A stretch of DNA of 64,000 bases from a bacterium. GTDB lineage: Bacteria > Patescibacteriota > Saccharimonadia > Saccharimonadales > DATKHC01. The notes under the pieces are model-generated. The model did not search any database, was not told the origin of the DNA, and saw only the letters and a program-made list of their open reading frames with translations. This document shows positions 1-64,000 of the stretch, piece after piece. The translations under genes and the position numbers were made by a program. Location of the stretch: contig JAJXXC010000004.1 of NCBI GenBank assembly GCA_021781215.1, positions 2,975 to 66,974 on the forward strand. The letters run 5' to 3'. Position 1 is the first letter of the stretch; every line of letters starts with the position of its first letter.

Positions 1-276
1 ATCGAGAGGAATATTCTTCAATGTTTCACAACCGTTTAATTCAGCCCATTGTTGATGCGTAATAGCCTTATATGGGCCATCAAAATATCTATCAATATCA
101 TCCTTATCGAAAGGGTTATAGACAGTTTTAATATGAGTGCTTTCAATTCGATAATAATAATAGCCAAGAGTTACATCAATACTGGCCTGACTAATATGTT
201 TTTTGTTAAGCGGCACACAAACAATGTGATCTTCCTCAATAGCTTTTTCGATATCTAAATTACTGAAAATACTCAT
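1..276 (-). CDS. dcd: dCTP deaminase (dUTPase fold), first 92 codons only; the 3' end lies beyond the left window edge
   Basis: Own translation from ATG at 274-276: MSIFSNLDIEKAIEEDHIVCVPLNKKHISQASIDVTLGYYYYRIE..., open to position 1. The A-S-x-D-V-T-L-G block is the conserved Dcd N-terminal motif. Absent from the ORF track because there is no stop in the window. Confidence 0.6.
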   Translation of the reverse strand, partial: MSIFSNLDIEKAIEEDHIVCVPLNKKHISQASIDVTLGYYYYRIESTHIKTVYNPFDKDDIDRYFDGPYKAITHQQWAELNGCETLKNIPLD

Positions 277-392
277 GTGATTTCGTATACCTCAAATTTC
301 CTGTAATTATATATAGTGTATACTCCGTCAAAGACCTGCCAAAGAAATATAAAAAAATACAACTATTTAATTGCTTGTGATGATTGTGCTAA

Positions 393-2102
393 ATGACTAA
401 AATAGGTATTAGAATGAAAATCAAACATACCGGGTGGATAATCAGACACCTGAATCTGACAGAAATAAATAGTTTTGGTGTATTAATCAATGGATTTTAT
501 TTTCTTTTCATTGCATTAGCCCATTATCGTGGCCATTATCAAAGGCACATTGGATCGTTTGGTTATGAAATATTTCCAATTATTGGCTTAACTCTAATCT
601 ACTTATCGTTTCTACTATATAAAAAGAAAAAGACAGCCTGGATTGCTTCAATATCAATATATTCAATCTATTTACTTTCGGTCCTAATTCGAAGAATATT
701 TTTCCATATTGGTGCCGGTGATCTTACCAGTATTCAGCCATTTATTGGAATACTGTTACCTATGCTGATTTTTATTAGCTTATTAATTGCTCGTAAGAAA
801 TTTATTGTTAAGAGTGATATTACCAATTTTAAGTTTAGTCTTAAAGTATCATCGATTATTTTATTGGTAACTCTTATTTTTGGTACAAGTGGCTATATGC
901 TAATGGATAAAAAGGATTTTCACCAAGAAATTACTATTACCGAGGCCATTCATCAAACAATTGATCAATTCGATTTAACCGTTAATAAGCCATACATACC
1001 CTACACGGCAAGAGCTAGGGCATTTAGTGATAGTTTAAGCATTATCTCAACTATTGCAGTCATCTATTGTGTATATTCACTATTTAATCCTATTAAGCTA
1101 AGATATTTCGATGCAAATAATTGGAGATACCTAGCAATAAAAATCTTGTCATCGGGCAAAGGTGATAGTGAAGATTATTTTAAAGTATGGCCGCATGACA
1201 AAAATTATTTTTTTAACGAGCAAAAGACTGCCTGCATTGCATACAGCGTACATAGAGGAGTTGCGCTAGTTATTGGCGATCCATTCGGTGCAGTTAGTGA
1301 ATTTTCCAAAACTTTAGATGAATTTATGGATTATTGTTTACTAAACGACTGGCTACCCGCTTTTATACATACTAGGCCACATTTTAGTAAACTCTATAAA
1401 AGCCATGATTTCAATTTACAAAAAATTGGCGAAGAAGCCAGGGTTAATTGCAAGGATTTTCTAGATAATGTAGCAACTAATAAGTATTTTCGAAATATAA
1501 ATAATAGATTCGAAAATCAAGGATATACCACAGAAGTATTATCTCCACCCCACAGCAAGGAGTCACTGAGAAGACTTAGATCTATCTCAAATGAGTGGTT
1601 AACGCTCCCCAATAAAGCCGAGAGAGGTTTGATGATTGGTTTTTTTGATGAGAACTATCTAAATACATCGACCATTGTTGTCTTAAAAGACAGTTTGCAT
1701 CAAATTCATGCATTTATCAACAAACTCCCTTCATTCAATACAGATACAGCGAGTTATGACATGATTAGACACACAAAATCATCACCGAGTAACAGTGTTG
1801 ACTATCTGCTTATTAACTTTATTAAATACGCAAATTCTATTGGTTATGAGTACGTTAACCTAGGCTTAAGCCCTCTTGCTGGAGTAGATAACCTAGATAG
1901 CGAGAACTCAATATTAAATAGAACCCTTTCGTTTATATACGCAAACAGCACTCGTTTTTACAGTTTCCAGGGGCTATACCGCTTCAAGCAAAAGTATCAA
2001 CCAAATTGGAGCAATAGATACATAGCATATCAACGAGGTTTACCTGGTTTTATTAAAACTATGGCGGCACTAAATACCGCCACTAAAATTACTAAGAAAT
2101 AA
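393..2102 (+). CDS. Membrane protein with an MprF-type C-terminal aminoacyl-phosphatidylglycerol synthase domain (DUF2156-like)
   Basis: About 6 N-terminal hydrophobic helices. The C-terminal half (DYFKVWPHDKNYFF...VALVIGDPFG...FYSFQGLYRFKQKYQPNWSNRYIAY) resembles the lysyl-PG synthase domain of MprF/LysX. Confidence 0.55.
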   Translation: MTKIGIRMKIKHTGWIIRHLNLTEINSFGVLINGFYFLFIALAHYRGHYQRHIGSFGYEIFPIIGLTLIYLSFLLYKKKKTAWIASISIYSIYLLSVLIRRIFFHIGAGDLTSIQPFIGILLPMLIFISLLIARKKFIVKSDITNFKFSLKVSSIILLVTLIFGTSGYMLMDKKDFHQEITITEAIHQTIDQFDLTVNKPYIPYTARARAFSDSLSIISTIAVIYCVYSLFNPIKLRYFDANNWRYLAIKILSSGKGDSEDYFKVWPHDKNYFFNEQKTACIAYSVHRGVALVIGDPFGAVSEFSKTLDEFMDYCLLNDWLPAFIHTRPHFSKLYKSHDFNLQKIGEEARVNCKDFLDNVATNKYFRNINNRFENQGYTTEVLSPPHSKESLRRLRSISNEWLTLPNKAERGLMIGFFDENYLNTSTIVVLKDSLHQIHAFINKLPSFNTDTASYDMIRHTKSSPSNSVDYLLINFIKYANSIGYEYVNLGLSPLAGVDNLDSENSILNRTLSFIYANSTRFYSFQGLYRFKQKYQPNWSNRYIAYQRGLPGFIKTMAALNTATKITKK

Positions 2103-2104
2103 AC

Positions 2105-3043
2105 CTATATACTATTGTCTAATTTTATAGACGGGCCCATTGTTGTCGATAGAAAAATTGATAGTATATAGCTACCCTTAACATTAGCCGGTTTATTACT
2201 TTTAATAGAGTTTAAAACAACTTCAGCATTAGCTATCAACTTATCTTTTCCAAAACTTACTTTTCCGAAACCTAAGTGAACAATTCCACTGCTATCGATC
2301 TTATATTCTACCTTGCCGGCCTTAGATTCTTTTACGGCTTTTGCGGTATCTGTAGTCACTGTACCATTCTTTGGATTAGGCATTAAACCCTTAGGGCCAA
2401 GAATACGTGCATACTTAGCTAATTTAGGCATCATTGAAGGCGTGGAAATTAAAATATCAAAATTAATCAACGACTTATCAAGCTGTTCCAAAAATGCGTC
2501 ACCTAATGCTATATCAGCTCCAGCTTTTTTTGAGGCTTCAATTTCTTTATCATCAGCGAAAACAGCAATTCTTAAAGTTTTGCCTGTCCCGTGAGGTAAT
2601 ACTATATTATCTCTAATATTCTGGTCAGCATGTTTTGGATCAACTCCAAGTTTAATATGCATTTCGACGGTTGCATCAAATTTTGATGTGTTTGATTTAA
2701 TTGCTAAATCTACGGCTTCTGATATGCTATATAATTTAGTTTTATCTACTATCTTATAGGCTTCCTGATATTTTTTACCTCTTCTTGATAGAATCGATCG
2801 AGTAGGGTTTTGAGTTTTTTTGCTAACAACTTCTTCTACTAAAGCCTCTTCTGCCTTTTTAAGTTTTTTAGCTTCAAGGGCTTCTGATTCTGCTATTGAT
2901 TTAGCACTTCTTTTTCCGGCCTTAGCCAAGACTTCAGGGGCATCGATTTTCGCTACTTTCATAGCTTTTTCTTTAGGTTCAGTTACTTTTGGTTTTTTAA
3001 CCAATTTATCAGCTTCAGTCTTTATTGTTTCTTTCTTAACCAT
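2105..3043 (-). CDS. rplA: 50S ribosomal protein L1 with a ~97-aa Lys/Glu/Ala-rich N-terminal extension
   Basis: The canonical L1 core starts at RRGKKYQEAYKIVDKTKLYSISEAVDL. Start moved from the track's TTG (3088) to ATG at 3043, which is preceded by AAGGAGAA at proper spacing. Follows rplK. Confidence 0.9.
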   Translation of the reverse strand: MVKKETIKTEADKLVKKPKVTEPKEKAMKVAKIDAPEVLAKAGKRSAKSIAESEALEAKKLKKAEEALVEEVVSKKTQNPTRSILSRRGKKYQEAYKIVDKTKLYSISEAVDLAIKSNTSKFDATVEMHIKLGVDPKHADQNIRDNIVLPHGTGKTLRIAVFADDKEIEASKKAGADIALGDAFLEQLDKSLINFDILISTPSMMPKLAKYARILGPKGLMPNPKNGTVTTDTAKAVKESKAGKVEYKIDSSGIVHLGFGKVSFGKDKLIANAEVVLNSIKSNKPANVKGSYILSIFLSTTMGPSIKLDNSI

Positions 3044-3093
3044 TTGATTCTCCTTCGTGGTGCAATCGGCATATTTTGCCTCCCACAAATTAA

Positions 3094-3522
3094 TTAATTT
3101 TTAAATTCCACGCCCATACTTCTAGCAGTACCTAATACCATTTTTTTTACAGACTCTATGTCCTCGGTATTCATGTCTTTAGCCTTAGTCTCAGATATTG
3201 AGTTTAGCTGATCTAGGGTTAATTTTTCTGGAAGTTTCTCACTATTTGGTTTGCCGGAACCTTTATCGATTTTCAAAGCTTCTCTTATTAAATCATCGGT
3301 TGGAACTCCTACAACTCTCCAGTCCATTGTTTTGTCTTCATATACCGTAATGTGGACAGTTAAATTCTTTCCCATTTGATCTTTGGTTTTTTCATTAAAT
3401 GGATTAACAAAATCCATCATGTTAACACCATATTGACCCAATATGCTTCCAACCGGTGGTGCGGCACTAGCTTGACCACCTTTTAACTTCATTTTTAAGT
3501 TCGCCTTAATTGCTTTTGCCAT
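3094..3522 (-). CDS. rplK: 50S ribosomal protein L11
   Basis: KGGQASAAPPVGSILGQYGVNMMDF motif; nusG-rplK-rplA order. Confidence 0.95.
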   Translation of the reverse strand: MAKAIKANLKMKLKGGQASAAPPVGSILGQYGVNMMDFVNPFNEKTKDQMGKNLTVHITVYEDKTMDWRVVGVPTDDLIREALKIDKGSGKPNSEKLPEKLTLDQLNSISETKAKDMNTEDIESVKKMVLGTARSMGVEFKN

Positions 3523-3593
3523 TTTTAATTAACTCCTACAAACCATTCTTTAGATTTATTTTATTATATCCTATATTCAAGCTTTAGTCCAGA

Positions 3594-4136
3594 TTATGAT
3601 TTCTTTACCTGAAGGCTATCTAGCTCAATTGGTGTTTCGCGACCAAACATATTAACTAACACTTTGAGCTTACCTTTTGTTTGATCAATTTCATTTACAG
3701 TTCCGTCAAAACCTTTGAATGGGCCATCGGTAATTCCAACCACTTCGCCAATTGTAAAATCAATTTTATATTTAGGCTCTTCCTTGCCCATTCGTTTCAT
3801 AATTTTATCAATTTCATCGTTTTCGATTGGCGTAGGATCTGTACCGGTTCCGACAAAACCCGTAACGCTTGGGGTATTTCTGACTACATACCACGCATCT
3901 TCAGTCATATTCATCTGCACCAATACATAGCCTTGAAAAATTTTCTTCTCAACGATTTTACGTTTACCATTTTTGACTTCAATCATCTTCTCTTTAGGTA
4001 CTAAAACCTGAAAAATCAGTGAACTCATATCTAATGATTCGGCACGTTGCTTTATACTTTCAGCAACCTTTTCTTCATAACCTGAATAGGTATGAATTAC
4101 ATACCATTGTTTATTTTTTTCGTATCTATCAACCAT
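3594..4136 (-). CDS. nusG: Transcription termination/antitermination factor NusG
   Basis: NGN start WYVIHTYSGYEEKV and KOW GEVVGITDGPFKGFDGTV. Overlaps the secE stop by 8 nt. Confidence 0.95.
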   Translation of the reverse strand: MVDRYEKNKQWYVIHTYSGYEEKVAESIKQRAESLDMSSLIFQVLVPKEKMIEVKNGKRKIVEKKIFQGYVLVQMNMTEDAWYVVRNTPSVTGFVGTGTDPTPIENDEIDKIMKRMGKEEPKYKIDFTIGEVVGITDGPFKGFDGTVNEIDQTKGKLKVLVNMFGRETPIELDSLQVKKS

Positions 4137-4491
4137 GTAAAAATACCTTTTTAAATATTATTTCAAATCCCCAATCCAATAAACTGATCATAACTCCGAA
4201 AACAATAGAAAAGATTATAACCGCAAATGTTAATCTCAGGGTATCCCTTCGATTTGGCCATGTAACTAATCTAATTTCTCCGAATGATGATCTAAGAAAC
4301 TTAAACTTAGGGAAAAACTTAAAAATTTTACTATTACTTAATTTATTAGAAAATCTCTTTTGAGTATTTCTAGTATTAGTAAGCTGTTTAGGCTTTGACT
4401 CCTTGGAGTCATTTTTCCTTTTAGCTAAGTTCTTATCTACTAATTCTCTTAAGCTTTCGCCCGTTGATTTAGCAGTATCTTTATCAGGCAT
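4129..4491 (-). CDS. secE: Preprotein translocase subunit SecE with a long basic N-terminal extension
   Basis: C-terminal block IRLVTWPNRRDTLRLTFAVIIFSIVFGVMISLLD (single TM) is the SecE core. Lies directly upstream of nusG. Confidence 0.85.
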   Translation of the reverse strand: MPDKDTAKSTGESLRELVDKNLAKRKNDSKESKPKQLTNTRNTQKRFSNKLSNSKIFKFFPKFKFLRSSFGEIRLVTWPNRRDTLRLTFAVIIFSIVFGVMISLLDWGFEIIFKKVFLHG

Positions 4492-4508
4492 TCTAATTAA
4501 AACCCCTT

Positions 4509-4540
4509 AAAATTAAATAATCTACCATTTTGATGGTAGA
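4509..4540 (-). terminator. Rho-independent terminator after the DUF45-like gene
   Basis: Perfect 8-bp stem TCTACCAT/ATGGTAGA with a 4-nt loop (4521-4540). On the minus strand it is followed by TTATTTAATTTT. Lies 33 nt downstream of the stop at 4573. Confidence 0.6.
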
Positions 4541-4572
4541 TCAATGTGTCAATAGTACTACAACTATTATTT

Positions 4573-5286
4573 CTAGTCAATTTGATTATAAATTATTGGT
4601 TTATATTTTTTCATTTCACGCCTTAAGCCTTTAACATCATCATTCAAGGAATTCATTTTATCCCAAAATTGACTATCGTGAGACATATGAATAGTATGAA
4701 CTAGCTCATGGAGTAATACGTAATCAATTAAATGCCAGGGCAATTGAATCAAGTACAAATTAATTGTTATATTGCCTTTTGTATCACAACTGCCCCATCT
4801 CCTTTTTAGCTCCTTTATTCGTAAATCTTGATAGTTTAATCCAGTTTGTTTTGATATTAGATCTAGCCTTTGTTTTATCAAAACATCAGCTTCTTGTCTT
4901 AGGGTTTCTTTAATAATATGTTTTATTTTTTCCTGAGCAAACTCTGAATATATGGAATGCGAAGCGGGTAGATAAATGTATAGAATTTGGTTCTTTATTT
5001 TGCTTCGGAAATTTTTTAATGACTCTGACTGTATTAACTCTAGGTGAAATGTTTTACCAACTGGTTGATTACTTATAAAAACTTTCTCTCTAACTGACAA
5101 GTTATCTTTTATCCAGCTTTTATTTTTTTTAGCAAAATCAAGTCCAATACGATAAGGCGTCCAAATCGGAAGACTAATTTTAATCTCATTATCCTGGCTT
5201 ACGCTAATCTTAAGAGACTTATTTGATCTTTTTTTGTATATAGTTACCTTACCTATATCTTTTAGCTCAAAATGTTTAAAAGACAT
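4573..5286 (-). CDS. YgjP/DUF45-like zinc metallohydrolase (HExxH)
   Basis: C-terminal LLHELVHTIHMSHDSQFW signature typical of the DUF45/YgjP family. Confidence 0.65.
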   Translation of the reverse strand: MSFKHFELKDIGKVTIYKKRSNKSLKISVSQDNEIKISLPIWTPYRIGLDFAKKNKSWIKDNLSVREKVFISNQPVGKTFHLELIQSESLKNFRSKIKNQILYIYLPASHSIYSEFAQEKIKHIIKETLRQEADVLIKQRLDLISKQTGLNYQDLRIKELKRRWGSCDTKGNITINLYLIQLPWHLIDYVLLHELVHTIHMSHDSQFWDKMNSLNDDVKGLRREMKKYKPIIYNQID

Positions 5287-5302
5287 CTATATTTTTAAAA
5301 GG

Positions 5303-5965
5303 CTAATGGATATTTATGTTTCGTCGTTTATTGTCTACGCGTCCACTATAAAGGTTGGGAACTAAATTAATAAGTTCAGGTTTTGGAAGATTGTTACTAA
5401 GATAATCTTGGCTTAATAAATTTTTTTCGGAAAGTTTTTTATAGACGGCGTGTTTCTGGGTGGAGAATACGTGTTTACCGCTAATAACTACATAGTCATC
5501 TTTTTCTGAAGGATTTTGCATTCTACCAACTAGACCGTTGAAGGTTGTACGGTCAAGCTTCTCGGCATATTTGTCGTCAATTTTTCTAGCATCACGATTA
5601 TTAACCCTATTGAAACTACTCTCAATATCAATCTGAAGCCAGACAATAATAACCTGAGCCTTATAGTTGTCTGCTATGGTAGACAATAATTTTCTGTCAC
5701 TCGCACGACTATTTCTACAGTCATAAACAACGCTAACCCCTGACCTGAGGAAATTATTTAGCATATATATGCAAAGGTGCTGAACAGCATTATTTTCTGA
5801 CTTGTTATGTGTCGGATTTTCAATAAATTCGTGTCTCAGCGTGTCGTCATTAATATAAGCTGATCTAGTTTCATCAGCAAATTGTCGTCCAAAATATGAT
5901 TTACCTGACCCTGGATAGCCATACATGATAAAAATAGTTGGTCTGGTAATAATCTGGCTATTCAT
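5303..5965 (-). CDS. P-loop NTPase/kinase (AAA_33 or zeta-toxin-like fold), function unknown
   Basis: Walker A GYPGSGKS near the N-terminus; small size and a DxxR-type pattern as in polynucleotide-kinase/zeta-like kinases. No specific family recognised. Confidence 0.45.
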   Translation of the reverse strand: MNSQIITRPTIFIMYGYPGSGKSYFGRQFADETRSAYINDDTLRHEFIENPTHNKSENNAVQHLCIYMLNNFLRSGVSVVYDCRNSRASDRKLLSTIADNYKAQVIIVWLQIDIESSFNRVNNRDARKIDDKYAEKLDRTTFNGLVGRMQNPSEKDDYVVISGKHVFSTQKHAVYKKLSEKNLLSQDYLSNNLPKPELINLVPNLYSGRVDNKRRNINIH

Positions 5966-6013
5966 TATTTTAATTTATAACAATTTCCTGTTTATTGCAA
6001 TTTGGTTAGCTAT

Positions 6014-6089
6014 TGGCAGGGGAGACAGGGGTCGAACCTGCGGCCTACGGTTTTGGAGACCGTTGCTCTACCAGCTGAGCTACTCCCCT
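6014..6089 (-). tRNA. tRNA-Trp (anticodon CCA), 76 nt, CCA encoded
   Basis: Reverse complement AGGGGAGTAGCTCAGCTGGTAGAGCAACGGTCTCCAAAACCGTAGGCCGCAGGTTCGACCCCTGTCTCCCCTGCCA folds as a cloverleaf. Anticodon loop is CU-CCA-AA. Confidence 0.9.
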
Positions 6090-6148
6090 ACGCAAAGTAT
6101 ATTTTAATGTATTTCTCTTAGAATAAAAACTGATTAAATATTTTATTT

Positions 6149-6355
6149 CTAATGTTTTCTTGGTTTAACTTCATTTCGGCCAAGATTTTTTTTAGTCTCA
6201 GTGAATACTACATGCTTCCGTGACACGGGATCATATTTACGAAGAGTAAGTTTATCTGGTGTATTCATACTATTTTTATATGTATAGTAAGTTCTCTGTC
6301 CAGTTTCCTCAGACACCATACCAATTAATTTTCTTTTATCGCCTTTTTTAGCCAT
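6149..6355 (-). CDS. rpmG: 50S ribosomal protein L33 (cysteine-less C-minus form)
   Basis: [31 protein letters not shown] matches the L33 core. Sits between tRNA-Thr and tRNA-Trp, as in many bacteria. Confidence 0.9.
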
Positions 6356-6428
6356 TTTATTCCCGGTTATATTATTTAGATTTTATTATCTTAACAGAGT
6401 TCATACTGTTAGTAAATAGATTAGAGCT

Positions 6429-6721
6429 TGGAGCCACGATCGGGATTCGAACCCGAGACCTCATCCTTCGCTTACACCTCTTCTTTATGTTGTATTGGTA
6501 CTTATAAGAGGGCTAGACTGTATCTTAAGCATATCAATATTGACGTAGCTTCCCTTGTCAGTCGTTCGGGTCTTCATATTTTTAATTATGATTACCACGG
6601 TCTTGCCCTAGTCCTAGGGTATTAACCGTTATTCGGGATTCATATGTAGATTTCTCCACAAATGGGCAGGGTCTTATTGCGACCCACCATGGATGCGCTC
6701 TACCAGCTGAGCTATCGCGGC
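6429..6721 (-). tRNA. tRNA-Thr (anticodon GGU) interrupted by a 217-nt group I intron after U36
   Basis: 5' exon is 6721->6686 (36 nt) and 3' exon is 6468->6429 (40 nt, CCA encoded). They join into a canonical 76-nt cloverleaf: acceptor GCCGCGA/TCGTGGC, anticodon stem CATCC/GGATG, T arm TCGGG-TTCGAAT-CCCGA. Confidence 0.8.
6469..6685 (-). ncRNA. Group I self-splicing intron, ORF-less, in the tRNA-Thr(GGU) anticodon loop
   Basis: P1 has the U-G wobble (exon GGU with guide GCC) extended by GGGUC/GACCC. P2 is UGUGGA-GAAA-UCUACA and P5 is ACGGU/ACCGU plus a CCCUAG/CUAGGG hairpin. R-like GAACGACUGACA and S-like AAGAUACAGUC form P7 GACUG/CAGUC. P9 is CCUCUU/AAGAGG. The last intron nucleotide is G. 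Confidence 0.7.
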
Positions 6722-6739
6722 AGCATGCCAACCAAAATA

Positions 6740-7227
6740 TCACGTAACTTTATATTGTGATACATTACTGTTACTACACCATATCGACTCCTTTGTCGAT
6801 AGGTGCCGATTGACCCTGATATTGTAACAGTTGACCGCATAAATTGCGAGGGGGGGCGTTAAGCGTTTGCGCCCAATATGCTAAGGCTTTATCGGAATTA
6901 ATATCAGTAAAAATTTGAAGTCCGAAACATAAATCTTCCTTCCTAATACCAAAAGCGCTGCTTGAGAAATGTTATAAAATAATTAACCAGTGCAGGGTCT
7001 GTACTCCCTAGTCTAACAGACTATTTATTCGCTTTGTTACCTTCACCCCAATAAAGACCGATGCCTAAGCCCTTTAGCCATGCGTCTTCCATATTAATGA
7101 CTGGACGAAACTTGAATGGATCACCTTTAGGATGTTTCTTCTGGTATGCAGTATCGCTCCTTGAACGACGTTGTATATGTCGCCTATCCATCCAATACAC
7201 TATTTTATTGATCGAGCAATAGTTCAA
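6740..7227 (-). pseudogene. Degenerate LAGLIDADG-type homing endonuclease gene (in-frame stop plus at least two frame changes)
   Basis: Segment 1 (7227->7024) ends ...MEDAWLKGLGIGLYWGEGNKANK then TAG, and the same frame continues SVRLGSTDPALVNYFITFLKQRFWY then TAG. Segment 2 is in another frame: GIRKEDLCFGLQIFTDINSDKALAYWAQTLNAP. Segment 3 is in a third frame after a C7 run: LAIYAVNCYNIRVNRHLSTKESIW...KVT, stop at 6740. Motif order resembles single-motif LAGLIDADG enzymes. Confidence 0.5.
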
Positions 7228-7320
7228 CTTTGCAAACCCAGCATCGACAAACCATTTTTAAGATACTGTTTTTCTAAAAGTTTTTTGTACATATATTAAG
7301 CATACTACTATCTAATACAG

Positions 7321-7349
7321 AATGAGTTCTACCGCTGAGCTATATAGGT
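7321..7349 (-). other. tRNA-like 5' fragment (acceptor/D-arm-like), probable tRNA remnant
   Basis: Minus strand reads ACCTATA-TA-GCTC-AGCGGTA-GAAC-T-CATT..., which matches a tRNA 5' third. I could not build an anticodon stem, T arm or matching 3' acceptor downstream. Confidence 0.35.
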
Positions 7350-7429
7350 ATAAATTTTAAGCCGTTAGTGAATATTATAGAGTAAATAAAATGAAGTCAG
7401 ATTAAATAAGAATTTTGATTTAGAATAAA

Positions 7430-7597
7430 CTACCAAATTTCACCACTAAATTTCGCGACTACAGTGACTTCAATTTCAGAATTGATAGCCACTGCACCAG
7501 TTTTTCTAAATTCTGCTAGCTCATCTTTGGCGTCTTGGTTGTGAAGTTCGGCCGCTATTGCCATGTCACTAGTTAGTACAAACATTTCATTGGTCAT
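7430..7597 (-). CDS. Hypothetical small protein (55 aa)
   Basis: Own translation MTNEMFVLTSDMAIAAELHNQDAKDELAEFRKTGAVAINSEIEVTVVAKFSGEIW. ATG is preceded by AAAGGAGA at 7-nt spacing. Below the ORF-track length cut-off. Confidence 0.5.
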   Translation of the reverse strand: MTNEMFVLTSDMAIAAELHNQDAKDELAEFRKTGAVAINSEIEVTVVAKFSGEIW

Positions 7598-7664
7598 AAT
7601 AATCTCCTTTTTATAAATAATAGCATTATTACATTTTTGTTTAGCATTCTAAACAAAGTCAGGA

Positions 7665-7877
7665 CTATTTTAACTTACCAACTTTCCGATCACCAATACG
7701 AATCTTAAGAATATTATAACTATACATTGCTATAAAAACCGGTATAGAAAACGATAGTATAGCAAATATATCAACGCTAATACTAATACTAGGAAATGAT
7801 GAGAATAGTATCCACGGTACTAACGATAGTAGCGTGGCTAAGATGGTTCTAAATAATGCGTCTTTAAATTGTTTCAT
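7665..7877 (-). CDS. Hypothetical small membrane protein (70 aa, two predicted TM helices)
   Basis: ORF-track protein with two hydrophobic stretches (ILATLLSLVPWILFSSF and IFAILSFSIPVFIAMY). No recognisable family and a weak RBS. Confidence 0.4.
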   Translation of the reverse strand: MKQFKDALFRTILATLLSLVPWILFSSFPSISISVDIFAILSFSIPVFIAMYSYNILKIRIGDRKVGKLK

Positions 7878-7889
7878 TTATTCCGTCTT

Positions 7890-7974
7890 TGGTGCAGGGA
7901 GAGGGATTCGAACCCCCGAAGGCGTAGCCGTCTGATTTACAGTCAGATGTGTTTAACCACTTCACTATCCCTGC
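7890..7974 (-). tRNA. tRNA-Tyr (anticodon GUA), 85 nt with long variable arm, CCA encoded
   Basis: Reverse complement GCAGGGATAGTGAAGTGGTTAAACACATCTGACTGTAAATCAGACGGCTACGCCTTCGGGGGTTCGAATCCCTCTCCCTGCACCA. Anticodon stem-loop is TCTGA-CTGTAAA-TCAGA. Confidence 0.9.
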
Positions 7975-7977
7975 ATA

Positions 7978-8053
7978 TGGAGCCGACGGAGGGATTCGAA
8001 CCCACGACCCGCTGTTTACAAAACAGCCGCTCTAGCCACTGAGCTACGTCGGC
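7978..8053 (-). tRNA. tRNA-Thr (anticodon UGU), 76 nt, CCA encoded
   Basis: Reverse complement GCCGACGTAGCTCAGTGGCTAGAGCGGCTGTTTTGTAAACAGCGGGTCGTGGGTTCGAATCCCTCCGTCGGCTCCA. Anticodon loop is TT-TGT-AA. Confidence 0.9.
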
Positions 8054-8086
8054 ATTATATAATCAAAAGTGTATCAGGTTTTAACC

Positions 8087-8752
8087 TTAAATTACAACTC
8101 TTCTAGGTCTTAAAACCCTCTTGGGCTGATTAATTTTTGCATTCAGCTTCAATCTTTTAATCTTTGCTTCAACTAATCTAGCTTGTTCGTGCATAGATAG
8201 GTCTTCATAAGCTTTTCTAAGTAGACTATAGCTTTCCTCATTTGGCTCTAGTTCTGTTGCTTTCTCAAGTTCTGAAATCATTAGTTTGGTATTGCCAAGC
8301 TTTTCTAAGACTTTGGCATAGGCTATATGTCTTGTGGCCAAATTATCTTCCATTTTCAGGGCTAATTCGAAGGCCTGAAGAGCTTTCTGATAGTTCTCTG
8401 TCTCGTAATAAATTAAACCTAAGTTATGGATGCTGGTGGGCGTTGGTTCAATACTAGATGCTATTTCAAAGCAATCTATAGCGTCTTTATATTCTTTTTG
8501 TTTAGCATACAATATGCCTAAACGATTGTAGGCTGGTGCATTCTTGTTATCTATCTTAAGAATAGTTAGTAAAGCTTTTTCTGCCCTTAACAAACGGTTT
8601 TGTCTCATGCCTTCATGGGCTATATCCCACAATATACCTAAACGATTTGATACTTTTTTAGGTAATATTACAATTTCACTATTTTTTAAATTTGCTCTGA
8701 AGGCTACAAAAACAAGGAGAGCAAACAAAATTACTAAAGATAGCTCTAACAT
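8087..8752 (-). CDS. Membrane-anchored tetratricopeptide (TPR) repeat protein
   Basis: N-terminal TM helix, then about 4 TPR-like units (e.g. APAYNRLGILYAKQKEYKDAIDCFEIASSIEP and SIHNLGLIYYETENYQKALQAFELALKME). Confidence 0.6.
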   Translation of the reverse strand: MLELSLVILFALLVFVAFRANLKNSEIVILPKKVSNRLGILWDIAHEGMRQNRLLRAEKALLTILKIDNKNAPAYNRLGILYAKQKEYKDAIDCFEIASSIEPTPTSIHNLGLIYYETENYQKALQAFELALKMEDNLATRHIAYAKVLEKLGNTKLMISELEKATELEPNEESYSLLRKAYEDLSMHEQARLVEAKIKRLKLNAKINQPKRVLRPRRVVI

Positions 8753-8769
8753 AAGTGAATATAATTATA

Positions 8770-9627
8770 CTACATATTTAAACAAAGGTTCGTAAAAAGA
8801 AGCTTTCTGTTTACTGAGTGTACCGAACCAGTTTCGGTTGTTTCGATAGCTTTTAAGTATGAAATCCAAAATTTTTGTTGATTATTATTCTTAATAATTG
8901 AATTATCCAAACCAATTTTTACCATATTTTTCATTGTAAATAACAAATTATCAAATACATTTTTACTAATACAAAAATCGTTAATCATCAGTAACCGATC
9001 TAGTTTATTTGCTGAAAGAAATTTCTTTATTAAGATAATGTCTTCGGACTTAGATATATCAATTTCGTCGCTTAAATATTTAACATAATAATCTGAGTTG
9101 CCATCAGTTAAATCAAACTTATTTTTTATATCCATATTTTTACTATCAATCGAGTAATACTGAATAAATTCCGCATAGCTAGGCTTAGTAATTTTAATAA
9201 TTGCTGACCTTGAGATAATTGTTGGTTTTAATGCGGCTAAGGATTGGGATAGTAATATAATAACCGTATCGCTTGGTGGTTCCTCGAGTAATTTTAAAAT
9301 TGAGTTTTGAGACTCTTCACTCATTAAATGAGCATCTGTTACTAGCCCTATGCGATTAATTAGATTATTATTAAGACTTTTTAATTTTAGCTGTTTGATT
9401 AAGTCACGGATGCTATCAATTTGCACCGTGTTATTGTCTTTCTCAATCTTATAAAAATTATGAGAATTTTCTAAAATATAATCATCTGGAAGTTTTAATA
9501 ATTTTCTAATGAGCCCATAGGACATCTCAATACCGGCCCCCCTTACAGGTGACTCTATTACAAGAGAATTAGATGGATTAACCAAAAACAGATCAATCTG
9601 TCGTTTAGTATTTTGAGATATTAGCAT
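8770..9627 (-). CDS. holB: DNA polymerase III delta-prime subunit-like clamp-loader protein
   Basis: ILKLLEEPPSDTVIILLS...LKPTIISRS matches the HolB sensor/SRC region. The N-terminal P-loop is degenerate. Confidence 0.6.
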   Translation of the reverse strand: MLISQNTKRQIDLFLVNPSNSLVIESPVRGAGIEMSYGLIRKLLKLPDDYILENSHNFYKIEKDNNTVQIDSIRDLIKQLKLKSLNNNLINRIGLVTDAHLMSEESQNSILKLLEEPPSDTVIILLSQSLAALKPTIISRSAIIKITKPSYAEFIQYYSIDSKNMDIKNKFDLTDGNSDYYVKYLSDEIDISKSEDIILIKKFLSANKLDRLLMINDFCISKNVFDNLLFTMKNMVKIGLDNSIIKNNNQQKFWISYLKAIETTETGSVHSVNRKLLFTNLCLNM

Positions 9628-9630
9628 AGG

Positions 9631-10491
9631 CTAATTATATTTCATTTTTTCGAAAAATTGATCGGGAATTTTCGATTCAAATGTTTTTAGTTCTCCCGAA
9701 ATTAGTCTAATGGTCAGTTTAGATGCATGTAAATATAACCTATCGGCTGGTTCGCCTTCATAGAATGTATCACCAACTATTGGGTGCTTAAGGTATCTCA
9801 AGTGAACCCTTAATTGATGCGTACGACCCGTCTTTGGTTTTAATTCTAATAGACTATATTTTGAATTATCAGATACTACACTATATTTAGTAATAGAATT
9901 TTTACCGCGACTATCGACTTTAAATCTAGATTTATTTTTTTGATCACGCATAATTGGTAAATCAATAATCGCCGATGGCACCGTAAAGTTGCCGGACACA
10001 ACTGCAAAGTAGACTTTTGTTACCTTCCTTTGGCTAAACTGTGACTGCAGCCATCGATATGAATCCCTGGTTTTAGCGCAAATCATTACTCCACTTGTAG
10101 CTCTGTCTAATCTATGGACAATTCCAGCCCGATTATAATCATAATCAATCAATTTGTCCTTAATTGAAGACTCAACAGTTTGTTCGAGGTTCTGCGCACC
10201 CTTACTATGACTCAATATACCTGCAGGTTTATCAATAACAATGACGCAATCATCCTCATATATCATGGGTATATTTACTATAGATTCCGGAGCTTTAGAT
10301 TCATTATAGCTAAGATCAATTTCGTCGTTTAATTTGATCTTATAGCTTGGTTTTACCACTACAGAGTTAACTAATATTTGCCCCTTAGCAAAAAGCTTAC
10401 CTATTTCAGACCTTGATAAATCCGAGACTATATTAGACAAAAATTTATCAATCCGTATATCTTCATGTTCTGAAACAATGTGCTTGCTCAT
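9631..10491 (-). CDS. rluD: RluA-family 23S rRNA pseudouridine synthase (RluD-like) with S4 domain
   Basis: N-terminal S4-like RIDKFLS..., catalytic HRLDRATSGVMICAKT and GRTHQLRVHL motifs. Confidence 0.85.
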   Translation of the reverse strand: MSKHIVSEHEDIRIDKFLSNIVSDLSRSEIGKLFAKGQILVNSVVVKPSYKIKLNDEIDLSYNESKAPESIVNIPMIYEDDCVIVIDKPAGILSHSKGAQNLEQTVESSIKDKLIDYDYNRAGIVHRLDRATSGVMICAKTRDSYRWLQSQFSQRKVTKVYFAVVSGNFTVPSAIIDLPIMRDQKNKSRFKVDSRGKNSITKYSVVSDNSKYSLLELKPKTGRTHQLRVHLRYLKHPIVGDTFYEGEPADRLYLHASKLTIRLISGELKTFESKIPDQFFEKMKYN

Positions 10492-10526
10492 AAATAAAAA
10501 TTAAAGATTCAAAAAACCGAGATATA

Positions 10527-10925
10527 CTAACGCTTAGTAAACTGTCTTTGCTTTCGAGCGCCTTTAAGACCAAATTTCTTACGTTCTTTGGCTCTTGGGT
10601 CACGTCCAAGTAAATCAGCTTTCTTAAGAGTAGCTCTTAGCTCTGGATCAAAAACAACTAAAGATTTTGCTATGGCTAATCTTATAGCATCGACCTGAGA
10701 ATTGCTTCCACCGCCTTTTACAACAACTGTAACGTCAAATTTACCCGGCATATCAATGGTTTCAAAAGGTTTAGCAAGCTTAGTAATTAAATACTTACTC
10801 TCTGAGAAATATTCATTTGATGGCTTGTCGTTAATAGTAATCAAGCCCTTGCCCTTAATCAGTCTTGCTGTAGCTGTAGAACTTTTTCGTCTGCCTAATG
10901 CATAATAGTAATTTTTTACTGCCAT
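10527..10925 (-). CDS. rpsI: 30S ribosomal protein S9
   Basis: GGGSNSQVDAIRLAIAKSL and C-terminal RDPRAKERKKFGLKGARKQRQFTKR. Confidence 0.95.
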   Translation of the reverse strand: MAVKNYYYALGRRKSSTATARLIKGKGLITINDKPSNEYFSESKYLITKLAKPFETIDMPGKFDVTVVVKGGGSNSQVDAIRLAIAKSLVVFDPELRATLKKADLLGRDPRAKERKKFGLKGARKQRQFTKR

Positions 10926-10926
10926 A

Positions 10927-11361
10927 TTATTTAACCACCTTTATTATAACTGGTTTTTGAGCTTCGTGTTTATGGTCACCATCACTATAAATCTTAAGAC
11001 GTTCTAGCCTAGCATCGCGTAATTTGTTAACTGGCAACATACCACGAACAGATTTTCTAATAACAGAAGTGGAGTCTATAATCATTTTATCTTTTAATTT
11101 GGTAGTAGTTAATCCACCCGGGAAGCCACTGTGTTTGTAATAAAGTTTATCTTCAAGCTTGTTCCCGGTTACGACTAATTTATCGGCATTAATTACAATA
11201 ACGTAGTCACCAACATCGATATGCTTTGTGAAGGTAGGTTTATTCTTACCAAGTAGTAATACAGCAACAAATGTTGAAACTCGACCTAATGTGGCGTCGC
11301 TTGCGTCTACAACATACCATTTTCTATCGACATCTGTGGGTTTTGCAGAAAAAGTTTTCAT
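10927..11361 (-). CDS. rplM: 50S ribosomal protein L13
   Basis: KWYVVDASDATLGRVSTFVA; precedes rpsI. Confidence 0.95.
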   Translation of the reverse strand: MKTFSAKPTDVDRKWYVVDASDATLGRVSTFVAVLLLGKNKPTFTKHIDVGDYVIVINADKLVVTGNKLEDKLYYKHSGFPGGLTTTKLKDKMIIDSTSVIRKSVRGMLPVNKLRDARLERLKIYSDGDHKHEAQKPVIIKVVK

Positions 11362-11789
11362 TTAGTAGCCTCTACTTTCTTGGTAGTTTTCTTTACTGGT
11401 TCAGTTTCTTCAACTTTAGGCTTAGCTGCAAGTGAATCTACAAATTCAACCCTTCCCATTTGAGCGTTATCACCACGCCTAAGTGTTGTCCTCTTAATTC
11501 GTAAATAACCACTGTTTCTTGCGGATAGCTTAGGAGTAATCTCATCTATTAGTTTATGCGCTGATTCCACTGTTTGAAGATTACGAATAATTAATCTACG
11601 ATCGTGTAGAGAATTTCGTTTTGCCTTAGTAATCATTTTCTCAACATAAGGGATTACTTCTTTGCCTTTATGAAAAGTTGTCTCAATCGACTCATACTTA
11701 ATTAGAGATTCAGCCAAAGCCTTCATAAGGGCTCTTCTCTGATCCTTTTGTCTATTAAATTTTCTACCTTGATAACCGTGCCTATGCAT
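11358..11789 (-). CDS. rplQ: 50S ribosomal protein L17
   Basis: MHRHGYQGRKFNR start; follows rpoA. Its stop overlaps the rplM start. Confidence 0.95.
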   Translation of the reverse strand: MHRHGYQGRKFNRQKDQRRALMKALAESLIKYESIETTFHKGKEVIPYVEKMITKAKRNSLHDRRLIIRNLQTVESAHKLIDEITPKLSARNSGYLRIKRTTLRRGDNAQMGRVEFVDSLAAKPKVEETEPVKKTTKKVEATK

Positions 11790-11792
11790 AAT

Positions 11793-12734
11793 TTAGATTT
11801 CCAGTTCTGCCAATTTTTCCTTTACCTCATCTAAGGCGCGATTGCCAAATCCTTTTAACTCTCTTAGCTCAATATCGCTAAGACTAAATAGATCTTTAAG
11901 GGTATAGATTTCATTATTAACTAGTGCGTTAGTAGTTCTTGCTGATAAATTTAAGTCCTCAATCGGAGTATTAATGGTCGAATTGTCACTATTTTCAGCT
12001 TCATCCTCATCAGGATCTATAGTCTCTTTGACCTCTACGCTGACTCGAGTTTGACCCGCAAGTGCAGTATATTGGTTGATTAGAATTGCAGCTGCTTCTT
12101 CAAAAGCATCTTTTGGTGTAATCGAGCCATCAGTATCAATGGTGATCAAAAGCTTGTCCAGGTCGGTAATTTGTCCGACACGTGTATTTTCAACCTTATA
12201 TCTTACTCGTAAAACGGGTGTAAAGATTGAATCAATTGAAATCATATCAGTACTTGGTCTGCTAGAATTACCTTCTTCAATTGCTTTATAGCCACGACCT
12301 AGTTCAACTACTAAGTCAACATTGAAAATAGTCTTACTGTCATCGCTATTGGCAATTACAAAATCAGGATTAACTATTTCGACATTAGAATTTACAGCAA
12401 TATGCTTAGCAAGAATTTGACCCTTACCACTAAAATGTAGTGTCAGTGGTTGAGCCACATCTTCGAATAAACGAAAACGTACGCCTTTTAAATTGGTCAT
12501 TATAGTAACGAGGTCTTCTTTTACTCCTGGAACAGTTGTAAATTCGTGAGATGCGCCTTCAATTCTAAATGATGTAATTGCAGCCCCGGCTATACTTGAA
12601 AGCAATACTCTTCTAAACGAGTTTCCTAAAGTCATACCGTAACCTGTGTGCAATGGTTCAATTGTAAAAGTAGCACTGTTATCGCTATGCTCGTCTACTT
12701 TGACAATACTTGGTGTATGAATTATTTTTGACAT
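11793..12734 (-). CDS. rpoA: DNA-directed RNA polymerase subunit alpha
   Basis: GNSFRRVLLSSIAGAA in the N-terminal domain and C-terminal domain LNLSARTTNALVNNEIYTLKDL. Confidence 0.95.
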   Translation of the reverse strand: MSKIIHTPSIVKVDEHSDNSATFTIEPLHTGYGMTLGNSFRRVLLSSIAGAAITSFRIEGASHEFTTVPGVKEDLVTIMTNLKGVRFRLFEDVAQPLTLHFSGKGQILAKHIAVNSNVEIVNPDFVIANSDDSKTIFNVDLVVELGRGYKAIEEGNSSRPSTDMISIDSIFTPVLRVRYKVENTRVGQITDLDKLLITIDTDGSITPKDAFEEAAAILINQYTALAGQTRVSVEVKETIDPDEDEAENSDNSTINTPIEDLNLSARTTNALVNNEIYTLKDLFSLSDIELRELKGFGNRALDEVKEKLAELEI

Positions 12735-12743
12735 TTAATCTCC

Positions 12744-13361
12744 TTAACGTGAGTAATATTCCACGATTAGTTGTTCATTAATATCTGGTTCTGCATCTTC
12801 ACGGGATGGCAGCCCAGTAATTGATATTTTAAATTTCTTACGATCTACTTTCAGCCAAGCTGAAGTGTCGTTTGATGGTGGGCTAAGTGCGTCAATATTT
12901 TTGAAATAATTGTTATCTTTACTGGATTGTCTGATAATAATTTCATCGCCAGGTACAACTCGTATTGAAGGGATATCGACTCTTCTGCCGTTTAGCATAA
13001 AGTGACCATGGGTTACTAGCTGTCTTGAAGATCTTCTACTATTAGCAAAACCGCTCTTATAAACAACATTGTCTAATCGTTGCTCTAGTGAACGAAGTAA
13101 TAATTCACCAGTTGGTCCTTGTTTTTTCTGTGACTCGGCAACAAGATTAGAAAATTGTTTCTCCAAAAGACCATATATTCTTTTAACTTTTTGTTTTTCT
13201 CTTAGTTGAATAGCATATTGGCTTGAAACAGATGGACGACCAGCCTTCTTTTGACCACCTGGGGGAGTTGGTCTTCTGGCTAATATTTTATGAGCCTTTG
13301 GATGTAGAGCATAGCCCTCTCTTCGGCTTAATTTAGCTATAGATGTATTTAATCGTGCCAT
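12744..13361 (-). CDS. rpsD: 30S ribosomal protein S4
   Basis: SQYAIQLREKQKVKRIYG and a C-terminal S4 domain. Confidence 0.95.
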   Translation of the reverse strand: MARLNTSIAKLSRREGYALHPKAHKILARRPTPPGGQKKAGRPSVSSQYAIQLREKQKVKRIYGLLEKQFSNLVAESQKKQGPTGELLLRSLEQRLDNVVYKSGFANSRRSSRQLVTHGHFMLNGRRVDIPSIRVVPGDEIIIRQSSKDNNYFKNIDALSPPSNDTSAWLKVDRKKFKISITGLPSREDAEPDINEQLIVEYYSR

Positions 13362-13363
13362 TT

Positions 13364-13768
13364 TTAAATTCTCCTAGCCTTTCGTGGACGACATCCACCA
13401 TGTGGTAATCCAGTAACATCAGAAATTGAATTTACATAAATATCACTGGTTTGTAATGATCTAACTGCTGCTTCACGGCCTAGCCCCAAACCTTTAACAA
13501 AAACATCTACTTTACTAAGTGAATAATTTTGCTTCACTAGGGCTGCTGCTTTTTCCATAGCTATTTGGGCAGCAAATGCTGTACTTTTTTTAGAACCACG
13601 GAAGCCACAGGCTCCAGCACTTGATGAAGCTAATACGCCTCCGCTAGGGTCGGTAAAAGTAATAATTGTGTTATTAAAAGTTGACTTAACATGAACCTGG
13701 CCTTGCGGTACAGTTCGCTTATTCTTCTTCTTTTTAATAACCGGTTTAGTGATTTCTGATTCTGCCAT
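13364..13768 (-). CDS. rpsK: 30S ribosomal protein S11
   Basis: GFRGSKKSTAFAAQ and GLPHGGCRPRKARR. Confidence 0.95.
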   Translation of the reverse strand: MAESEITKPVIKKKKNKRTVPQGQVHVKSTFNNTIITFTDPSGGVLASSSAGACGFRGSKKSTAFAAQIAMEKAAALVKQNYSLSKVDVFVKGLGLGREAAVRSLQTSDIYVNSISDVTGLPHGGCRPRKARRI

Positions 13769-13770
13769 AA

Positions 13771-14157
13771 TTAAGTCTTTGATACCGCTTTCTTAGCAGT
13801 GCCACCTACTGCAATTCTTTTTCCTCGTCTGGTTCTAGCATTTGTTCGAGTTCTCTGTCCGCGGCTAGGTAAACCTAGCTTATGACGAATGCCTCGATAG
13901 CTATTAATATCTCGAAGTCTCTTAATATTACCGGTAACAATTCTTTGTAGCTCACCCTCTACCATATAGTGATCATTGATATAGTCTTGAATCTTAGAAA
14001 TTTCACTATCAGTAAGATTATTAACTCTTATGGTTGGATCAATTTTAGTATCATCCAAAATAGTCTGTGAAAACTTTGGACCAATTCCATAAATATAAGT
14101 GAGAGCAATTTGAACTTGCTTACCGTCGGGAATAGTTACACCTGAAATTCTAGCCAT
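13771..14157 (-). CDS. rpsM: 30S ribosomal protein S13
   Basis: [10 protein letters not shown]...ALTYIYGIG. Confidence 0.95.
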   Translation of the reverse strand: MARISGVTIPDGKQVQIALTYIYGIGPKFSQTILDDTKIDPTIRVNNLTDSEISKIQDYINDHYMVEGELQRIVTGNIKRLRDINSYRGIRHKLGLPSRGQRTRTNARTRRGKRIAVGGTAKKAVSKT

Positions 14158-14273
14158 TATCCCTGCCTCTGCTTATGACGTGGTTTAAGTTTATTAATAA
14201 CATAGAGGCGTCCTTTACGACGTACTATCTTATCATCTGGACTAATTTTTTTAACGCTTGCACGCACTTTCAT
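14157..14273 (-). CDS. rpmJ: 50S ribosomal protein L36 (38 aa, cysteine-less C-minus form)
   Basis: Own translation [38 protein letters not shown]. Its TAA stop shares one nt with the rpsM ATG. Too short for the ORF track. Confidence 0.9.
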
Positions 14274-14322
14274 GCGGATCATCCTCTCTGTATGCGAAAT
14301 GACACACTGCTTATTTAAATTG

Positions 14323-14541
14323 TTATTTACGGTACGTTATCCGACCCTTACTAAGATCATAAGGCGTCAACTCAACAGTAACGCTATCTCCAGGTACGAG
14401 GCGTATATAGTGTTTACGCATCTTACCGGCGATGTGGGCTATAATTATATGGCCGTTTTCGAGTTCAACCTTAAATTGTGTACTAGGCAATGCTTCGATG
14501 ATTGTCCCAGATAACTCGATAACTTCTTTTTTTTGTGCCAT
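14323..14541 (-). CDS. infA: Translation initiation factor IF-1
   Basis: [41 protein letters not shown]. Confidence 0.95.
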
Positions 14542-14594
14542 AAATTATAACAGACTATTATTATATCAGAATGAATCGATATAAGTCAAAACTT

Positions 14595-16103
14595 TTAGTC
14601 GGACTTTCTCTTGGTTATTTTTTCTTTAATTCTTGAGGTAAATCTAAGACGGCTAGCTCCGGTTGCGGCTAGGGCTGGTTCGCTAGAATCGTAAAAGAAA
14701 TCAGGTTGCTCATACTGGTCATAGGTTAGCATTAATGCTCTTGATTCAATAGCTCTTAGGGTTTCCAGAGATACTGCGACCAAGATTAGTAGGCTGGTAC
14801 CGCTAAGTGAAATATTAGCATTAATGAATTTCTGTAATATAATCGGTGAAATCGCTAAAATAGCCAAGCTAAACCCACCAAAAACGGTTAATCGATTAAC
14901 TTTCTTGCTTAAAAATTTCTCGGTCTGATTTCCTACCCTGACGCCTTCGATAAATCCGCCCTGTTTTTGCAAATTTTCAGCAATATCTTTAGCATTAAAT
15001 GTTATTCCGGTATAAAAGAAAGTAAAAGCGAATACTAATACAAAATAAGTTAGTGGATATACATAGGGCGCGAAGCCACCAGCTGCAAACGTAGCGTGGG
15101 TTGGACCCTGAAAGTATTTAGTCAAAAATGCCCCGATATGCTGTAAATGAATTCCATGCGCAGTAGTTAATAGCTGGCCAACAAAACTGGGAACACTTAA
15201 AAATGCCACGGCAAAAATAATTGGAATAACACCGGCGGCGATTAACTTTATAGGTAAAGTAGTAGTTACTCCTCCGTACGCTCTATTACCCTGCACTCGT
15301 TTAGCATAATTTATAGTTACTTTCTCTGACGCCTCATTTAACTTAACAATAATCAGAGTAACTACGACAGCAATAAATATAATTAATGCGTAATACAGGG
15401 CTGCTTGTCTATTAATAAAAGTCTTTTGACCAAAGATAATAACCTTACTGGTATTAGTATTAATTGCATTAACAATTGATGAAATTGATTGTGGCAATCT
15501 ACTAACAATACCAACGGTAATTAGTAATGAAATTCCATTACCAATTCCCTGTTCAGTAATGATTTCTCCGACCCACATCAAAAGCATAGATCCACCAGTT
15601 AAAGCCGCCACCATAATAATCCAAGTACTAATGGAAGCGCCGGCTATAATACTATTCATTCCAATCTGCTCAGCCGATTGATTTACAAGATAGATTGCTC
15701 CAATTGATTGGATGATAGCTAGTGGGAAAGTTAATAGCCTAGTATATTGATTAATTTTCTTTCTACCAGAATCACCTTCTTTATTTAAGGCTTCTAGTTT
15801 AGGTATGGCCTTAGTTAATAATTGCAGAATAATTGAAGCATTAATATATGGCCCTAGACCGACTAACATAATCGAGAAATTAGATAGTGCGCCGCCGGAC
15901 AAAACATTCAAATAACTCAATAGCTGTGGGGTCTTTGAAGAACTGAATAGGGTATCAATTAATTGTTTTAGAGTAGCTGCATTATTTAATGGGATAGGGA
16001 CATAGGTTAGCAGTCGGAAAATAATCAATATTGAGAGAACTATAATAATTCTCTTCTTCATCTTCGAGTTCGATAAAGATTTCCAGATTATTTTCCAATT
16101 CAT
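14595..16103 (-). CDS. secY: Preprotein translocase subunit SecY (502 aa, extended C-terminus)
   Basis: 10-TM profile, GNGISLLI motif, position after rplO. Confidence 0.95.
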   Translation of the reverse strand: MNWKIIWKSLSNSKMKKRIIIVLSILIIFRLLTYVPIPLNNAATLKQLIDTLFSSSKTPQLLSYLNVLSGGALSNFSIMLVGLGPYINASIILQLLTKAIPKLEALNKEGDSGRKKINQYTRLLTFPLAIIQSIGAIYLVNQSAEQIGMNSIIAGASISTWIIMVAALTGGSMLLMWVGEIITEQGIGNGISLLITVGIVSRLPQSISSIVNAINTNTSKVIIFGQKTFINRQAALYYALIIFIAVVVTLIIVKLNEASEKVTINYAKRVQGNRAYGGVTTTLPIKLIAAGVIPIIFAVAFLSVPSFVGQLLTTAHGIHLQHIGAFLTKYFQGPTHATFAAGGFAPYVYPLTYFVLVFAFTFFYTGITFNAKDIAENLQKQGGFIEGVRVGNQTEKFLSKKVNRLTVFGGFSLAILAISPIILQKFINANISLSGTSLLILVAVSLETLRAIESRALMLTYDQYEQPDFFYDSSEPALAATGASRLRFTSRIKEKITKRKSD

Positions 16104-16154
16104 TTGCTTTACCCTCGGACTATTTTAAATAATAAATTAAAACAAATTTATTAA

Positions 16155-16619
16155 CTAGTTCTTTATCTTTTTAAGTCTCTCTTGTTGAGCAACCAACTTA
16201 ACTGTACCGCCGGCCTTCTCAACCATTTCTATAGCCTTCTTGCTAGATAACTGTAATTCAACTGTGAATGGCTTGTCGATTTTTCCCTTAACTATTAGTT
16301 TGACTCTGCTATGAGCTGATTCAATCAAACCGCTTTCAAACATAGTCTTATTATTGATGACCTTTGATTTTACTCCAGCTAACTGTCCGGTATATACGGT
16401 ATCTGGTCTAACCTTATGGGATTTAAAACCAGGTAGTTTTGGCATGCGTTGCATTAATGGATTAGATCCACCTTCAAAACCAGGTTTTCGAGAGCTACCA
16501 GTTCTTGAATTTTGACCTTTGGTACCACGGCCAGCAGTTTTACCTTGACCAGCGGCTATACCTCGACCAACTCGATTTGTTTTCTTATTGGCTACTGCAG
16601 TTAGTTCGTGATACTTCAT
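16155..16619 (-). CDS. rplO: 50S ribosomal protein L15
   Basis: GRGIAAGQGKTAGRGTKGQNSRTG. Confidence 0.95.
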   Translation of the reverse strand: MKYHELTAVANKKTNRVGRGIAAGQGKTAGRGTKGQNSRTGSSRKPGFEGGSNPLMQRMPKLPGFKSHKVRPDTVYTGQLAGVKSKVINNKTMFESGLIESAHSRVKLIVKGKIDKPFTVELQLSSKKAIEMVEKAGGTVKLVAQQERLKKIKN

Positions 16620-17218
16620 TTCTTTGCTCCTGTTTTCTTAGTAGTTGGAGTTTTAGATTTTACAGTTGATGGTTCAACCTTTTTAGTAACTGGACGGGCA
16701 GCAGCAGGTGCTTTATTTAATCTAGTTACCCAATCTTTAGATGGTATAAGTGAGTCAAGTGCCGAAATAGTTGCTCTAGCTGAATTGATCTTATTATTAG
16801 AACCTAATGATTTAGATAAGGCATTTCTAATTCCAGCTACCTCCAGGATAGTTCTAGAAACACCACCGGCAATCAAACCAGTTCCAGGAGAAGCAGGCTT
16901 AATCAATATATTAGAACCACCGCTTGAAGCTTGAGAATCATGAGGTATGGTATCTTTGTATAAATTAACCTTAATAAATGACTTTTTGGCTATGCCTACG
17001 GCTTTATTAACGGCCGATGTAACATCCACGCCCTTAGCAACTCCGATACCTACTCGACCCTTGTGATCGCCTACAGCAACTAATGCACGAAAATGAAATC
17101 TTCGTCCACCTTCAGCAACGCTTGCAACACGATCAATATGAACTACTCGTTCATCAAACTCTTTAGGTTCTGGCTCTGGGCGGTTATTTCTTGACCTTTT
17201 TTGGTTATTATCTGCCAT
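16616..17218 (-). CDS. rpsE: 30S ribosomal protein S5 with Lys/Thr-rich C-terminal tail
   Basis: RFHFRALVAVGDHKGRVGIGVAKG. Its stop overlaps the rplO start (ATGA), leaving no room for rpmD. Confidence 0.95.
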   Translation of the reverse strand: MADNNQKRSRNNRPEPEPKEFDERVVHIDRVASVAEGGRRFHFRALVAVGDHKGRVGIGVAKGVDVTSAVNKAVGIAKKSFIKVNLYKDTIPHDSQASSGGSNILIKPASPGTGLIAGGVSRTILEVAGIRNALSKSLGSNNKINSARATISALDSLIPSKDWVTRLNKAPAAARPVTKKVEPSTVKSKTPTTKKTGAKK

Positions 17219-17219
17219 A

Positions 17220-17576
17220 TTAAAACTCCAATCCAGCTTCTCGGGCAGATTCTGCCAAGGCTTTTATTCGACCATGATATTTTTTACTACCTCTATCGAA
17301 GACTACTTTAGTAATTTTAGCTTGTTTAGCCTTCTTAGCAATTTCTTCACCTATGTTAGTAGCCTTATCGGTCATCGTTTGTTTATCTAGCTTCTTACCA
17401 ACACTAGATGCATAAGCTAAGGTCTTACTACTACTATCATCGATTATTTGGGCAGTTACATGCTGGTTGCTAATAGATACGCTAAGTCTAGGTCTCTCGG
17501 TTGTACCAACAGTAACCTTTCTAGTACGTTTTGCTCTTTGAGCTTTTTGCTTAGTAATTAAAGATAATCTACTCAT
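17220..17576 (-). CDS. rplR: 50S ribosomal protein L18
   Basis: RPRLSVSISNQHVTAQIIDD and FDRGSKKYHGRIKALAE. Confidence 0.95.
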   Translation of the reverse strand: MSRLSLITKQKAQRAKRTRKVTVGTTERPRLSVSISNQHVTAQIIDDSSSKTLAYASSVGKKLDKQTMTDKATNIGEEIAKKAKQAKITKVVFDRGSKKYHGRIKALAESAREAGLEF

Positions 17577-17579
17577 AAT

Positions 17580-18119
17580 CTATTTCTCTTTTCCTGACTT
17601 ACCGCTCTTACGGATTATTCTCTCTTCAACATACTTAATTCCTTTGCCCTTATAAGGTTCAGGTTTCTTCAAAGATCTAATTTCAGCAGCGGCTTGACCA
17701 ACTATCTGTTTACTTATTCCCTTGATAGAAATTATATTACCCTCAATTGTAGCACTAACTCCTTCTGGAAGCTTATAATTTACATCGTGAGAAAATCCAA
17801 GGTTCATTTTCAAGCCAGTATTGGTATTTGCAACCTTATAGCCTACACCGTTAATCTCAAGTTTTCTTTCAAATCCTTTAGTTACACCTATCACCATATT
17901 ATTTACTAGTGATCTTATTAGACCGTGATTAGCTCTAGTAGTAGCTTCTTCATCTACCCTTGTAACATTCAAAACGTCATCGACTTGCTCGAAGTTAATC
18001 CCTGGGATTAAAAATTGTTCTAAGCTACCCTTAGGTCCAGTTACGACAATATTATTGGCATCAACGGTAACCGTAACTCCGGTTGGTATTTTAATTGGTT
18101 GTTTTCCGATTCTACTCAT
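17580..18119 (-). CDS. rplF: 50S ribosomal protein L6
   Basis: MSRIGKQPIKIPTGVTV. Confidence 0.95.
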   Translation of the reverse strand: MSRIGKQPIKIPTGVTVTVDANNIVVTGPKGSLEQFLIPGINFEQVDDVLNVTRVDEEATTRANHGLIRSLVNNMVIGVTKGFERKLEINGVGYKVANTNTGLKMNLGFSHDVNYKLPEGVSATIEGNIISIKGISKQIVGQAAAEIRSLKKPEPYKGKGIKYVEERIIRKSGKSGKEK

Positions 18120-18127
18120 AATATTCC

Positions 18128-18535
18128 TTAATAGACCTTACAGATTAATTCGCCGCCGATACCTTTTTTAATTGCTTCGGATCCAGTCATTAGTCCATAG
18201 CTAGTCGAAACAATAACTAGACCTCGGCCATTCATAATCTTAGGTATTTTATTTGAACGAGCATATACTCTTCGTCCCGGAGTACTGATTCGATCAATTT
18301 TAGTAATTCTTGGGTTAATTTGTTCTTTATTAATCTCAATTCTAATAGTCTTGTACATAGACTTATCTTCTTGTTTAACCTCAAGACTTTCTATAAGCTG
18401 ACAGTCTTTTAAGATTTTAGCAAGATCTTCTTTGAATTTTGAGTATGGTAGAGTAACCTCATTTTTCGAAACTGCAATTGCATTTCGAATTCGAGTTAAC
18501 ATATCGGCTATTGGATCTATTGTAATTGTGCTCAT
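18128..18535 (-). CDS. rpsH: 30S ribosomal protein S8
   Basis: DPIADMLTRIRNA. Confidence 0.95.
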   Translation of the reverse strand: MSTITIDPIADMLTRIRNAIAVSKNEVTLPYSKFKEDLAKILKDCQLIESLEVKQEDKSMYKTIRIEINKEQINPRITKIDRISTPGRRVYARSNKIPKIMNGRGLVIVSTSYGLMTGSEAIKKGIGGELICKVY

Positions 18536-18545
18536 ATATATTCTC

Positions 18546-18815
18546 CTACCAGCTACTCTTTGTTATACCGGGTATTTCCCCTTTTACAGCATGTTCACGA
18601 AAAGCGATTCTTGATAAACCAAACTGTCGCATATAGGCCCTAGGTCGTCCGGTTTCATTACAACGGTTATGGTAACGAGTTGGGCTACTATTTCTGGGTA
18701 ATTTATGTAATCCGTCTTGGTCACCCATGGCTTTTAATTCTGCTCTTTTAGCAGCATATTGAATAATCATTTTTTTTCTTTTTAAGTCTCTAGCTATAGC
18801 TGATTTCTTTGCCAT
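18546..18815 (-). CDS. rpsN: 30S ribosomal protein S14 (long, non-zinc form, 89 aa)
   Basis: [21 protein letters not shown]...W terminus; no CxxC pairs. Confidence 0.95.
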
Positions 18816-19414
18816 TATTTCTTCTCCTTAGTTTTTTCAAAAGGCATCCCAAATTTCTCTAACAAAAGCTTAGAATCATGTGGGTTGTGGCTTCTAATAA
18901 CAAAATTTGCCTGGAGTCCATGTGCGGTAGTGGTTTCTTCGAAAGATAATTCTGAAAATACTGACTGATCAATCAAACCAATACTAAAGTTACCTTTAGG
19001 GTCGAATGCAGAATTTTTAACTCCGTGAAAATCTCTTAACCTTGGTAATACAATGTTAATAAATCTATCAGCGAACTCATACATTCTATCGCCACGAAGC
19101 GTAACTTTAAGACCAATTATATTACCTTCTCTCAATTTAAAACTGGCGATTGATTTCTTGGCAATAGTTTTAATCGGTTGCTGGCCAGATATTTTTCTTA
19201 GAGTATTAGTTGCAACCTCAATTACTTTTTTATCATCTTTAGCTTTTCCAAGACCAATATTTAGAACTATTTTTTCAAGTTTTGGTACTTGGTTAACATT
19301 TTTTAGTTTCAGCTCTTTGAGGAGTTCAGGAATTAGGGCACTGTAATACTGTTCCTTCAATTTGCTTGAATTCATTTTAACAGTATTAACTGATTTTTTA
19401 GTATCTGTAGCCAT
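18815..19414 (-). CDS. rplE: 50S ribosomal protein L5
   Basis: [14 protein letters not shown] and [11 protein letters not shown]. Confidence 0.95.
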
Positions 19415-19743
19415 TATTTTATTTCCTTGCCAGATTTAGCATAAACTCTTACTTTGCTACCATCTTTATTTACCTTATAGCTAATTTTAGATGCCTTCTT
19501 AGTAACTGAATCATAGAGGGCAACTTTTGAAACACCAATTGGTTTAAGCAGGTCAACGATTCCGCCTTGAGGTAATGCCTTAGTTGGCTTAGAGTGTTTT
19601 TTAGCTATATTAATTCCCTCAACCAATACCTGGTTAGTTTTAGTAAAAGTAGATAATACCTTGCCGGTCTTGCCTTTATATTTACCAGACAAAACAATAA
19701 CCGTATCGTTCTTTTTCAATTTAATCTTATATAGAGTATTCAT
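19414..19743 (-). CDS. rplX: 50S ribosomal protein L24
   Basis: KKNDTVIVLSGKYKGKTGKV (KOW). Confidence 0.95.
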   Translation of the reverse strand: MNTLYKIKLKKNDTVIVLSGKYKGKTGKVLSTFTKTNQVLVEGINIAKKHSKPTKALPQGGIVDLLKPIGVSKVALYDSVTKKASKISYKVNKDGSKVRVYAKSGKEIK

Positions 19744-19745
19744 AA

Positions 19746-20114
19746 CTATAGTACCTCCGGAGCAAGCGAGATAATTTTAGAATATCCCATATCTCTCAGT
19801 TCTCTTGGGACTGGACCAAAAATACGAGTACCCTTAGGCAACTTATCTTCACCAATTATCACAGCAGCATTATCATCAAATCTAATTGATGAACCGTCTT
19901 TTCGGTTAATAATATTTCGAGTACGTACGACTACGGCTCTAACCACGGTTTTTTTCTTTACGATTCCGGTTGGGTTAGCATCCTTAACTGTTGCGACGAT
20001 AACATCTCCAATGCTCGCATAGCGTCTTCTGGTTCCACCTAGGACACGAATACAAAGTATTTCTTTAGCACCGCTGTTGTCGCAAACATTTAATCTAGTT
20101 TCTTGTTGTATCAT
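19746..20114 (-). CDS. rplN: 50S ribosomal protein L14
   Basis: [17 protein letters not shown]. Confidence 0.95.
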
Positions 20115-20383
20115 ATTTCTGGCTCCTCATCGACAACATCAATACCAGCTTTTCGGATGACTTTATCTAACATGAAGTGTTTAGTAGCGCTAATTGGTCG
20201 ATGCTCAATAATTGAAACTAAATCACCCTTCTTGGCAATATTGTTCTCGTCATGAGCTTGATATTTTTTACTAGTAACGTAACGTTTTTTATATATTGGG
20301 TGAATCTTCTTAGTCACAACTTTGACAACAATTGTTTTATTATTCTTGTCTGAAGCGACAAACCCAGTTAGTGTTTTAGCCAT
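20111..20383 (-). CDS. rpsQ: 30S ribosomal protein S17
   Basis: [16 protein letters not shown]...YQAHDENN. Confidence 0.95.
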
Positions 20384-20583
20384 TACATCTTCTCCTTACT
20401 AAGTTGTTCGCTTAGAACTGTTAGCATTCTGGCAAGATCTTTACGTTTTTGCCTTAATAATCTTACATTGGTAACTTCACCTTGGTGAATTCTTCGACGT
20501 AGCTCAACAATTTCTTCGCGTAATTTAGTAATCTCGACAGTAAGATTTGCGGTAGTAATTTTTCTAACTTCTATCATTTTCAT
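20383..20583 (-). CDS. rpmC: 50S ribosomal protein L29
   Basis: Size, position between rplP and rpsQ, and the [11 protein letters not shown] helix. Confidence 0.9.
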
Positions 20584-21002
20584 AGTGTTTGCACCTCATC
20601 CTTAACCAAAAATCGAGTTTTAACTGGTAATTTGTGACTAGCCAAACGCATTGCTTCTCTAGCAATTTCTTCACTAACTCCCTGTATTTCAAACAATATA
20701 GTTCCGGGCTTAACCTTCGCTACGAAAAATTCTGGGTTACCTTTTCCACTACCCATTTTTACGTCTAAAGGTTTACGAGTTACAGGTGTGTGAGGGAAAA
20801 TTCGAATCCACACCTTGCCTCCTCGTTTCATATATCTAGTCATAGCTTGTCTTGATGCCTCAATTTGTCTAGAAGTAATGCGATCACCGTCTAGGCTTTG
20901 AAGACCAAATTGACCGAATGAAATAACATTGCCACGTGTTGCAGGACCGGTGATGATACCTTTTCGAACTTTTCGATATTTACTGCGGTTTGGAATTAAC
21001 AT
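20580..21002 (-). CDS. rplP: 50S ribosomal protein L16
   Basis: [11 protein letters not shown] and [10 protein letters not shown]. Confidence 0.95.
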
Positions 21003-21003
21003 A

Positions 21004-21636
21004 CTACTTCACCTCGCCCTTATATATCCATACTTTTACACCAATGATGCCTGAACCTGGATAAGAAGCCCTTGCACAGTAATAATCAATGTCAGCTCTA
21101 ATAGTATGCAATGGAACGCTTCCTTGTACTTCTTTCTCACGTCGAGACATTTCAGCACCGCCTAAACGACCAGCTAACTCAATACGAACACCTTCAGCTC
21201 CAGCTCTCATTGTAGCTGCGGCAGTTGATTTCATTGCTCGTCTAAATGAGATTCTACGTTCAAGTTGGTGTGCAATATTCTCAGCAACTAATTTAGCAAA
21301 CAGTTCGGGCTTTCTAAGTTCTTCAATATTAAGTCTAGCTTCCATTTTATAAATATTTTCTATCGCAGCTTTTAATTCTTGAGCGCCGGTTCCACCCCTA
21401 CCGATAACCACACCAGGCTTAGCTGATGAAATGGTAATTGTAACTAGGTTTGGAGAACGTTCAATATCAACACGATTAATTGCCGCACGACTGCCTAATT
21501 TATCTTGGATCAATTTTCTGACCAATAGATCTTGGGCTAATTGCTTTGGATAATCTTTCTTGTTGGAGAACCATCGACTACGCCATTCTTTATTAACCTG
21601 AAGTCGCATACTAATTGGATTTACTTTTTGTCCCAT
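21004..21636 (-). CDS. rpsC: 30S ribosomal protein S3
   Basis: [14 protein letters not shown] domain. Confidence 0.95.
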
Positions 21637-22037
21637 TACTTTGTCTCCTTCGCTTTCACTGAAGTCTGCTTTTCTTCAACTTTCTTAACAACTTTTGGTG
21701 GTCTCTGAATACCGTCAACTACAACCCTAATATGAGAAGTTCTTTTAAGAATTCTATGGAAACTACCGTGAGCTATAGATCGACTTCTCTTAAGACTTGG
21801 ACCGGACAAAACTGAAATTTCAGCAATATATAGACCGTCTTCTTTATAATTATGATTATAGATAGCGTTAGCTTTTGCGCTTTCAACGGCCTTTCTAACC
21901 GGAACAGCTGAAGCTCTTGGAGTATGGTCAAGAATCGTTAGTGCGTCAGAAACAGTCCTGCCTCTAACCAAAGCAGCTACTACACCTACCTTACGAGCAG
22001 GCATATTAACGCCCCTAGCAATTGCAATAGCGCTCAT
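21636..22037 (-). CDS. rplV: 50S ribosomal protein L22
   Basis: Position plus ARKVGVVAALVRGRTVSDALTIL. Confidence 0.95.
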   Translation of the reverse strand: MSAIAIARGVNMPARKVGVVAALVRGRTVSDALTILDHTPRASAVPVRKAVESAKANAIYNHNYKEDGLYIAEISVLSGPSLKRSRSIAHGSFHRILKRTSHIRVVVDGIQRPPKVVKKVEEKQTSVKAKETK

Positions 22038-22312
22038 TATTTAGATCCTTTCGCAATTTTACCACCATGAGAACGGAACTTTCGAGTAGGTGAAAATTCA
22101 CCCAATTTATGTCCAACCATATTCTCAGTAATAAAAACAGGAATGTGTAATTTACCATTATGTACAGCTATCGTTTTGCCTACGAATTCAGGAGAGATTG
22201 TAGAAGCACGTGCCCAAGTCTTAATAATTGTTCTATCATCAGCACTCAAAGCCAATACTTTCTTAGCTAATTTTGGATCAATAAATGGACCTTTTTTCAG
22301 TGATCGACTCAT
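22037..22312 (-). CDS. rpsS: 30S ribosomal protein S19
   Basis: [15 protein letters not shown]. Start set to ATG 22312, preceded by GAGGAGA, rather than the track's upstream start inside rplB. Confidence 0.95.
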
Positions 22313-22316
22313 GGTA

Positions 22317-23153
22317 TTATCTCCTCTTTCCTTCGTTTCGGCCTTTAACAATCATAGTAGACACCTTTTTTCTTGACCTAGTCTTATAACCTAGAGTCTT
22401 TTGGCCCCATGGGGTTCTTGGGTCTTTACCAGTACCGTGTCGTCCACCGTCACCACCACCGTGTGGATGGTCATATGCTCCCATGGCTACACCACGAACA
22501 GATGGCCTGATTCCACGATGCCTGTTACGACCAGCTTTTCCAATTTTAATATTCTGATGTTGCTCGTTACCAACAACTCCAATACTGGCCATACATTCAA
22601 CTTTAACTAATCGAATTTCACCACTAGGAAGCTTAAGCTGAGCATAGCCATTATCTTTAGCCATAAGTTGAACACTAGCACCGGCTGAACGAGCTAATTG
22701 AGCGCCACGTCCTGGCTGTAATTCAACAGAGTGAATATTACTACCGACTGGTATATCTTCTAATGAAAGTTTGTTTCCGGTTTCAATCGGTGCATCTTTT
22801 CCAACAACAATTTTACTGCCGATTTGCATACCGTGAGTAGCTAAAATATAGTGATAGGTATTTTTTTGATCCTTAATTCTAGCAATTCTAGCGCTTCGGT
22901 TAGGATCATATTCAATATGTTCTACTGTAGCAATAGTGCCAACTGGTAATTTAAAATTAATGATACGATAATATTTCTTAACTCCGCCACCCTTATGTCT
23001 AGTTGTAATTCTACCTTGATTGTTTCGCCCCTGGGCAGTCTTTTTAATAACTAGCAAAGATCTGACCGGTTTTTTAGTAGTAATACCACTAAAATCTTGA
23101 GTAGTCATGCCTCTTTGGCCAGGAGTAGTTGGGTTTAATTGTTTAATAGCCAT
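22317..23153 (-). CDS. rplB: 50S ribosomal protein L2
   Basis: [22 protein letters not shown]. Confidence 0.95.
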
Positions 23154-23512
23154 TATTTTTTACTCCCGCTAAGTGTTTTAGAGATCTTGTCTTGGCGTTC
23201 TTTTTCGGCTTCTTCAACTGCAAATATAGGAATAGTGTCACCTTTTTTCAAGGTTACAAAAGCTTTTTTGACTGAAGAGGTCTTGCCGTTAATTGATTTA
23301 TGACTTTCTTTATGAACGTGCCTTTTATTTTTACCAGGAAGATAAGCAACTCTAATATTAGTTACAGAAACTTTGAATTGTGACTCAACGTTTTCTTTAA
23401 CAGTTTGTTTATTAGCTAATTTATCTACAACAAAAACATAAACATTATCTTTTTGAATAGCTTGGTAAGCCTTTTCGCTTAATCGTGGTTTTAGAAATAG
23501 TGTTTTAGACAT
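23153..23512 (-). CDS. rplW: 50S ribosomal protein L23
   Basis: LKPRLSEKAY start region. ATG 23512 chosen over the track's GTG 23527, which lies inside rplD. Confidence 0.9.
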   Translation of the reverse strand: MSKTLFLKPRLSEKAYQAIQKDNVYVFVVDKLANKQTVKENVESQFKVSVTNIRVAYLPGKNKRHVHKESHKSINGKTSSVKKAFVTLKKGDTIPIFAVEEAEKERQDKISKTLSGSKK

Positions 23513-23513
23513 A

Positions 23514-24149
23514 TTATTTAACCTCACCTAACCATGTATTTACAATCTCTAGTGCGGGCTTCGTTATAACAATTGAATCTGCATTCATACAGTCATAAAC
23601 ATTTAAATATTTTGCAGTGATAAGTTTAAGATCATTAAGGTTATTAGTAGATCTAAGATTTAATTCAGTTTTAGTGTCTAGAACCATCAAAATCTTACCT
23701 TTAGCACCAATTTTACTCATTAAATCAGCTACTTGACTAGTTTTGCCAGTAAAAGCAATGTCATCGATTATTACTAATTTCTTTTCAGACAAAGCTAGGC
23801 TTAGAACTTGTCTTAGCGCCAATCGCTTAGCTGATTTATTAACTTTATTAGTATAGTTTTCAAGACCAGTTGGTCCGAAAGTAATACCACCACTTCTCCA
23901 AATCGGGCTTCTGGTTGATCCAACTCGAGCTCTACCAGTACCTTTTTGTCTCCATGGTTTCTTACCGCCACCGCTAACTAAACCACGAGTCTTAGTAACA
24001 GAGAGATTAGCTCGGCCATTTGCAAGGTAGGCTACATAGTTGTCTTTTAATAGCTGATGATCTTCCGGGACCATATCAAAAATAAACTTATCTAGGGCTA
24101 TTTTGTCTTTGGCTACAGCACCTGATTTGGTAAAACTAGATACATTCAT
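23514..24149 (-). CDS. rplD: 50S ribosomal protein L4
   Basis: GGGKKPWRQKGTGRARVGS. Confidence 0.95.
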   Translation of the reverse strand: MNVSSFTKSGAVAKDKIALDKFIFDMVPEDHQLLKDNYVAYLANGRANLSVTKTRGLVSGGGKKPWRQKGTGRARVGSTRSPIWRSGGITFGPTGLENYTNKVNKSAKRLALRQVLSLALSEKKLVIIDDIAFTGKTSQVADLMSKIGAKGKILMVLDTKTELNLRSTNNLNDLKLITAKYLNVYDCMNADSIVITKPALEIVNTWLGEVK

Positions 24150-24760
24150 TTTGCTACACCTCTTAAAATAACTACTGATTTTCTAGGTCCTGGAACCGCA
24201 CCACTTACACCAATAACGCCCAAGTCTTTATCAATAATAGATACCTTTAGGTTTTTAATAGTAACTTGGTCATGGCCCATTCGTCCGGCCATTTTTTTGC
24301 CTTTAAAAATTTTCTGAGGAAACATTGATCCAATTGAACCAGGACGTCGATAACTTCTTCCACCATGAGTTTTTCGTCCACGATGGAAATTATGACGTTT
24401 AATTGTGCCGGCAAAACCTTTACCCTTTGAAGTTCCGGTTACATTAACCTGGTCGCCAACACTAAAATTATCGAAACTAATAACATCACCAACGCTGATA
24501 GGTTCAGAGTCATCGTCTAATCTAAATTCTTTAACTATCTTAGGAGTAACTTTAGCGTCTTTAAAGTGGTTAACTTGAGGTTTGTTAGTCTTCTTTTTAT
24601 TCTCACTGCCAACTTGAATTGCTTTATAGCCATCAGTTTCAACAGTCTTTACTTGAGTTACAATATTATCTTGCACAGAAAGAAGAGTAATAGGGCTTAA
24701 CACACCATTTTCAGATATAGTGCTAGTCATTCCAAGTTTTCTGGTAATCAGTACTTTCAT
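24146..24760 (-). CDS. rplC: 50S ribosomal protein L3
   Basis: GKGFAGTIKRHNFHRG. Confidence 0.95.
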   Translation of the reverse strand: MKVLITRKLGMTSTISENGVLSPITLLSVQDNIVTQVKTVETDGYKAIQVGSENKKKTNKPQVNHFKDAKVTPKIVKEFRLDDDSEPISVGDVISFDNFSVGDQVNVTGTSKGKGFAGTIKRHNFHRGRKTHGGRSYRRPGSIGSMFPQKIFKGKKMAGRMGHDQVTIKNLKVSIIDKDLGVIGVSGAVPGPRKSVVILRGVAK

Positions 24761-24794
24761 AGAAGTTTCTGCGCCTTTTTTATAATAATAAAAT

Positions 24795-24842
24795 CTTGGT
24801 GATTGGTGGTTTCAAATTATTTGACCTTCCAGTTACACCAAG
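24795..24842 (-). promoter_or_regulatory. Structured leader element upstream of rplC (terminator-like hairpin with alternative 3' arms)
   Basis: On the minus strand CTTGGTG ... CACCAAT-CACCAAG then ATTTTATTATTAT. The 5' arm can pair with either of two tandem CACCAA copies, and an inner GGT-CAAA/TTTG-ACC stem is possible. Lies in an unusual 147-nt rpsJ-rplC spacer. Confidence 0.3.
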
Positions 24843-24907
24843 CGAACTATAACTTTACAAGAGTAACACATAGATCTTACACTTGTCAATTCGTTGTAGA
24901 TACTACA

Positions 24908-25240
24908 CTACATTTTTATTTCAGCATCACAACCCGCAGGTAGATTCAAATTCATTAATGAATCAATTGTTTTAGGGGTTGGATCGAAAACATCAATCAG
25001 TCTTTTGTGAACTCTCATCTCGAATTGTTCACGACCTTTTTTGTATACATGGGGACTTTTTACCACAGTATGAATAGTTTTATTAGTAGGTAGTGGAATC
25101 GGACCGGCAACAGTAGCGCCGGTTCGAATCGCAGTATCTAATATTTGTTTAGCTGATTGATCAATAATCCGGTGATCATACGCCTTAAGACGTATGCGTA
25201 TTCTTTGTCTAGCTTCAGGTTTCTTTGTTTCAACTGCCAT
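24908..25240 (-). CDS. rpsJ: 30S ribosomal protein S10
   Basis: [16 protein letters not shown]. Starts 7 nt after the tuf stop. Confidence 0.95.
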
Positions 25241-25247
25241 TATATAT

Positions 25248-26429
25248 TTACTTTACAATCTTAGTAACCACGCCGGCACCAACAGTTCGTCCACCTTCAC
25301 GAATAGCGAATCGTAGACCCTGCTCCATGGCAATAGGTGCTAATAGTTTAACCTTAAATGTAGTGGTGTCACCTGGCATAACCATTTCTTTATCTGCAGG
25401 TAATTCAACTTCACCAGTAACGTCAGTTGTTCTAAAGTAGAATTGTGGTTTGTAACCCTTGAAGAAAGGAGTATGACGACCACCTTCATCTTTATTCAAG
25501 ATATATACTTCACTATCAAATTCAGTGTGAGGAGTAATCGTACCTGGTTTAGCAAGTACTTGTCCTCTTTCAATATCTTCTCGTTCAATACCACGAAGTA
25601 GGATACCAACATTATCACCTGCTTGACCTTGTCCTAAGTTTTTCTTGAACATTTCAACACCGGTTACAACGCTTTTTCGAGTATCCTTAACTCCAACGAT
25701 TTCAACTTCATCATTAACCTTGATGATACCTTGCTCAATTCTACCAGTAGCAACAGTACCACGGCCTTTAATTGAGAAAACGTCTTCAATAGGCATTAGG
25801 AATGGTTTATCGAGCTCTCTTTTTGGTTCAGGGATATATGCATCCATTGCTGCAACTAATTCCATAATCGCATCTTCGTCTTCTTTGCTACCAGCTAGGG
25901 CCTTAGTAGCTGAACCTTTGATAATTGGACAGTTGTCATCAAATTCATATTTCTTTAATAACTCACGGATATCCATTTCAACTAATTCAACTAATTCTGG
26001 GTCAGCTAAGTCCATCTTGTTCATGAAGACTAAGATAGAAGGTACGCCTACTTGACGAGCTAATAGAACGTGCTCACGAGTTTGTGGCATAGGACCATCT
26101 GCAGCAGATACAACTAGAATTGCACCATCAATTTGAGCTGCACCGGTAATCATGTTCTTGATGTAGTCTGCGTGACCTGGCATATCAACATGTGCGTAGT
26201 GACGATTCTCTGATTCATATTCCTGGTGAGAAGTAGCAATGGTAATACCACGCTGCTTTTCTTCAGGAGCGTTATCAATTTGATCATAAGCTACAGGCTT
26301 GTTAATCTCGCTTGGTAGTCTTTTTGAAAGAACTGTAGTAATAGCAGCGGTTAAGCTGGTCTTACCATGGTCAACGTGACCCATAGTTCCTACATTAATG
26401 TGTGGTTTGTCTCTTTTGTAATCTGCCAT
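25248..26429 (-). CDS. tuf: Elongation factor Tu
   Basis: [27 protein letters not shown]. Confidence 0.98.
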
Positions 26430-26506
26430 AATAAATTATCTAGCTCCTTCTTTACTTAAACTTTTAGGGGGTATCAATAAACACCCCACTTTATACGAAT
26501 AATTAC

Positions 26507-26535
26507 ATTTTATCTGATAAGCATAGATTTGTAAA
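26507..26535 (-). promoter_or_regulatory. Candidate sigma70-type promoter for tuf-rpsJ
   Basis: Minus strand has TTTACA (26535-26530), a 17-nt spacer and TAAAAT (26512-26507), about 77 nt upstream of the tuf ATG in the fusA-tuf spacer. Confidence 0.4.
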
Positions 26536-26558
26536 CTATAAAATATCAAATAATGTGA

Positions 26559-28640
26559 TTAACGCTTATTCTTAGCAATGATTGTTTCTGCGACATGATT
26601 TGGTACATCAGAATAATGGTGTAATTCCATGGTTGAACTTGCTCGCCCCTGTGTCATTGACCGTAGGCTAGTGGTATATCCAAACAATTCTCCAAGCGGA
26701 ACTTCAGCTGTTATTTCCTTAATACCAGCTGACAAGTCTTCCATGCTCTCAACTTTGCCACGCTTTGAGTTTAAGTCACCAATAACGTCACCCATGTATG
26801 ATTCAGGAGTTACTACAACTATCTTCATGATAGGTTCTAGCAGAACTGGGTTAGCACTTCTAACACCTTCTTGTATAGCCATTGAACCGGCAATACTAAA
26901 TGCTAATTCTGAAGAGTCAACGTCATGATAGCTTCCGTCAAACAATTCAACTTTAATATCAACGACAGGATATCCGGCAATGATTCCGTTTGTTAGCGCT
27001 TCTTCAATACCTTTTTTGACCGGATTTATATATTCACTAGGTACTGAACCGCCCTTAATGCTATTGATAAATTCAAAGCCTTTTCCAGCTTCATTTGGTG
27101 ATACTTTGATCCAAACGTGTCCATACTGTCCACGTCCACCAGTTTGTTTAATGAACTTACCTTCAGCTTCAACATCAGCCTTGCGGATAGTCTCACGATA
27201 AGCGACCTGTGGTTGACCAATTGCAGCTTCAACACCGAATTCTCGCTTCATTCTATCGACAATAATCTCTAGGTGAAGCTCACCCATTCCACTTATAATC
27301 GTCTGACCAGTTTCATGATCAACCTTGATTCTAAAAGTAGGATCTTCTTCAGCAAGTCTCTGCATAGCAATACTCATTTTTTCTTGGTCGCTTTTAGTCT
27401 TTGGCTCAATTGCAATAGATACCGGAGGGTCTGGGAAATTAATACTCTCCAAAATGATTGGATTATTTAAATCAGATAAAGTGTTGCCGGTGGTTGTACC
27501 TTTAAGTCCGACTATTGCCGCGATATCACCAGCACTAACCTCATCCACATCTTCTCGATCATTAGCCTGCATTCTAACTATACGTCCAACTCGTTCTTTT
27601 TCTCCAGAATTTGAATTTAGAATATAGCTACCAGCCTTTACTCTCCCAGAGTACACTCTGAAGAAAGCTAACTTACCAACAAATGGATCGGTAGCAATCT
27701 TAAACGCCAATGCAGCAAATGGTTCGCTTGGAGTAGGCTTTCTTTCAATCTCATCACCTGTCTTTGGGTGAATTCCCCAAGTTGAGCCACGGTCTGTTGG
27801 GCTAGGTAGGTAGTCAATAACTGCGTCTAATAGTTTTTCTACCATAACGCCACGACCATCACCACCACTAACGACGAAGAAACTTCCACCTAAAACTGCA
27901 GTTCTAATTGCTTGTTTGATTTCTGCTTTAGTTAAGCCATCCTCTCCAACCTCGAAATACTTTTCAAGCATCTTTTCATCTTCAGAAACAGCGTTTTCAA
28001 TTAATAGAGATCTGTATTTCTTAGCATCCTCTAACATGTCAGCAGGTACTTCACTCTCAATAAGTTCATGATCAGAAAATTCTTTATAAGTGTAGGCCTT
28101 CATTTCAACTAAATCGACCACACCGTTAACTGATTGCTCAAAACCAATAGGTAGGTGAATTGGAAAAGCTAATTTACTAAGACGTGTATGGATTGAATCT
28201 AGGGATTTATAAAAATCTCCACCTGTCTGGTTTATTTTATTAATAAAACAGATTCTAGGCACGTGATATTTGTTAGCCTGTCGCCATACTGTCTCGGACT
28301 GGCTCTCTACACCCATTTTGCCATCAAAAACAGTTACCGCACCATCAAGTACTCGCAATGATCTCTCGACCTCTACGGTAAAATCGATATGTCCAGGAGT
28401 ATCGATGATGTTAATCTTATTGTCTTTCCAGAAACATGTAACAGCAGCACTAGTAATAGTAATTCCACGTTCACGCTCCTGCTCCATCCAGTCTGTAGTT
28501 GTTTCACCTTCGTGGACAGCACCAATCTTATGCTTTAAACCAGTCCTATAGAGAATTGCTTCAGTAGTAGTAGTTTTTCCAGCATCAATATGAGCAATAA
28601 TGCCAATATTTCTAAGCCTCTCTAATGGATAATCTTTCAT
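26559..28640 (-). CDS. fusA: Elongation factor G
   Basis: [24 protein letters not shown]. Confidence 0.98.
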
Positions 28641-28673
28641 AGTTAATAAACTTTCCTTATATCTGGTTTATAT

Positions 28674-29153
28674 TTAATATCGAGCAAAATGAGCAAATGC
28701 TCGGTTTGACTCAGCCATCTTGTGAGTCTCTTCTTTTTTTCTAACAGCAGTTCCGGTGTTATTAAAAGCGTCAACTAATTCGTTGGCAATTCGGTCTTCC
28801 ATACTCATGCCTTTTTTTGCACGTGCAGCCTGAGTCAACCACATAATTGTTAAGTGTTGCTGACGCTGTCCTTTTACTTCAAAAGGAATTTGATAGTTAG
28901 CTCCACCGACTCTCCTGGATCGAGTTTCCATATGAGGTTGAATATTTCGGTAAGCGGTCTCAAATACTTCAATTGGATTATCAACTTTTAGTTTTTTAGC
29001 AGCTTTTTCAATTCCGCTATAAACTAATTTTTCAGCAATCTGTTTTTTACCATCAAGCATAACTCGGTTGATGAACTTTTGTAGAGAAATGCTGTCATAC
29101 ATTCTATCTGGGGTTATAGTTCTAACTAGTGATTTGGTTTTTTTTCTAGGCAT
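28674..29153 (-). CDS. rpsG: 30S ribosomal protein S7
   Basis: GKKQIAEKLVY...NRAFAHFR. Confidence 0.95.
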   Translation of the reverse strand: MPRKKTKSLVRTITPDRMYDSISLQKFINRVMLDGKKQIAEKLVYSGIEKAAKKLKVDNPIEVFETAYRNIQPHMETRSRRVGGANYQIPFEVKGQRQQHLTIMWLTQAARAKKGMSMEDRIANELVDAFNNTGTAVRKKEETHKMAESNRAFAHFARY

Positions 29154-29558
29154 TATTTCTTCGCTCCATATTTACTTCTACCATTTTTCCGACCATCTAC
29201 ACCCTGGAGATCAAGATGACCTCTAACGATGTGATATCTAACACCAGGTAAGTCTTTAACTCTACCGCCTCGTACTAGTACGACTGCATGTTCCTGTAGG
29301 TTATGGCCTTCACCACCAATGTATGCCCATACTTCGTAACCATTAGTTAATCTAACACGAGCAACTTTTCTTAAAGCAGAGTTTGGTTTCTTTGGGGTTT
29401 TAGTAGTTACTTTAATACAAACACCACGCTTAAATGGTGCTGATTTTTCGTAATTTCTAGTTTTAAGATTATTTACGACACGGTGCATTGCTGGAGATTT
29501 ACTCTTAACAATAGCCTTTTTTTCTTGGTTTTCTAATTAATTGATTAACTGTTGGCAT
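29153..29558 (-). CDS. rpsL: 30S ribosomal protein S12, interrupted as assembled by one extra A in an A7 run
   Basis: ATG at 29558 gives [17 protein letters not shown] then stop. The +1 frame continues [16 protein letters not shown]...[28 protein letters not shown]... (track ORF 29153-29488). Total length is 406 nt, which is 3n+1. Removing one A from 29517-29523 restores a 134-aa S12. Confidence 0.9.
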
Positions 29559-29577
29559 GACTATAATTTAAACAGAT

Positions 29578-32500
29578 TTAGACTTCCTCGTCAAACTTGC
29601 TTGTTTCTCCTTCTACTGATGGGTTATTATAACCTGTTCCTACAGGTATTCTTCGACCTAGTATTACGTTCTCTTTCAGGCCGTACAAATGATCGACTTT
29701 ACCGCTGGTTGCAGCTGCGATCAAGACTCTAGTTGTATCCTGGAAACTTGCAGAGCTTAAGAACGAATCGGTTGTTAAGCTTGCCTTAGTAATCCCAAGT
29801 AACAGCTGAGAATACTTTGCTGGTTCCTTAGATTGTTTATCTAGCTCTTCGTTGGCCAATACTACACTTAACTTACTGACGATATCACCAGTTACGAATT
29901 CCGTATCACCGGGTTCATCAATTTGAACTCGACTGAACATTTGTCCAACGATAATTTCTAAGTGTTTATCGGATATGTTCTGGCCTTGGCTGGCAAATAT
30001 CTTAAGAATATCGTTCATAATATACCTTTGGGTTGCTTCAATTCCCTTAAGCTCAAGTAGCTCCTGGAGATTAATTGAACCGCCGGTAATCATCTGGCCT
30101 TTTTCGACCTTATCGCCATCCTTGACTAGAATTTGTTTAAACCCAGGGATTTCAAATCTGGCAACACTTTGTCCGTCAGGCATAATCATAACTTGTTTAT
30201 CAGTGTATTCAACTGTGCCTGAGATAGTAGCCGAGATAGGATCTTTGTTTCCCTTGTTAGAGGCAATAACATCACCACTTACAACGGTTTGTCCGTTCTG
30301 GAATTTAGGTTTCCGTCCGTCTAACTCAAGAATTACTTTCTTATGCTCATTATCGTGACTAGTAACTTGAACTACGTAATGGTCGCCATCTTCCCATAAA
30401 TTAACAAATCCTGAGATAGTTGAAAGCATTGCCTGACCTTTTGGAGTTCGGGCTTCAAATAACTCTTCAACTCTTGGCAGACCGGTAGTAATATTTTCAC
30501 CTGCAACACCGGCGGAGTGGAAGGTGTTAAGAGTTAGCTGTGTACCTGGTTCTCCAATACTTTGAGCAGCAATAACTCCAACTGGATGGTGGGCTTTGAC
30601 TATATTACCGGTAGCTGGATCAACACCGTATGATTTTTGAGGGATACCTCTGACGTTAGTTGAGCTTAATACGCTCATAATCTTAACGCCATCAACTTTT
30701 GTATCAGCTTCGATTGCTAAACCGATTTCTTCAGTAATCAGTTCACCTTTCTTCAAGTATCCGTCAACTTTTTCTGCAACATATCTACCAATTAACCTTG
30801 ATGAATAGCTAACACCGATTTCCTCAGCATCTGATCTAAGCTTAGAGAATCCTGGGTCATTAGCTTCATCCTCAACCGTAAAGACGTCTTGGCTGACATC
30901 AACCAGTCGTCTTGTAAGATAACCAGAGTCTGCGGTCTTTAGGGCGGTATCGATTAATCCTTTTCTAGCACCTCTAGCGGCCGTAAAGTACTCTAGTGGA
31001 GTTAGTCCGGATTTATAGTTACTTTTAATAGGTAACTCAATAGCTTTTCCGGTAGTGTCCACCTGGATACCAACGGTACCAACGGTCATTTTTACCTGGC
31101 CAATACTACCTCTTGAACCTGACAAAACTACTAAGGACATTGAAGTATCTTGCTCGATAAATTGCTTATTTAACATTTCTTGGATTTGGCTATCGGTTTG
31201 CATCCAGTTATCGATAGTCAATCTGTATCTTTCATCATTAGTAATTAAACCTTCTGAATATTGATTACTGATTTGTGCGTCCTGGCTTTCTGCAGATTCA
31301 ATACGCTTGTCCAGGCCTTCTATTTCAGTAAAGTCGCTCATACCCATTGATAAACCAGATACAGTTGCATAGTTAAACCCAAGGACCTTAAGATCATCGG
31401 CAATCTTTGCAGTAGCGTCTTGTCCAAAAGAGTTATAGGCATATGCCATAACTGCTTGTAATTTCTTTTTAGTCATAGCAACGTCCTGGAAAGGTAGATC
31501 GGCTGGGAATATTTCGTTGAACAAAAACCTACCTAGAGTTGAAGTTCTGTCTTCGCCCCTAAAGTTAATTTTAATTCTATCCTGGAGTCTAATTTGTTCA
31601 GAATCGAAGGCCATTAGAGCTTCTTCCAGCCCACTATAGTTTTTAGCAGGTAGGTTATCGTCAGCAAATTTATCATAAGTCAAGTAATAACAACCTAAAA
31701 CTATATCTTGTTCAATGTGAAGTATTGGCGAACCATCAGCCGGCTTTAATAAGTTTTTACTACTGGCCATAATTGTTTTTGCTTCATACTGAGCTTCGGC
31801 ACTTAATGGTAAGTGAACAGCCATTTGGTCGCCGTCAAAATCGGCGTTAAAACCTTTACATACTAATGGGTTCAATTGTATAGCCTTACCCTCAATCAAG
31901 ATTGGTTGAAAAGCTTGGATACTTAATCGGTGCAAACTTGGTGCACGGTTTAGCAATACATACTTGCCCTTAATAACATTATCTAGAGCATCCCAAACAA
32001 CAGTTTCACCCATTTCTATCATTCTGGTTGCGCTGCGAATATTGTGAGCATATTCATTATCAATCAGCTGTCCAATAACAAATGGTTTAAACAGTTCTAG
32101 GGCCATCATTTTAGGCAGGCCACATTGATCCATAGTCAGCTCTGGACCAGCAACAATTACTGATCTACCAGAGTAATCGACTCGTTTACCAAGTAAGTTC
32201 TGACGGAATCGACCCTGCTTACCCTTAAGCATATCGCTCAATGATTTAAGCCTTCGATGCTGACCGGTTGCAGCTACAGCTCGCCCAGAACGTGTTGAGT
32301 TGTTGTCAATTAAAGCATCAACGGCTTCTTGAAGCATTCTTTGTTCATTCCTTCGAATAACTTCAGGAGCTTTAAGATCAATCAATTTCTTTAATCGATT
32401 GTTCCTGTTAATAACTCGTCTGTAAAGATCGTTAAGGTCACTGGTAGCAAATCGACCACCAGTTAGTTGTACCATCGGCCTAAGATCTGGAGGTATAACT

Positions 32501-33396
32501 GGAAGCACGTTGAAACACATGCTAGTTGGCTTAATCTTAGCCTTATGCATGTTTTCAATTAAACGTAGTCTTTTAGTTATTTTCTTTTTTCTTTGACCCT
32601 TTAGCTCTTCAGATTCAATAGACAAACTCTTAATTAATTCATCTAAATCAATCTCTTCAAGTAGCTCTCTAATAGCTGTTCCACCCATACCAACTGTGAT
32701 TAATTTCTGGACTTCTTCAGGTAGCTCACGATAATCTTTTTCTGATATTAGGTTTAGTTTCTCAAGAGCTAATAATTGAGTTCTTAGAGCCTCAAATTCT
32801 TCAGTAACTTGTTGGATTTCTTTTGTCTGCATTTCGGCAAGAGCTTTGATGTTAGCATTTTCTTCCTTAGATTGTGCTTCATATCTAATCTTGATTGCTT
32901 CTTTAGCTGCATTAAATTCAGCCTCTTTATCATCAAGCATCTTGTCTAAAGGCTCGTGATCAACTGATTTAATAACATATGAGGCAAAATAAACAATTCG
33001 TTCAAGATTCTTTACAGTCATACCAAGGATTAAACCAATGGCTGAAGGAGTGCCCCGTAAAAACCAAATATGAGCTACTGGGGCTGCAAGAGTAATATGA
33101 CCCATTCTCTCTCTTCTTACTATTGACTTAGTTACGATTTCACCGTTCTTGTCTACTGCTGCTTCACGGCTTCTCATGCCCTTGTATTTTGCATCGTGTG
33201 GGTTGATATCTTTTACTGGTCCAAATATTCGCTCGCAGAAAAGACCATCCCTTTCCGGTTTTTGGGTTCGATAGTTAATAGTTTCTGGTTTCGTTACTTC
33301 ACCATAACTCCACTCAAGTACATCCTCGGGTGCAGCAACAGCTAATCTAACTGCATCGAAGTCAGAGATATTTGTTCCGTTATTTTGGTTTCTCAT
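29578..33396 (-). CDS. rpoC: DNA-directed RNA polymerase subunit beta-prime
   Basis: NADFDGDQMAVH catalytic loop; 1272 aa. Confidence 0.98.
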   Translation of the reverse strand: MRNQNNGTNISDFDAVRLAVAAPEDVLEWSYGEVTKPETINYRTQKPERDGLFCERIFGPVKDINPHDAKYKGMRSREAAVDKNGEIVTKSIVRRERMGHITLAAPVAHIWFLRGTPSAIGLILGMTVKNLERIVYFASYVIKSVDHEPLDKMLDDKEAEFNAAKEAIKIRYEAQSKEENANIKALAEMQTKEIQQVTEEFEALRTQLLALEKLNLISEKDYRELPEEVQKLITVGMGGTAIRELLEEIDLDELIKSLSIESEELKGQRKKKITKRLRLIENMHKAKIKPTSMCFNVLPVIPPDLRPMVQLTGGRFATSDLNDLYRRVINRNNRLKKLIDLKAPEVIRRNEQRMLQEAVDALIDNNSTRSGRAVAATGQHRRLKSLSDMLKGKQGRFRQNLLGKRVDYSGRSVIVAGPELTMDQCGLPKMMALELFKPFVIGQLIDNEYAHNIRSATRMIEMGETVVWDALDNVIKGKYVLLNRAPSLHRLSIQAFQPILIEGKAIQLNPLVCKGFNADFDGDQMAVHLPLSAEAQYEAKTIMASSKNLLKPADGSPILHIEQDIVLGCYYLTYDKFADDNLPAKNYSGLEEALMAFDSEQIRLQDRIKINFRGEDRTSTLGRFLFNEIFPADLPFQDVAMTKKKLQAVMAYAYNSFGQDATAKIADDLKVLGFNYATVSGLSMGMSDFTEIEGLDKRIESAESQDAQISNQYSEGLITNDERYRLTIDNWMQTDSQIQEMLNKQFIEQDTSMSLVVLSGSRGSIGQVKMTVGTVGIQVDTTGKAIELPIKSNYKSGLTPLEYFTAARGARKGLIDTALKTADSGYLTRRLVDVSQDVFTVEDEANDPGFSKLRSDAEEIGVSYSSRLIGRYVAEKVDGYLKKGELITEEIGLAIEADTKVDGVKIMSVLSSTNVRGIPQKSYGVDPATGNIVKAHHPVGVIAAQSIGEPGTQLTLNTFHSAGVAGENITTGLPRVEELFEARTPKGQAMLSTISGFVNLWEDGDHYVVQVTSHDNEHKKVILELDGRKPKFQNGQTVVSGDVIASNKGNKDPISATISGTVEYTDKQVMIMPDGQSVARFEIPGFKQILVKDGDKVEKGQMITGGSINLQELLELKGIEATQRYIMNDILKIFASQGQNISDKHLEIIVGQMFSRVQIDEPGDTEFVTGDIVSKLSVVLANEELDKQSKEPAKYSQLLLGITKASLTTDSFLSSASFQDTTRVLIAAATSGKVDHLYGLKENVILGRRIPVGTGYNNPSVEGETSKFDEEV

Positions 33397-36300
33397 TATG
33401 CAGCCTCCTTAAACTCATTTTCAATGTCGCTTGGGTTGACTATCGAAAGCTCACTATCATCTACGTCTGATGCGTGAAGCTCATCATCCAGATCAACTAT
33501 CATAAACTCATTTGGTGTATTGTCTGAAGATTCATCAACTTCAGAAGCTAATGGCTGGGGTACATCTACGGTTGAGATATGTTCAGACTCAGTCTTAATG
33601 TTACTAGCTAATATTTTCTCAGCATCAACAGTAATTTGCTTGTCATTTGTTCTTAGTTCAACCTTAAGGATTAGACCCATTAATTCTTTAACTAAGACGT
33701 TAAAGCTTTCTGGTACCTTTGGTCCCTGGATAGCCGTTCCCTTGATGATGGCTTCGTAAGCTTTGGATCTACCATATACATCGTCGGACTTAATAGTTAA
33801 CATTTCTTGCAGAGATACTGCTGCACCATATGCTTCTAGGGCCCAGACCTCCATCTCACCAAATCGCTGACCACCATTTTGGGCCTTACCACCAAGTGGC
33901 TGTTGGGTAACCATTGTGTATGGACCGGTTGATCTTGCATGGATCTTGTCGGTAACCATATGCTCTAATTTCAAGATATGCATTACACCGACTACAGTTC
34001 GCTCCTTAAAGGCCTCACCAGTTCTTCCGTCAAATAATTGTTGCTTACCATCTTCTGGTAGACCAGCTTCTTTAAGTAGGTCTTGAATAGTCTCGATGGA
34101 TATACCATTGAATGGGGGAGTGGCTACTTTAATACCAAGTGCTTCAGCGGCCATACCTAAATGAGTTTCAAATAGCTGGCCAATGTTCATTCTTGAAGGG
34201 ACACCCATTGGGTTAAGAATTACGTCAACAGGTGTACCGTCTGCCAAAAATGGCATATCGGCTACTGGCAATACTCTAGCGATTACGCCTTTGTTACCAT
34301 GTCGTCCAGCTAATTTGTCACCAACCTGAATCTTTCTCATTTGAGCAACGAACACTTGAACCTGCTTGATAACACCAGATTTTAATTCATGTCCATTTTC
34401 TCTTGAGAAGATTTTTACACCGACAACCTTACCGTGTTTACCGTTACTCATGCGCTCAGAAGTATCTCTAACTTCTTTAGCCTTTTCACCAAAAATTGCT
34501 CGTAGTAATCGTTCCTCGCTGCTTAGTTCTTGTTCACCCTTAGGAGTAATTTTACCGACTAAGATATCGCCTGGGTGGACTTCGGCACCGATTCTAATGA
34601 TTCCGTCTTCGTCTAGGTGTCTTAGAATCTCTTCAGAAACATTTGGAATGTCACCAGTTAATAATTCAGGCCCTAACTTAGTCTCACGGACTTCAACCAT
34701 AAAGTCCATAATATGAATTGATGTGAATACATCTTCACGAACTAAACGTTCAGAAATAACGATTGCATCTTCAAAGTTATAACCGTTCCAAGGCATAAAT
34801 GCGACTTTTACATCTCGTCCAACCGCTAATTCACCGTCTTGAATGCTCATACCCTCAATAAGCGGTTGACCGGCAACTAGTTTATCGCCCGAGTTAACAA
34901 CAACCTTCTGATTAATTGAGGTGCCTTCGTTACTTCTTTGGAAGTGAACTGGCTTATAAGTTTTAGTTATTTTTGGATACTTAACAACTACTTCGTCTGC
35001 ACTGGCTTTAATAACTTCACCCTTGTCTTCTGCGACAATTAACTGTGAAGTATTTAGAGCTAATGTTCGCTCAAATCCAGTTCCAACAATTGGAGCTTTT
35101 GGATTAATCAAAGGCACTGCCTGTTTTTGCTGGTTGGCGCCAGTTAAAGCACGGTCTACACGGTCTTTCTCAACAAATGGAATCAGTGATGCATTTGAGC
35201 CAATAGTTTGGTTAGTGGCGGCATCAATATGAGTAACTATGTCTGAATCAACCTCACCAGTAACTAATCTATTTCTTGCACTAACTCGCTGGTCGATGAA
35301 GAATCCGTCTTCATCAAATTTTACGTCAGCACTGGCGATCACAGCATTCTCTTCTTCAGATGCATCTAAGAATATGACTTCATTACTTAGGTGTGGTTTA
35401 ACTGGCCAAGTTACCTGATTCTTAACTTTAGCTAAGCTAGCAGCTTGAGCAGCTGTGATCTTTGAATTTGCCTTAACAATAACCTTGCCGTTTTCATCTT
35501 CAAGATCAACTTTAGCGATCTGACCAACAGCATCTTTAGCAGTAACCGAGTTAATAATTTTCTTGTATGGTGTTTCAACAAAGCCATAATCATTAATCCT
35601 GGCATAGGTAGCCAAGTTAAGTACTAAGCCAATGTTAGCTCCTTCTGGAGTCTCTACAGTACAAATTCTTCCATAGTGAGTGGCATGAGCATCTCGAACC
35701 TCAAATCCAGCTCGTTCACGACTAAGTCCGCCTGGTCCCATCGAGCTAAGACGTCGTTTATGGGCTAACTCACTTAATGGGTTAATTTGATCCATGAATT
35801 GAGAAAGCTGAGATACGGCAAAAAATTCTCTAACAGCAGCTACGATTGGTCTTGCATTAATTAATTGTGATGCAGTGACGGTTTCGATTTCGTTCATCGA
35901 CATTCGATCTTTGGTGTTTCGCTCCATTCTAAGTAGACCAATTCTAAATTGTCTTTGAACTAATTCACCTACTAATTTAACTCTACGGTTAGCTAGTGAA
36001 TCGATATCATCAGCTGGATCTTGAGTATTATTTAGCCTAATGATTTCAGATACGATTGCGACTAAATCTTCTAAGCGCATAATTCGGTTTTCGATAGTAT
36101 TTGGAATATCGATATCAAGACGCTTGTTGATCTTATAACGACCTACTCTTGAGAAGTCAAAGCGCTTGAAGTTATAGAACATGTTTTCGATCAGAGATCT
36201 AGCATTTTCTACAGTGGCTAAATCACCGGGTCTTAATCGACGATAAATTTCGATTAGAGCCTCATTGCTACCTGATGCAGGGTCTTTTGCTAGAGTTGTA

Positions 36301-36965
36301 TCTAAATAATTCAATGTGCCGGTATCGACATGCGCAAAAGCTTCTCTCATAGCACCAATATTCATGCCAAGCGATTTAAGAAGCGTAGTGACTGGGATTT
36401 TTCGTTTTCGATCAATTTTAACGTATATAACTCCGTTTGAAGAAGTTTCAAATTCTAACCAAGCTCCACGATTAGGAATTACTTTGGCGCCATAGAAATT
36501 ATGAGCGTTAACTGTCTCGGCGGTAAAGAAGACACCGGATGATCTAATTAGTTGTGAAACCACAACACGTTCGGCTCCGTTGATAATAAACGTACCCCTA
36601 GAAGTCATCCATGGGTAATCTCCAAGATATATTTCTTGCTCTTTTACTTCACCGGTTACTTTATTAGTTAGCTCAACTGTAGCTTTTAGAGGGGACTCAT
36701 AAGAAACATTATTAATTCTAGCTTCGTCTTCGGTTAGTTTTGGCTCTTCGAATCGATAGCCCTTAAATGACAGCGATAATTTTCCACCGGTATAATCATC
36801 GATTGGATTAATTTCGGCGAATATTTCACCTAGCCCCTCATCAATAAACCATTGAAAGGATTTATTTTGATGATTTATTAAATTGGGTACACCAATAATA
36901 TTATCGATTGATGTAAAAAATGTTCTATTAGTTAGTTTATCTACAGTTGATGTGGTCTTTGCCAT
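33396..36965 (-). CDS. rpoB: DNA-directed RNA polymerase subunit beta (acidic C-terminal tail)
   Basis: GDKLAGRHGNKGVIARV and FGEMEVWALEAYGAA. ATG 36965 is preferred over the track's TTG 36971. Confidence 0.98.
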   Translation of the reverse strand: MAKTTSTVDKLTNRTFFTSIDNIIGVPNLINHQNKSFQWFIDEGLGEIFAEINPIDDYTGGKLSLSFKGYRFEEPKLTEDEARINNVSYESPLKATVELTNKVTGEVKEQEIYLGDYPWMTSRGTFIINGAERVVVSQLIRSSGVFFTAETVNAHNFYGAKVIPNRGAWLEFETSSNGVIYVKIDRKRKIPVTTLLKSLGMNIGAMREAFAHVDTGTLNYLDTTLAKDPASGSNEALIEIYRRLRPGDLATVENARSLIENMFYNFKRFDFSRVGRYKINKRLDIDIPNTIENRIMRLEDLVAIVSEIIRLNNTQDPADDIDSLANRRVKLVGELVQRQFRIGLLRMERNTKDRMSMNEIETVTASQLINARPIVAAVREFFAVSQLSQFMDQINPLSELAHKRRLSSMGPGGLSRERAGFEVRDAHATHYGRICTVETPEGANIGLVLNLATYARINDYGFVETPYKKIINSVTAKDAVGQIAKVDLEDENGKVIVKANSKITAAQAASLAKVKNQVTWPVKPHLSNEVIFLDASEEENAVIASADVKFDEDGFFIDQRVSARNRLVTGEVDSDIVTHIDAATNQTIGSNASLIPFVEKDRVDRALTGANQQKQAVPLINPKAPIVGTGFERTLALNTSQLIVAEDKGEVIKASADEVVVKYPKITKTYKPVHFQRSNEGTSINQKVVVNSGDKLVAGQPLIEGMSIQDGELAVGRDVKVAFMPWNGYNFEDAIVISERLVREDVFTSIHIMDFMVEVRETKLGPELLTGDIPNVSEEILRHLDEDGIIRIGAEVHPGDILVGKITPKGEQELSSEERLLRAIFGEKAKEVRDTSERMSNGKHGKVVGVKIFSRENGHELKSGVIKQVQVFVAQMRKIQVGDKLAGRHGNKGVIARVLPVADMPFLADGTPVDVILNPMGVPSRMNIGQLFETHLGMAAEALGIKVATPPFNGISIETIQDLLKEAGLPEDGKQQLFDGRTGEAFKERTVVGVMHILKLEHMVTDKIHARSTGPYTMVTQQPLGGKAQNGGQRFGEMEVWALEAYGAAVSLQEMLTIKSDDVYGRSKAYEAIIKGTAIQGPKVPESFNVLVKELMGLILKVELRTNDKQITVDAEKILASNIKTESEHISTVDVPQPLASEVDESSDNTPNEFMIVDLDDELHASDVDDSELSIVNPSDIENEFKEAA

Positions 36966-37121
36966 AAACAAGGGACTCCCAAATTAAGTAATATTAGTAT
37001 TTTTTTATTTAGTTAGCGAAGACCACTACATCGGTCAATTGATTTAGATTTTTTATAAAATCAAATATCCCGAAATATACTACTTCATTGCCACTTAGTT
37101 TGTCGAAAAAACTAATCGGTG

Positions 37122-37736
37122 TCAAGTACTTTTTTGGTTTTTTATCGATTTAATAACGTTGTCGACTAACCCATAGTCTTTGGCTTCTGACGACGTCATG
37201 TAATAATCTCTTTCCATGTCCTGGTGGACCTTGGAAACTTTTTGTCCGGTATTATCGGCAATTATAGATTCAAGTTGCTTCTTTAACTTCAATGATTCTT
37301 CCAACACGATTTCCATGTCAGTTACCTTACCACGAGTTCCACTAGATGGTTGATGAATCATAATTTTAGAGTTAGGAAGAGCGAATCTTTTACCCTTAGT
37401 TCCACTACTTAGTAAAAACGCAGCCGCACTAGCTGCCATACCGATTACTATGGTTTGAACATCAGATTTAATGTATTTAATCGTGTCATAGATAGCGAGA
37501 GCGTCGTAAACACTTCCACCCGGACTATTAATATAAATTGAGATATCTTTATTTGGATCCTGACTGTCTAAAAACAATAGCTGCGCCACTAATATATTGG
37601 CAGTTTGCTCATCAATTTCAGTACCTAGGAAGATAATCCTATCCTTTAATAGGCGGGAATAGATATCATAGACTCTTTCAGAGCGGCCATCATTTTCAAT
37701 TACAGTTGGGACTAATGTTTGATGTATTCGATTCAT
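37122..37736 (-). CDS. clpP: ATP-dependent Clp protease proteolytic subunit
   Basis: [14 protein letters not shown] (active-site Ser) and MIHQPS (His). Follows tig. No clpX follows. Confidence 0.95.
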
Positions 37737-37769
37737 AAGTGTCCAATACTCCTGTTAAATATAATATAA

Positions 37770-37807
37770 ATTATATACATCTAGCACTCGTAAGTCAAGA
37801 GTGCTAA
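37770..37807 (-). promoter_or_regulatory. CIRCE (HrcA operator) overlapping a near-consensus promoter of clpP
   Basis: Minus strand reads TTAGCACTC-TTGACTTAC-GAGTGCTAG (37807-37781; consensus is TTAGCACTC-N9-GAGTGCTAA). The spacer contains TTGACT (-35), followed by 17 nt and TATAAT (37775-37770). AGGAG RBS precedes the clpP ATG. Confidence 0.8.
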
Positions 37808-39100
37808 TTATTTGGCAATAGCGTATTTTACTAACTGAGCGACGGTTTTCTCAGCCATTAATCGACTACCGATCTGTTGCTTAAATTCAGGTTTGCTCAT
37901 CTCTTCTTGTGAAGCTGGGTCTGGATATTGCTGTTTAATTTGGTTGATTCTATTATCGACTTCTTCAGGAGATACCTGAATGCCTTCTACGCTAGCAATC
38001 TCTGACAAAACGATACTGTGTCTTAATCGATCAATGGCTTCAGGACGTAATCTATTGGTCTTTAATTCATCCTCGGTAATTGATTCTTGTTTTAAATACT
38101 CTTCTAAAGTCTGGCCTCGGTAAACTAAGTTTTGTTTTAATTCTGTGAGCTTATCTTCAATTTCATTATTAATTAATGGCTCAGGGATATCGAAATTTGT
38201 TTTATCAGTTATTAGTTTAATTAAATCAGCCTCGTAATTCCGATCTAATGTATTTTGTTTTTCAAACTCTAACTGTTGTTTGATATCAGCTCTTAATTCA
38301 TCTACTGTCTTAAACGGACCAGATTTAACCGCCATCTCATCATTAACCTCAGGTTTAACAATTTCCTGAACCTTAGTTATATCTACTTTAAATGTTACGT
38401 CTCGACTGGCTAGTGCCTTCAAGTGGTAATCTTTTGGAAACTTTAATACAAAGGTTTTTTGATCATTAGCTTTTAATCCAATAATATTGGTTTCAAAACC
38501 CGGTATAAAAGTATTACTACCTAAAATCAACGGGTAATCCTTGCCCGTAGCTCCTTCAACAGCCTTGCCTTTATCGTCGGTGCCTTCGAAATCAATCCAT
38601 ACCTGATCACCGTCCCTAGACGCGCGATCCACGTCTTTTCTAACTGCTAACTGAGTTCTAACTCGCTCAATAACTTCATCAATCTCAGCCTTTGTTGCCA
38701 CTTTTTTTGGTTCTTGGGCTAATTTAATCTTTTTATAATCAGGTAATTTAATATCTTCCAAGATAGATACTTCAACCGTAAACTCAAGCTGGCTATATGG
38801 AACGAATTTAGTTATTTCAATTTTAGGCTGTTCAACGACTCTAAGTTTTTTTTCAGATACAGACTTTGAATATAAATCATTAATAATCTCATCTAGGAAT
38901 TGTCCCTGAACTTGATTGGGGTCGACATTCTTCTCGACAATAGATAGCGGTACTTTACCCTGTCTAAATCCCGCTATCTTTAGATCTTTCTGAAAATGAT
39001 GTTCGAGGATATGATTCTTCATTGAATCAAGTTCAGACTTTTCTGCGGCAATAGTCATCTTTGTTTTATTTTTTGAAATCGATTGAGTAGTTATTTGCAT
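37808..39100 (-). CDS. tig: Trigger factor
   Basis: N-terminal ribosome-binding region with GFRQGKVP, central FKBP-like region, 430 aa, upstream of clpP. Confidence 0.9.
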   Translation of the reverse strand: MQITTQSISKNKTKMTIAAEKSELDSMKNHILEHHFQKDLKIAGFRQGKVPLSIVEKNVDPNQVQGQFLDEIINDLYSKSVSEKKLRVVEQPKIEITKFVPYSQLEFTVEVSILEDIKLPDYKKIKLAQEPKKVATKAEIDEVIERVRTQLAVRKDVDRASRDGDQVWIDFEGTDDKGKAVEGATGKDYPLILGSNTFIPGFETNIIGLKANDQKTFVLKFPKDYHLKALASRDVTFKVDITKVQEIVKPEVNDEMAVKSGPFKTVDELRADIKQQLEFEKQNTLDRNYEADLIKLITDKTNFDIPEPLINNEIEDKLTELKQNLVYRGQTLEEYLKQESITEDELKTNRLRPEAIDRLRHSIVLSEIASVEGIQVSPEEVDNRINQIKQQYPDPASQEEMSKPEFKQQIGSRLMAEKTVAQLVKYAIAK

Positions 39101-39154
39101 AGATATAGACTTTAACAGATTGTATTTATTTTTACTAACTTAAAATTAGTAGAG

Positions 39155-39547
39155 CTAAATATTATTCTTATGGGACTTTATATACTTACTGTTTAAAGCC
39201 GACAGTATTTGAGACTGAGAAAAACCTCTTGATGTTAAATATGCGGTCATTTCCACTCGAACATCTTCTCTGAAGGTTTTATGATCCAAACCTTGCTCTG
39301 ATAATATTTTATCTAATTGATGTGACATCAGTATCCCATGGACCTGGTCGTCGGTTCTGTCCAATACCGATGCTTCGGCATGAACCCTAGCTCTTCTTAA
39401 TACCGATTTCGGTATTTCACTAGATGATATTTTTTGAATTTGCCTGGTGCTATTTAGTGAACTGGCGAATGCCGCACTATTAAAAATAACCCCACTAATA
39501 ATGACTAGACTTAATACTGTCAAAACAGCCGAATTAATCTTTCTCAT
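39155..39547 (-). CDS. Hypothetical secreted protein (signal peptide)
   Basis: N-terminal MRKINSAVLTVLSLVIISGVIFNSAAFA looks like a Sec signal. No family recognised. Confidence 0.45.
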   Translation of the reverse strand: MRKINSAVLTVLSLVIISGVIFNSAAFASSLNSTRQIQKISSSEIPKSVLRRARVHAEASVLDRTDDQVHGILMSHQLDKILSEQGLDHKTFREDVRVEMTAYLTSRGFSQSQILSALNSKYIKSHKNNI

Positions 39548-39669
39548 TTAGAATCCTTTCGTTTAAGAATTACCAATTTGAATTATAAATTCATTGGCTG
39601 ACTATATGCTGTAGGAAACCCTATTTGACTATATTTAAACTAAATTTGTGGTATCAGTAGAAACAATTT

Positions 39670-39754
39670 TGGTGGGCGAGAGAGGACTTGAACCTCCACA
39701 TCTTGCGATACATGCTCCTAAGGCATGCGTGTCTACCAATTCCACCACTCGCCC
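39670..39754 (-). tRNA. tRNA-Leu (anticodon UAG), 85 nt with long variable arm, CCA encoded
   Basis: Reverse complement GGGCGAGTGGTGGAATTGGTAGACACGCATGCCTTAGGAGCATGTATCGCAAGATGTGGAGGTTCAAGTCCTCTCTCGCCCACCA. Anticodon stem-loop is CATGC-CTTAGGA-GCATG. Confidence 0.9.
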
Positions 39755-39776
39755 GAATAAACATATTTTATAGTTT

Positions 39777-40298
39777 TCAGCGAAAAAAAACTAGTCTAGC
39801 TTCACCATAAATCTTACTTTTAATCTCTACTAATGTTTTAAACTTAGGGTCATTGCAATTTTTGGGCAGTGATAAGATTAATAGACCGCCTAATTTAACA
39901 AGTGGTTCTAGGCGCAGGATAGTCTCGATATCGATGGGTTGATCGAAGGGTGGGTCACAAACAACTAAATTAAATGATTGATCATTGCTATTAATAAACC
40001 CGCTGACCGAATTACTAACTAACTTAATTTTTGTTTCTAGATTCAGGCTTCGGATGTTATCAGCTATTGATTTTTGAGCTTTCTTATTTGACTCAACCAA
40101 AACGGCGGATTCTGCGCCTCTCGAAACTGCTTCAAATGCAATTGCCCCAGTACCGGCATAACAGTCTAATAATGCAAGGCCCTCTATATCACCTAAAATA
40201 TTAAATAGTCCACCCCTTATCTTTTCACTCATCGGATGAGTTGTATTAGATATATTATTGAATGTTTGGCCTTTTAACTGTCCTGAGATTATACGCAT
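39777..40298 (-). CDS. rsmD: 16S rRNA (guanine966-N2)-methyltransferase RsmD
   Basis: MRIISGQLKGQ start, LDCYAGTGAIAFEAVSRGA, VCDPPF. ATG 40298 chosen; the track start overlaps the upstream gene. Confidence 0.85.
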   Translation of the reverse strand: MRIISGQLKGQTFNNISNTTHPMSEKIRGGLFNILGDIEGLALLDCYAGTGAIAFEAVSRGAESAVLVESNKKAQKSIADNIRSLNLETKIKLVSNSVSGFINSNDQSFNLVVCDPPFDQPIDIETILRLEPLVKLGGLLILSLPKNCNDPKFKTLVEIKSKIYGEARLVFFR

Positions 40299-40299
40299 A

Positions 40300-41118
40300 T
40301 CATTTCTTATTGAGTGATCCTGATTCATACAATGCCAAATACCAAGCTAGAGTAACTGTGCGAATCATTGAGGGACCTAATTTATTACGAATTAGTTTGG
40401 CTAACTTAGGAGTCCAGCCTCTCTTGTAATATGTATTATAGATATCCAAAACTGCTATCTCTCTGGCCTGATTAATAAAATATTCAGTTAAGCCAATTTT
40501 TTTTATTAAATTTATTTCCTTGTCATTAGGAATATATTTATCAAATGACATTGGTGCTAATATAACCGCTGCGCCAAGCTCAAATAACCCGTGAGTAAAC
40601 ATTAATCCTTTTGGACCCCACATTTTCCAGTTATTTTTCAGCATATCTCTAGCTGTTAAGCCCGGCATAATGAGTTTCTCTTTCACAGACATCTGGTCTT
40701 TGGTTTTACCATGTACCAATAGCTTAGATAGTTCCTCTTGATATGGATAATGATGTGCTGGGGTTAAGCCGTCTACTAGAGAATGGGCAAGCCAAGCGGC
40801 TTCAAATGCTACTCTTTCAGAATTCTTTTGCTCAAGCTCATGGACTAAATTTTTATAATGCTCATTAATAATTTTAATCAAAGTACCATCATCATCAAAT
40901 GGACTAAAATAATGTTCTGGTTCATTTTTGCCAGGACTTTTTCTTTTAAGCCCATCTGGGCCATTTCTCCCCTCGAATCTTAAGATAGATCGAGTAGTGG
41001 GGAATAGATCTCTACCATTAATTAAAGTCCCTAAGTGTTCTCTTGCGACCTTATCAACCTTTTGATGAGCGCCTATAATTTTTCCCGAATAATCGGTTAA
41101 AGTAAATCCAGAATACAT
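40300..41118 (-). CDS. Hypothetical protein, possibly of the zinc-dependent phospholipase C / P1-nuclease-like superfamily
   Basis: His/Asp-rich pattern (GAHQKV, EHYFSPFDDD, AAWLAHSLVDGLTPAHH) is reminiscent of Zn-dependent PLC-like folds. Weak call. Confidence 0.3.
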   Translation of the reverse strand: MYSGFTLTDYSGKIIGAHQKVDKVAREHLGTLINGRDLFPTTRSILRFEGRNGPDGLKRKSPGKNEPEHYFSPFDDDGTLIKIINEHYKNLVHELEQKNSERVAFEAAWLAHSLVDGLTPAHHYPYQEELSKLLVHGKTKDQMSVKEKLIMPGLTARDMLKNNWKMWGPKGLMFTHGLFELGAAVILAPMSFDKYIPNDKEINLIKKIGLTEYFINQAREIAVLDIYNTYYKRGWTPKLAKLIRNKLGPSMIRTVTLAWYLALYESGSLNKK

Positions 41119-41133
41119 AATAAATTAATTATT

Positions 41134-43176
41134 TTAGTTAAGTGTCGTTATAGATCTGAGTCTTTTGACTCTTTCGTTCAACTGTACATATTGTAACAGC
41201 TTTTCCTTCTTTAATATAAACTGATCTGCCGCCCGTTTGGCCTTTAGCATCAAAGGCACATCAGTTAATGTAGCAATCTGTAAATCAAAGCCAATCTTAC
41301 CATGTTGCATGGTTCCATAGATCACTCCAGGTCCCCTTAGCTCCAAATCAAGATCAGCTAGCTCGAACCCATCATATATATTTTCCAGCGCCAAAAGACG
41401 TTTAGTTGGTGGCTTATTTTCATTAAGAAGCAAGTAGCAATAACCCTGTTTGTCATTACGGCCCACTCGACCCCGTAACTGATGTATTTGAGCCAAACCA
41501 AATCTGTCCGGACTCTCAATAGCAATTACTGTCGCATTCACTATATTGACTCCTACCTCAATAATAGTTGTAGCCACTAAGACATTAATTTTATTATCAA
41601 TAAATGCCTGCATAGTCTTTTCAGACTCATCAGATGACAACTTACCATGTAAAACTCCGACCTTAAAATCTTTATATACGCCATCAGATAGCTCTTTGTA
41701 TACTTTTTCTACAGATCTAATATTAATAACTTTAGAATCCGTTATGGTGGGACAAACTATAAATAGTTGCTCACCATTTTTTAGTTTAGGCACAAAACTT
41801 TTATAAATTTCTGATCTTTGATTTAGACTAATAATCTTTGTCTCAATCGGCAGCTTGGTATATGGCTTTGATTTAATAATAGACACGTCAAGATCACCAA
41901 ATAGGGTTAGCTGTAGACTTCTTGGGATCGGTGTTGCGGTCATAGACAATAGGTGAGGCATATGATCAGTTTTATTTAATAAAGCCTGGCGTTGTTTAAC
42001 GCCGAATCTATGTTGCTCGTCAATAATAATTAATCCTAGTCGGCTGAGATTAATTTTTTCTCCCAAAATACTATGGGTTCCAATTATAAAATCGACTTCG
42101 GAGGAGTCAATTTGATTTTTTATCTCTTTTTGCTGGCTATTACTCATACTACCAGTTAATAAGCCCACCTTATTTCCCATGCCAATTGAATTAAAAATCT
42201 GATAAATTGTCTGATAATGCTGTCTTGCTAGTATTTCAGTTGGAGCCAAAAGCGCTACTTGAAATCCGGCGTTAGCTGCAATTGCTGCTACGACAGCCGC
42301 AGCTACAGTTTTGCCGGTACCAACATCACCTTCCAATAATCTATTCATTGGCTTATCTGAAGCTATATCTAATATTATTTGCCAGATAGCAATTCTCTGT
42401 TCATCAGTTAATTTAAATGGTAACTTAGCTACTAATTCTTGGGTTAGCTTCTCGTCAAATTTAATTGGTACCGCCTGGTAATGGCCCAATTGTTCTCGGT
42501 TTAATGCAGATGCTAATGATAAATCGAATAGCTCCTCAAAACCAATTCTTTCTCTAGCTTTTTTTAACTCCAAACTATCGATAGGAAAGTGGATGATTTC
42601 AATTGCTTTGGCTAATGGATATAAATCATAATCTTTAATAAGCCAAGCCGGAAGACTTTCAACCACATCCTGTAGGTAGATTAGTAAATTCTTTATAACC
42701 TTCCTGATTTGTACAGAAGTTAATCCTTTAGTTTCTCGGTATATTGGTAATATACGAGCAGTATTAACCGGAAAGTCACTAACTAACTCAATATTGGGAT
42801 TAATTATTGACATTCTTTGATGATGAAGCCCAAATTCACCCGAAATATAATATTCACTATCCTTTACTATCGAGTTAGCTCTGTAGGGTTGATTGAACCA
42901 AACGAGAGATAACTTTGAGCTGTCATCAGCTACAACAGCTTCCGTTATATGTAGCCTATTTCGAGAATATCTAGATACAACTGATTCAATTCTCCCTTTA
43001 ATAGTTACTAATCCAGGTGTTAAATCGACAATCTTCTCAACGTTTGAGTAGTCTTGGTATTTTCTAGGATAGTTAGTAAGTAAATCCTGGACCGTGTTTA
43101 TTCCTAGGATTTGAAATTTTGAATATAGGGCATTACCTACGCCACGAATATCAATAAGAGGAGTATTTAAATCCAT
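41134..43176 (-). CDS. recG: ATP-dependent DNA helicase RecG
   Basis: GDVGTGKT, DEQHRFGV, TATPIPRSL; N-terminal wedge domain; 680 aa. Confidence 0.95.
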   Translation of the reverse strand: MDLNTPLIDIRGVGNALYSKFQILGINTVQDLLTNYPRKYQDYSNVEKIVDLTPGLVTIKGRIESVVSRYSRNRLHITEAVVADDSSKLSLVWFNQPYRANSIVKDSEYYISGEFGLHHQRMSIINPNIELVSDFPVNTARILPIYRETKGLTSVQIRKVIKNLLIYLQDVVESLPAWLIKDYDLYPLAKAIEIIHFPIDSLELKKARERIGFEELFDLSLASALNREQLGHYQAVPIKFDEKLTQELVAKLPFKLTDEQRIAIWQIILDIASDKPMNRLLEGDVGTGKTVAAAVVAAIAANAGFQVALLAPTEILARQHYQTIYQIFNSIGMGNKVGLLTGSMSNSQQKEIKNQIDSSEVDFIIGTHSILGEKINLSRLGLIIIDEQHRFGVKQRQALLNKTDHMPHLLSMTATPIPRSLQLTLFGDLDVSIIKSKPYTKLPIETKIISLNQRSEIYKSFVPKLKNGEQLFIVCPTITDSKVINIRSVEKVYKELSDGVYKDFKVGVLHGKLSSDESEKTMQAFIDNKINVLVATTIIEVGVNIVNATVIAIESPDRFGLAQIHQLRGRVGRNDKQGYCYLLLNENKPPTKRLLALENIYDGFELADLDLELRGPGVIYGTMQHGKIGFDLQIATLTDVPLMLKAKRAADQFILKKEKLLQYVQLNERVKRLRSITTLN

Positions 43177-43195
43177 CTAGAAACTAATTATAGTT

Positions 43196-43966
43196 TTATT
43201 TTGCTCTTTTAACGAGTAGAAAAATACTTGGACCAAAAAACGATTTAGCTAGTATCGGTTGGGATAGTTTTTCAGCCGATAATAGGATTGGCATTGGTAC
43301 TATTCTCTTAAGAAAAGAATTTCTAAAATTAGAAACCGACAATATCTTTTCAACCTTCAGGCCATTGTGAGCTAATTGTTTTATAACGGTTTTGGGATTG
43401 TGATTAACAAAAGCGATCACGTCACTACCGCGATTTTTCCTAGACCTAATATCTACCGGCTCTTCAGGTACTTTTTTGGCTCGAAGTAAAAACTTGATTC
43501 TATTTACAAAATGAGAATAATTAGCGACCTCTATAATTAAGTATCCATCATCGGTTAGTACGCGGTGTAGTTCTTTTAGCGCTGGGTTAGGGTCTGGTAG
43601 ATGATGCATTACCCTTACCATAGTCAATAGATCTACCGACTGATCACTAAACTTTAAATTATCGGCTTCTTGTTTAGACAGCATAATATCGCTGTCGTTG
43701 CCTAAATAGTGCTTAGCAATATCTAATTGTTTCGCCGATGGCTCAACTAGAGTTACTTTATCGGAAAATGTCCTTAACAAAACACATAATCTACCATATC
43801 CACCACCTACATCTACCGCATTTTTAAAATGTTTATTCTTTAGTAGGCGTCTAATTGCGATTTCTTCCGATGCATTCTCATATTCTCTACCAACCCAATA
43901 CTGAGTGTAATCAAAGTTCGGATCATCGTATTGATCAGCTTTATTTTTTTGTTTGATCTGCGACAT
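43196..43966 (-). CDS. Class I SAM-dependent methyltransferase
   Basis: Motif I VDVGGGYGRL and motif post-I TLVEPS; substrate unknown. Confidence 0.7.
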   Translation of the reverse strand: MSQIKQKNKADQYDDPNFDYTQYWVGREYENASEEIAIRRLLKNKHFKNAVDVGGGYGRLCVLLRTFSDKVTLVEPSAKQLDIAKHYLGNDSDIMLSKQEADNLKFSDQSVDLLTMVRVMHHLPDPNPALKELHRVLTDDGYLIIEVANYSHFVNRIKFLLRAKKVPEEPVDIRSRKNRGSDVIAFVNHNPKTVIKQLAHNGLKVEKILSVSNFRNSFLKRIVPMPILLSAEKLSQPILAKSFFGPSIFLLVKRAK

Positions 43967-43985
43967 AAAAGACTAGTATACCAGA

Positions 43986-45242
43986 CTATTTTTTAATTTC
44001 TATAAAAATAGTGTCCTTAAAGGCCTTGCCTCTTCTTAACATCAAATAGTTAGAACTAAACCGTGAAAAATCAATCTCATCATCAGCTATTCTTTCATTA
44101 TCCAAATAGATCGACCCAGCTGCCAATAGCCTTCTTGCTTCAGTGACTGATAAAGCTAAGCCAGTTGTAACTAAAATTTCACTCATCTTAGTATTTTTAT
44201 TCCCTCGACGAACAATGATTGATCTAACATAATTCTTAAGTGTAGCAACAGCCTTCTTATCAATGTCGTTAACATTGGTTTTGCCAGTTAATACTTGTGT
44301 GGCAATCTCTACATTTCTAGCAGTATTCTCACCATGTACTATTTTAGTAACTTCATATGCTAGGGTTTTTTGAGCTATACGACTGGCTGGATTATGTTTC
44401 TGGGTTTTCTCGATTTCATCAATTTGATTTTTGTTTAATTCCGTAAAAATCTTAAGGTATGAAATGACTCCTAGATCATCTGAATTTATCCAAAACTGAT
44501 AGAAATCAAGTGGTGAAGTTTTTAATGGATCCAGCCAAACTGCACCTTTTTCACTTTTACCGAATTTAATGCCTGTTGCCTGATTAATGATTAGTGGGCA
44601 GGTAAACGCATGAACCGTTTTCTCGGTCACTTTTTTAATAAGCTCAACGCCAGATAAACAATTACCCCATTGATCGCTTCCTGCTATTTGTAAATTAACG
44701 CCATATTTCTGATTTAAATATAAATAGTCATAACCCTGTAATAAGGTATAGCTTAATTCCGTATAAGTTATTCCACTACCGTTTGGTCCGATTCTTTTAG
44801 CGATATAATCCCTCTGAACTAGTGGTGTCATCGAAAAATATTTGCCCACATCACGTAAAAAATCTAAAACATTAATCTTACTTAACCATTCAAGATTATT
44901 CAAAAATCTGGTATTAGAACCCAAGAGATTGGTTAGCTGTTTTTGAACTGCCCGAACATTGGTTTCTATGGTTTCTTTTGTCTGCATTGGACGTTCAGAA
45001 TCCTTGCCGCCCGGATCACCTATCAAACTAGTGGCACCACCGGAAATAATAGTCGCTTCGTGGCCATGGCGAATGAGACACTTATCCATCATTACTGCAG
45101 CTAAATTTCCTATAGTTAGAGAGTCGGAGGAGGCATCATAGCCGTGATAAAAAGATATCATCATGCTATCCAATTGCTTTAAATCCTTGAGGGTAGTCTG
45201 ATTAATAAATCCACGCCAGGTTAATTCTTCAGATAAATTCAT
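43986..45242 (-). CDS. tyrS: Tyrosine--tRNA ligase (bacterial type, C-terminal S4 domain) with a degenerate HIGH motif
   Basis: Colinear with Geobacillus TyrRS (MNLSEELTWRGF..., GGATSLIGDPGGK, GSDQWGN, KFGKS). Start at 45242 by homology; the track ATG at 45263 is possible. Confidence 0.9.
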   Translation of the reverse strand: MNLSEELTWRGFINQTTLKDLKQLDSMMISFYHGYDASSDSLTIGNLAAVMMDKCLIRHGHEATIISGGATSLIGDPGGKDSERPMQTKETIETNVRAVQKQLTNLLGSNTRFLNNLEWLSKINVLDFLRDVGKYFSMTPLVQRDYIAKRIGPNGSGITYTELSYTLLQGYDYLYLNQKYGVNLQIAGSDQWGNCLSGVELIKKVTEKTVHAFTCPLIINQATGIKFGKSEKGAVWLDPLKTSPLDFYQFWINSDDLGVISYLKIFTELNKNQIDEIEKTQKHNPASRIAQKTLAYEVTKIVHGENTARNVEIATQVLTGKTNVNDIDKKAVATLKNYVRSIIVRRGNKNTKMSEILVTTGLALSVTEARRLLAAGSIYLDNERIADDEIDFSRFSSNYLMLRRGKAFKDTIFIEIKK

Positions 45243-45304
45243 ATTTAACCAATTATATATCATTATTAACTACAGCAATAAATACATATTAATTATCAAT
45301 TTTT

Positions 45305-45313
45305 TGTTATAAT
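45305..45313 (+). promoter_or_regulatory. Candidate extended -10 promoter (TGtTATAAT) for the PBP gene
   Basis: TG-T-TATAAT lies 56 nt upstream of ATG 45369 in the divergent tyrS/PBP spacer. No good -35. Confidence 0.3.
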
Positions 45314-45368
45314 AACTAAGAATTAATTACCAATAAATCTAGGGTTATAGGGCAATACATAAAATTAT

Positions 45369-48300
45369 ATGAGTAGACCAAAAATTTCACAAAATAGTCG
45401 TTCCGGAAGAAGCAAATCTAAGCTAAATCAAATCAAATCGACCCAGTTACATCGAAATATATCTAGCAAAAACCTAACATCCGGATTCGTGATGCCGAAT
45501 AATTTTGTATTTAGATTTTTTAAAAAATTCGAGCCTAAAAATCTATACAATTATTGGTTCTCAAAAAAGGGTGGACTTATGGCTCTCAAAATAATAGGAG
45601 TTGGCCTTATATTTGGGTTTGTTTCACTATACGTATTATTAGCTCTCTATGACAGTAAGGCTAATCTAGGTTCAAATAATCAAGCACTTTCAGGTAATTT
45701 AACAATCTATGATAGCACTGGTAAAAATATTATATATTCAGAACCACCCGCTCAGTCAACCACCCAAGAAAATCTAACTTCACTGAGTCAATCTTCTCGT
45801 TATGTTCAAGATGCCTCCATAGCAATCGAAGATAAAAATTTCTACCATGAAAACGGGGTAGATATATTAGCTATTCTAAGATCAGCAGTTCATGATGCGC
45901 TAACTTTAGGTACTAATAACATCGGTGGCTCAACTATAACTGAGCAAACCGTTAAATTAGATGACCTGCGGAATACAAATACAAGGACTTTATTTGCCAA
46001 ATTTTCCGAATTTTTCATCGCAATAGATACTAATAGGAAATTCACTAAACAACAAATTCTAACTCACTATCTTAATATTGCACCATACGGAGATATCAAT
46101 GGCGTTGAGGCTGCTTCAAAACAATATTTTGGCATTAACGCTAGTAAGCTAACAATTGCTGAATCGGCTTTATTGGCATCAATTCCAAGAGATCCGACAT
46201 ATTATGCTCCTAGCTCTGGAAATCCGTATTTTGACCGACAAGCTACTACAGTTCGTATGGATTACGTGATGAAGCTAATGCTTGACCAGGGCTACATTAC
46301 CAAAGCTCAATATGCTCAGGCATTAAAAGAGGACCCAATTGACCTAGCTTTGTCTCAAAAACCAATTCCACCAGTTGTAAATCTATATCCTAACTTCAAT
46401 TCAGCCGTAATTAAAGAAATAAGCTACGACCAGACATTAAGTCCTAGTAACCCTAGATACATAAACCCCTCTCTAAACATAAATGGTTTAAAAATAATTT
46501 CTACACTAAACATGGCCCAGCAGCAGTATGTAGATAACGCATTTACAGCCAACACAACTACTAATACCAGGTTCCCTGGCACTGGTGTTTCAGAAAACAT
46601 TTTTACAAATCATCTAAACGACGAAGCTTTCGTAGCTGAAAATGTTCCGACCGGTCAAATTACTGCTATGGTTGGTTCGTTTGATGAACAAAATCCATCA
46701 GATACCAGTAACTTTAGCATTAAGAGTGGTTCGACCTATACTTCAAATGGTAATGAATACGGCATTTCAACCAGAAATGGTAAAACTGTTCAGATAAATA
46801 GTTTTTATAACTTAAATTGTGCTACCAACCAAGAATGTGTCCAGCCAGGATCATCATTCAAGCTCTACGACTATTCAGCGTTAATAAATGACCCAACCGT
46901 AAATAATGGCAATGGCGCTGGAGCTGGTTCGGTTTTATATGACGTCCCGGGTCTTATTACTTGTACAACAAAGTGCGCTGGTACCCAGACTCCGGCAAAT
47001 TTGGGATGGGCTTGTGGTCAAACATCTAACAATAACTGTCTTAGGGATGACACTGGCCCAGCTGAAATCTATGGCCCGGTTACACTTAGATACGGATTAG
47101 GAAACTCTCTTAATATACCCGCAGTAAAGGCTGGTGCGATTGAGGGTAAGGACAGTAACGGTGTCTGGAGAGCTATCAATGTTGCAGATAACATGATGGG
47201 GACAAATTTTGTTAATGGAAATAAGATTAACGATTACGTTTGTATTGTTAATAATCCAGCTACGGGTGGCCCTGAAATAAATAGTCAAGGCAACTATGTT
47301 TATAGTGCACAAGCCTGTATCTCCGGCGAGCCTTTAATTGGTGACCAAGCACAGATATCTCTTATTGATCATGTAAACGGCTATGCAACAGCAGCTAGAT
47401 TAGGCGCCGAGATGCCATACACAACGATTCTTAGCATTATCAACCCAATAAACAATAAAGTACTATTTAAGTATACTAAGCCCGTCACTACTCAAGTCAT
47501 AAACCCGCAAACTGGGTATATTATGATGAACATGTTAAGTGACCATAACGCATCCTATATGGCCCCTTTACTCAAAGACGGCACGGGCTGGAACATAGCC
47601 TACAAGAGCGGCACCCAATTCGAACAATACAATGGACTAGTTATGGCGGCCTCAACCCAATATGCAGTTGGCATGTGGGTAGGTTGCCCCGATCACTGTA
47701 CCCAAAATGCCATGGTAAACGATGGAAGCGCCAGCAACCCAGTATACTTACCGGGCGGAGCAACACAACAGATGGAATTTATGACTGTACCAATTGTCAA
47801 AGATTTCATGTTGAATGTAGCACTTAAAAATTTACCAGTTACCAACTGGACTGCACCTGCTGGTATTCAAACCCTACCCGCATTTTGTCAAACTAAAAGG
47901 ATAAACTCAGATGTCCCGCCTTCTAATTGCACTAACTATACAGATATTTACCCATCGTGGTATAAACAATCTCAAGCAGCTAAGGGTGGCGTTTTCGATA
48001 AAGTATCAGGCGACCTAGCTACTAGCTGTACGCCAGCATTAGCTAAAACAACGGTTGGAGCTAGCAGTAACGTCAGCATCTATTCAATCGATCCATTCTA
48101 CACAGTTGCTCTTACCGGACAACAAAGTACCGTTAACTTATATAACTCATCCAAAACTGACCCCATTCATTTATGTAGCGATTCTATGCCGAAAGTAACA
48201 TTAAATTCTCAACAAAACGATGGAACTGCAAGCCCATCATGTACTGCCGGAACTTGCTCTTTCAATATTACTGCTACCCAAGGCACCCACCCACTTACAA

Positions 48301-48797
48301 GTACTCAATTTCCGCTACAGGTTAATGCCCTGGTGGGAGGTCAAACCATTCCAGCAACATGCAGCAACTTTAACCCTACTATGGATCCTAATAACTCTCC
48401 TGCCGTTTCAACTGGCGACTGTACGTTTAGTTACAATACACCAGGAACTACTAACTTAACAGTCGAGGTGATAGACAGCGTCCTCGATACTTCAAGCCCT
48501 TCAAATGCCCTACCAATAACCGTAACAGCACCAGCAAATAATGGCTCTAATGTTATCAGTACCGATAAAAATACTGGCACATCAACAATCGCCGTGTCAT
48601 GGACTCAGAATAGCTCAGACACATATACCTGTACCTTTACGGCTAATGGAGGTTCTCCAGACACAACCTCAACTACCGCCACCAATAGTTGTGAGTCTCC
48701 AGCGATTCCTTACCCAGCAAATACCAGCGTAGTAATCAATGTGTCAGATAATACCACTAGCCAAACTATCTACAATAAGACTGTTGTAACTCCTTAG
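45369..48797 (+). CDS. Class A penicillin-binding protein (GT51 transglycosylase plus transpeptidase) with large insertions and a ~330-aa Thr/Ser/Cys-rich C-terminal region
   Basis: N-terminal TM. GT51 motifs AIEDKNFYHENGVD and GGSTITEQ. Transpeptidase motifs SSFK, SLN and KSGT. 1142 aa. Confidence 0.85.
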   Translation: MSRPKISQNSRSGRSKSKLNQIKSTQLHRNISSKNLTSGFVMPNNFVFRFFKKFEPKNLYNYWFSKKGGLMALKIIGVGLIFGFVSLYVLLALYDSKANLGSNNQALSGNLTIYDSTGKNIIYSEPPAQSTTQENLTSLSQSSRYVQDASIAIEDKNFYHENGVDILAILRSAVHDALTLGTNNIGGSTITEQTVKLDDLRNTNTRTLFAKFSEFFIAIDTNRKFTKQQILTHYLNIAPYGDINGVEAASKQYFGINASKLTIAESALLASIPRDPTYYAPSSGNPYFDRQATTVRMDYVMKLMLDQGYITKAQYAQALKEDPIDLALSQKPIPPVVNLYPNFNSAVIKEISYDQTLSPSNPRYINPSLNINGLKIISTLNMAQQQYVDNAFTANTTTNTRFPGTGVSENIFTNHLNDEAFVAENVPTGQITAMVGSFDEQNPSDTSNFSIKSGSTYTSNGNEYGISTRNGKTVQINSFYNLNCATNQECVQPGSSFKLYDYSALINDPTVNNGNGAGAGSVLYDVPGLITCTTKCAGTQTPANLGWACGQTSNNNCLRDDTGPAEIYGPVTLRYGLGNSLNIPAVKAGAIEGKDSNGVWRAINVADNMMGTNFVNGNKINDYVCIVNNPATGGPEINSQGNYVYSAQACISGEPLIGDQAQISLIDHVNGYATAARLGAEMPYTTILSIINPINNKVLFKYTKPVTTQVINPQTGYIMMNMLSDHNASYMAPLLKDGTGWNIAYKSGTQFEQYNGLVMAASTQYAVGMWVGCPDHCTQNAMVNDGSASNPVYLPGGATQQMEFMTVPIVKDFMLNVALKNLPVTNWTAPAGIQTLPAFCQTKRINSDVPPSNCTNYTDIYPSWYKQSQAAKGGVFDKVSGDLATSCTPALAKTTVGASSNVSIYSIDPFYTVALTGQQSTVNLYNSSKTDPIHLCSDSMPKVTLNSQQNDGTASPSCTAGTCSFNITATQGTHPLTSTQFPLQVNALVGGQTIPATCSNFNPTMDPNNSPAVSTGDCTFSYNTPGTTNLTVEVIDSVLDTSSPSNALPITVTAPANNGSNVISTDKNTGTSTIAVSWTQNSSDTYTCTFTANGGSPDTTSTTATNSCESPAIPYPANTSVVINVSDNTTSQTIYNKTVVTP

Positions 48798-48808
48798 TAA
48801 TTAAAAGG

Positions 48809-49492
48809 TTACTTGTTGTCAATCACTTCTGCGAACAACATCTTACCGGCGGCAGTTTGAAGCGATCTGGAAATTTCAACTCTAACGGTCTTACCGATTG
48901 ATTTAACGGAATTATTTACTACTACCATTGTTCCATCGTCGAGATAGCCAACGGCCTGGGATTGGTTAGAGCCTTTTTGAACTAACTTGATTGTTGCCTG
49001 TTCGCCAGGTAAAATTTCTGGTCGTAATTGCTGCGCCAGCTCATTTACATTCAATACAGTTACACCGCTAATATCTGCAACCTTATTTAAATTATAATCA
49101 GTAGTGTAGAGTGATATATTTAATTTCTTAGCTAACTTAACTAATTTATCATCCGTTTGCATACTGTCATTTAAAAGCATCTTGTTAATAGTTACTATTG
49201 AATTAGGACTATTTTGCAATTCTTTTACTACATCAAGACCGTACCTAGCTCTAGCTCTTTTTCTTGAGTCAGAACCATCTGCTAGCATCTGTAGTTCATG
49301 AATTATGAATTCAGGAATTATCAACTCATCAGGAATAAATCCAGACTTACTAAGTTCGAGAATTCTGCCATCTATCAACCCTGAAGTATCTAAAACTACT
49401 CTGCGGTGACTCTTATTCTTGGGCTTAAAGCCATTTTTAAAAGCTAACATTAATATAATAATTACTAGTAATAATGTGTCTAAAATTGCCAT
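48809..49492 (-). CDS. yacL: PIN/TRAM-domain membrane protein (YacL-like)
   Basis: N-terminal TM, PIN-like VVLDTSGLIDGRI...LADGSD, C-terminal TRAM-like beta region. Lies next to radA, as in Firmicutes. Confidence 0.7.
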   Translation of the reverse strand: MAILDTLLLVIIILMLAFKNGFKPKNKSHRRVVLDTSGLIDGRILELSKSGFIPDELIIPEFIIHELQMLADGSDSRKRARARYGLDVVKELQNSPNSIVTINKMLLNDSMQTDDKLVKLAKKLNISLYTTDYNLNKVADISGVTVLNVNELAQQLRPEILPGEQATIKLVQKGSNQSQAVGYLDDGTMVVVNNSVKSIGKTVRVEISRSLQTAAGKMLFAEVIDNK

Positions 49493-49493
49493 T

Positions 49494-50834
49494 TCACCCT
49501 TTCTTTAAAAATTCGTTTAAAGCAGACTTAATATCCCTTATTTGACGATGCCCCTTAACGCTCTTAGTGCTTTTAAGTCTAGGGCCAATAGTGCCATCAA
49601 ATCCTAATTTTGTGGCTTCGGCAATTCTTTTTTCCATATAGGGGACATGTCTAATCTCGCCAGACAAACCGACTTCGCCAAATACTACTGCGTCAACTGC
49701 CAGCTGCATATTACGACTAGCTGAAGCAATTGCCATACAAATTGCTAGATCAACTGCTGGTTCTGAAATTTTTATTCCGCCGACAATATTAATATAAATA
49801 TCGCTATCGCTTAGATTTAACTTAGTTCTTTTTTCCAGCATGGCTATTAAAAGATTAACTCTATTTAAATCTATGCCGCTGGCAGCTCTTTTAGGGTACC
49901 CATAGCTGGATTTATTAACCAATGCCTGTACTTCAACCAATAGCGGCCTATTGCCTTCAATGGTGGCGAATACGACCGAACCATCACTCGCCTGTCTCTC
50001 AGCCAATAATGCGGCTGATGGATTATCTACAACCTGAAACCCATTTTCATCCATTTCATAAATTCCGGTCTCTTCAGTAGAACCAAAGCGATTTTTAATA
50101 GCTCTAACCAATTTAAGCCCACCGTAACGATCGCCTTCTATTTGAATAACAACGTCGACAATATGCTCTAAGACTTTTGGTCCAGCTATATTGCCCTCCT
50201 TAGTAACGTGACCAACTAGAATAATCGAGCAGTCCTTAGCTTTAGCTACATTAATTAAAAGATTGGCGCTATTAGTAATTTGGCTAACTGATCCGGGGCT
50301 AGTTAGGACATCGTCACAGGCAATAGTTTGGATTGAATCAACTATGACTAACTTATACCCCCCTTCACTAATAGCCTCTACTATCTGATAAGTTGAATTA
50401 GAGTTTGCAATTACCAGATTATCCGAATCAACACCCAGGCGTTTTGCGCGAATACTCACCTGATGAGATGATTCCTCACCACTTACATAAAGAACCGAAT
50501 TATTTTTAGATATAAGGTTAGAAATCTGCATTAATAGTGTGCTTTTACCAATACCGGGCTGGCCGGCTAACAGAGTTACTGACCCTGGCACAATTCCGCC
50601 ACCAAAAATGTTATCTATGTCTTTCATGCCAGAAACTAGTCTGGGCAAATCAGCCTCTAAATTCTTGGCGATAGTAGAGGTAGAAAGCTTTATACCCTTA
50701 GGTGCATTCTTGGTAAATTTAAGTTGTTCCTGTAGAGTATTCCACTCGCCACAGCTATAACACCTACCACTCCAGCTATCTGATTCGGCCCCACAACTGT
50801 TACAAACGAATTGTTTGAAATTCTTCTTTGCCAT
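49494..50834 (-). CDS. radA: DNA repair protein RadA/Sms
   Basis: Zn finger CNSCGAESDSWSGRCYSCGEW, Walker A GQPGIGKST, KNRFG, Lon-like C-terminus. Confidence 0.95.
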   Translation of the reverse strand: MAKKNFKQFVCNSCGAESDSWSGRCYSCGEWNTLQEQLKFTKNAPKGIKLSTSTIAKNLEADLPRLVSGMKDIDNIFGGGIVPGSVTLLAGQPGIGKSTLLMQISNLISKNNSVLYVSGEESSHQVSIRAKRLGVDSDNLVIANSNSTYQIVEAISEGGYKLVIVDSIQTIACDDVLTSPGSVSQITNSANLLINVAKAKDCSIILVGHVTKEGNIAGPKVLEHIVDVVIQIEGDRYGGLKLVRAIKNRFGSTEETGIYEMDENGFQVVDNPSAALLAERQASDGSVVFATIEGNRPLLVEVQALVNKSSYGYPKRAASGIDLNRVNLLIAMLEKRTKLNLSDSDIYINIVGGIKISEPAVDLAICMAIASASRNMQLAVDAVVFGEVGLSGEIRHVPYMEKRIAEATKLGFDGTIGPRLKSTKSVKGHRQIRDIKSALNEFLKKG

Positions 50835-50856
50835 ACTATATATATGATTCTAGCAG

Positions 50857-51834
50857 TTAGTTGGCTGGTACAGTAGCAGAAAGACTATTAATCTCACTAG
50901 ATAATTTATTTTCGGAGATTGCTGTCTGATTTCTTTGAACTACTAAAGCGTTATATTGATTAACCAATGCTTGATAGGTTGCTATTTGACTATTGTATAA
51001 ATTAACAAGGTTATTATATGGGGCTACTAAGTTATTATATTCGACATAGCTGCCGCTATACTTTAGAGAAGCTAATTGTGCTTGTTGATCCTTAATAGTT
51101 GCTAGCTCACTAGACATAGTGGAATACAACGAATCCATTTGAGATTTTAATGCAGCTAGTTGACGATCGTAGTTAGCAATAGCCGTTTCTCGTGCTGTAA
51201 AAACTGATTGATACTGATTCTCGAAATTCACTATTACTTGTCGATTTTTAAAGTATTTTTTGTAATAATTTTCAAGGGCTGGGGGCAAATTGGCAATTTC
51301 CGTGCCCAGTGTTGAGTGCATTTCGTTTTCGATAGCACCGGGTCCTTCAGTTTTTAGATAAGATTGATATTGAGTTCTCAGAAATGGATCATTTACAGAC
51401 AACTTATTATAAGTCGACATTACTAGTTGATTAACTGTTTTTAATTGGCTACCAGATAGCCTAGAATACGCCACATGAAGCATTTCGTAAGCCGCCGTTA
51501 CTTGCTCAACACCGTTTAGAATAGGGTCTTTGATATCATATAAATATATACCTCTGCCGATTACTGTACAGCCCAAAACTACAGCTGCCGGCGTGACCTT
51601 ACAGTGATTATTAAAATTGGCGCTATCTTCAAGTACGGGATGGTAGACATATAACAATCTTTTAGAGTAATTAGTTAATTGGTCTTCTTTAGCGATTGTA
51701 GCAATTGCCGATGGTGGGCTATAGCCATATAGTCTGTATTCATCGTAAAACCACCAACGATTTAGCCACAGTAAATAAAGAGCGACTAATACTAAGATAA
51801 GCAGTATAGGCTTCAGTAACTTTTTGAGCATCAC
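50857..51834 (-). CDS. Hypothetical membrane-anchored protein with Gln/Asn/Tyr-rich coiled-coil C-terminus
   Basis: N-terminal TM helix. The C-terminal third has five consecutive Y-(N/Q)-x-x-x-x-x heptads. No family recognised. Confidence 0.45.
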   Translation of the reverse strand: MMLKKLLKPILLILVLVALYLLWLNRWWFYDEYRLYGYSPPSAIATIAKEDQLTNYSKRLLYVYHPVLEDSANFNNHCKVTPAAVVLGCTVIGRGIYLYDIKDPILNGVEQVTAAYEMLHVAYSRLSGSQLKTVNQLVMSTYNKLSVNDPFLRTQYQSYLKTEGPGAIENEMHSTLGTEIANLPPALENYYKKYFKNRQVIVNFENQYQSVFTARETAIANYDRQLAALKSQMDSLYSTMSSELATIKDQQAQLASLKYSGSYVEYNNLVAPYNNLVNLYNSQIATYQALVNQYNALVVQRNQTAISENKLSSEINSLSATVPAN

Positions 51835-51837
51835 CTA

Positions 51838-54312
51838 CTATTCTACTTGATTTTTGTATGTAAGTTTATTTTTATTTGTACTAACAAGTACTATGCTTCC
51901 ACGATTAACATTATTATCTAATATACCGGTTGTTACATAGTCTTCTATAGTGTCTTGGATTAGTCTCCTGAGTGGTCGAGCGCCGTTTTTTGTATCATAA
52001 CCATTCTCGACTAAATAATTCTTTGCAGAATCTGTTAAATTAACACGTATTCCTCTTTTGATTAGTCTTTGATTGAGTTCTTCTAGCTGCAAATCAATAA
52101 TTTTCTTAATATTAGTCTTAGTCAAAGCTCTAAATACAATTACTTTATCTATTCGATTAATCAACTCGGGTCTTAGTAGTTTTTTAAGTTCGTCTTGAAC
52201 CTTTTGTTTATTAGCTTGATGTAGGGATTCCAAGTCTTTTAGGTCATCTTTAGCTTGAGCGCTAAAACCAAGCGAAACTTCTTTTTGTAGCTTCTCGGCG
52301 CCTAGGTTACTGGTCATTATGATAATCGTATTAGTAAAATCTATCTTTCTACCCTTGGAATCTGTTAGACGACCGTCTTCTAAGATTTGTAATAACATAT
52401 TAAAGACTTCTGGGTGGGCTTTCTCTATCTCATCAAATAACACTAAAGAATATGGCTGACGACGTATTTTGTCTGTTAGTTGCCCGCCGTCGTCATAACC
52501 GACATACCCAGCGGGAGCACCAACTAATCTTGAAACCGTATGACGTTCTCCGAATTCACTCATGTCAATTTTTACCAAGGCATTTTCACTACCAAAAAAT
52601 TCTTTAGCTAAAACTCTGGCAAGCTCGGTTTTACCTACTCCGGTTGGACCAAGAAAAACAAATGAACCCATCGGACGCTTATCGCTACCGACTCCTACTC
52701 GATTACGCCTTACGGCTTTAGAGATGGCTTCTATGGCCTCATCTTGACCAATGACTAATTTACTAAGGGTTTTTTCTAAATTAATAAGATATCTGGCTTC
52801 AGACTTAATAACTCTTTTAACTGGCACGCCAGTAATTCTAGAAACTACTTCCGCAACGTCGTCACTAGACAAAACTATATCTTTGCTGGCTTTTAGATTT
52901 ACTTGAAGCTTCTTCAAATCTTCCTTAATCTGCGAAGCCCGTTGCTTATGAACCGCTGCCCTTTCATAATCTTTCAGTTCAACAGCATCATCAATCCTAG
53001 AATCAATTAATTTTAATTCCTTCTGTAAATTCCTAACTTCCGGTGGAGTTTTAGCTTTATCTATTCTGACATATGCCGCACTCTCATCTATTAAATCAAT
53101 CGCTTTATCTGGAAGAAATCTATCATTAATATATCGTTTAGCAAATGCAGCCGTGTCCTCAATGACTTCATCAGAAATCTTAACGCCATGGAATTGTTCA
53201 TAGTGTTTGCGTATTCCCTTAAGAATCGATACCGTTTCACTTAAACTGGCTTCAGGGACTTGAATAGGCTGAAATCTTCTCTCGAGTGCTGCATCTTTCT
53301 CAATATATTTTGTATATTCAGCGGTTGTTGTAGCACCAATAACTTGCATATCGCCTCTAGCTAATGCCGGTTTTAAGATATTTCCAGCGTCCATTGCTCC
53401 TTCTGCCGCACCGGCACCTACAATCAAATGAAGTTCGTCGATAAACAGAATAATATTCTTGTCTTTTTCTAAATCTGATATAACCTTCTTCAACCGGTCT
53501 TCAAATTCACCTCTATATTTTGTTCCAGCAATCATTCCGGCTAAATCTAATACAATAATTTTTTTATCAAGTAGTGAATCTGGAACATCTTCAGAAACTA
53601 TCCTCTGTGCTAACCCTTCAACAATGGCCGTCTTGCCCACGCCCGGCTCACCTATTAACACTGGATTATTCTTATTTCTTCGGTTAAGGATAGTTAACAG
53701 CCTCTTAATCTGCGGGTCTCTCCCCACTACTGGATCTAGTTTGCCCAGTTTAGCTTTATTGGTTAAATCTGTTCCATAAAAATCTAGTATAGATTTTTTT
53801 GGTTTTTTAGATCTTTTAGCATCCTGTTCGTAATTAAGTGAATCGTCATAATTTTGTCGATTAATAAATTCTCCAAGTTCGGCTAACATTTTATCAATGT
53901 CAACTCCCATATCTCTCAACAATATCGTTCCCCGGGCGTTCTTTTGTACAAGAATGCTTCTTAGAATATGCTCAGTTCCGGTAAACTCTTGATTACTGTC
54001 TAGGGCAAATTCTTGAGCCATTCGAAGTGTTAATTTTGCAGTCTCACTAGGCATTTTAGTACTACCGTCCAAAATTATGGTTTTTGGAATTAGATTCAAA
54101 GATACCCTAGCACTCTCCAGGGACACACCTGCTCCTTCTAGTATTTTGGCCCCCATTGAGTTATCTTGAGCCAGAATCCCTAATAGCAGATGTTCGGTAC
54201 CAATATAAGGACTAGCAAAACTCTTAGCAATTAAATCTGCATGCTTAAGGCTTTGCATAGCATTGTCCGTTAAGTGATTAAGAAAATCTTGGAAATCTGG
54301 TGCTGAATTCAT
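51838..54312 (-). CDS. clpC: ATP-dependent Clp protease ATP-binding subunit ClpC (class I Clp/Hsp100)
   Basis: Double Clp_N repeat, Walker [10 protein letters not shown] and GPTGVGKTE, 824 aa. No long ClpB-type middle domain. Confidence 0.9.
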
Positions 54313-54356
54313 TGGCTAAAATCCCCCGTATTTATAAAATGCTTTTTATAATAATG

Positions 54357-54394
54357 AGTATATATAATTAGCACTCACGAGTCAAGAGTGCTAA
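54357..54394 (-). promoter_or_regulatory. Perfect CIRCE (HrcA operator) overlapping the clpC promoter
   Basis: Minus strand reads TTAGCACTC-TTGACTCGT-GAGTGCTAA (54394-54368), an exact consensus match. TTGACT (-35) lies in the spacer, followed by 17 nt and TATACT (54362-54357). Confidence 0.8.
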
Positions 54395-55582
54395 TTATTC
54401 AGCCTGTTCGTTTATTGCGTCGAGAAGAGAGGACTCGAGCTGTTCTTTCTTTTTTAATTTAGGTGTGACAATTTTTGTCTCAACTACATGCTGAGCTGTG
54501 TCTGGTGTATTCTCTACTTCATCAGTCTGAGGATTATTTCGGCCATTGTCAGAATCTATATCTAATTCATAACCAGTTAACTTGCTAGCTAATCTGACAT
54601 TTTGGCCATTTTTACCAATAGCAATACTCAGCTGATCATCTGGTACAAAAACTGTTGCTTTCTTATTCTTTTCATCCAATACCACGTTGCTAACCTTAGT
54701 TGGGCTAAGCGCATTAACAATATATTCTTTTGGATCACTTGACCAAATGATGATATCGATTTTTTCTTGATCACCAATCTCGCTCATAACTGCATTAACG
54801 CGAGTTCCGTGACCGCCAACAAACGTACCGACTGGGTCTACTCCAGGAGCATTACTAGCAACTGCCAGTTTAGTTCTAACTCCGCCTTCTCTTGCAATAT
54901 CCTTAATCTCAACTGAGCCGTTTTCCATCTCAGGAACTTCGTTTCTAAACAACCACTCTACAAAATCTTTATTTCCTCTAGAGACCACTAGTTGAGGTCC
55001 TCTAAAACCTTTTTCAACGTCTTTTAGGAATACTTTTAGTCTTTGACCAGGATAATATCTCTCAGACTGTATCTGTTCACTTTGTGGCATAATTCCTTGC
55101 GCCTTACCTAAATCTACTCGAACAATTCTAGGCTCAACTCTTGCCACTATACCGTTAATAACAGTGCCTATCTTATCCTCATATTCGTTCATAATAATAT
55201 CTCTTTCAGCTTCACGAAGTTTCTGCAAAATTACCTGTTTCGCAGTTTGAGCAGCAACACGACCAAATTGCGATATAGATTGATGCACTTCAACAGTCTC
55301 GTCTAATTTAGCTTCTGAATTAATTTTCTGAGCATCTTTTAGTGAGATTTCTATAAGATCATCCTTAACCTCTGCCACTACGTTTTTAGTAATGTACGCG
55401 TCTACTTGACCGGTGTTAAGGTTCATATTTACACGAACCGCTTGTTCGCGATCTCCAAAATCTTTACGGTATGCAGCTGCCAAAGCCTGTTCGACGGCTT
55501 CTTGAACAATATTTTCCGGTAAATTCTTTTCCTCAGCAATAGTTCCGATAGCCACTGCTAATTGTTTCATGTCTAATTCCAT
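54395..55582 (-). CDS. nusA: Transcription termination/antitermination factor NusA
   Basis: S1 and two KH domains (IGKNGQNVRLASKLTG), acidic tail. No rimP upstream. Confidence 0.95.
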   Translation of the reverse strand: MELDMKQLAVAIGTIAEEKNLPENIVQEAVEQALAAAYRKDFGDREQAVRVNMNLNTGQVDAYITKNVVAEVKDDLIEISLKDAQKINSEAKLDETVEVHQSISQFGRVAAQTAKQVILQKLREAERDIIMNEYEDKIGTVINGIVARVEPRIVRVDLGKAQGIMPQSEQIQSERYYPGQRLKVFLKDVEKGFRGPQLVVSRGNKDFVEWLFRNEVPEMENGSVEIKDIAREGGVRTKLAVASNAPGVDPVGTFVGGHGTRVNAVMSEIGDQEKIDIIIWSSDPKEYIVNALSPTKVSNVVLDEKNKKATVFVPDDQLSIAIGKNGQNVRLASKLTGYELDIDSDNGRNNPQTDEVENTPDTAQHVVETKIVTPKLKKKEQLESSLLDAINEQAE

Positions 55583-55709
55583 TATCTTTTCCTCTCTCTT
55601 TTATGAAGAAAGTCGACCGAGCGGCCGACTTAACAACCTAATAATAACTAATTCTGTATAAATTATCAATGGCGATTGATGCCACGTACAAAAATTACAG
55701 CAAAACAAC

Positions 55710-58298
55710 ATGATAGAATTAAATGTATATATGAATTCAGTTAAAAGGTTATACGGTCAGTTTAGGCCAACAAATTATAAAATCGAAATTAACCCAAACA
55801 TTAAAACCGATACCTTTACTGGTAAGGTTGTTATTTCTGGCACAAAAGTTGGTCCGTCATCCAGCAGAATCACTCTGCATCAACTCGATCTCAGAATTAC
55901 TAATTCAAATGTCATTCTCCATACTAAGACTGAGAACAAGGTTATAAATATTTCGAGAATTAATTACCATCCGAAATTCAACGAACTTAGAATCCATTTC
56001 GACTCAAAGATAAGATCGGGTAAATATACACTGGAACTAGAGTTTAAAGGTAAGATATCGAAAGATTTATCCGGTATGTATATTAGCCAAAATAAAATTG
56101 GCAACAGTGTTAAAAAAATTATTACTACCCAATTTGAAAGTCATTCTGCAAGAGAAGTATTTCCATGTATAGATGAGCCTGAGGCAAAAGCTACTTTTGA
56201 TTTAACTATTATTCACCCATCAGACAAAACTGTTTTGTCCAATACTCAGGTAGTTAAAAACTCTCAACTATCTAAAACTGAGACAAAAACAACATTTGCC
56301 ACAACTCCAATTATGAGCACCTATCTCTTAGCTTTTATCATAGGTGATCTTGAATATAGAGAAAGTAAAACAAAAAATGGAACTGTAGTTAGAAGTTATG
56401 CTACCGGCGATAAAATCGATTACGTAGATTTTAGCCTAGAAGTAGCCGTTAAGTGTATCGATTTTTATAACGATTATTTTGATATACCTTACCCGATTGA
56501 TAAATGTGACTTAATTGCCTTACCCGATTTTGCTAGTGGAGCTATGGAAAATTGGGGATGCATAACTTTCCGAGAGCAAGCTATGTTAGTAGATCCAAAA
56601 AGGACATCTTTAGCTAGCAAACAATATATCGCCACAGTAATTGCTCATGAGTTATCTCATCAGTGGTTCGGAAACCTAGTTACTATGAAATGGTGGACAG
56701 ATCTTTGGTTAAACGAAGGGTTCGCAACTTGGATGGAATACTTTGCAATAGATCATCTATTCCCTGATTGGGGTTTATGGATTCAATTCATAGTTGACGA
56801 GCAACAGGTTGCCTTTAATCTTGACTCTTTAGAGAATACTCACCCAATTGAAGTAAGGGTCAATCACCCGGATGAAATTAGAACAATATTCGATTCTATT
56901 AGTTATTCCAAGGGCGCTTCAGCCATTCATATGCTACACGAATTCGTGGGAGCTGATAGCTTCAGATTAGGTCTTCAAAACTATCTTAAAAAATACTCAT
57001 ATAAAAATACTGACACCAATGACTTATGGAATGCTATAGGCACAGCAGCTAATAAGCCTGTCGCCGAGTTTATGTCTGCGTGGACATCTCAAAAAGGCTA
57101 TCCCATTATTGAATGTAAGACTTCCGAATCTAGAGTTGAGCTTAGCCAAAAAAGATTTAGCTACAAGGCTGATGATTCAATCGATGAACTTTGGCCAGTA
57201 GCCTTAATATCCAAAAATCCGTATTTACCCGAAATCTTAGACCGAAAAGCTCGTAGTTATAGAGGAAAATTTGATGTTATTAAATTAAATAATGGTCAAA
57301 CCGGGTTCTATAGAGTGATTTATGACGATAAAAATCTTCAAAAATTGGGTAGATTAATTCAATCTAAAAAAATGAAAGATGTAGACAGACTCGGCATACT
57401 AAGTGACTTGCTTGAAACTTCAAAGGCCAATATAACTGACATCACTATTGTTCTAAAGTTTCTTGAATTTTACGACGAGGAAACTAGTTATGCTGTGTGG
57501 GATGTAATTTCCCAAATTATCGGAAATGTTAGGCATACTATCTGCGACGAACCATTGAGAGAGAAAATAAAACCATATATTAAAGACTTAATCTCAAATG
57601 AAATGAATCGATTAGGTATAAAACCGATTAAGGACGAAGATCACTTTGATACCCTACTTAGACCCATTATATTAGCCCTTGCAGCAAGTTTAGATGATAG
57701 ATTGGTTGTTGATTTCTGTAATGAACAATTCAAACTGATGGCTAGCAAAAAACCAATCAAAAATGTTAACCCCGACTTCAAATCATTTATTCTGTATACT
57801 GTCGCAAGATTAGGCGGAGTTGAAGAATACGATCAGATGGTTAAGATGCACAATGAATCGAATTTAAGCGAAGAAAGAATGACCCTGACTGCCGCAATAG
57901 CCTCTTTTAAACAACCTGAGTTAATTGATAAAACTCTTAGATTTATATCATCAGAGCATGTCCGATCACAAGACATAGCACACTGGATAGCATATAGTTT
58001 CGGCAATCGGTTCGCTAGAGATAAAACTTGGAAGTGGCTTCAACAAAACTGGAAATGGCTTGAAGATACCATGGGCACCGATTTATCCTTCTTTAGGATG
58101 CCGCTATTCGCCGCACGCGCGTTCACTGATGAAAGATTTATTACCAAATATCGTAATTTTTTCGAGCCAATACTGACTCCCTCATTTGATAGATCATATA
58201 AGCAAGGCTTAGAAATTATCAATATTCAATCTTCATGGAAGAAAAATTCATTTGATAATTTAAAGAAATTTATTGACAGCTACGTGTCATCTAAATAA
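55710..58298 (+). CDS. pepN: M1-family aminopeptidase N (ERAP/F3-like C-terminal domain)
   Basis: GAMENWG exopeptidase motif and HELSHQWFGNLVTMKWWTDLWLNEGFA zinc site. An alternative start at 55731 is possible. Confidence 0.9.
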   Translation: MIELNVYMNSVKRLYGQFRPTNYKIEINPNIKTDTFTGKVVISGTKVGPSSSRITLHQLDLRITNSNVILHTKTENKVINISRINYHPKFNELRIHFDSKIRSGKYTLELEFKGKISKDLSGMYISQNKIGNSVKKIITTQFESHSAREVFPCIDEPEAKATFDLTIIHPSDKTVLSNTQVVKNSQLSKTETKTTFATTPIMSTYLLAFIIGDLEYRESKTKNGTVVRSYATGDKIDYVDFSLEVAVKCIDFYNDYFDIPYPIDKCDLIALPDFASGAMENWGCITFREQAMLVDPKRTSLASKQYIATVIAHELSHQWFGNLVTMKWWTDLWLNEGFATWMEYFAIDHLFPDWGLWIQFIVDEQQVAFNLDSLENTHPIEVRVNHPDEIRTIFDSISYSKGASAIHMLHEFVGADSFRLGLQNYLKKYSYKNTDTNDLWNAIGTAANKPVAEFMSAWTSQKGYPIIECKTSESRVELSQKRFSYKADDSIDELWPVALISKNPYLPEILDRKARSYRGKFDVIKLNNGQTGFYRVIYDDKNLQKLGRLIQSKKMKDVDRLGILSDLLETSKANITDITIVLKFLEFYDEETSYAVWDVISQIIGNVRHTICDEPLREKIKPYIKDLISNEMNRLGIKPIKDEDHFDTLLRPIILALAASLDDRLVVDFCNEQFKLMASKKPIKNVNPDFKSFILYTVARLGGVEEYDQMVKMHNESNLSEERMTLTAAIASFKQPELIDKTLRFISSEHVRSQDIAHWIAYSFGNRFARDKTWKWLQQNWKWLEDTMGTDLSFFRMPLFAARAFTDERFITKYRNFFEPILTPSFDRSYKQGLEIINIQSSWKKNSFDNLKKFIDSYVSSK

Positions 58299-58838
58299 TT
58301 TGAATGATGCTCGGTGAATTGGGGTAATACCCAGACTAGCTATAGCTAAGTAGTGTTCTTTTGTTGGATAACCGACATTGGAAATAAAATTATATCCAGG
58401 GTATTGTTCATCATATTGATACATGATGCGGTCTCTGGTGACCTTGGCAATTATGCTGGCAGCGCTTACGCAATCAAATTTCTGATCGGCCTTAATAATG
58501 GCTTCACTCTTGGGCAGATGTTCAAGGTAATTAAAATTGCCGTCGATTATCAATCGATCATATGGCTTCTGGATATTGCTACAGGCCTGCTCCATTGCAA
58601 ATTGGTTGGCTCTTGTCAGGCCATATTTATCAATAAACGATGGATCTGCATGACCAATTCCAATATATTCAGCCTTAGCCACAATTTGATCAAATAGTTT
58701 CTCTCTTTGATTCTTAGAAAGTAGTTTTGAGTCTCTGAGTCCTGAGATTGGAGATTTTAAGATTACGGCAGCACTATATAATGGACCGGCTAAGCTACCC
58801 CGTCCAACTTCATCTATTCCGACTAATATTTTAATCAA
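58287..58838 (-). CDS. rnhB: Ribonuclease HII
   Basis: GIDEVGRGSLAGPL, DSKLLS; follows rplS. The 3' end overlaps pepN by 12 nt (convergent). Confidence 0.9.
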   Translation of the reverse strand: MIKILVGIDEVGRGSLAGPLYSAAVILKSPISGLRDSKLLSKNQREKLFDQIVAKAEYIGIGHADPSFIDKYGLTRANQFAMEQACSNIQKPYDRLIIDGNFNYLEHLPKSEAIIKADQKFDCVSAASIIAKVTRDRIMYQYDEQYPGYNFISNVGYPTKEHYLAIASLGITPIHRASFKLFR

Positions 58839-58841
58839 CGA

Positions 58842-59291
58842 TTATTTTGCTTCGTCAGTAGCTGTTGTTTCAGGCTCTGGGGTTTCTGATTTAACTTCCG
58901 GCGCTACTACTTCTTCGATTTTATTTGCAGCTTCTTTATCAAAATCAATACCACTTAGTCTCGTAGCCTTACCAGTCAAAGTTTTCATATAAGAAAGATA
59001 ATTTCTTCTGACTTTACTTCTCTTAGTAATTTCAATCTTGATTACTAATGGGCTATGTAGCAAAAAACTCTTCTCAACACCTATACCACTAGCTAATCGT
59101 CTAACTGTAATTCTATTGGTATGACTCTTTACTCTATCGGTTCTAATAACTAAGCCTTGGAAAACCTGAACTCTATCCTTATTGCCTTCACGAATTTTCT
59201 GATGGACTTTAACAGTATCACCACTGCGAACATCAACAACTTGGTGTTTTTTATATTTATTCTCAAATCTTTCTAAAATTGAACTACTCAT
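58842..59291 (-). CDS. rplS: 50S ribosomal protein L19 with acidic C-terminal extension
   Basis: VRSGDTVKVHQKIREGNKDRVQVFQGLVI. Confidence 0.95.
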   Translation of the reverse strand: MSSSILERFENKYKKHQVVDVRSGDTVKVHQKIREGNKDRVQVFQGLVIRTDRVKSHTNRITVRRLASGIGVEKSFLLHSPLVIKIEITKRSKVRRNYLSYMKTLTGKATRLSGIDFDKEAANKIEEVVAPEVKSETPEPETTATDEAK

Positions 59292-59372
59292 TAAAATCCC
59301 TAGTTTATTTATTTAATTTACTAAAACTTTAGAACATCATTATAACACCATTTTCAGCTTTTTAAAATACTT

Positions 59373-60977
59373 TTAGCCAATAACTCTATAGATTTCATCT
59401 AGTGTGGTTTTGCCATCAATAACTTTAAGAATTCCATCCTGAAGCATGGTTTTCATCCCGCTATTAATTGCTGCTTGCTCCAGCCCCTCTATTGAACTAG
59501 CGCCATTAGACTTAAGTAAGTCTAAGATCTCTCCACTCATTTGAAATTGTTCTCTAATGGCAATTTGCCCACTGAATCCAAATGGGTTGCTCTCAGTTGT
59601 GCCGGGCTTATATAATTTTAGGTTTGTTAGATCTGGTTTTTCAACTTCCGGAGGCAACGTATCTATGATTTTCTTAATTCGTTCAATAGATTCAGCATCG
59701 GCATCAATTTTTACCTTAGTATTTTCATCAAGTCTTCTGACTAATCTCTGAGCCATTACTAATCTGATAGAAGAAATAAACAATGGGTTCTGCCCTATTA
59801 TGTCCTGAAGACGCGCCAAAGCCGCACTGGCAGATGACGCGTGAAAAGTAGAGAGAACTAAGTGACCGGTCAAGGCAGCTTGCAAAGCAGTAACTGCGGT
59901 ATCATTATCGCGAATCTCACCTACCATTACCACATCAGGGTCCAGCCTTAAAACAGCCCTGAGCCTTTCGGCAAAATTATTTTCATTTGTATTCTTCGAT
60001 GCAACTGATATTTGAGTTATACCAGGAAATTGATATTCTACCGGATCCTCAATTGTTATAATCTTTCGCTCAGGTGTCGATAGTGACCTAAGAATTGAAT
60101 AGAGCGTAGTGGTTTTTCCTGATCCAGTTGGTCCAACTACCAATACTAATCCTGAGGGCTTTTTAATAATATCGTCTAAAACCTTTCTCTCATCCGTTGA
60201 CAATCCTAATTTTTCAAGAGTAAACATATCGTCTCTCATGTTAAAAAGTCGCATCACTGCGTCCATGCCATTAATAGTTGGCGTAGTCTCAAGCCTAAGA
60301 TTAATGCTGACTTGCCGGCCATCTGCCATTTTAACCTTTTCGGCTATGTGGCCTTGTTGTGCCTGGTCTGAGCTAGTAGATATATTACCGCCAATAGCTA
60401 TGGCTGAGAGTAGAATGCGGTATTTATCAAGCGATAATTCGGCTATTGGATGGAGAACTCCATCGATTCTAAATCTAATTCTAACGCCAGCAGTTTGGGT
60501 TTCAATATGAATATCAGAAGCATTCAGCTTGTGAGCTTGCTGTACAAGATACGCCAACATATCATCCGCATTAATCTGATTAAGTATCTTTGAAACTGAA
60601 TCATTTGGTTCAATATTTTCAACTGATTTATTAATATCAATGTCTTGATAAACAACTTCTTTTGGCGGATCATAAAGTTTCATATAATCAGAAAAACCAG
60701 TATCAGATATTAACGAAAATGTTAATCTTTGATCTATAAACTGACCTCGAATATAGGTAATAGTTTGCTGAGAAGTATTATTAGTGATACCAAAAGAAAT
60801 ATTATATCTATCTGCCAAGATTGGAATTACTCGATATTTATATAAATCCTCTTTCGATAAAATATCTTTAAATATCTGTTTATTCTGAATGCTAGATGTA
60901 TCAATATAGGGCAGACCTAAAATTCCAGCCCTTTTATAAGTATTTTGTTCTTCCTCTTGTCTAGCGGTTAACGACAT
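59373..60977 (-). CDS. pilB: GspE/PilB-family type II/IV secretion (type IV pilus assembly) ATPase
   Basis: Walker A GPTGSGKTTT, Asp box, Walker B VMVGEIRD, His box. No pilC/pilM-type neighbours in the window. Confidence 0.85.
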   Translation of the reverse strand: MSLTARQEEEQNTYKRAGILGLPYIDTSSIQNKQIFKDILSKEDLYKYRVIPILADRYNISFGITNNTSQQTITYIRGQFIDQRLTFSLISDTGFSDYMKLYDPPKEVVYQDIDINKSVENIEPNDSVSKILNQINADDMLAYLVQQAHKLNASDIHIETQTAGVRIRFRIDGVLHPIAELSLDKYRILLSAIAIGGNISTSSDQAQQGHIAEKVKMADGRQVSINLRLETTPTINGMDAVMRLFNMRDDMFTLEKLGLSTDERKVLDDIIKKPSGLVLVVGPTGSGKTTTLYSILRSLSTPERKIITIEDPVEYQFPGITQISVASKNTNENNFAERLRAVLRLDPDVVMVGEIRDNDTAVTALQAALTGHLVLSTFHASSASAALARLQDIIGQNPLFISSIRLVMAQRLVRRLDENTKVKIDADAESIERIKKIIDTLPPEVEKPDLTNLKLYKPGTTESNPFGFSGQIAIREQFQMSGEILDLLKSNGASSIEGLEQAAINSGMKTMLQDGILKVIDGKTTLDEIYRVIG

Positions 60978-61046
60978 ATATTTATATTATAAAGCATAAG
61001 CGTGCAGTATCAGGGATTAATTTATTAAATGTTATATTGTATCAGT

Positions 61047-61547
61047 ATGAATAATAAAATAATTGTTATTGCCGATGATATTAGAAGTAGCCATAATGTC
61101 GGATCATTACTTAGAACCTGTGAGGGTCTTGGTGTTGAAATGGTTTATTTAACAGGGTATACGCCCTATCCGCTATCAGATAAAGATACCCGACTACCCC
61201 ACATATCATCAAAAATTACCAAAAGAATTGTTAAGACTTCACTTGGAGCGGAAACGACTATTAACTGGGAGCACGTAGACAATATTCTTAATCTTATTAA
61301 TGATTTAAGAAAAAAGAATTACCAAATTATTGCCGTAGAGCTTACTGATACGGCAATTAAACTAAGTGACTTTAAAACACCTGATCGCGTTGCTTTTATT
61401 TTTGGCAATGAACGAACAGGTATTGCTGATGATCATTTGAAACACGTTGATCAAATAGTTTACATACCGATGCTGGGAAGCAAAGAATCATTTAATGTCG
61501 TTCAGTCGACAGCGATGGTACTTTATCAGGCAAGATTTATTAATTGA
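61047..61547 (+). CDS. SpoU/TrmH-family RNA 2'-O-methyltransferase
   Basis: SPOUT motifs NVGSLLRT, FIFGNERTGI, IPMLGSKESFNVVQS. The track start at 61029 is also possible. Confidence 0.8.
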   Translation: MNNKIIVIADDIRSSHNVGSLLRTCEGLGVEMVYLTGYTPYPLSDKDTRLPHISSKITKRIVKTSLGAETTINWEHVDNILNLINDLRKKNYQIIAVELTDTAIKLSDFKTPDRVAFIFGNERTGIADDHLKHVDQIVYIPMLGSKESFNVVQSTAMVLYQARFIN

Positions 61548-61596
61548 TATTATTATCTAATATGAGATAATAAGAATCAGTAAATTAAAAACAAAG

Positions 61597-62490
61597 ATGG
61601 CAAAATTAGATAAACGAGTAGCTATCAAAAGCTACCAAAAGCAACACGGGCTTCATCACAAGAAAGACAAAAAATACGGCCAAATATATTGGCCTTATCT
61701 ACCTGTATTATTAATTACCGTTCTCGGGTTTTCGGTCGGCCTATTTCTTATGGCTGGAAATCTAAATAATACTCCCAGTACCGTAAGCTATGCTTCATTA
61801 TTTACTTCAGTTAATCAGTACAGATCGAATAATGGTCAAAGCAAGCTAACTTATAGTCAAGACCTATCTAATGCTGCACAATATCAGGCCAATAAAATCG
61901 CCTCACTAGACAGTTGGTCACCATTAAATATGTCACGAAACCCTACATTTAATTTAATATCCACAAAATTCCAGAACCTATCATCACCATCTGAAAATCT
62001 TGCATACGGTTTTAAGAATAGTGGTTCAATTGTGTCGGCCTGGTCAAATAACAACTACCAAAATTCTAATATGTTAAGTCCGGGAGTAAACTCAGTTGGC
62101 TATGGTATTGTTAATGCTGCAAATTTCATGAATATGAGAAATCAAAAAATTGTAGTTACAATTTTCGCTGACAATAAATCACTACCAAATGGAGTAGTAT
62201 CAAAAATCAATTCCAACGGATACGGTATTAGTACTAGCGCCCCACAGTCCATGGCTGTCATTAGGCTAAATTCATTTATTAAACACGATAATATCCTAGA
62301 ACTATATGTTCTAGCTGGATTAATGTTACTAATCGCATTCACGCTATTATCGAAACACGCCTACATATTACATAAATGGATCAAACTAGAAGAGAAACTA
62401 GTGGTTGAGCACCCACTATTTGACCTTGCCTTAGTAGTTTCATTCATAGTCCTATCCAGCGCCATCCAAACCACTGGTTATATAAGCTAA
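61597..62490 (+). CDS. Membrane-anchored CAP/SCP (PR-1-like) domain protein
   Basis: N-terminal TM. CAP-like core (VNQYRSNNGQSKLTYSQDLSNAAQYQANKI...ENLAYGF...VSAWSNN...VGYGIV). C-terminal TM helices. Confidence 0.6.
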   Translation: MAKLDKRVAIKSYQKQHGLHHKKDKKYGQIYWPYLPVLLITVLGFSVGLFLMAGNLNNTPSTVSYASLFTSVNQYRSNNGQSKLTYSQDLSNAAQYQANKIASLDSWSPLNMSRNPTFNLISTKFQNLSSPSENLAYGFKNSGSIVSAWSNNNYQNSNMLSPGVNSVGYGIVNAANFMNMRNQKIVVTIFADNKSLPNGVVSKINSNGYGISTSAPQSMAVIRLNSFIKHDNILELYVLAGLMLLIAFTLLSKHAYILHKWIKLEEKLVVEHPLFDLALVVSFIVLSSAIQTTGYIS

Positions 62491-64000
62491 TTTAGCTTTA
62501 TATTTTCTTCGCCAACAATTGAAGTAATAGTTTTTAGTAGATCTTGGCTTGGTGTAACTTTAGAAGGTAATTTAATCGCCTGCCTAGATGCGCCTTCGCC
62601 AAATACTAATATCACAGGAGTAGTTCCGGGGAGAGTATCAATTAACTTCTTGATACTAAGTAGCGTTGAATGATTTTCACCATCAGGTAATTTTATATAT
62701 ATGGTTTTATTATCATTCTCAACCTTAGACCTCGTTCTTTTAGGTTTATACTGCAGCGCCACTTCGTCAGATATTTCATCCAAACTACTGACTAGGAATT
62801 TTAATTCAGTAAAATTATTGCTGTCCTTTGGCCTATCTGCAATTTTACCCTTAATAGTGTAGATTTTATCTCGACTTAAAATTTTGTTATATTTTGCAAA
62901 AACTTGAGGAAAAATAATTAGCTCGATTTCTCCAAAAAAATCTTCTAACTTAGCAAATGCCATTTTTTGGCCATTTTTAGTCGAAATTTGCCTAATACTA
63001 GTAATAAGTCCTCCGATATTTAGCTGCTTATCGTCCTTACTATGAATTAGTTCAGCAAGACTTATAGTTCGATCATTGAGAATATTTTTATATATATCTA
63101 GTGGGTGCTCACTAATATATATACCCATGAGCTCTCTTTCCCAGGCTAATTTTTGACGTTGAGTAGCAAGCCCTTCGGAATTATCCATAATTAATTTTTG
63201 ATCAGGTTTATTGTCTCCAGCTAACTGATCACCAAATAGATCGATTTGCCCAGTCTGTTCTTGTTTGCTTAAACGTAGTGAATAATTTAGTAGTTTTTCA
63301 ATATTAGCCAAAAACAGATTTCGATCACCAAATTTATCGAATGCTCCAGACTTAATAAGGCTCTCGAGAGTTTTCTTATTAACTAATCTGCTATTTACTC
63401 TACCTAAGAAATTCTCCATTGATAGAAATGGCTCATTTTTCCTGACATTTAGTATCTCCTCGACTGCACTTGAACCAACATTTTTTATTGCCTTTAGGCC
63501 AAATCTTATTTGGTTGGTGTCGGGAACTACAGCAAATTCTAGATATGATTCATTGATATCTGGTGCCAAAACATCTAGCTTCATATGTTTACATTCGGTA
63601 ATCTCAATCGCTAACCTATCAATGTCATCGTAATCACTAGTCATAACCGATGCCATAAAGGCTGCTGGGTAATGAACCTTTAGGTAAGCTGTCTGATATG
63701 CGATCAGAGCATAACAGGCAGCGTGAGAACGGTTAAAGCAATAGTGGGCAAAATCCTCTAATTGGGTCCATAGCGTTTCTATTAAATCCTTACTAGCTTT
63801 TGAATGAGTTACAGCTCCATCAATAAATTGAGTCTTCATTTTAGCCAATTCATCCGGCTTCTTCTTAGATATAGCTTTTCTTAGAGTGTCGGCCTGGCCA
63901 CCGGTAAATCCACACAAATCTTTAGATATTTGCATAACTTGTTCCTGGTAGACAATAACACCATATGTGGTTTCCAATGACGGCTGCATGCTGGGATGGA
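62487..64000 (-). CDS. dnaE: DNA polymerase III alpha subunit, C-terminal ~504 codons; the 5' part lies beyond the right window edge
   Basis: TYGVIVYQEQVMQISKDL...FNRSHAACYALIAYQTAYLKVHYPAAF matches the DnaE fingers/HhH/OB region. The frame stays open upstream of the track's first Met to position 64000. Confidence 0.9.
   Translation of the reverse strand, partial: HPSMQPSLETTYGVIVYQEQVMQISKDLCGFTGGQADTLRKAISKKKPDELAKMKTQFIDGAVTHSKASKDLIETLWTQLEDFAHYCFNRSHAACYALIAYQTAYLKVHYPAAFMASVMTSDYDDIDRLAIEITECKHMKLDVLAPDINESYLEFAVVPDTNQIRFGLKAIKNVGSSAVEEILNVRKNEPFLSMENFLGRVNSRLVNKKTLESLIKSGAFDKFGDRNLFLANIEKLLNYSLRLSKQEQTGQIDLFGDQLAGDNKPDQKLIMDNSEGLATQRQKLAWERELMGIYISEHPLDIYKNILNDRTISLAELIHSKDDKQLNIGGLITSIRQISTKNGQKMAFAKLEDFFGEIELIIFPQVFAKYNKILSRDKIYTIKGKIADRPKDSNNFTELKFLVSSLDEISDEVALQYKPKRTRSKVENDNKTIYIKLPDGENHSTLLSIKKLIDTLPGTTPVILVFGEGASRQAIKLPSKVTPSQDLLKTITSIVGEENIKLN

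Follow-up and report, generated by a model that had tools for sequence, protein, structure and literature searches.

A putative HrcA operator (CIRCE) encloses the -35 element of the predicted clpP promoter in a saccharibacterial genome and recurs at clpC

The clpP gene described here follows the trigger factor gene tig, and the short stretch of DNA between the two contains an inverted repeat that resembles the operator of the repressor HrcA, known as CIRCE, which raises the question of whether HrcA governs this protease gene and, if so, by what means. To our knowledge almost nothing is known about the control of transcription in Saccharibacteria and the CPR, the genomes of which are tiny and contain few regulators, and we know of no described regulon from the CPR phylum. 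The analysed DNA (the window, referring to the whole 64-kb stretch) has a GC content of approximately 36% and is part of a low-GC Saccharibacteria (Patescibacteria) MAG; its proteins are found verbatim in MAGs, GCA_027356125.1 among them, while the closest ClpC, ClpP and Tig proteins among species-representative genomes (approximately 70%, approximately 70% and 42-50% identity, respectively) are from Candidatus Saccharibacteria/Saccharimonadales MAGs. Two related database entries carry the NCBI label 'Candidatus Dormibacteraeota': P0124 (HUY52980.1), a ClpC of the window's 90%-identity cluster, located on a contig of 35% GC with the same pepN-nusA-clpC synteny as the window, and P0089 (HUY85397.1), a short HrcA encoded on a contig of 54% GC. 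Both (loci L211 and L215) look like Saccharibacteria contigs that were mis-binned into Dormibacteraeota MAGs.

On the minus strand the DNA from the end of tig to the start of clpP reads ...gccaaa-TAA-TTAGCACTC-TTGACTTAC-GAGTGCTAG-atgta-TATAAT-ttatattatatttaac-AGGAG-tattggacactt-ATG. A preliminary description of this DNA had placed a CIRCE immediately behind the tig stop codon, with a -35 hexamer in its spacer and a -10 hexamer further on, and this arrangement was confirmed at the positions collected in Table 1, the repeat deviating by a single mismatch from the consensus TTAGCACTC-N9-GAGTGCTAA. In a promoter scan the combination TTGACT-17-TATAAT (37798..37770) matched at 11 of 12 positions and obtained the top score within 36900..39300. 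Transcription is predicted to start near 37763, giving a leader of approximately 27 nt, and as the CIRCE lies wholly upstream of this predicted start it would be absent from the clpP mRNA. Rfam covariance models gave no match at the CIRCE site, and within the window only four tRNAs reached the gathering score.

Table 1. Positions of the operators, promoters and genes at the clpP and clpC loci of the window.
Feature	Position	Strand	Remarks
CIRCE operator 1, TTAGCACTC-TTGACTTAC-GAGTGCTAG	37781..37807	minus	17/18 arm positions; first base is the next after the tig stop
tig stop codon TAA	37810..37808	minus	abuts CIRCE operator 1
clpP -35 hexamer TTGACT	37793..37798	minus	CIRCE spacer positions 1-6
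clpP -10 hexamer TATAAT	37770..37775	minus	17 nt between -35 and -10
Shine-Dalgarno AGGAG of clpP	37749..37753	minus	ATG 12 nt further on
clpP, 204 aa	37122..37736	minus	ATG at 37736; Pfam CLP_protease 4e-80; NCBIfam
tig, trigger factor, 430 aa	37808..39100	minus	Pfam and NCBIfam; gene upstream of clpP
CIRCE operator 2, TTAGCACTC-TTGACTCGT-GAGTGCTAA	54368..54394	minus	18/18 arm positions; first base is the next after the nusA stop codon TAA
clpC promoter	54357..54385	minus	-35 TTGACT (54385..54380) in the CIRCE spacer, 17 nt, -10 TATACT (54362..54357)
ClpC-type Hsp100 unfoldase, 824 aa	51838..54312	minus	Pfam, NCBIfam; short middle domain
orf325, 325 aa, membrane-anchored	50857..51834	minus	3 nt after clpC; N-terminal membrane helix

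The CIRCE pattern, when up to 3 mismatches were allowed, was encountered twice in the window as compared to 0.01 expected occurrences, and none of the 100 dinucleotide-preserving shuffles of the window that defined the chance level yielded two. The second copy, which the preliminary description did not mention, is a perfect one located between nusA and the gene for a ClpC-type unfoldase. The consensus inverted repeat with its 9-bp arms is thus present at both sites, and each overlaps the vegetative promoter of a protein-quality-control gene, with promoter matches of 11/12 at clpP and 10/12 at clpC. The layout is the same at the two loci, TTGACT occupying spacer positions 1-6 and the -10 box following 17 nt on, and both genes represent a leadered variant in which a Shine-Dalgarno sequence is found 12 nt before the ATG. 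The ClpB model matched the 824-aa Hsp100 protein in two pieces, with some 80 middle-domain positions absent, and residues 680-683 of that protein make up an SLGF loop where ClpC, ClpA and ClpX have their ClpP-docking loop, which identifies the protein as a ClpC-type partner of ClpP. The shared layout of CIRCE and -35 at clpP and clpC argues for co-regulation of the two halves of the ClpCP protease, and, as far as the DNA can tell, HrcA appears to control the protease as a whole in this lineage. The adjacent orf325, for which neither Pfam nor NCBIfam gave a match, is probably part of the same CIRCE-controlled transcript as clpC. Its position directly after clpC is kept in at least 15 Saccharibacteria loci (e.g. 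L118, L100, L093, L045, L076, L094 and L116), and in two of these, L094 and L116, the homologue stands between clpC and a clpP promoter with CIRCE; the protein could be a clpC-operon component specific to the lineage.

The occurrence of this arrangement outside the window was assessed by scanning 185,579 species genomes with the pattern TTAGCACTC-TTGAC-N4-GAGTGCTA, which retrieved at least 120 stretches, approximately three quarters of the matches listed being from Saccharibacteria or other Patescibacteria. Among the matches listed, the gene downstream of the CIRCE with its TTGAC spacer encoded DnaK at 30 sites, a ClpC-type AAA+ protein at 29, HrcA at 27, ClpP at 10 (the window included) and Hsp20 at 7, while groES or groEL was found behind none of the patescibacterial CIRCEs. 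A promoter of this type, with the -35 inside the CIRCE, therefore precedes clpC, dnaK, hsp20 and the short hrcA of the lineage, and it is likewise found before dnaJ. A second sample of 80 metagenome loci was fetched by ClpP similarity alone; the upstream DNA was usable in 78, and a CIRCE (up to 3 mismatches) with its end 17-162 nt ahead of the start codon was present in 68 of the 78, a frequency of 87% that may be an overestimate, as the query alignment was built from CIRCE-positive loci and the 80-locus set contains near-duplicates. The remaining ten clpP loci have good leaderless promoters without a CIRCE (L179, L180, L192 and L194 among them), so that a CIRCE at clpP is common in the lineage, albeit not universal. 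Across related clpP and clpC loci the CIRCE arms are invariant and the spacer bases variable. In a relative with the same gene order and a ClpC of the window's 90%-identity cluster, the clpC promoter region matches that of the window base for base in the CIRCE arms, the -35 and the -10, whereas three of three unconstrained spacer bases differ, representing a signature of selection on both operator and promoter.

The position of the promoter relative to the operator follows a small number of rules in these relatives. At the CIRCE-bearing clpP loci a -35-like hexamer (TTGACN or TTGCAA) is always located within the CIRCE, in one of three registers (+9, +11 or +13, counted in bases from the start of the CIRCE), with the -10 box 17-18 nt later in each; the register of the window clpP was also found in 32 related clpP loci, and 68 of 75 clpP CIRCE promoters scored at least 9/12. 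When all the gene families were pooled, 71 of 172 CIRCE promoters, representing every register, had their start codon 5-9 nt past the -10 box, mostly at 6-7 nt. This phasing of the start codon with the predicted -10 provides independent support that the predicted promoters are real, and implies that leaderless mRNAs would be widespread in the lineage (approximately 40% of CIRCE promoters; loci L125-L204 and L005-L124).

The preliminary description had further suggested that the hairpin could double as an intrinsic terminator of tig besides acting as operator and promoter of clpP. There is some basis for this: at clpP and clpC alike a stop codon is immediately followed by the first base of the CIRCE, and folding of the 71-nt segment as RNA predicts a stable stem (z about -3.3, -15 to -17 kcal/mol). 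Neither CIRCE was called in a terminator scan, however, the stem being closed by a 9-nt loop and followed by no T/U run, and at related clpP loci anything from 0 to 276 nt separates the CIRCE from the stop codon before it. Nor is the upstream gene constant: at the CIRCE-clpP loci besides the window, among the matches listed, it was tig in five and another gene in four, the Tig proteins of those five being only 42-50% identical to that of the window. Given the variable gap and the neighbours other than tig, the abutment of stop codon and CIRCE is most simply attributed to genome compaction, and we regard a terminator function as improbable.

On the basis of these findings we consider it highly probable that the element is a functional HrcA operator wrapped around the -35 of a sigma-70-type clpP promoter, and that HrcA represses by occlusion. 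With a transcription start near 37763 the CIRCE would extend from about -44 to -18, and an HrcA dimer bound to both arms would shield the -35, along with most of the spacer, from RNA polymerase, which could then not contact the -35. Such occlusion of the clpP promoter had been put forward in the preliminary description and is in agreement with the location of the -35 region within the CIRCE and the conservation of this layout in relatives. Upon stress HrcA binding would be lost, and clpP and clpC would be derepressed along with dnaK, dnaJ, hsp20 and hrcA itself, with which they would share HrcA control in the lineage. A transcriptome study of TM7x, a Saccharibacterium in culture, found 'clpB' and clpP transcripts to increase in concert (bioRxiv 10.1101/2022.03.25.485537), which is compatible with the HrcA model.

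The repressor itself was sought in the window and its surroundings. Comparison by tblastn of HrcA, DnaK, Hsp20, GroEL, GroES and DnaJ with the 64-kb window gave no match, and hrcA was absent from the window and from the 10 kb past either end (84 kb examined), for which reason we infer its presence in this genome from the lineage, hrcA being present and preceded by a CIRCE in many Saccharibacteria. Short homologues numbered at least 8000 in an HrcA profile search, and the best 120 of them (P0001-P0120) included none with the amino-acid composition expected of a 36% GC genome. P0089, which shares its metagenome assembly with a ClpC of the window's 90%-identity cluster, was considered as the HrcA of this genome and rejected, since its contig of 54% GC marks a different organism from the window. 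Patescibacterial HrcA proteins are approximately 230-250 aa long (typically about 234 aa), as compared to 344-360 aa for Streptococcus HrcA in the same set, and lack around 100 central residues relative to HrcA of Streptococcus or T. maritima (L117, L105, L091, L054 and others). The missing segment may be the inserted dimerisation domain, while the N-terminal winged-helix domain is retained and matches T. maritima HrcA 1STZ with an E value of 1e-23.

The failure to find hrcA in the 84 kb, together with the CIRCE-free promoters of some related clpP genes, could be taken to mean that the CIRCE is a relic, HrcA having been lost here and the sequence kept only for the -35 of a constitutive clpP promoter. 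A -35 requires just 6 of the 27 bases, yet the arms are intact at 17/18 and 18/18 positions in a genome of 36% GC, and they have stayed the same in the close relative in which every free spacer base is different. Decay of HrcA control is known to leave CIRCEs with 3-4 mutations, as in Spiroplasma melliferum (PMC5138195), and we therefore view a relic as very unlikely. Binding of the palindrome by some regulator besides HrcA, for which the atypically short HrcA of the lineage might speak, or a chance origin without any regulatory role, is barely credible: the arms conform to the canonical CIRCE consensus, and this site is also found before hrcA, dnaK, dnaJ and hsp20, i.e. the classical HrcA regulon; the short HrcA retains its winged-helix domain, and chance is excluded by the shuffles and by conservation.

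In Firmicutes, clpP and the ctsR-mcsA-mcsB-clpC-radA-disA operon constitute the class III regulon of CtsR. The genes concerned, clpP and clpC, are the same in the window, but their operator is a CIRCE and not the CtsR heptad repeat: a scan of the window for the tandem heptad RGTCAAA-NAN-RGTCAAA found none at either gene, and its only two matches, with 2 mismatches each (3962 and 39624), compare to 1.09 expected and are thus at chance level. Co-regulation of clpP and clpC by CtsR was therefore rejected, and HrcA is apparently the sole stress regulator that can be recognised at these genes. The order clpC-orf325-radA followed by a gene for a TRAM-domain (PIN/TRAM) protein (48809..54312, minus strand) resembles the clpC-radA-disA-yacL cluster of Firmicutes such as B. 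subtilis, with nusA and a CIRCE upstream of clpC in the window in place of ctsR-mcsA-mcsB in Firmicutes. We tentatively propose, holding it to be nearly as probable as its negation, that the truncated HrcA of about 234 aa might act as the single master regulator of DnaK/DnaJ/GrpE, Hsp20 and ClpC-ClpP in Saccharibacteria, and probably in other Patescibacteria, replacing control of the CtsR, ClgR or sigma-32 type and working through a dedicated promoter class which has its -35 within the CIRCE spacer, in any of three registers, and in many cases yields leaderless transcripts. The titration of HrcA by GroEL is a feedback loop known from Bacillus, Chlamydia and Helicobacter, and if the genomes of this lineage also lack GroESL, HrcA would have to sense stress without it.

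The closest known systems share parts of this arrangement. The class I regulon of Bacillus subtilis (groESL and hrcA-grpE-dnaK-dnaJ) uses the same operator, TTAGCACTC-N9-GAGTGCTAA, as the window, together with a vegetative sigma-70-type promoter, and autoregulation is suggested for the lineage too, where a CIRCE likewise precedes hrcA. The targets differ, being clpP and clpC in the window, and so does the placement: the B. subtilis CIRCE is said to lie between transcription start and start codon, a finding attributed to Zuber and Schumann in 1994, whereas that of the window surrounds the -35 and would not be transcribed from the clpP promoter. In Helicobacter pylori the HrcA operators, like the window CIRCE, overlap the core promoter (-35/-10) and act by promoter occlusion (PMC6032397); these are CIRCE-like operators at the groE and dnaK operons which act with HspR, as opposed to the canonical CIRCEs at clp genes of the window, where no HspR-type partner site was identified. 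The preliminary description had rightly referred to CIRCE at clpB and lon of Mollicutes, in which the dnaK operon is also CIRCE-controlled (PMC5138195), and had overlooked Streptococcus salivarius clpP, which, in the account of Chastanet & Msadek (2003, J Bacteriol 185:683) given in PMC6305308, is preceded by a CIRCE and under dual control of CtsR and HrcA. Going by that account, the clpP genes of S. salivarius and the window have the CIRCE in common, S. salivarius possessing in addition a CtsR box that the window does not. Mollicutes and the lineage of the window both have reduced genomes in which HrcA/CIRCE reaches protease or disaggregase genes beyond the classical chaperone operons, the targets being ClpB and Lon in Mollicutes as compared to the ClpC-ClpP pair in Patescibacteria, where the -35 is systematically inside the operator. 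Some Mollicutes promoters have tandem CIRCEs (PMC5138195), as do saccharibacterial dnaK promoters, in which two copies (e.g. L029 520-590, L016, L090 and L109) are placed such that one surrounds the -35 and the other, often TTGGCACTC-N9-GAGTGCTA, follows the -10.

HrcA/CIRCE itself is a classical and already known system, and the advance is for this reason incremental and not conceptual. What appears to be new is the lineage and the content of the regulon, with the full ClpC-ClpP pair under CIRCE in the absence of a CtsR box and in a CPR phylum, as well as the consistent placement of the -35 inside the HrcA operator; a full-text literature search revealed no paper tying HrcA or CIRCE to Saccharibacteria or Patescibacteria. 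The analysis provides a concrete and testable regulon, consisting of clpP, clpC, dnaK, dnaJ, hsp20 and hrcA, and a defined promoter/operator design that lends itself to use, for instance as a stress-inducible promoter, in the genetic systems now being developed for Saccharibacteria and the CPR. It also points to convergent rewiring in reduced genomes, with HrcA placed over protease genes as in Mollicutes, in this case the ClpCP pair that is CtsR-controlled in Firmicutes.

Three further observations concern other genes of this DNA. The ribosomal protein L1 gene at 2105..3088 (minus strand) encodes a product of 312-327 aa with a long N-terminal extension, the Pfam L1 domain beginning only at residue ~131. 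The 1142-aa protein encoded at 45369..48797 (plus strand) is recognised by Pfam solely through a transglycosylase domain (residues 130-304), with more than 800 residues left unassigned. Finally, approximately 1-3 kb past the left end of the window (L208, 6884..9178), a 764-aa open reading frame combines the Pfam domains of thymidylate kinase and ThyX (Thy1).
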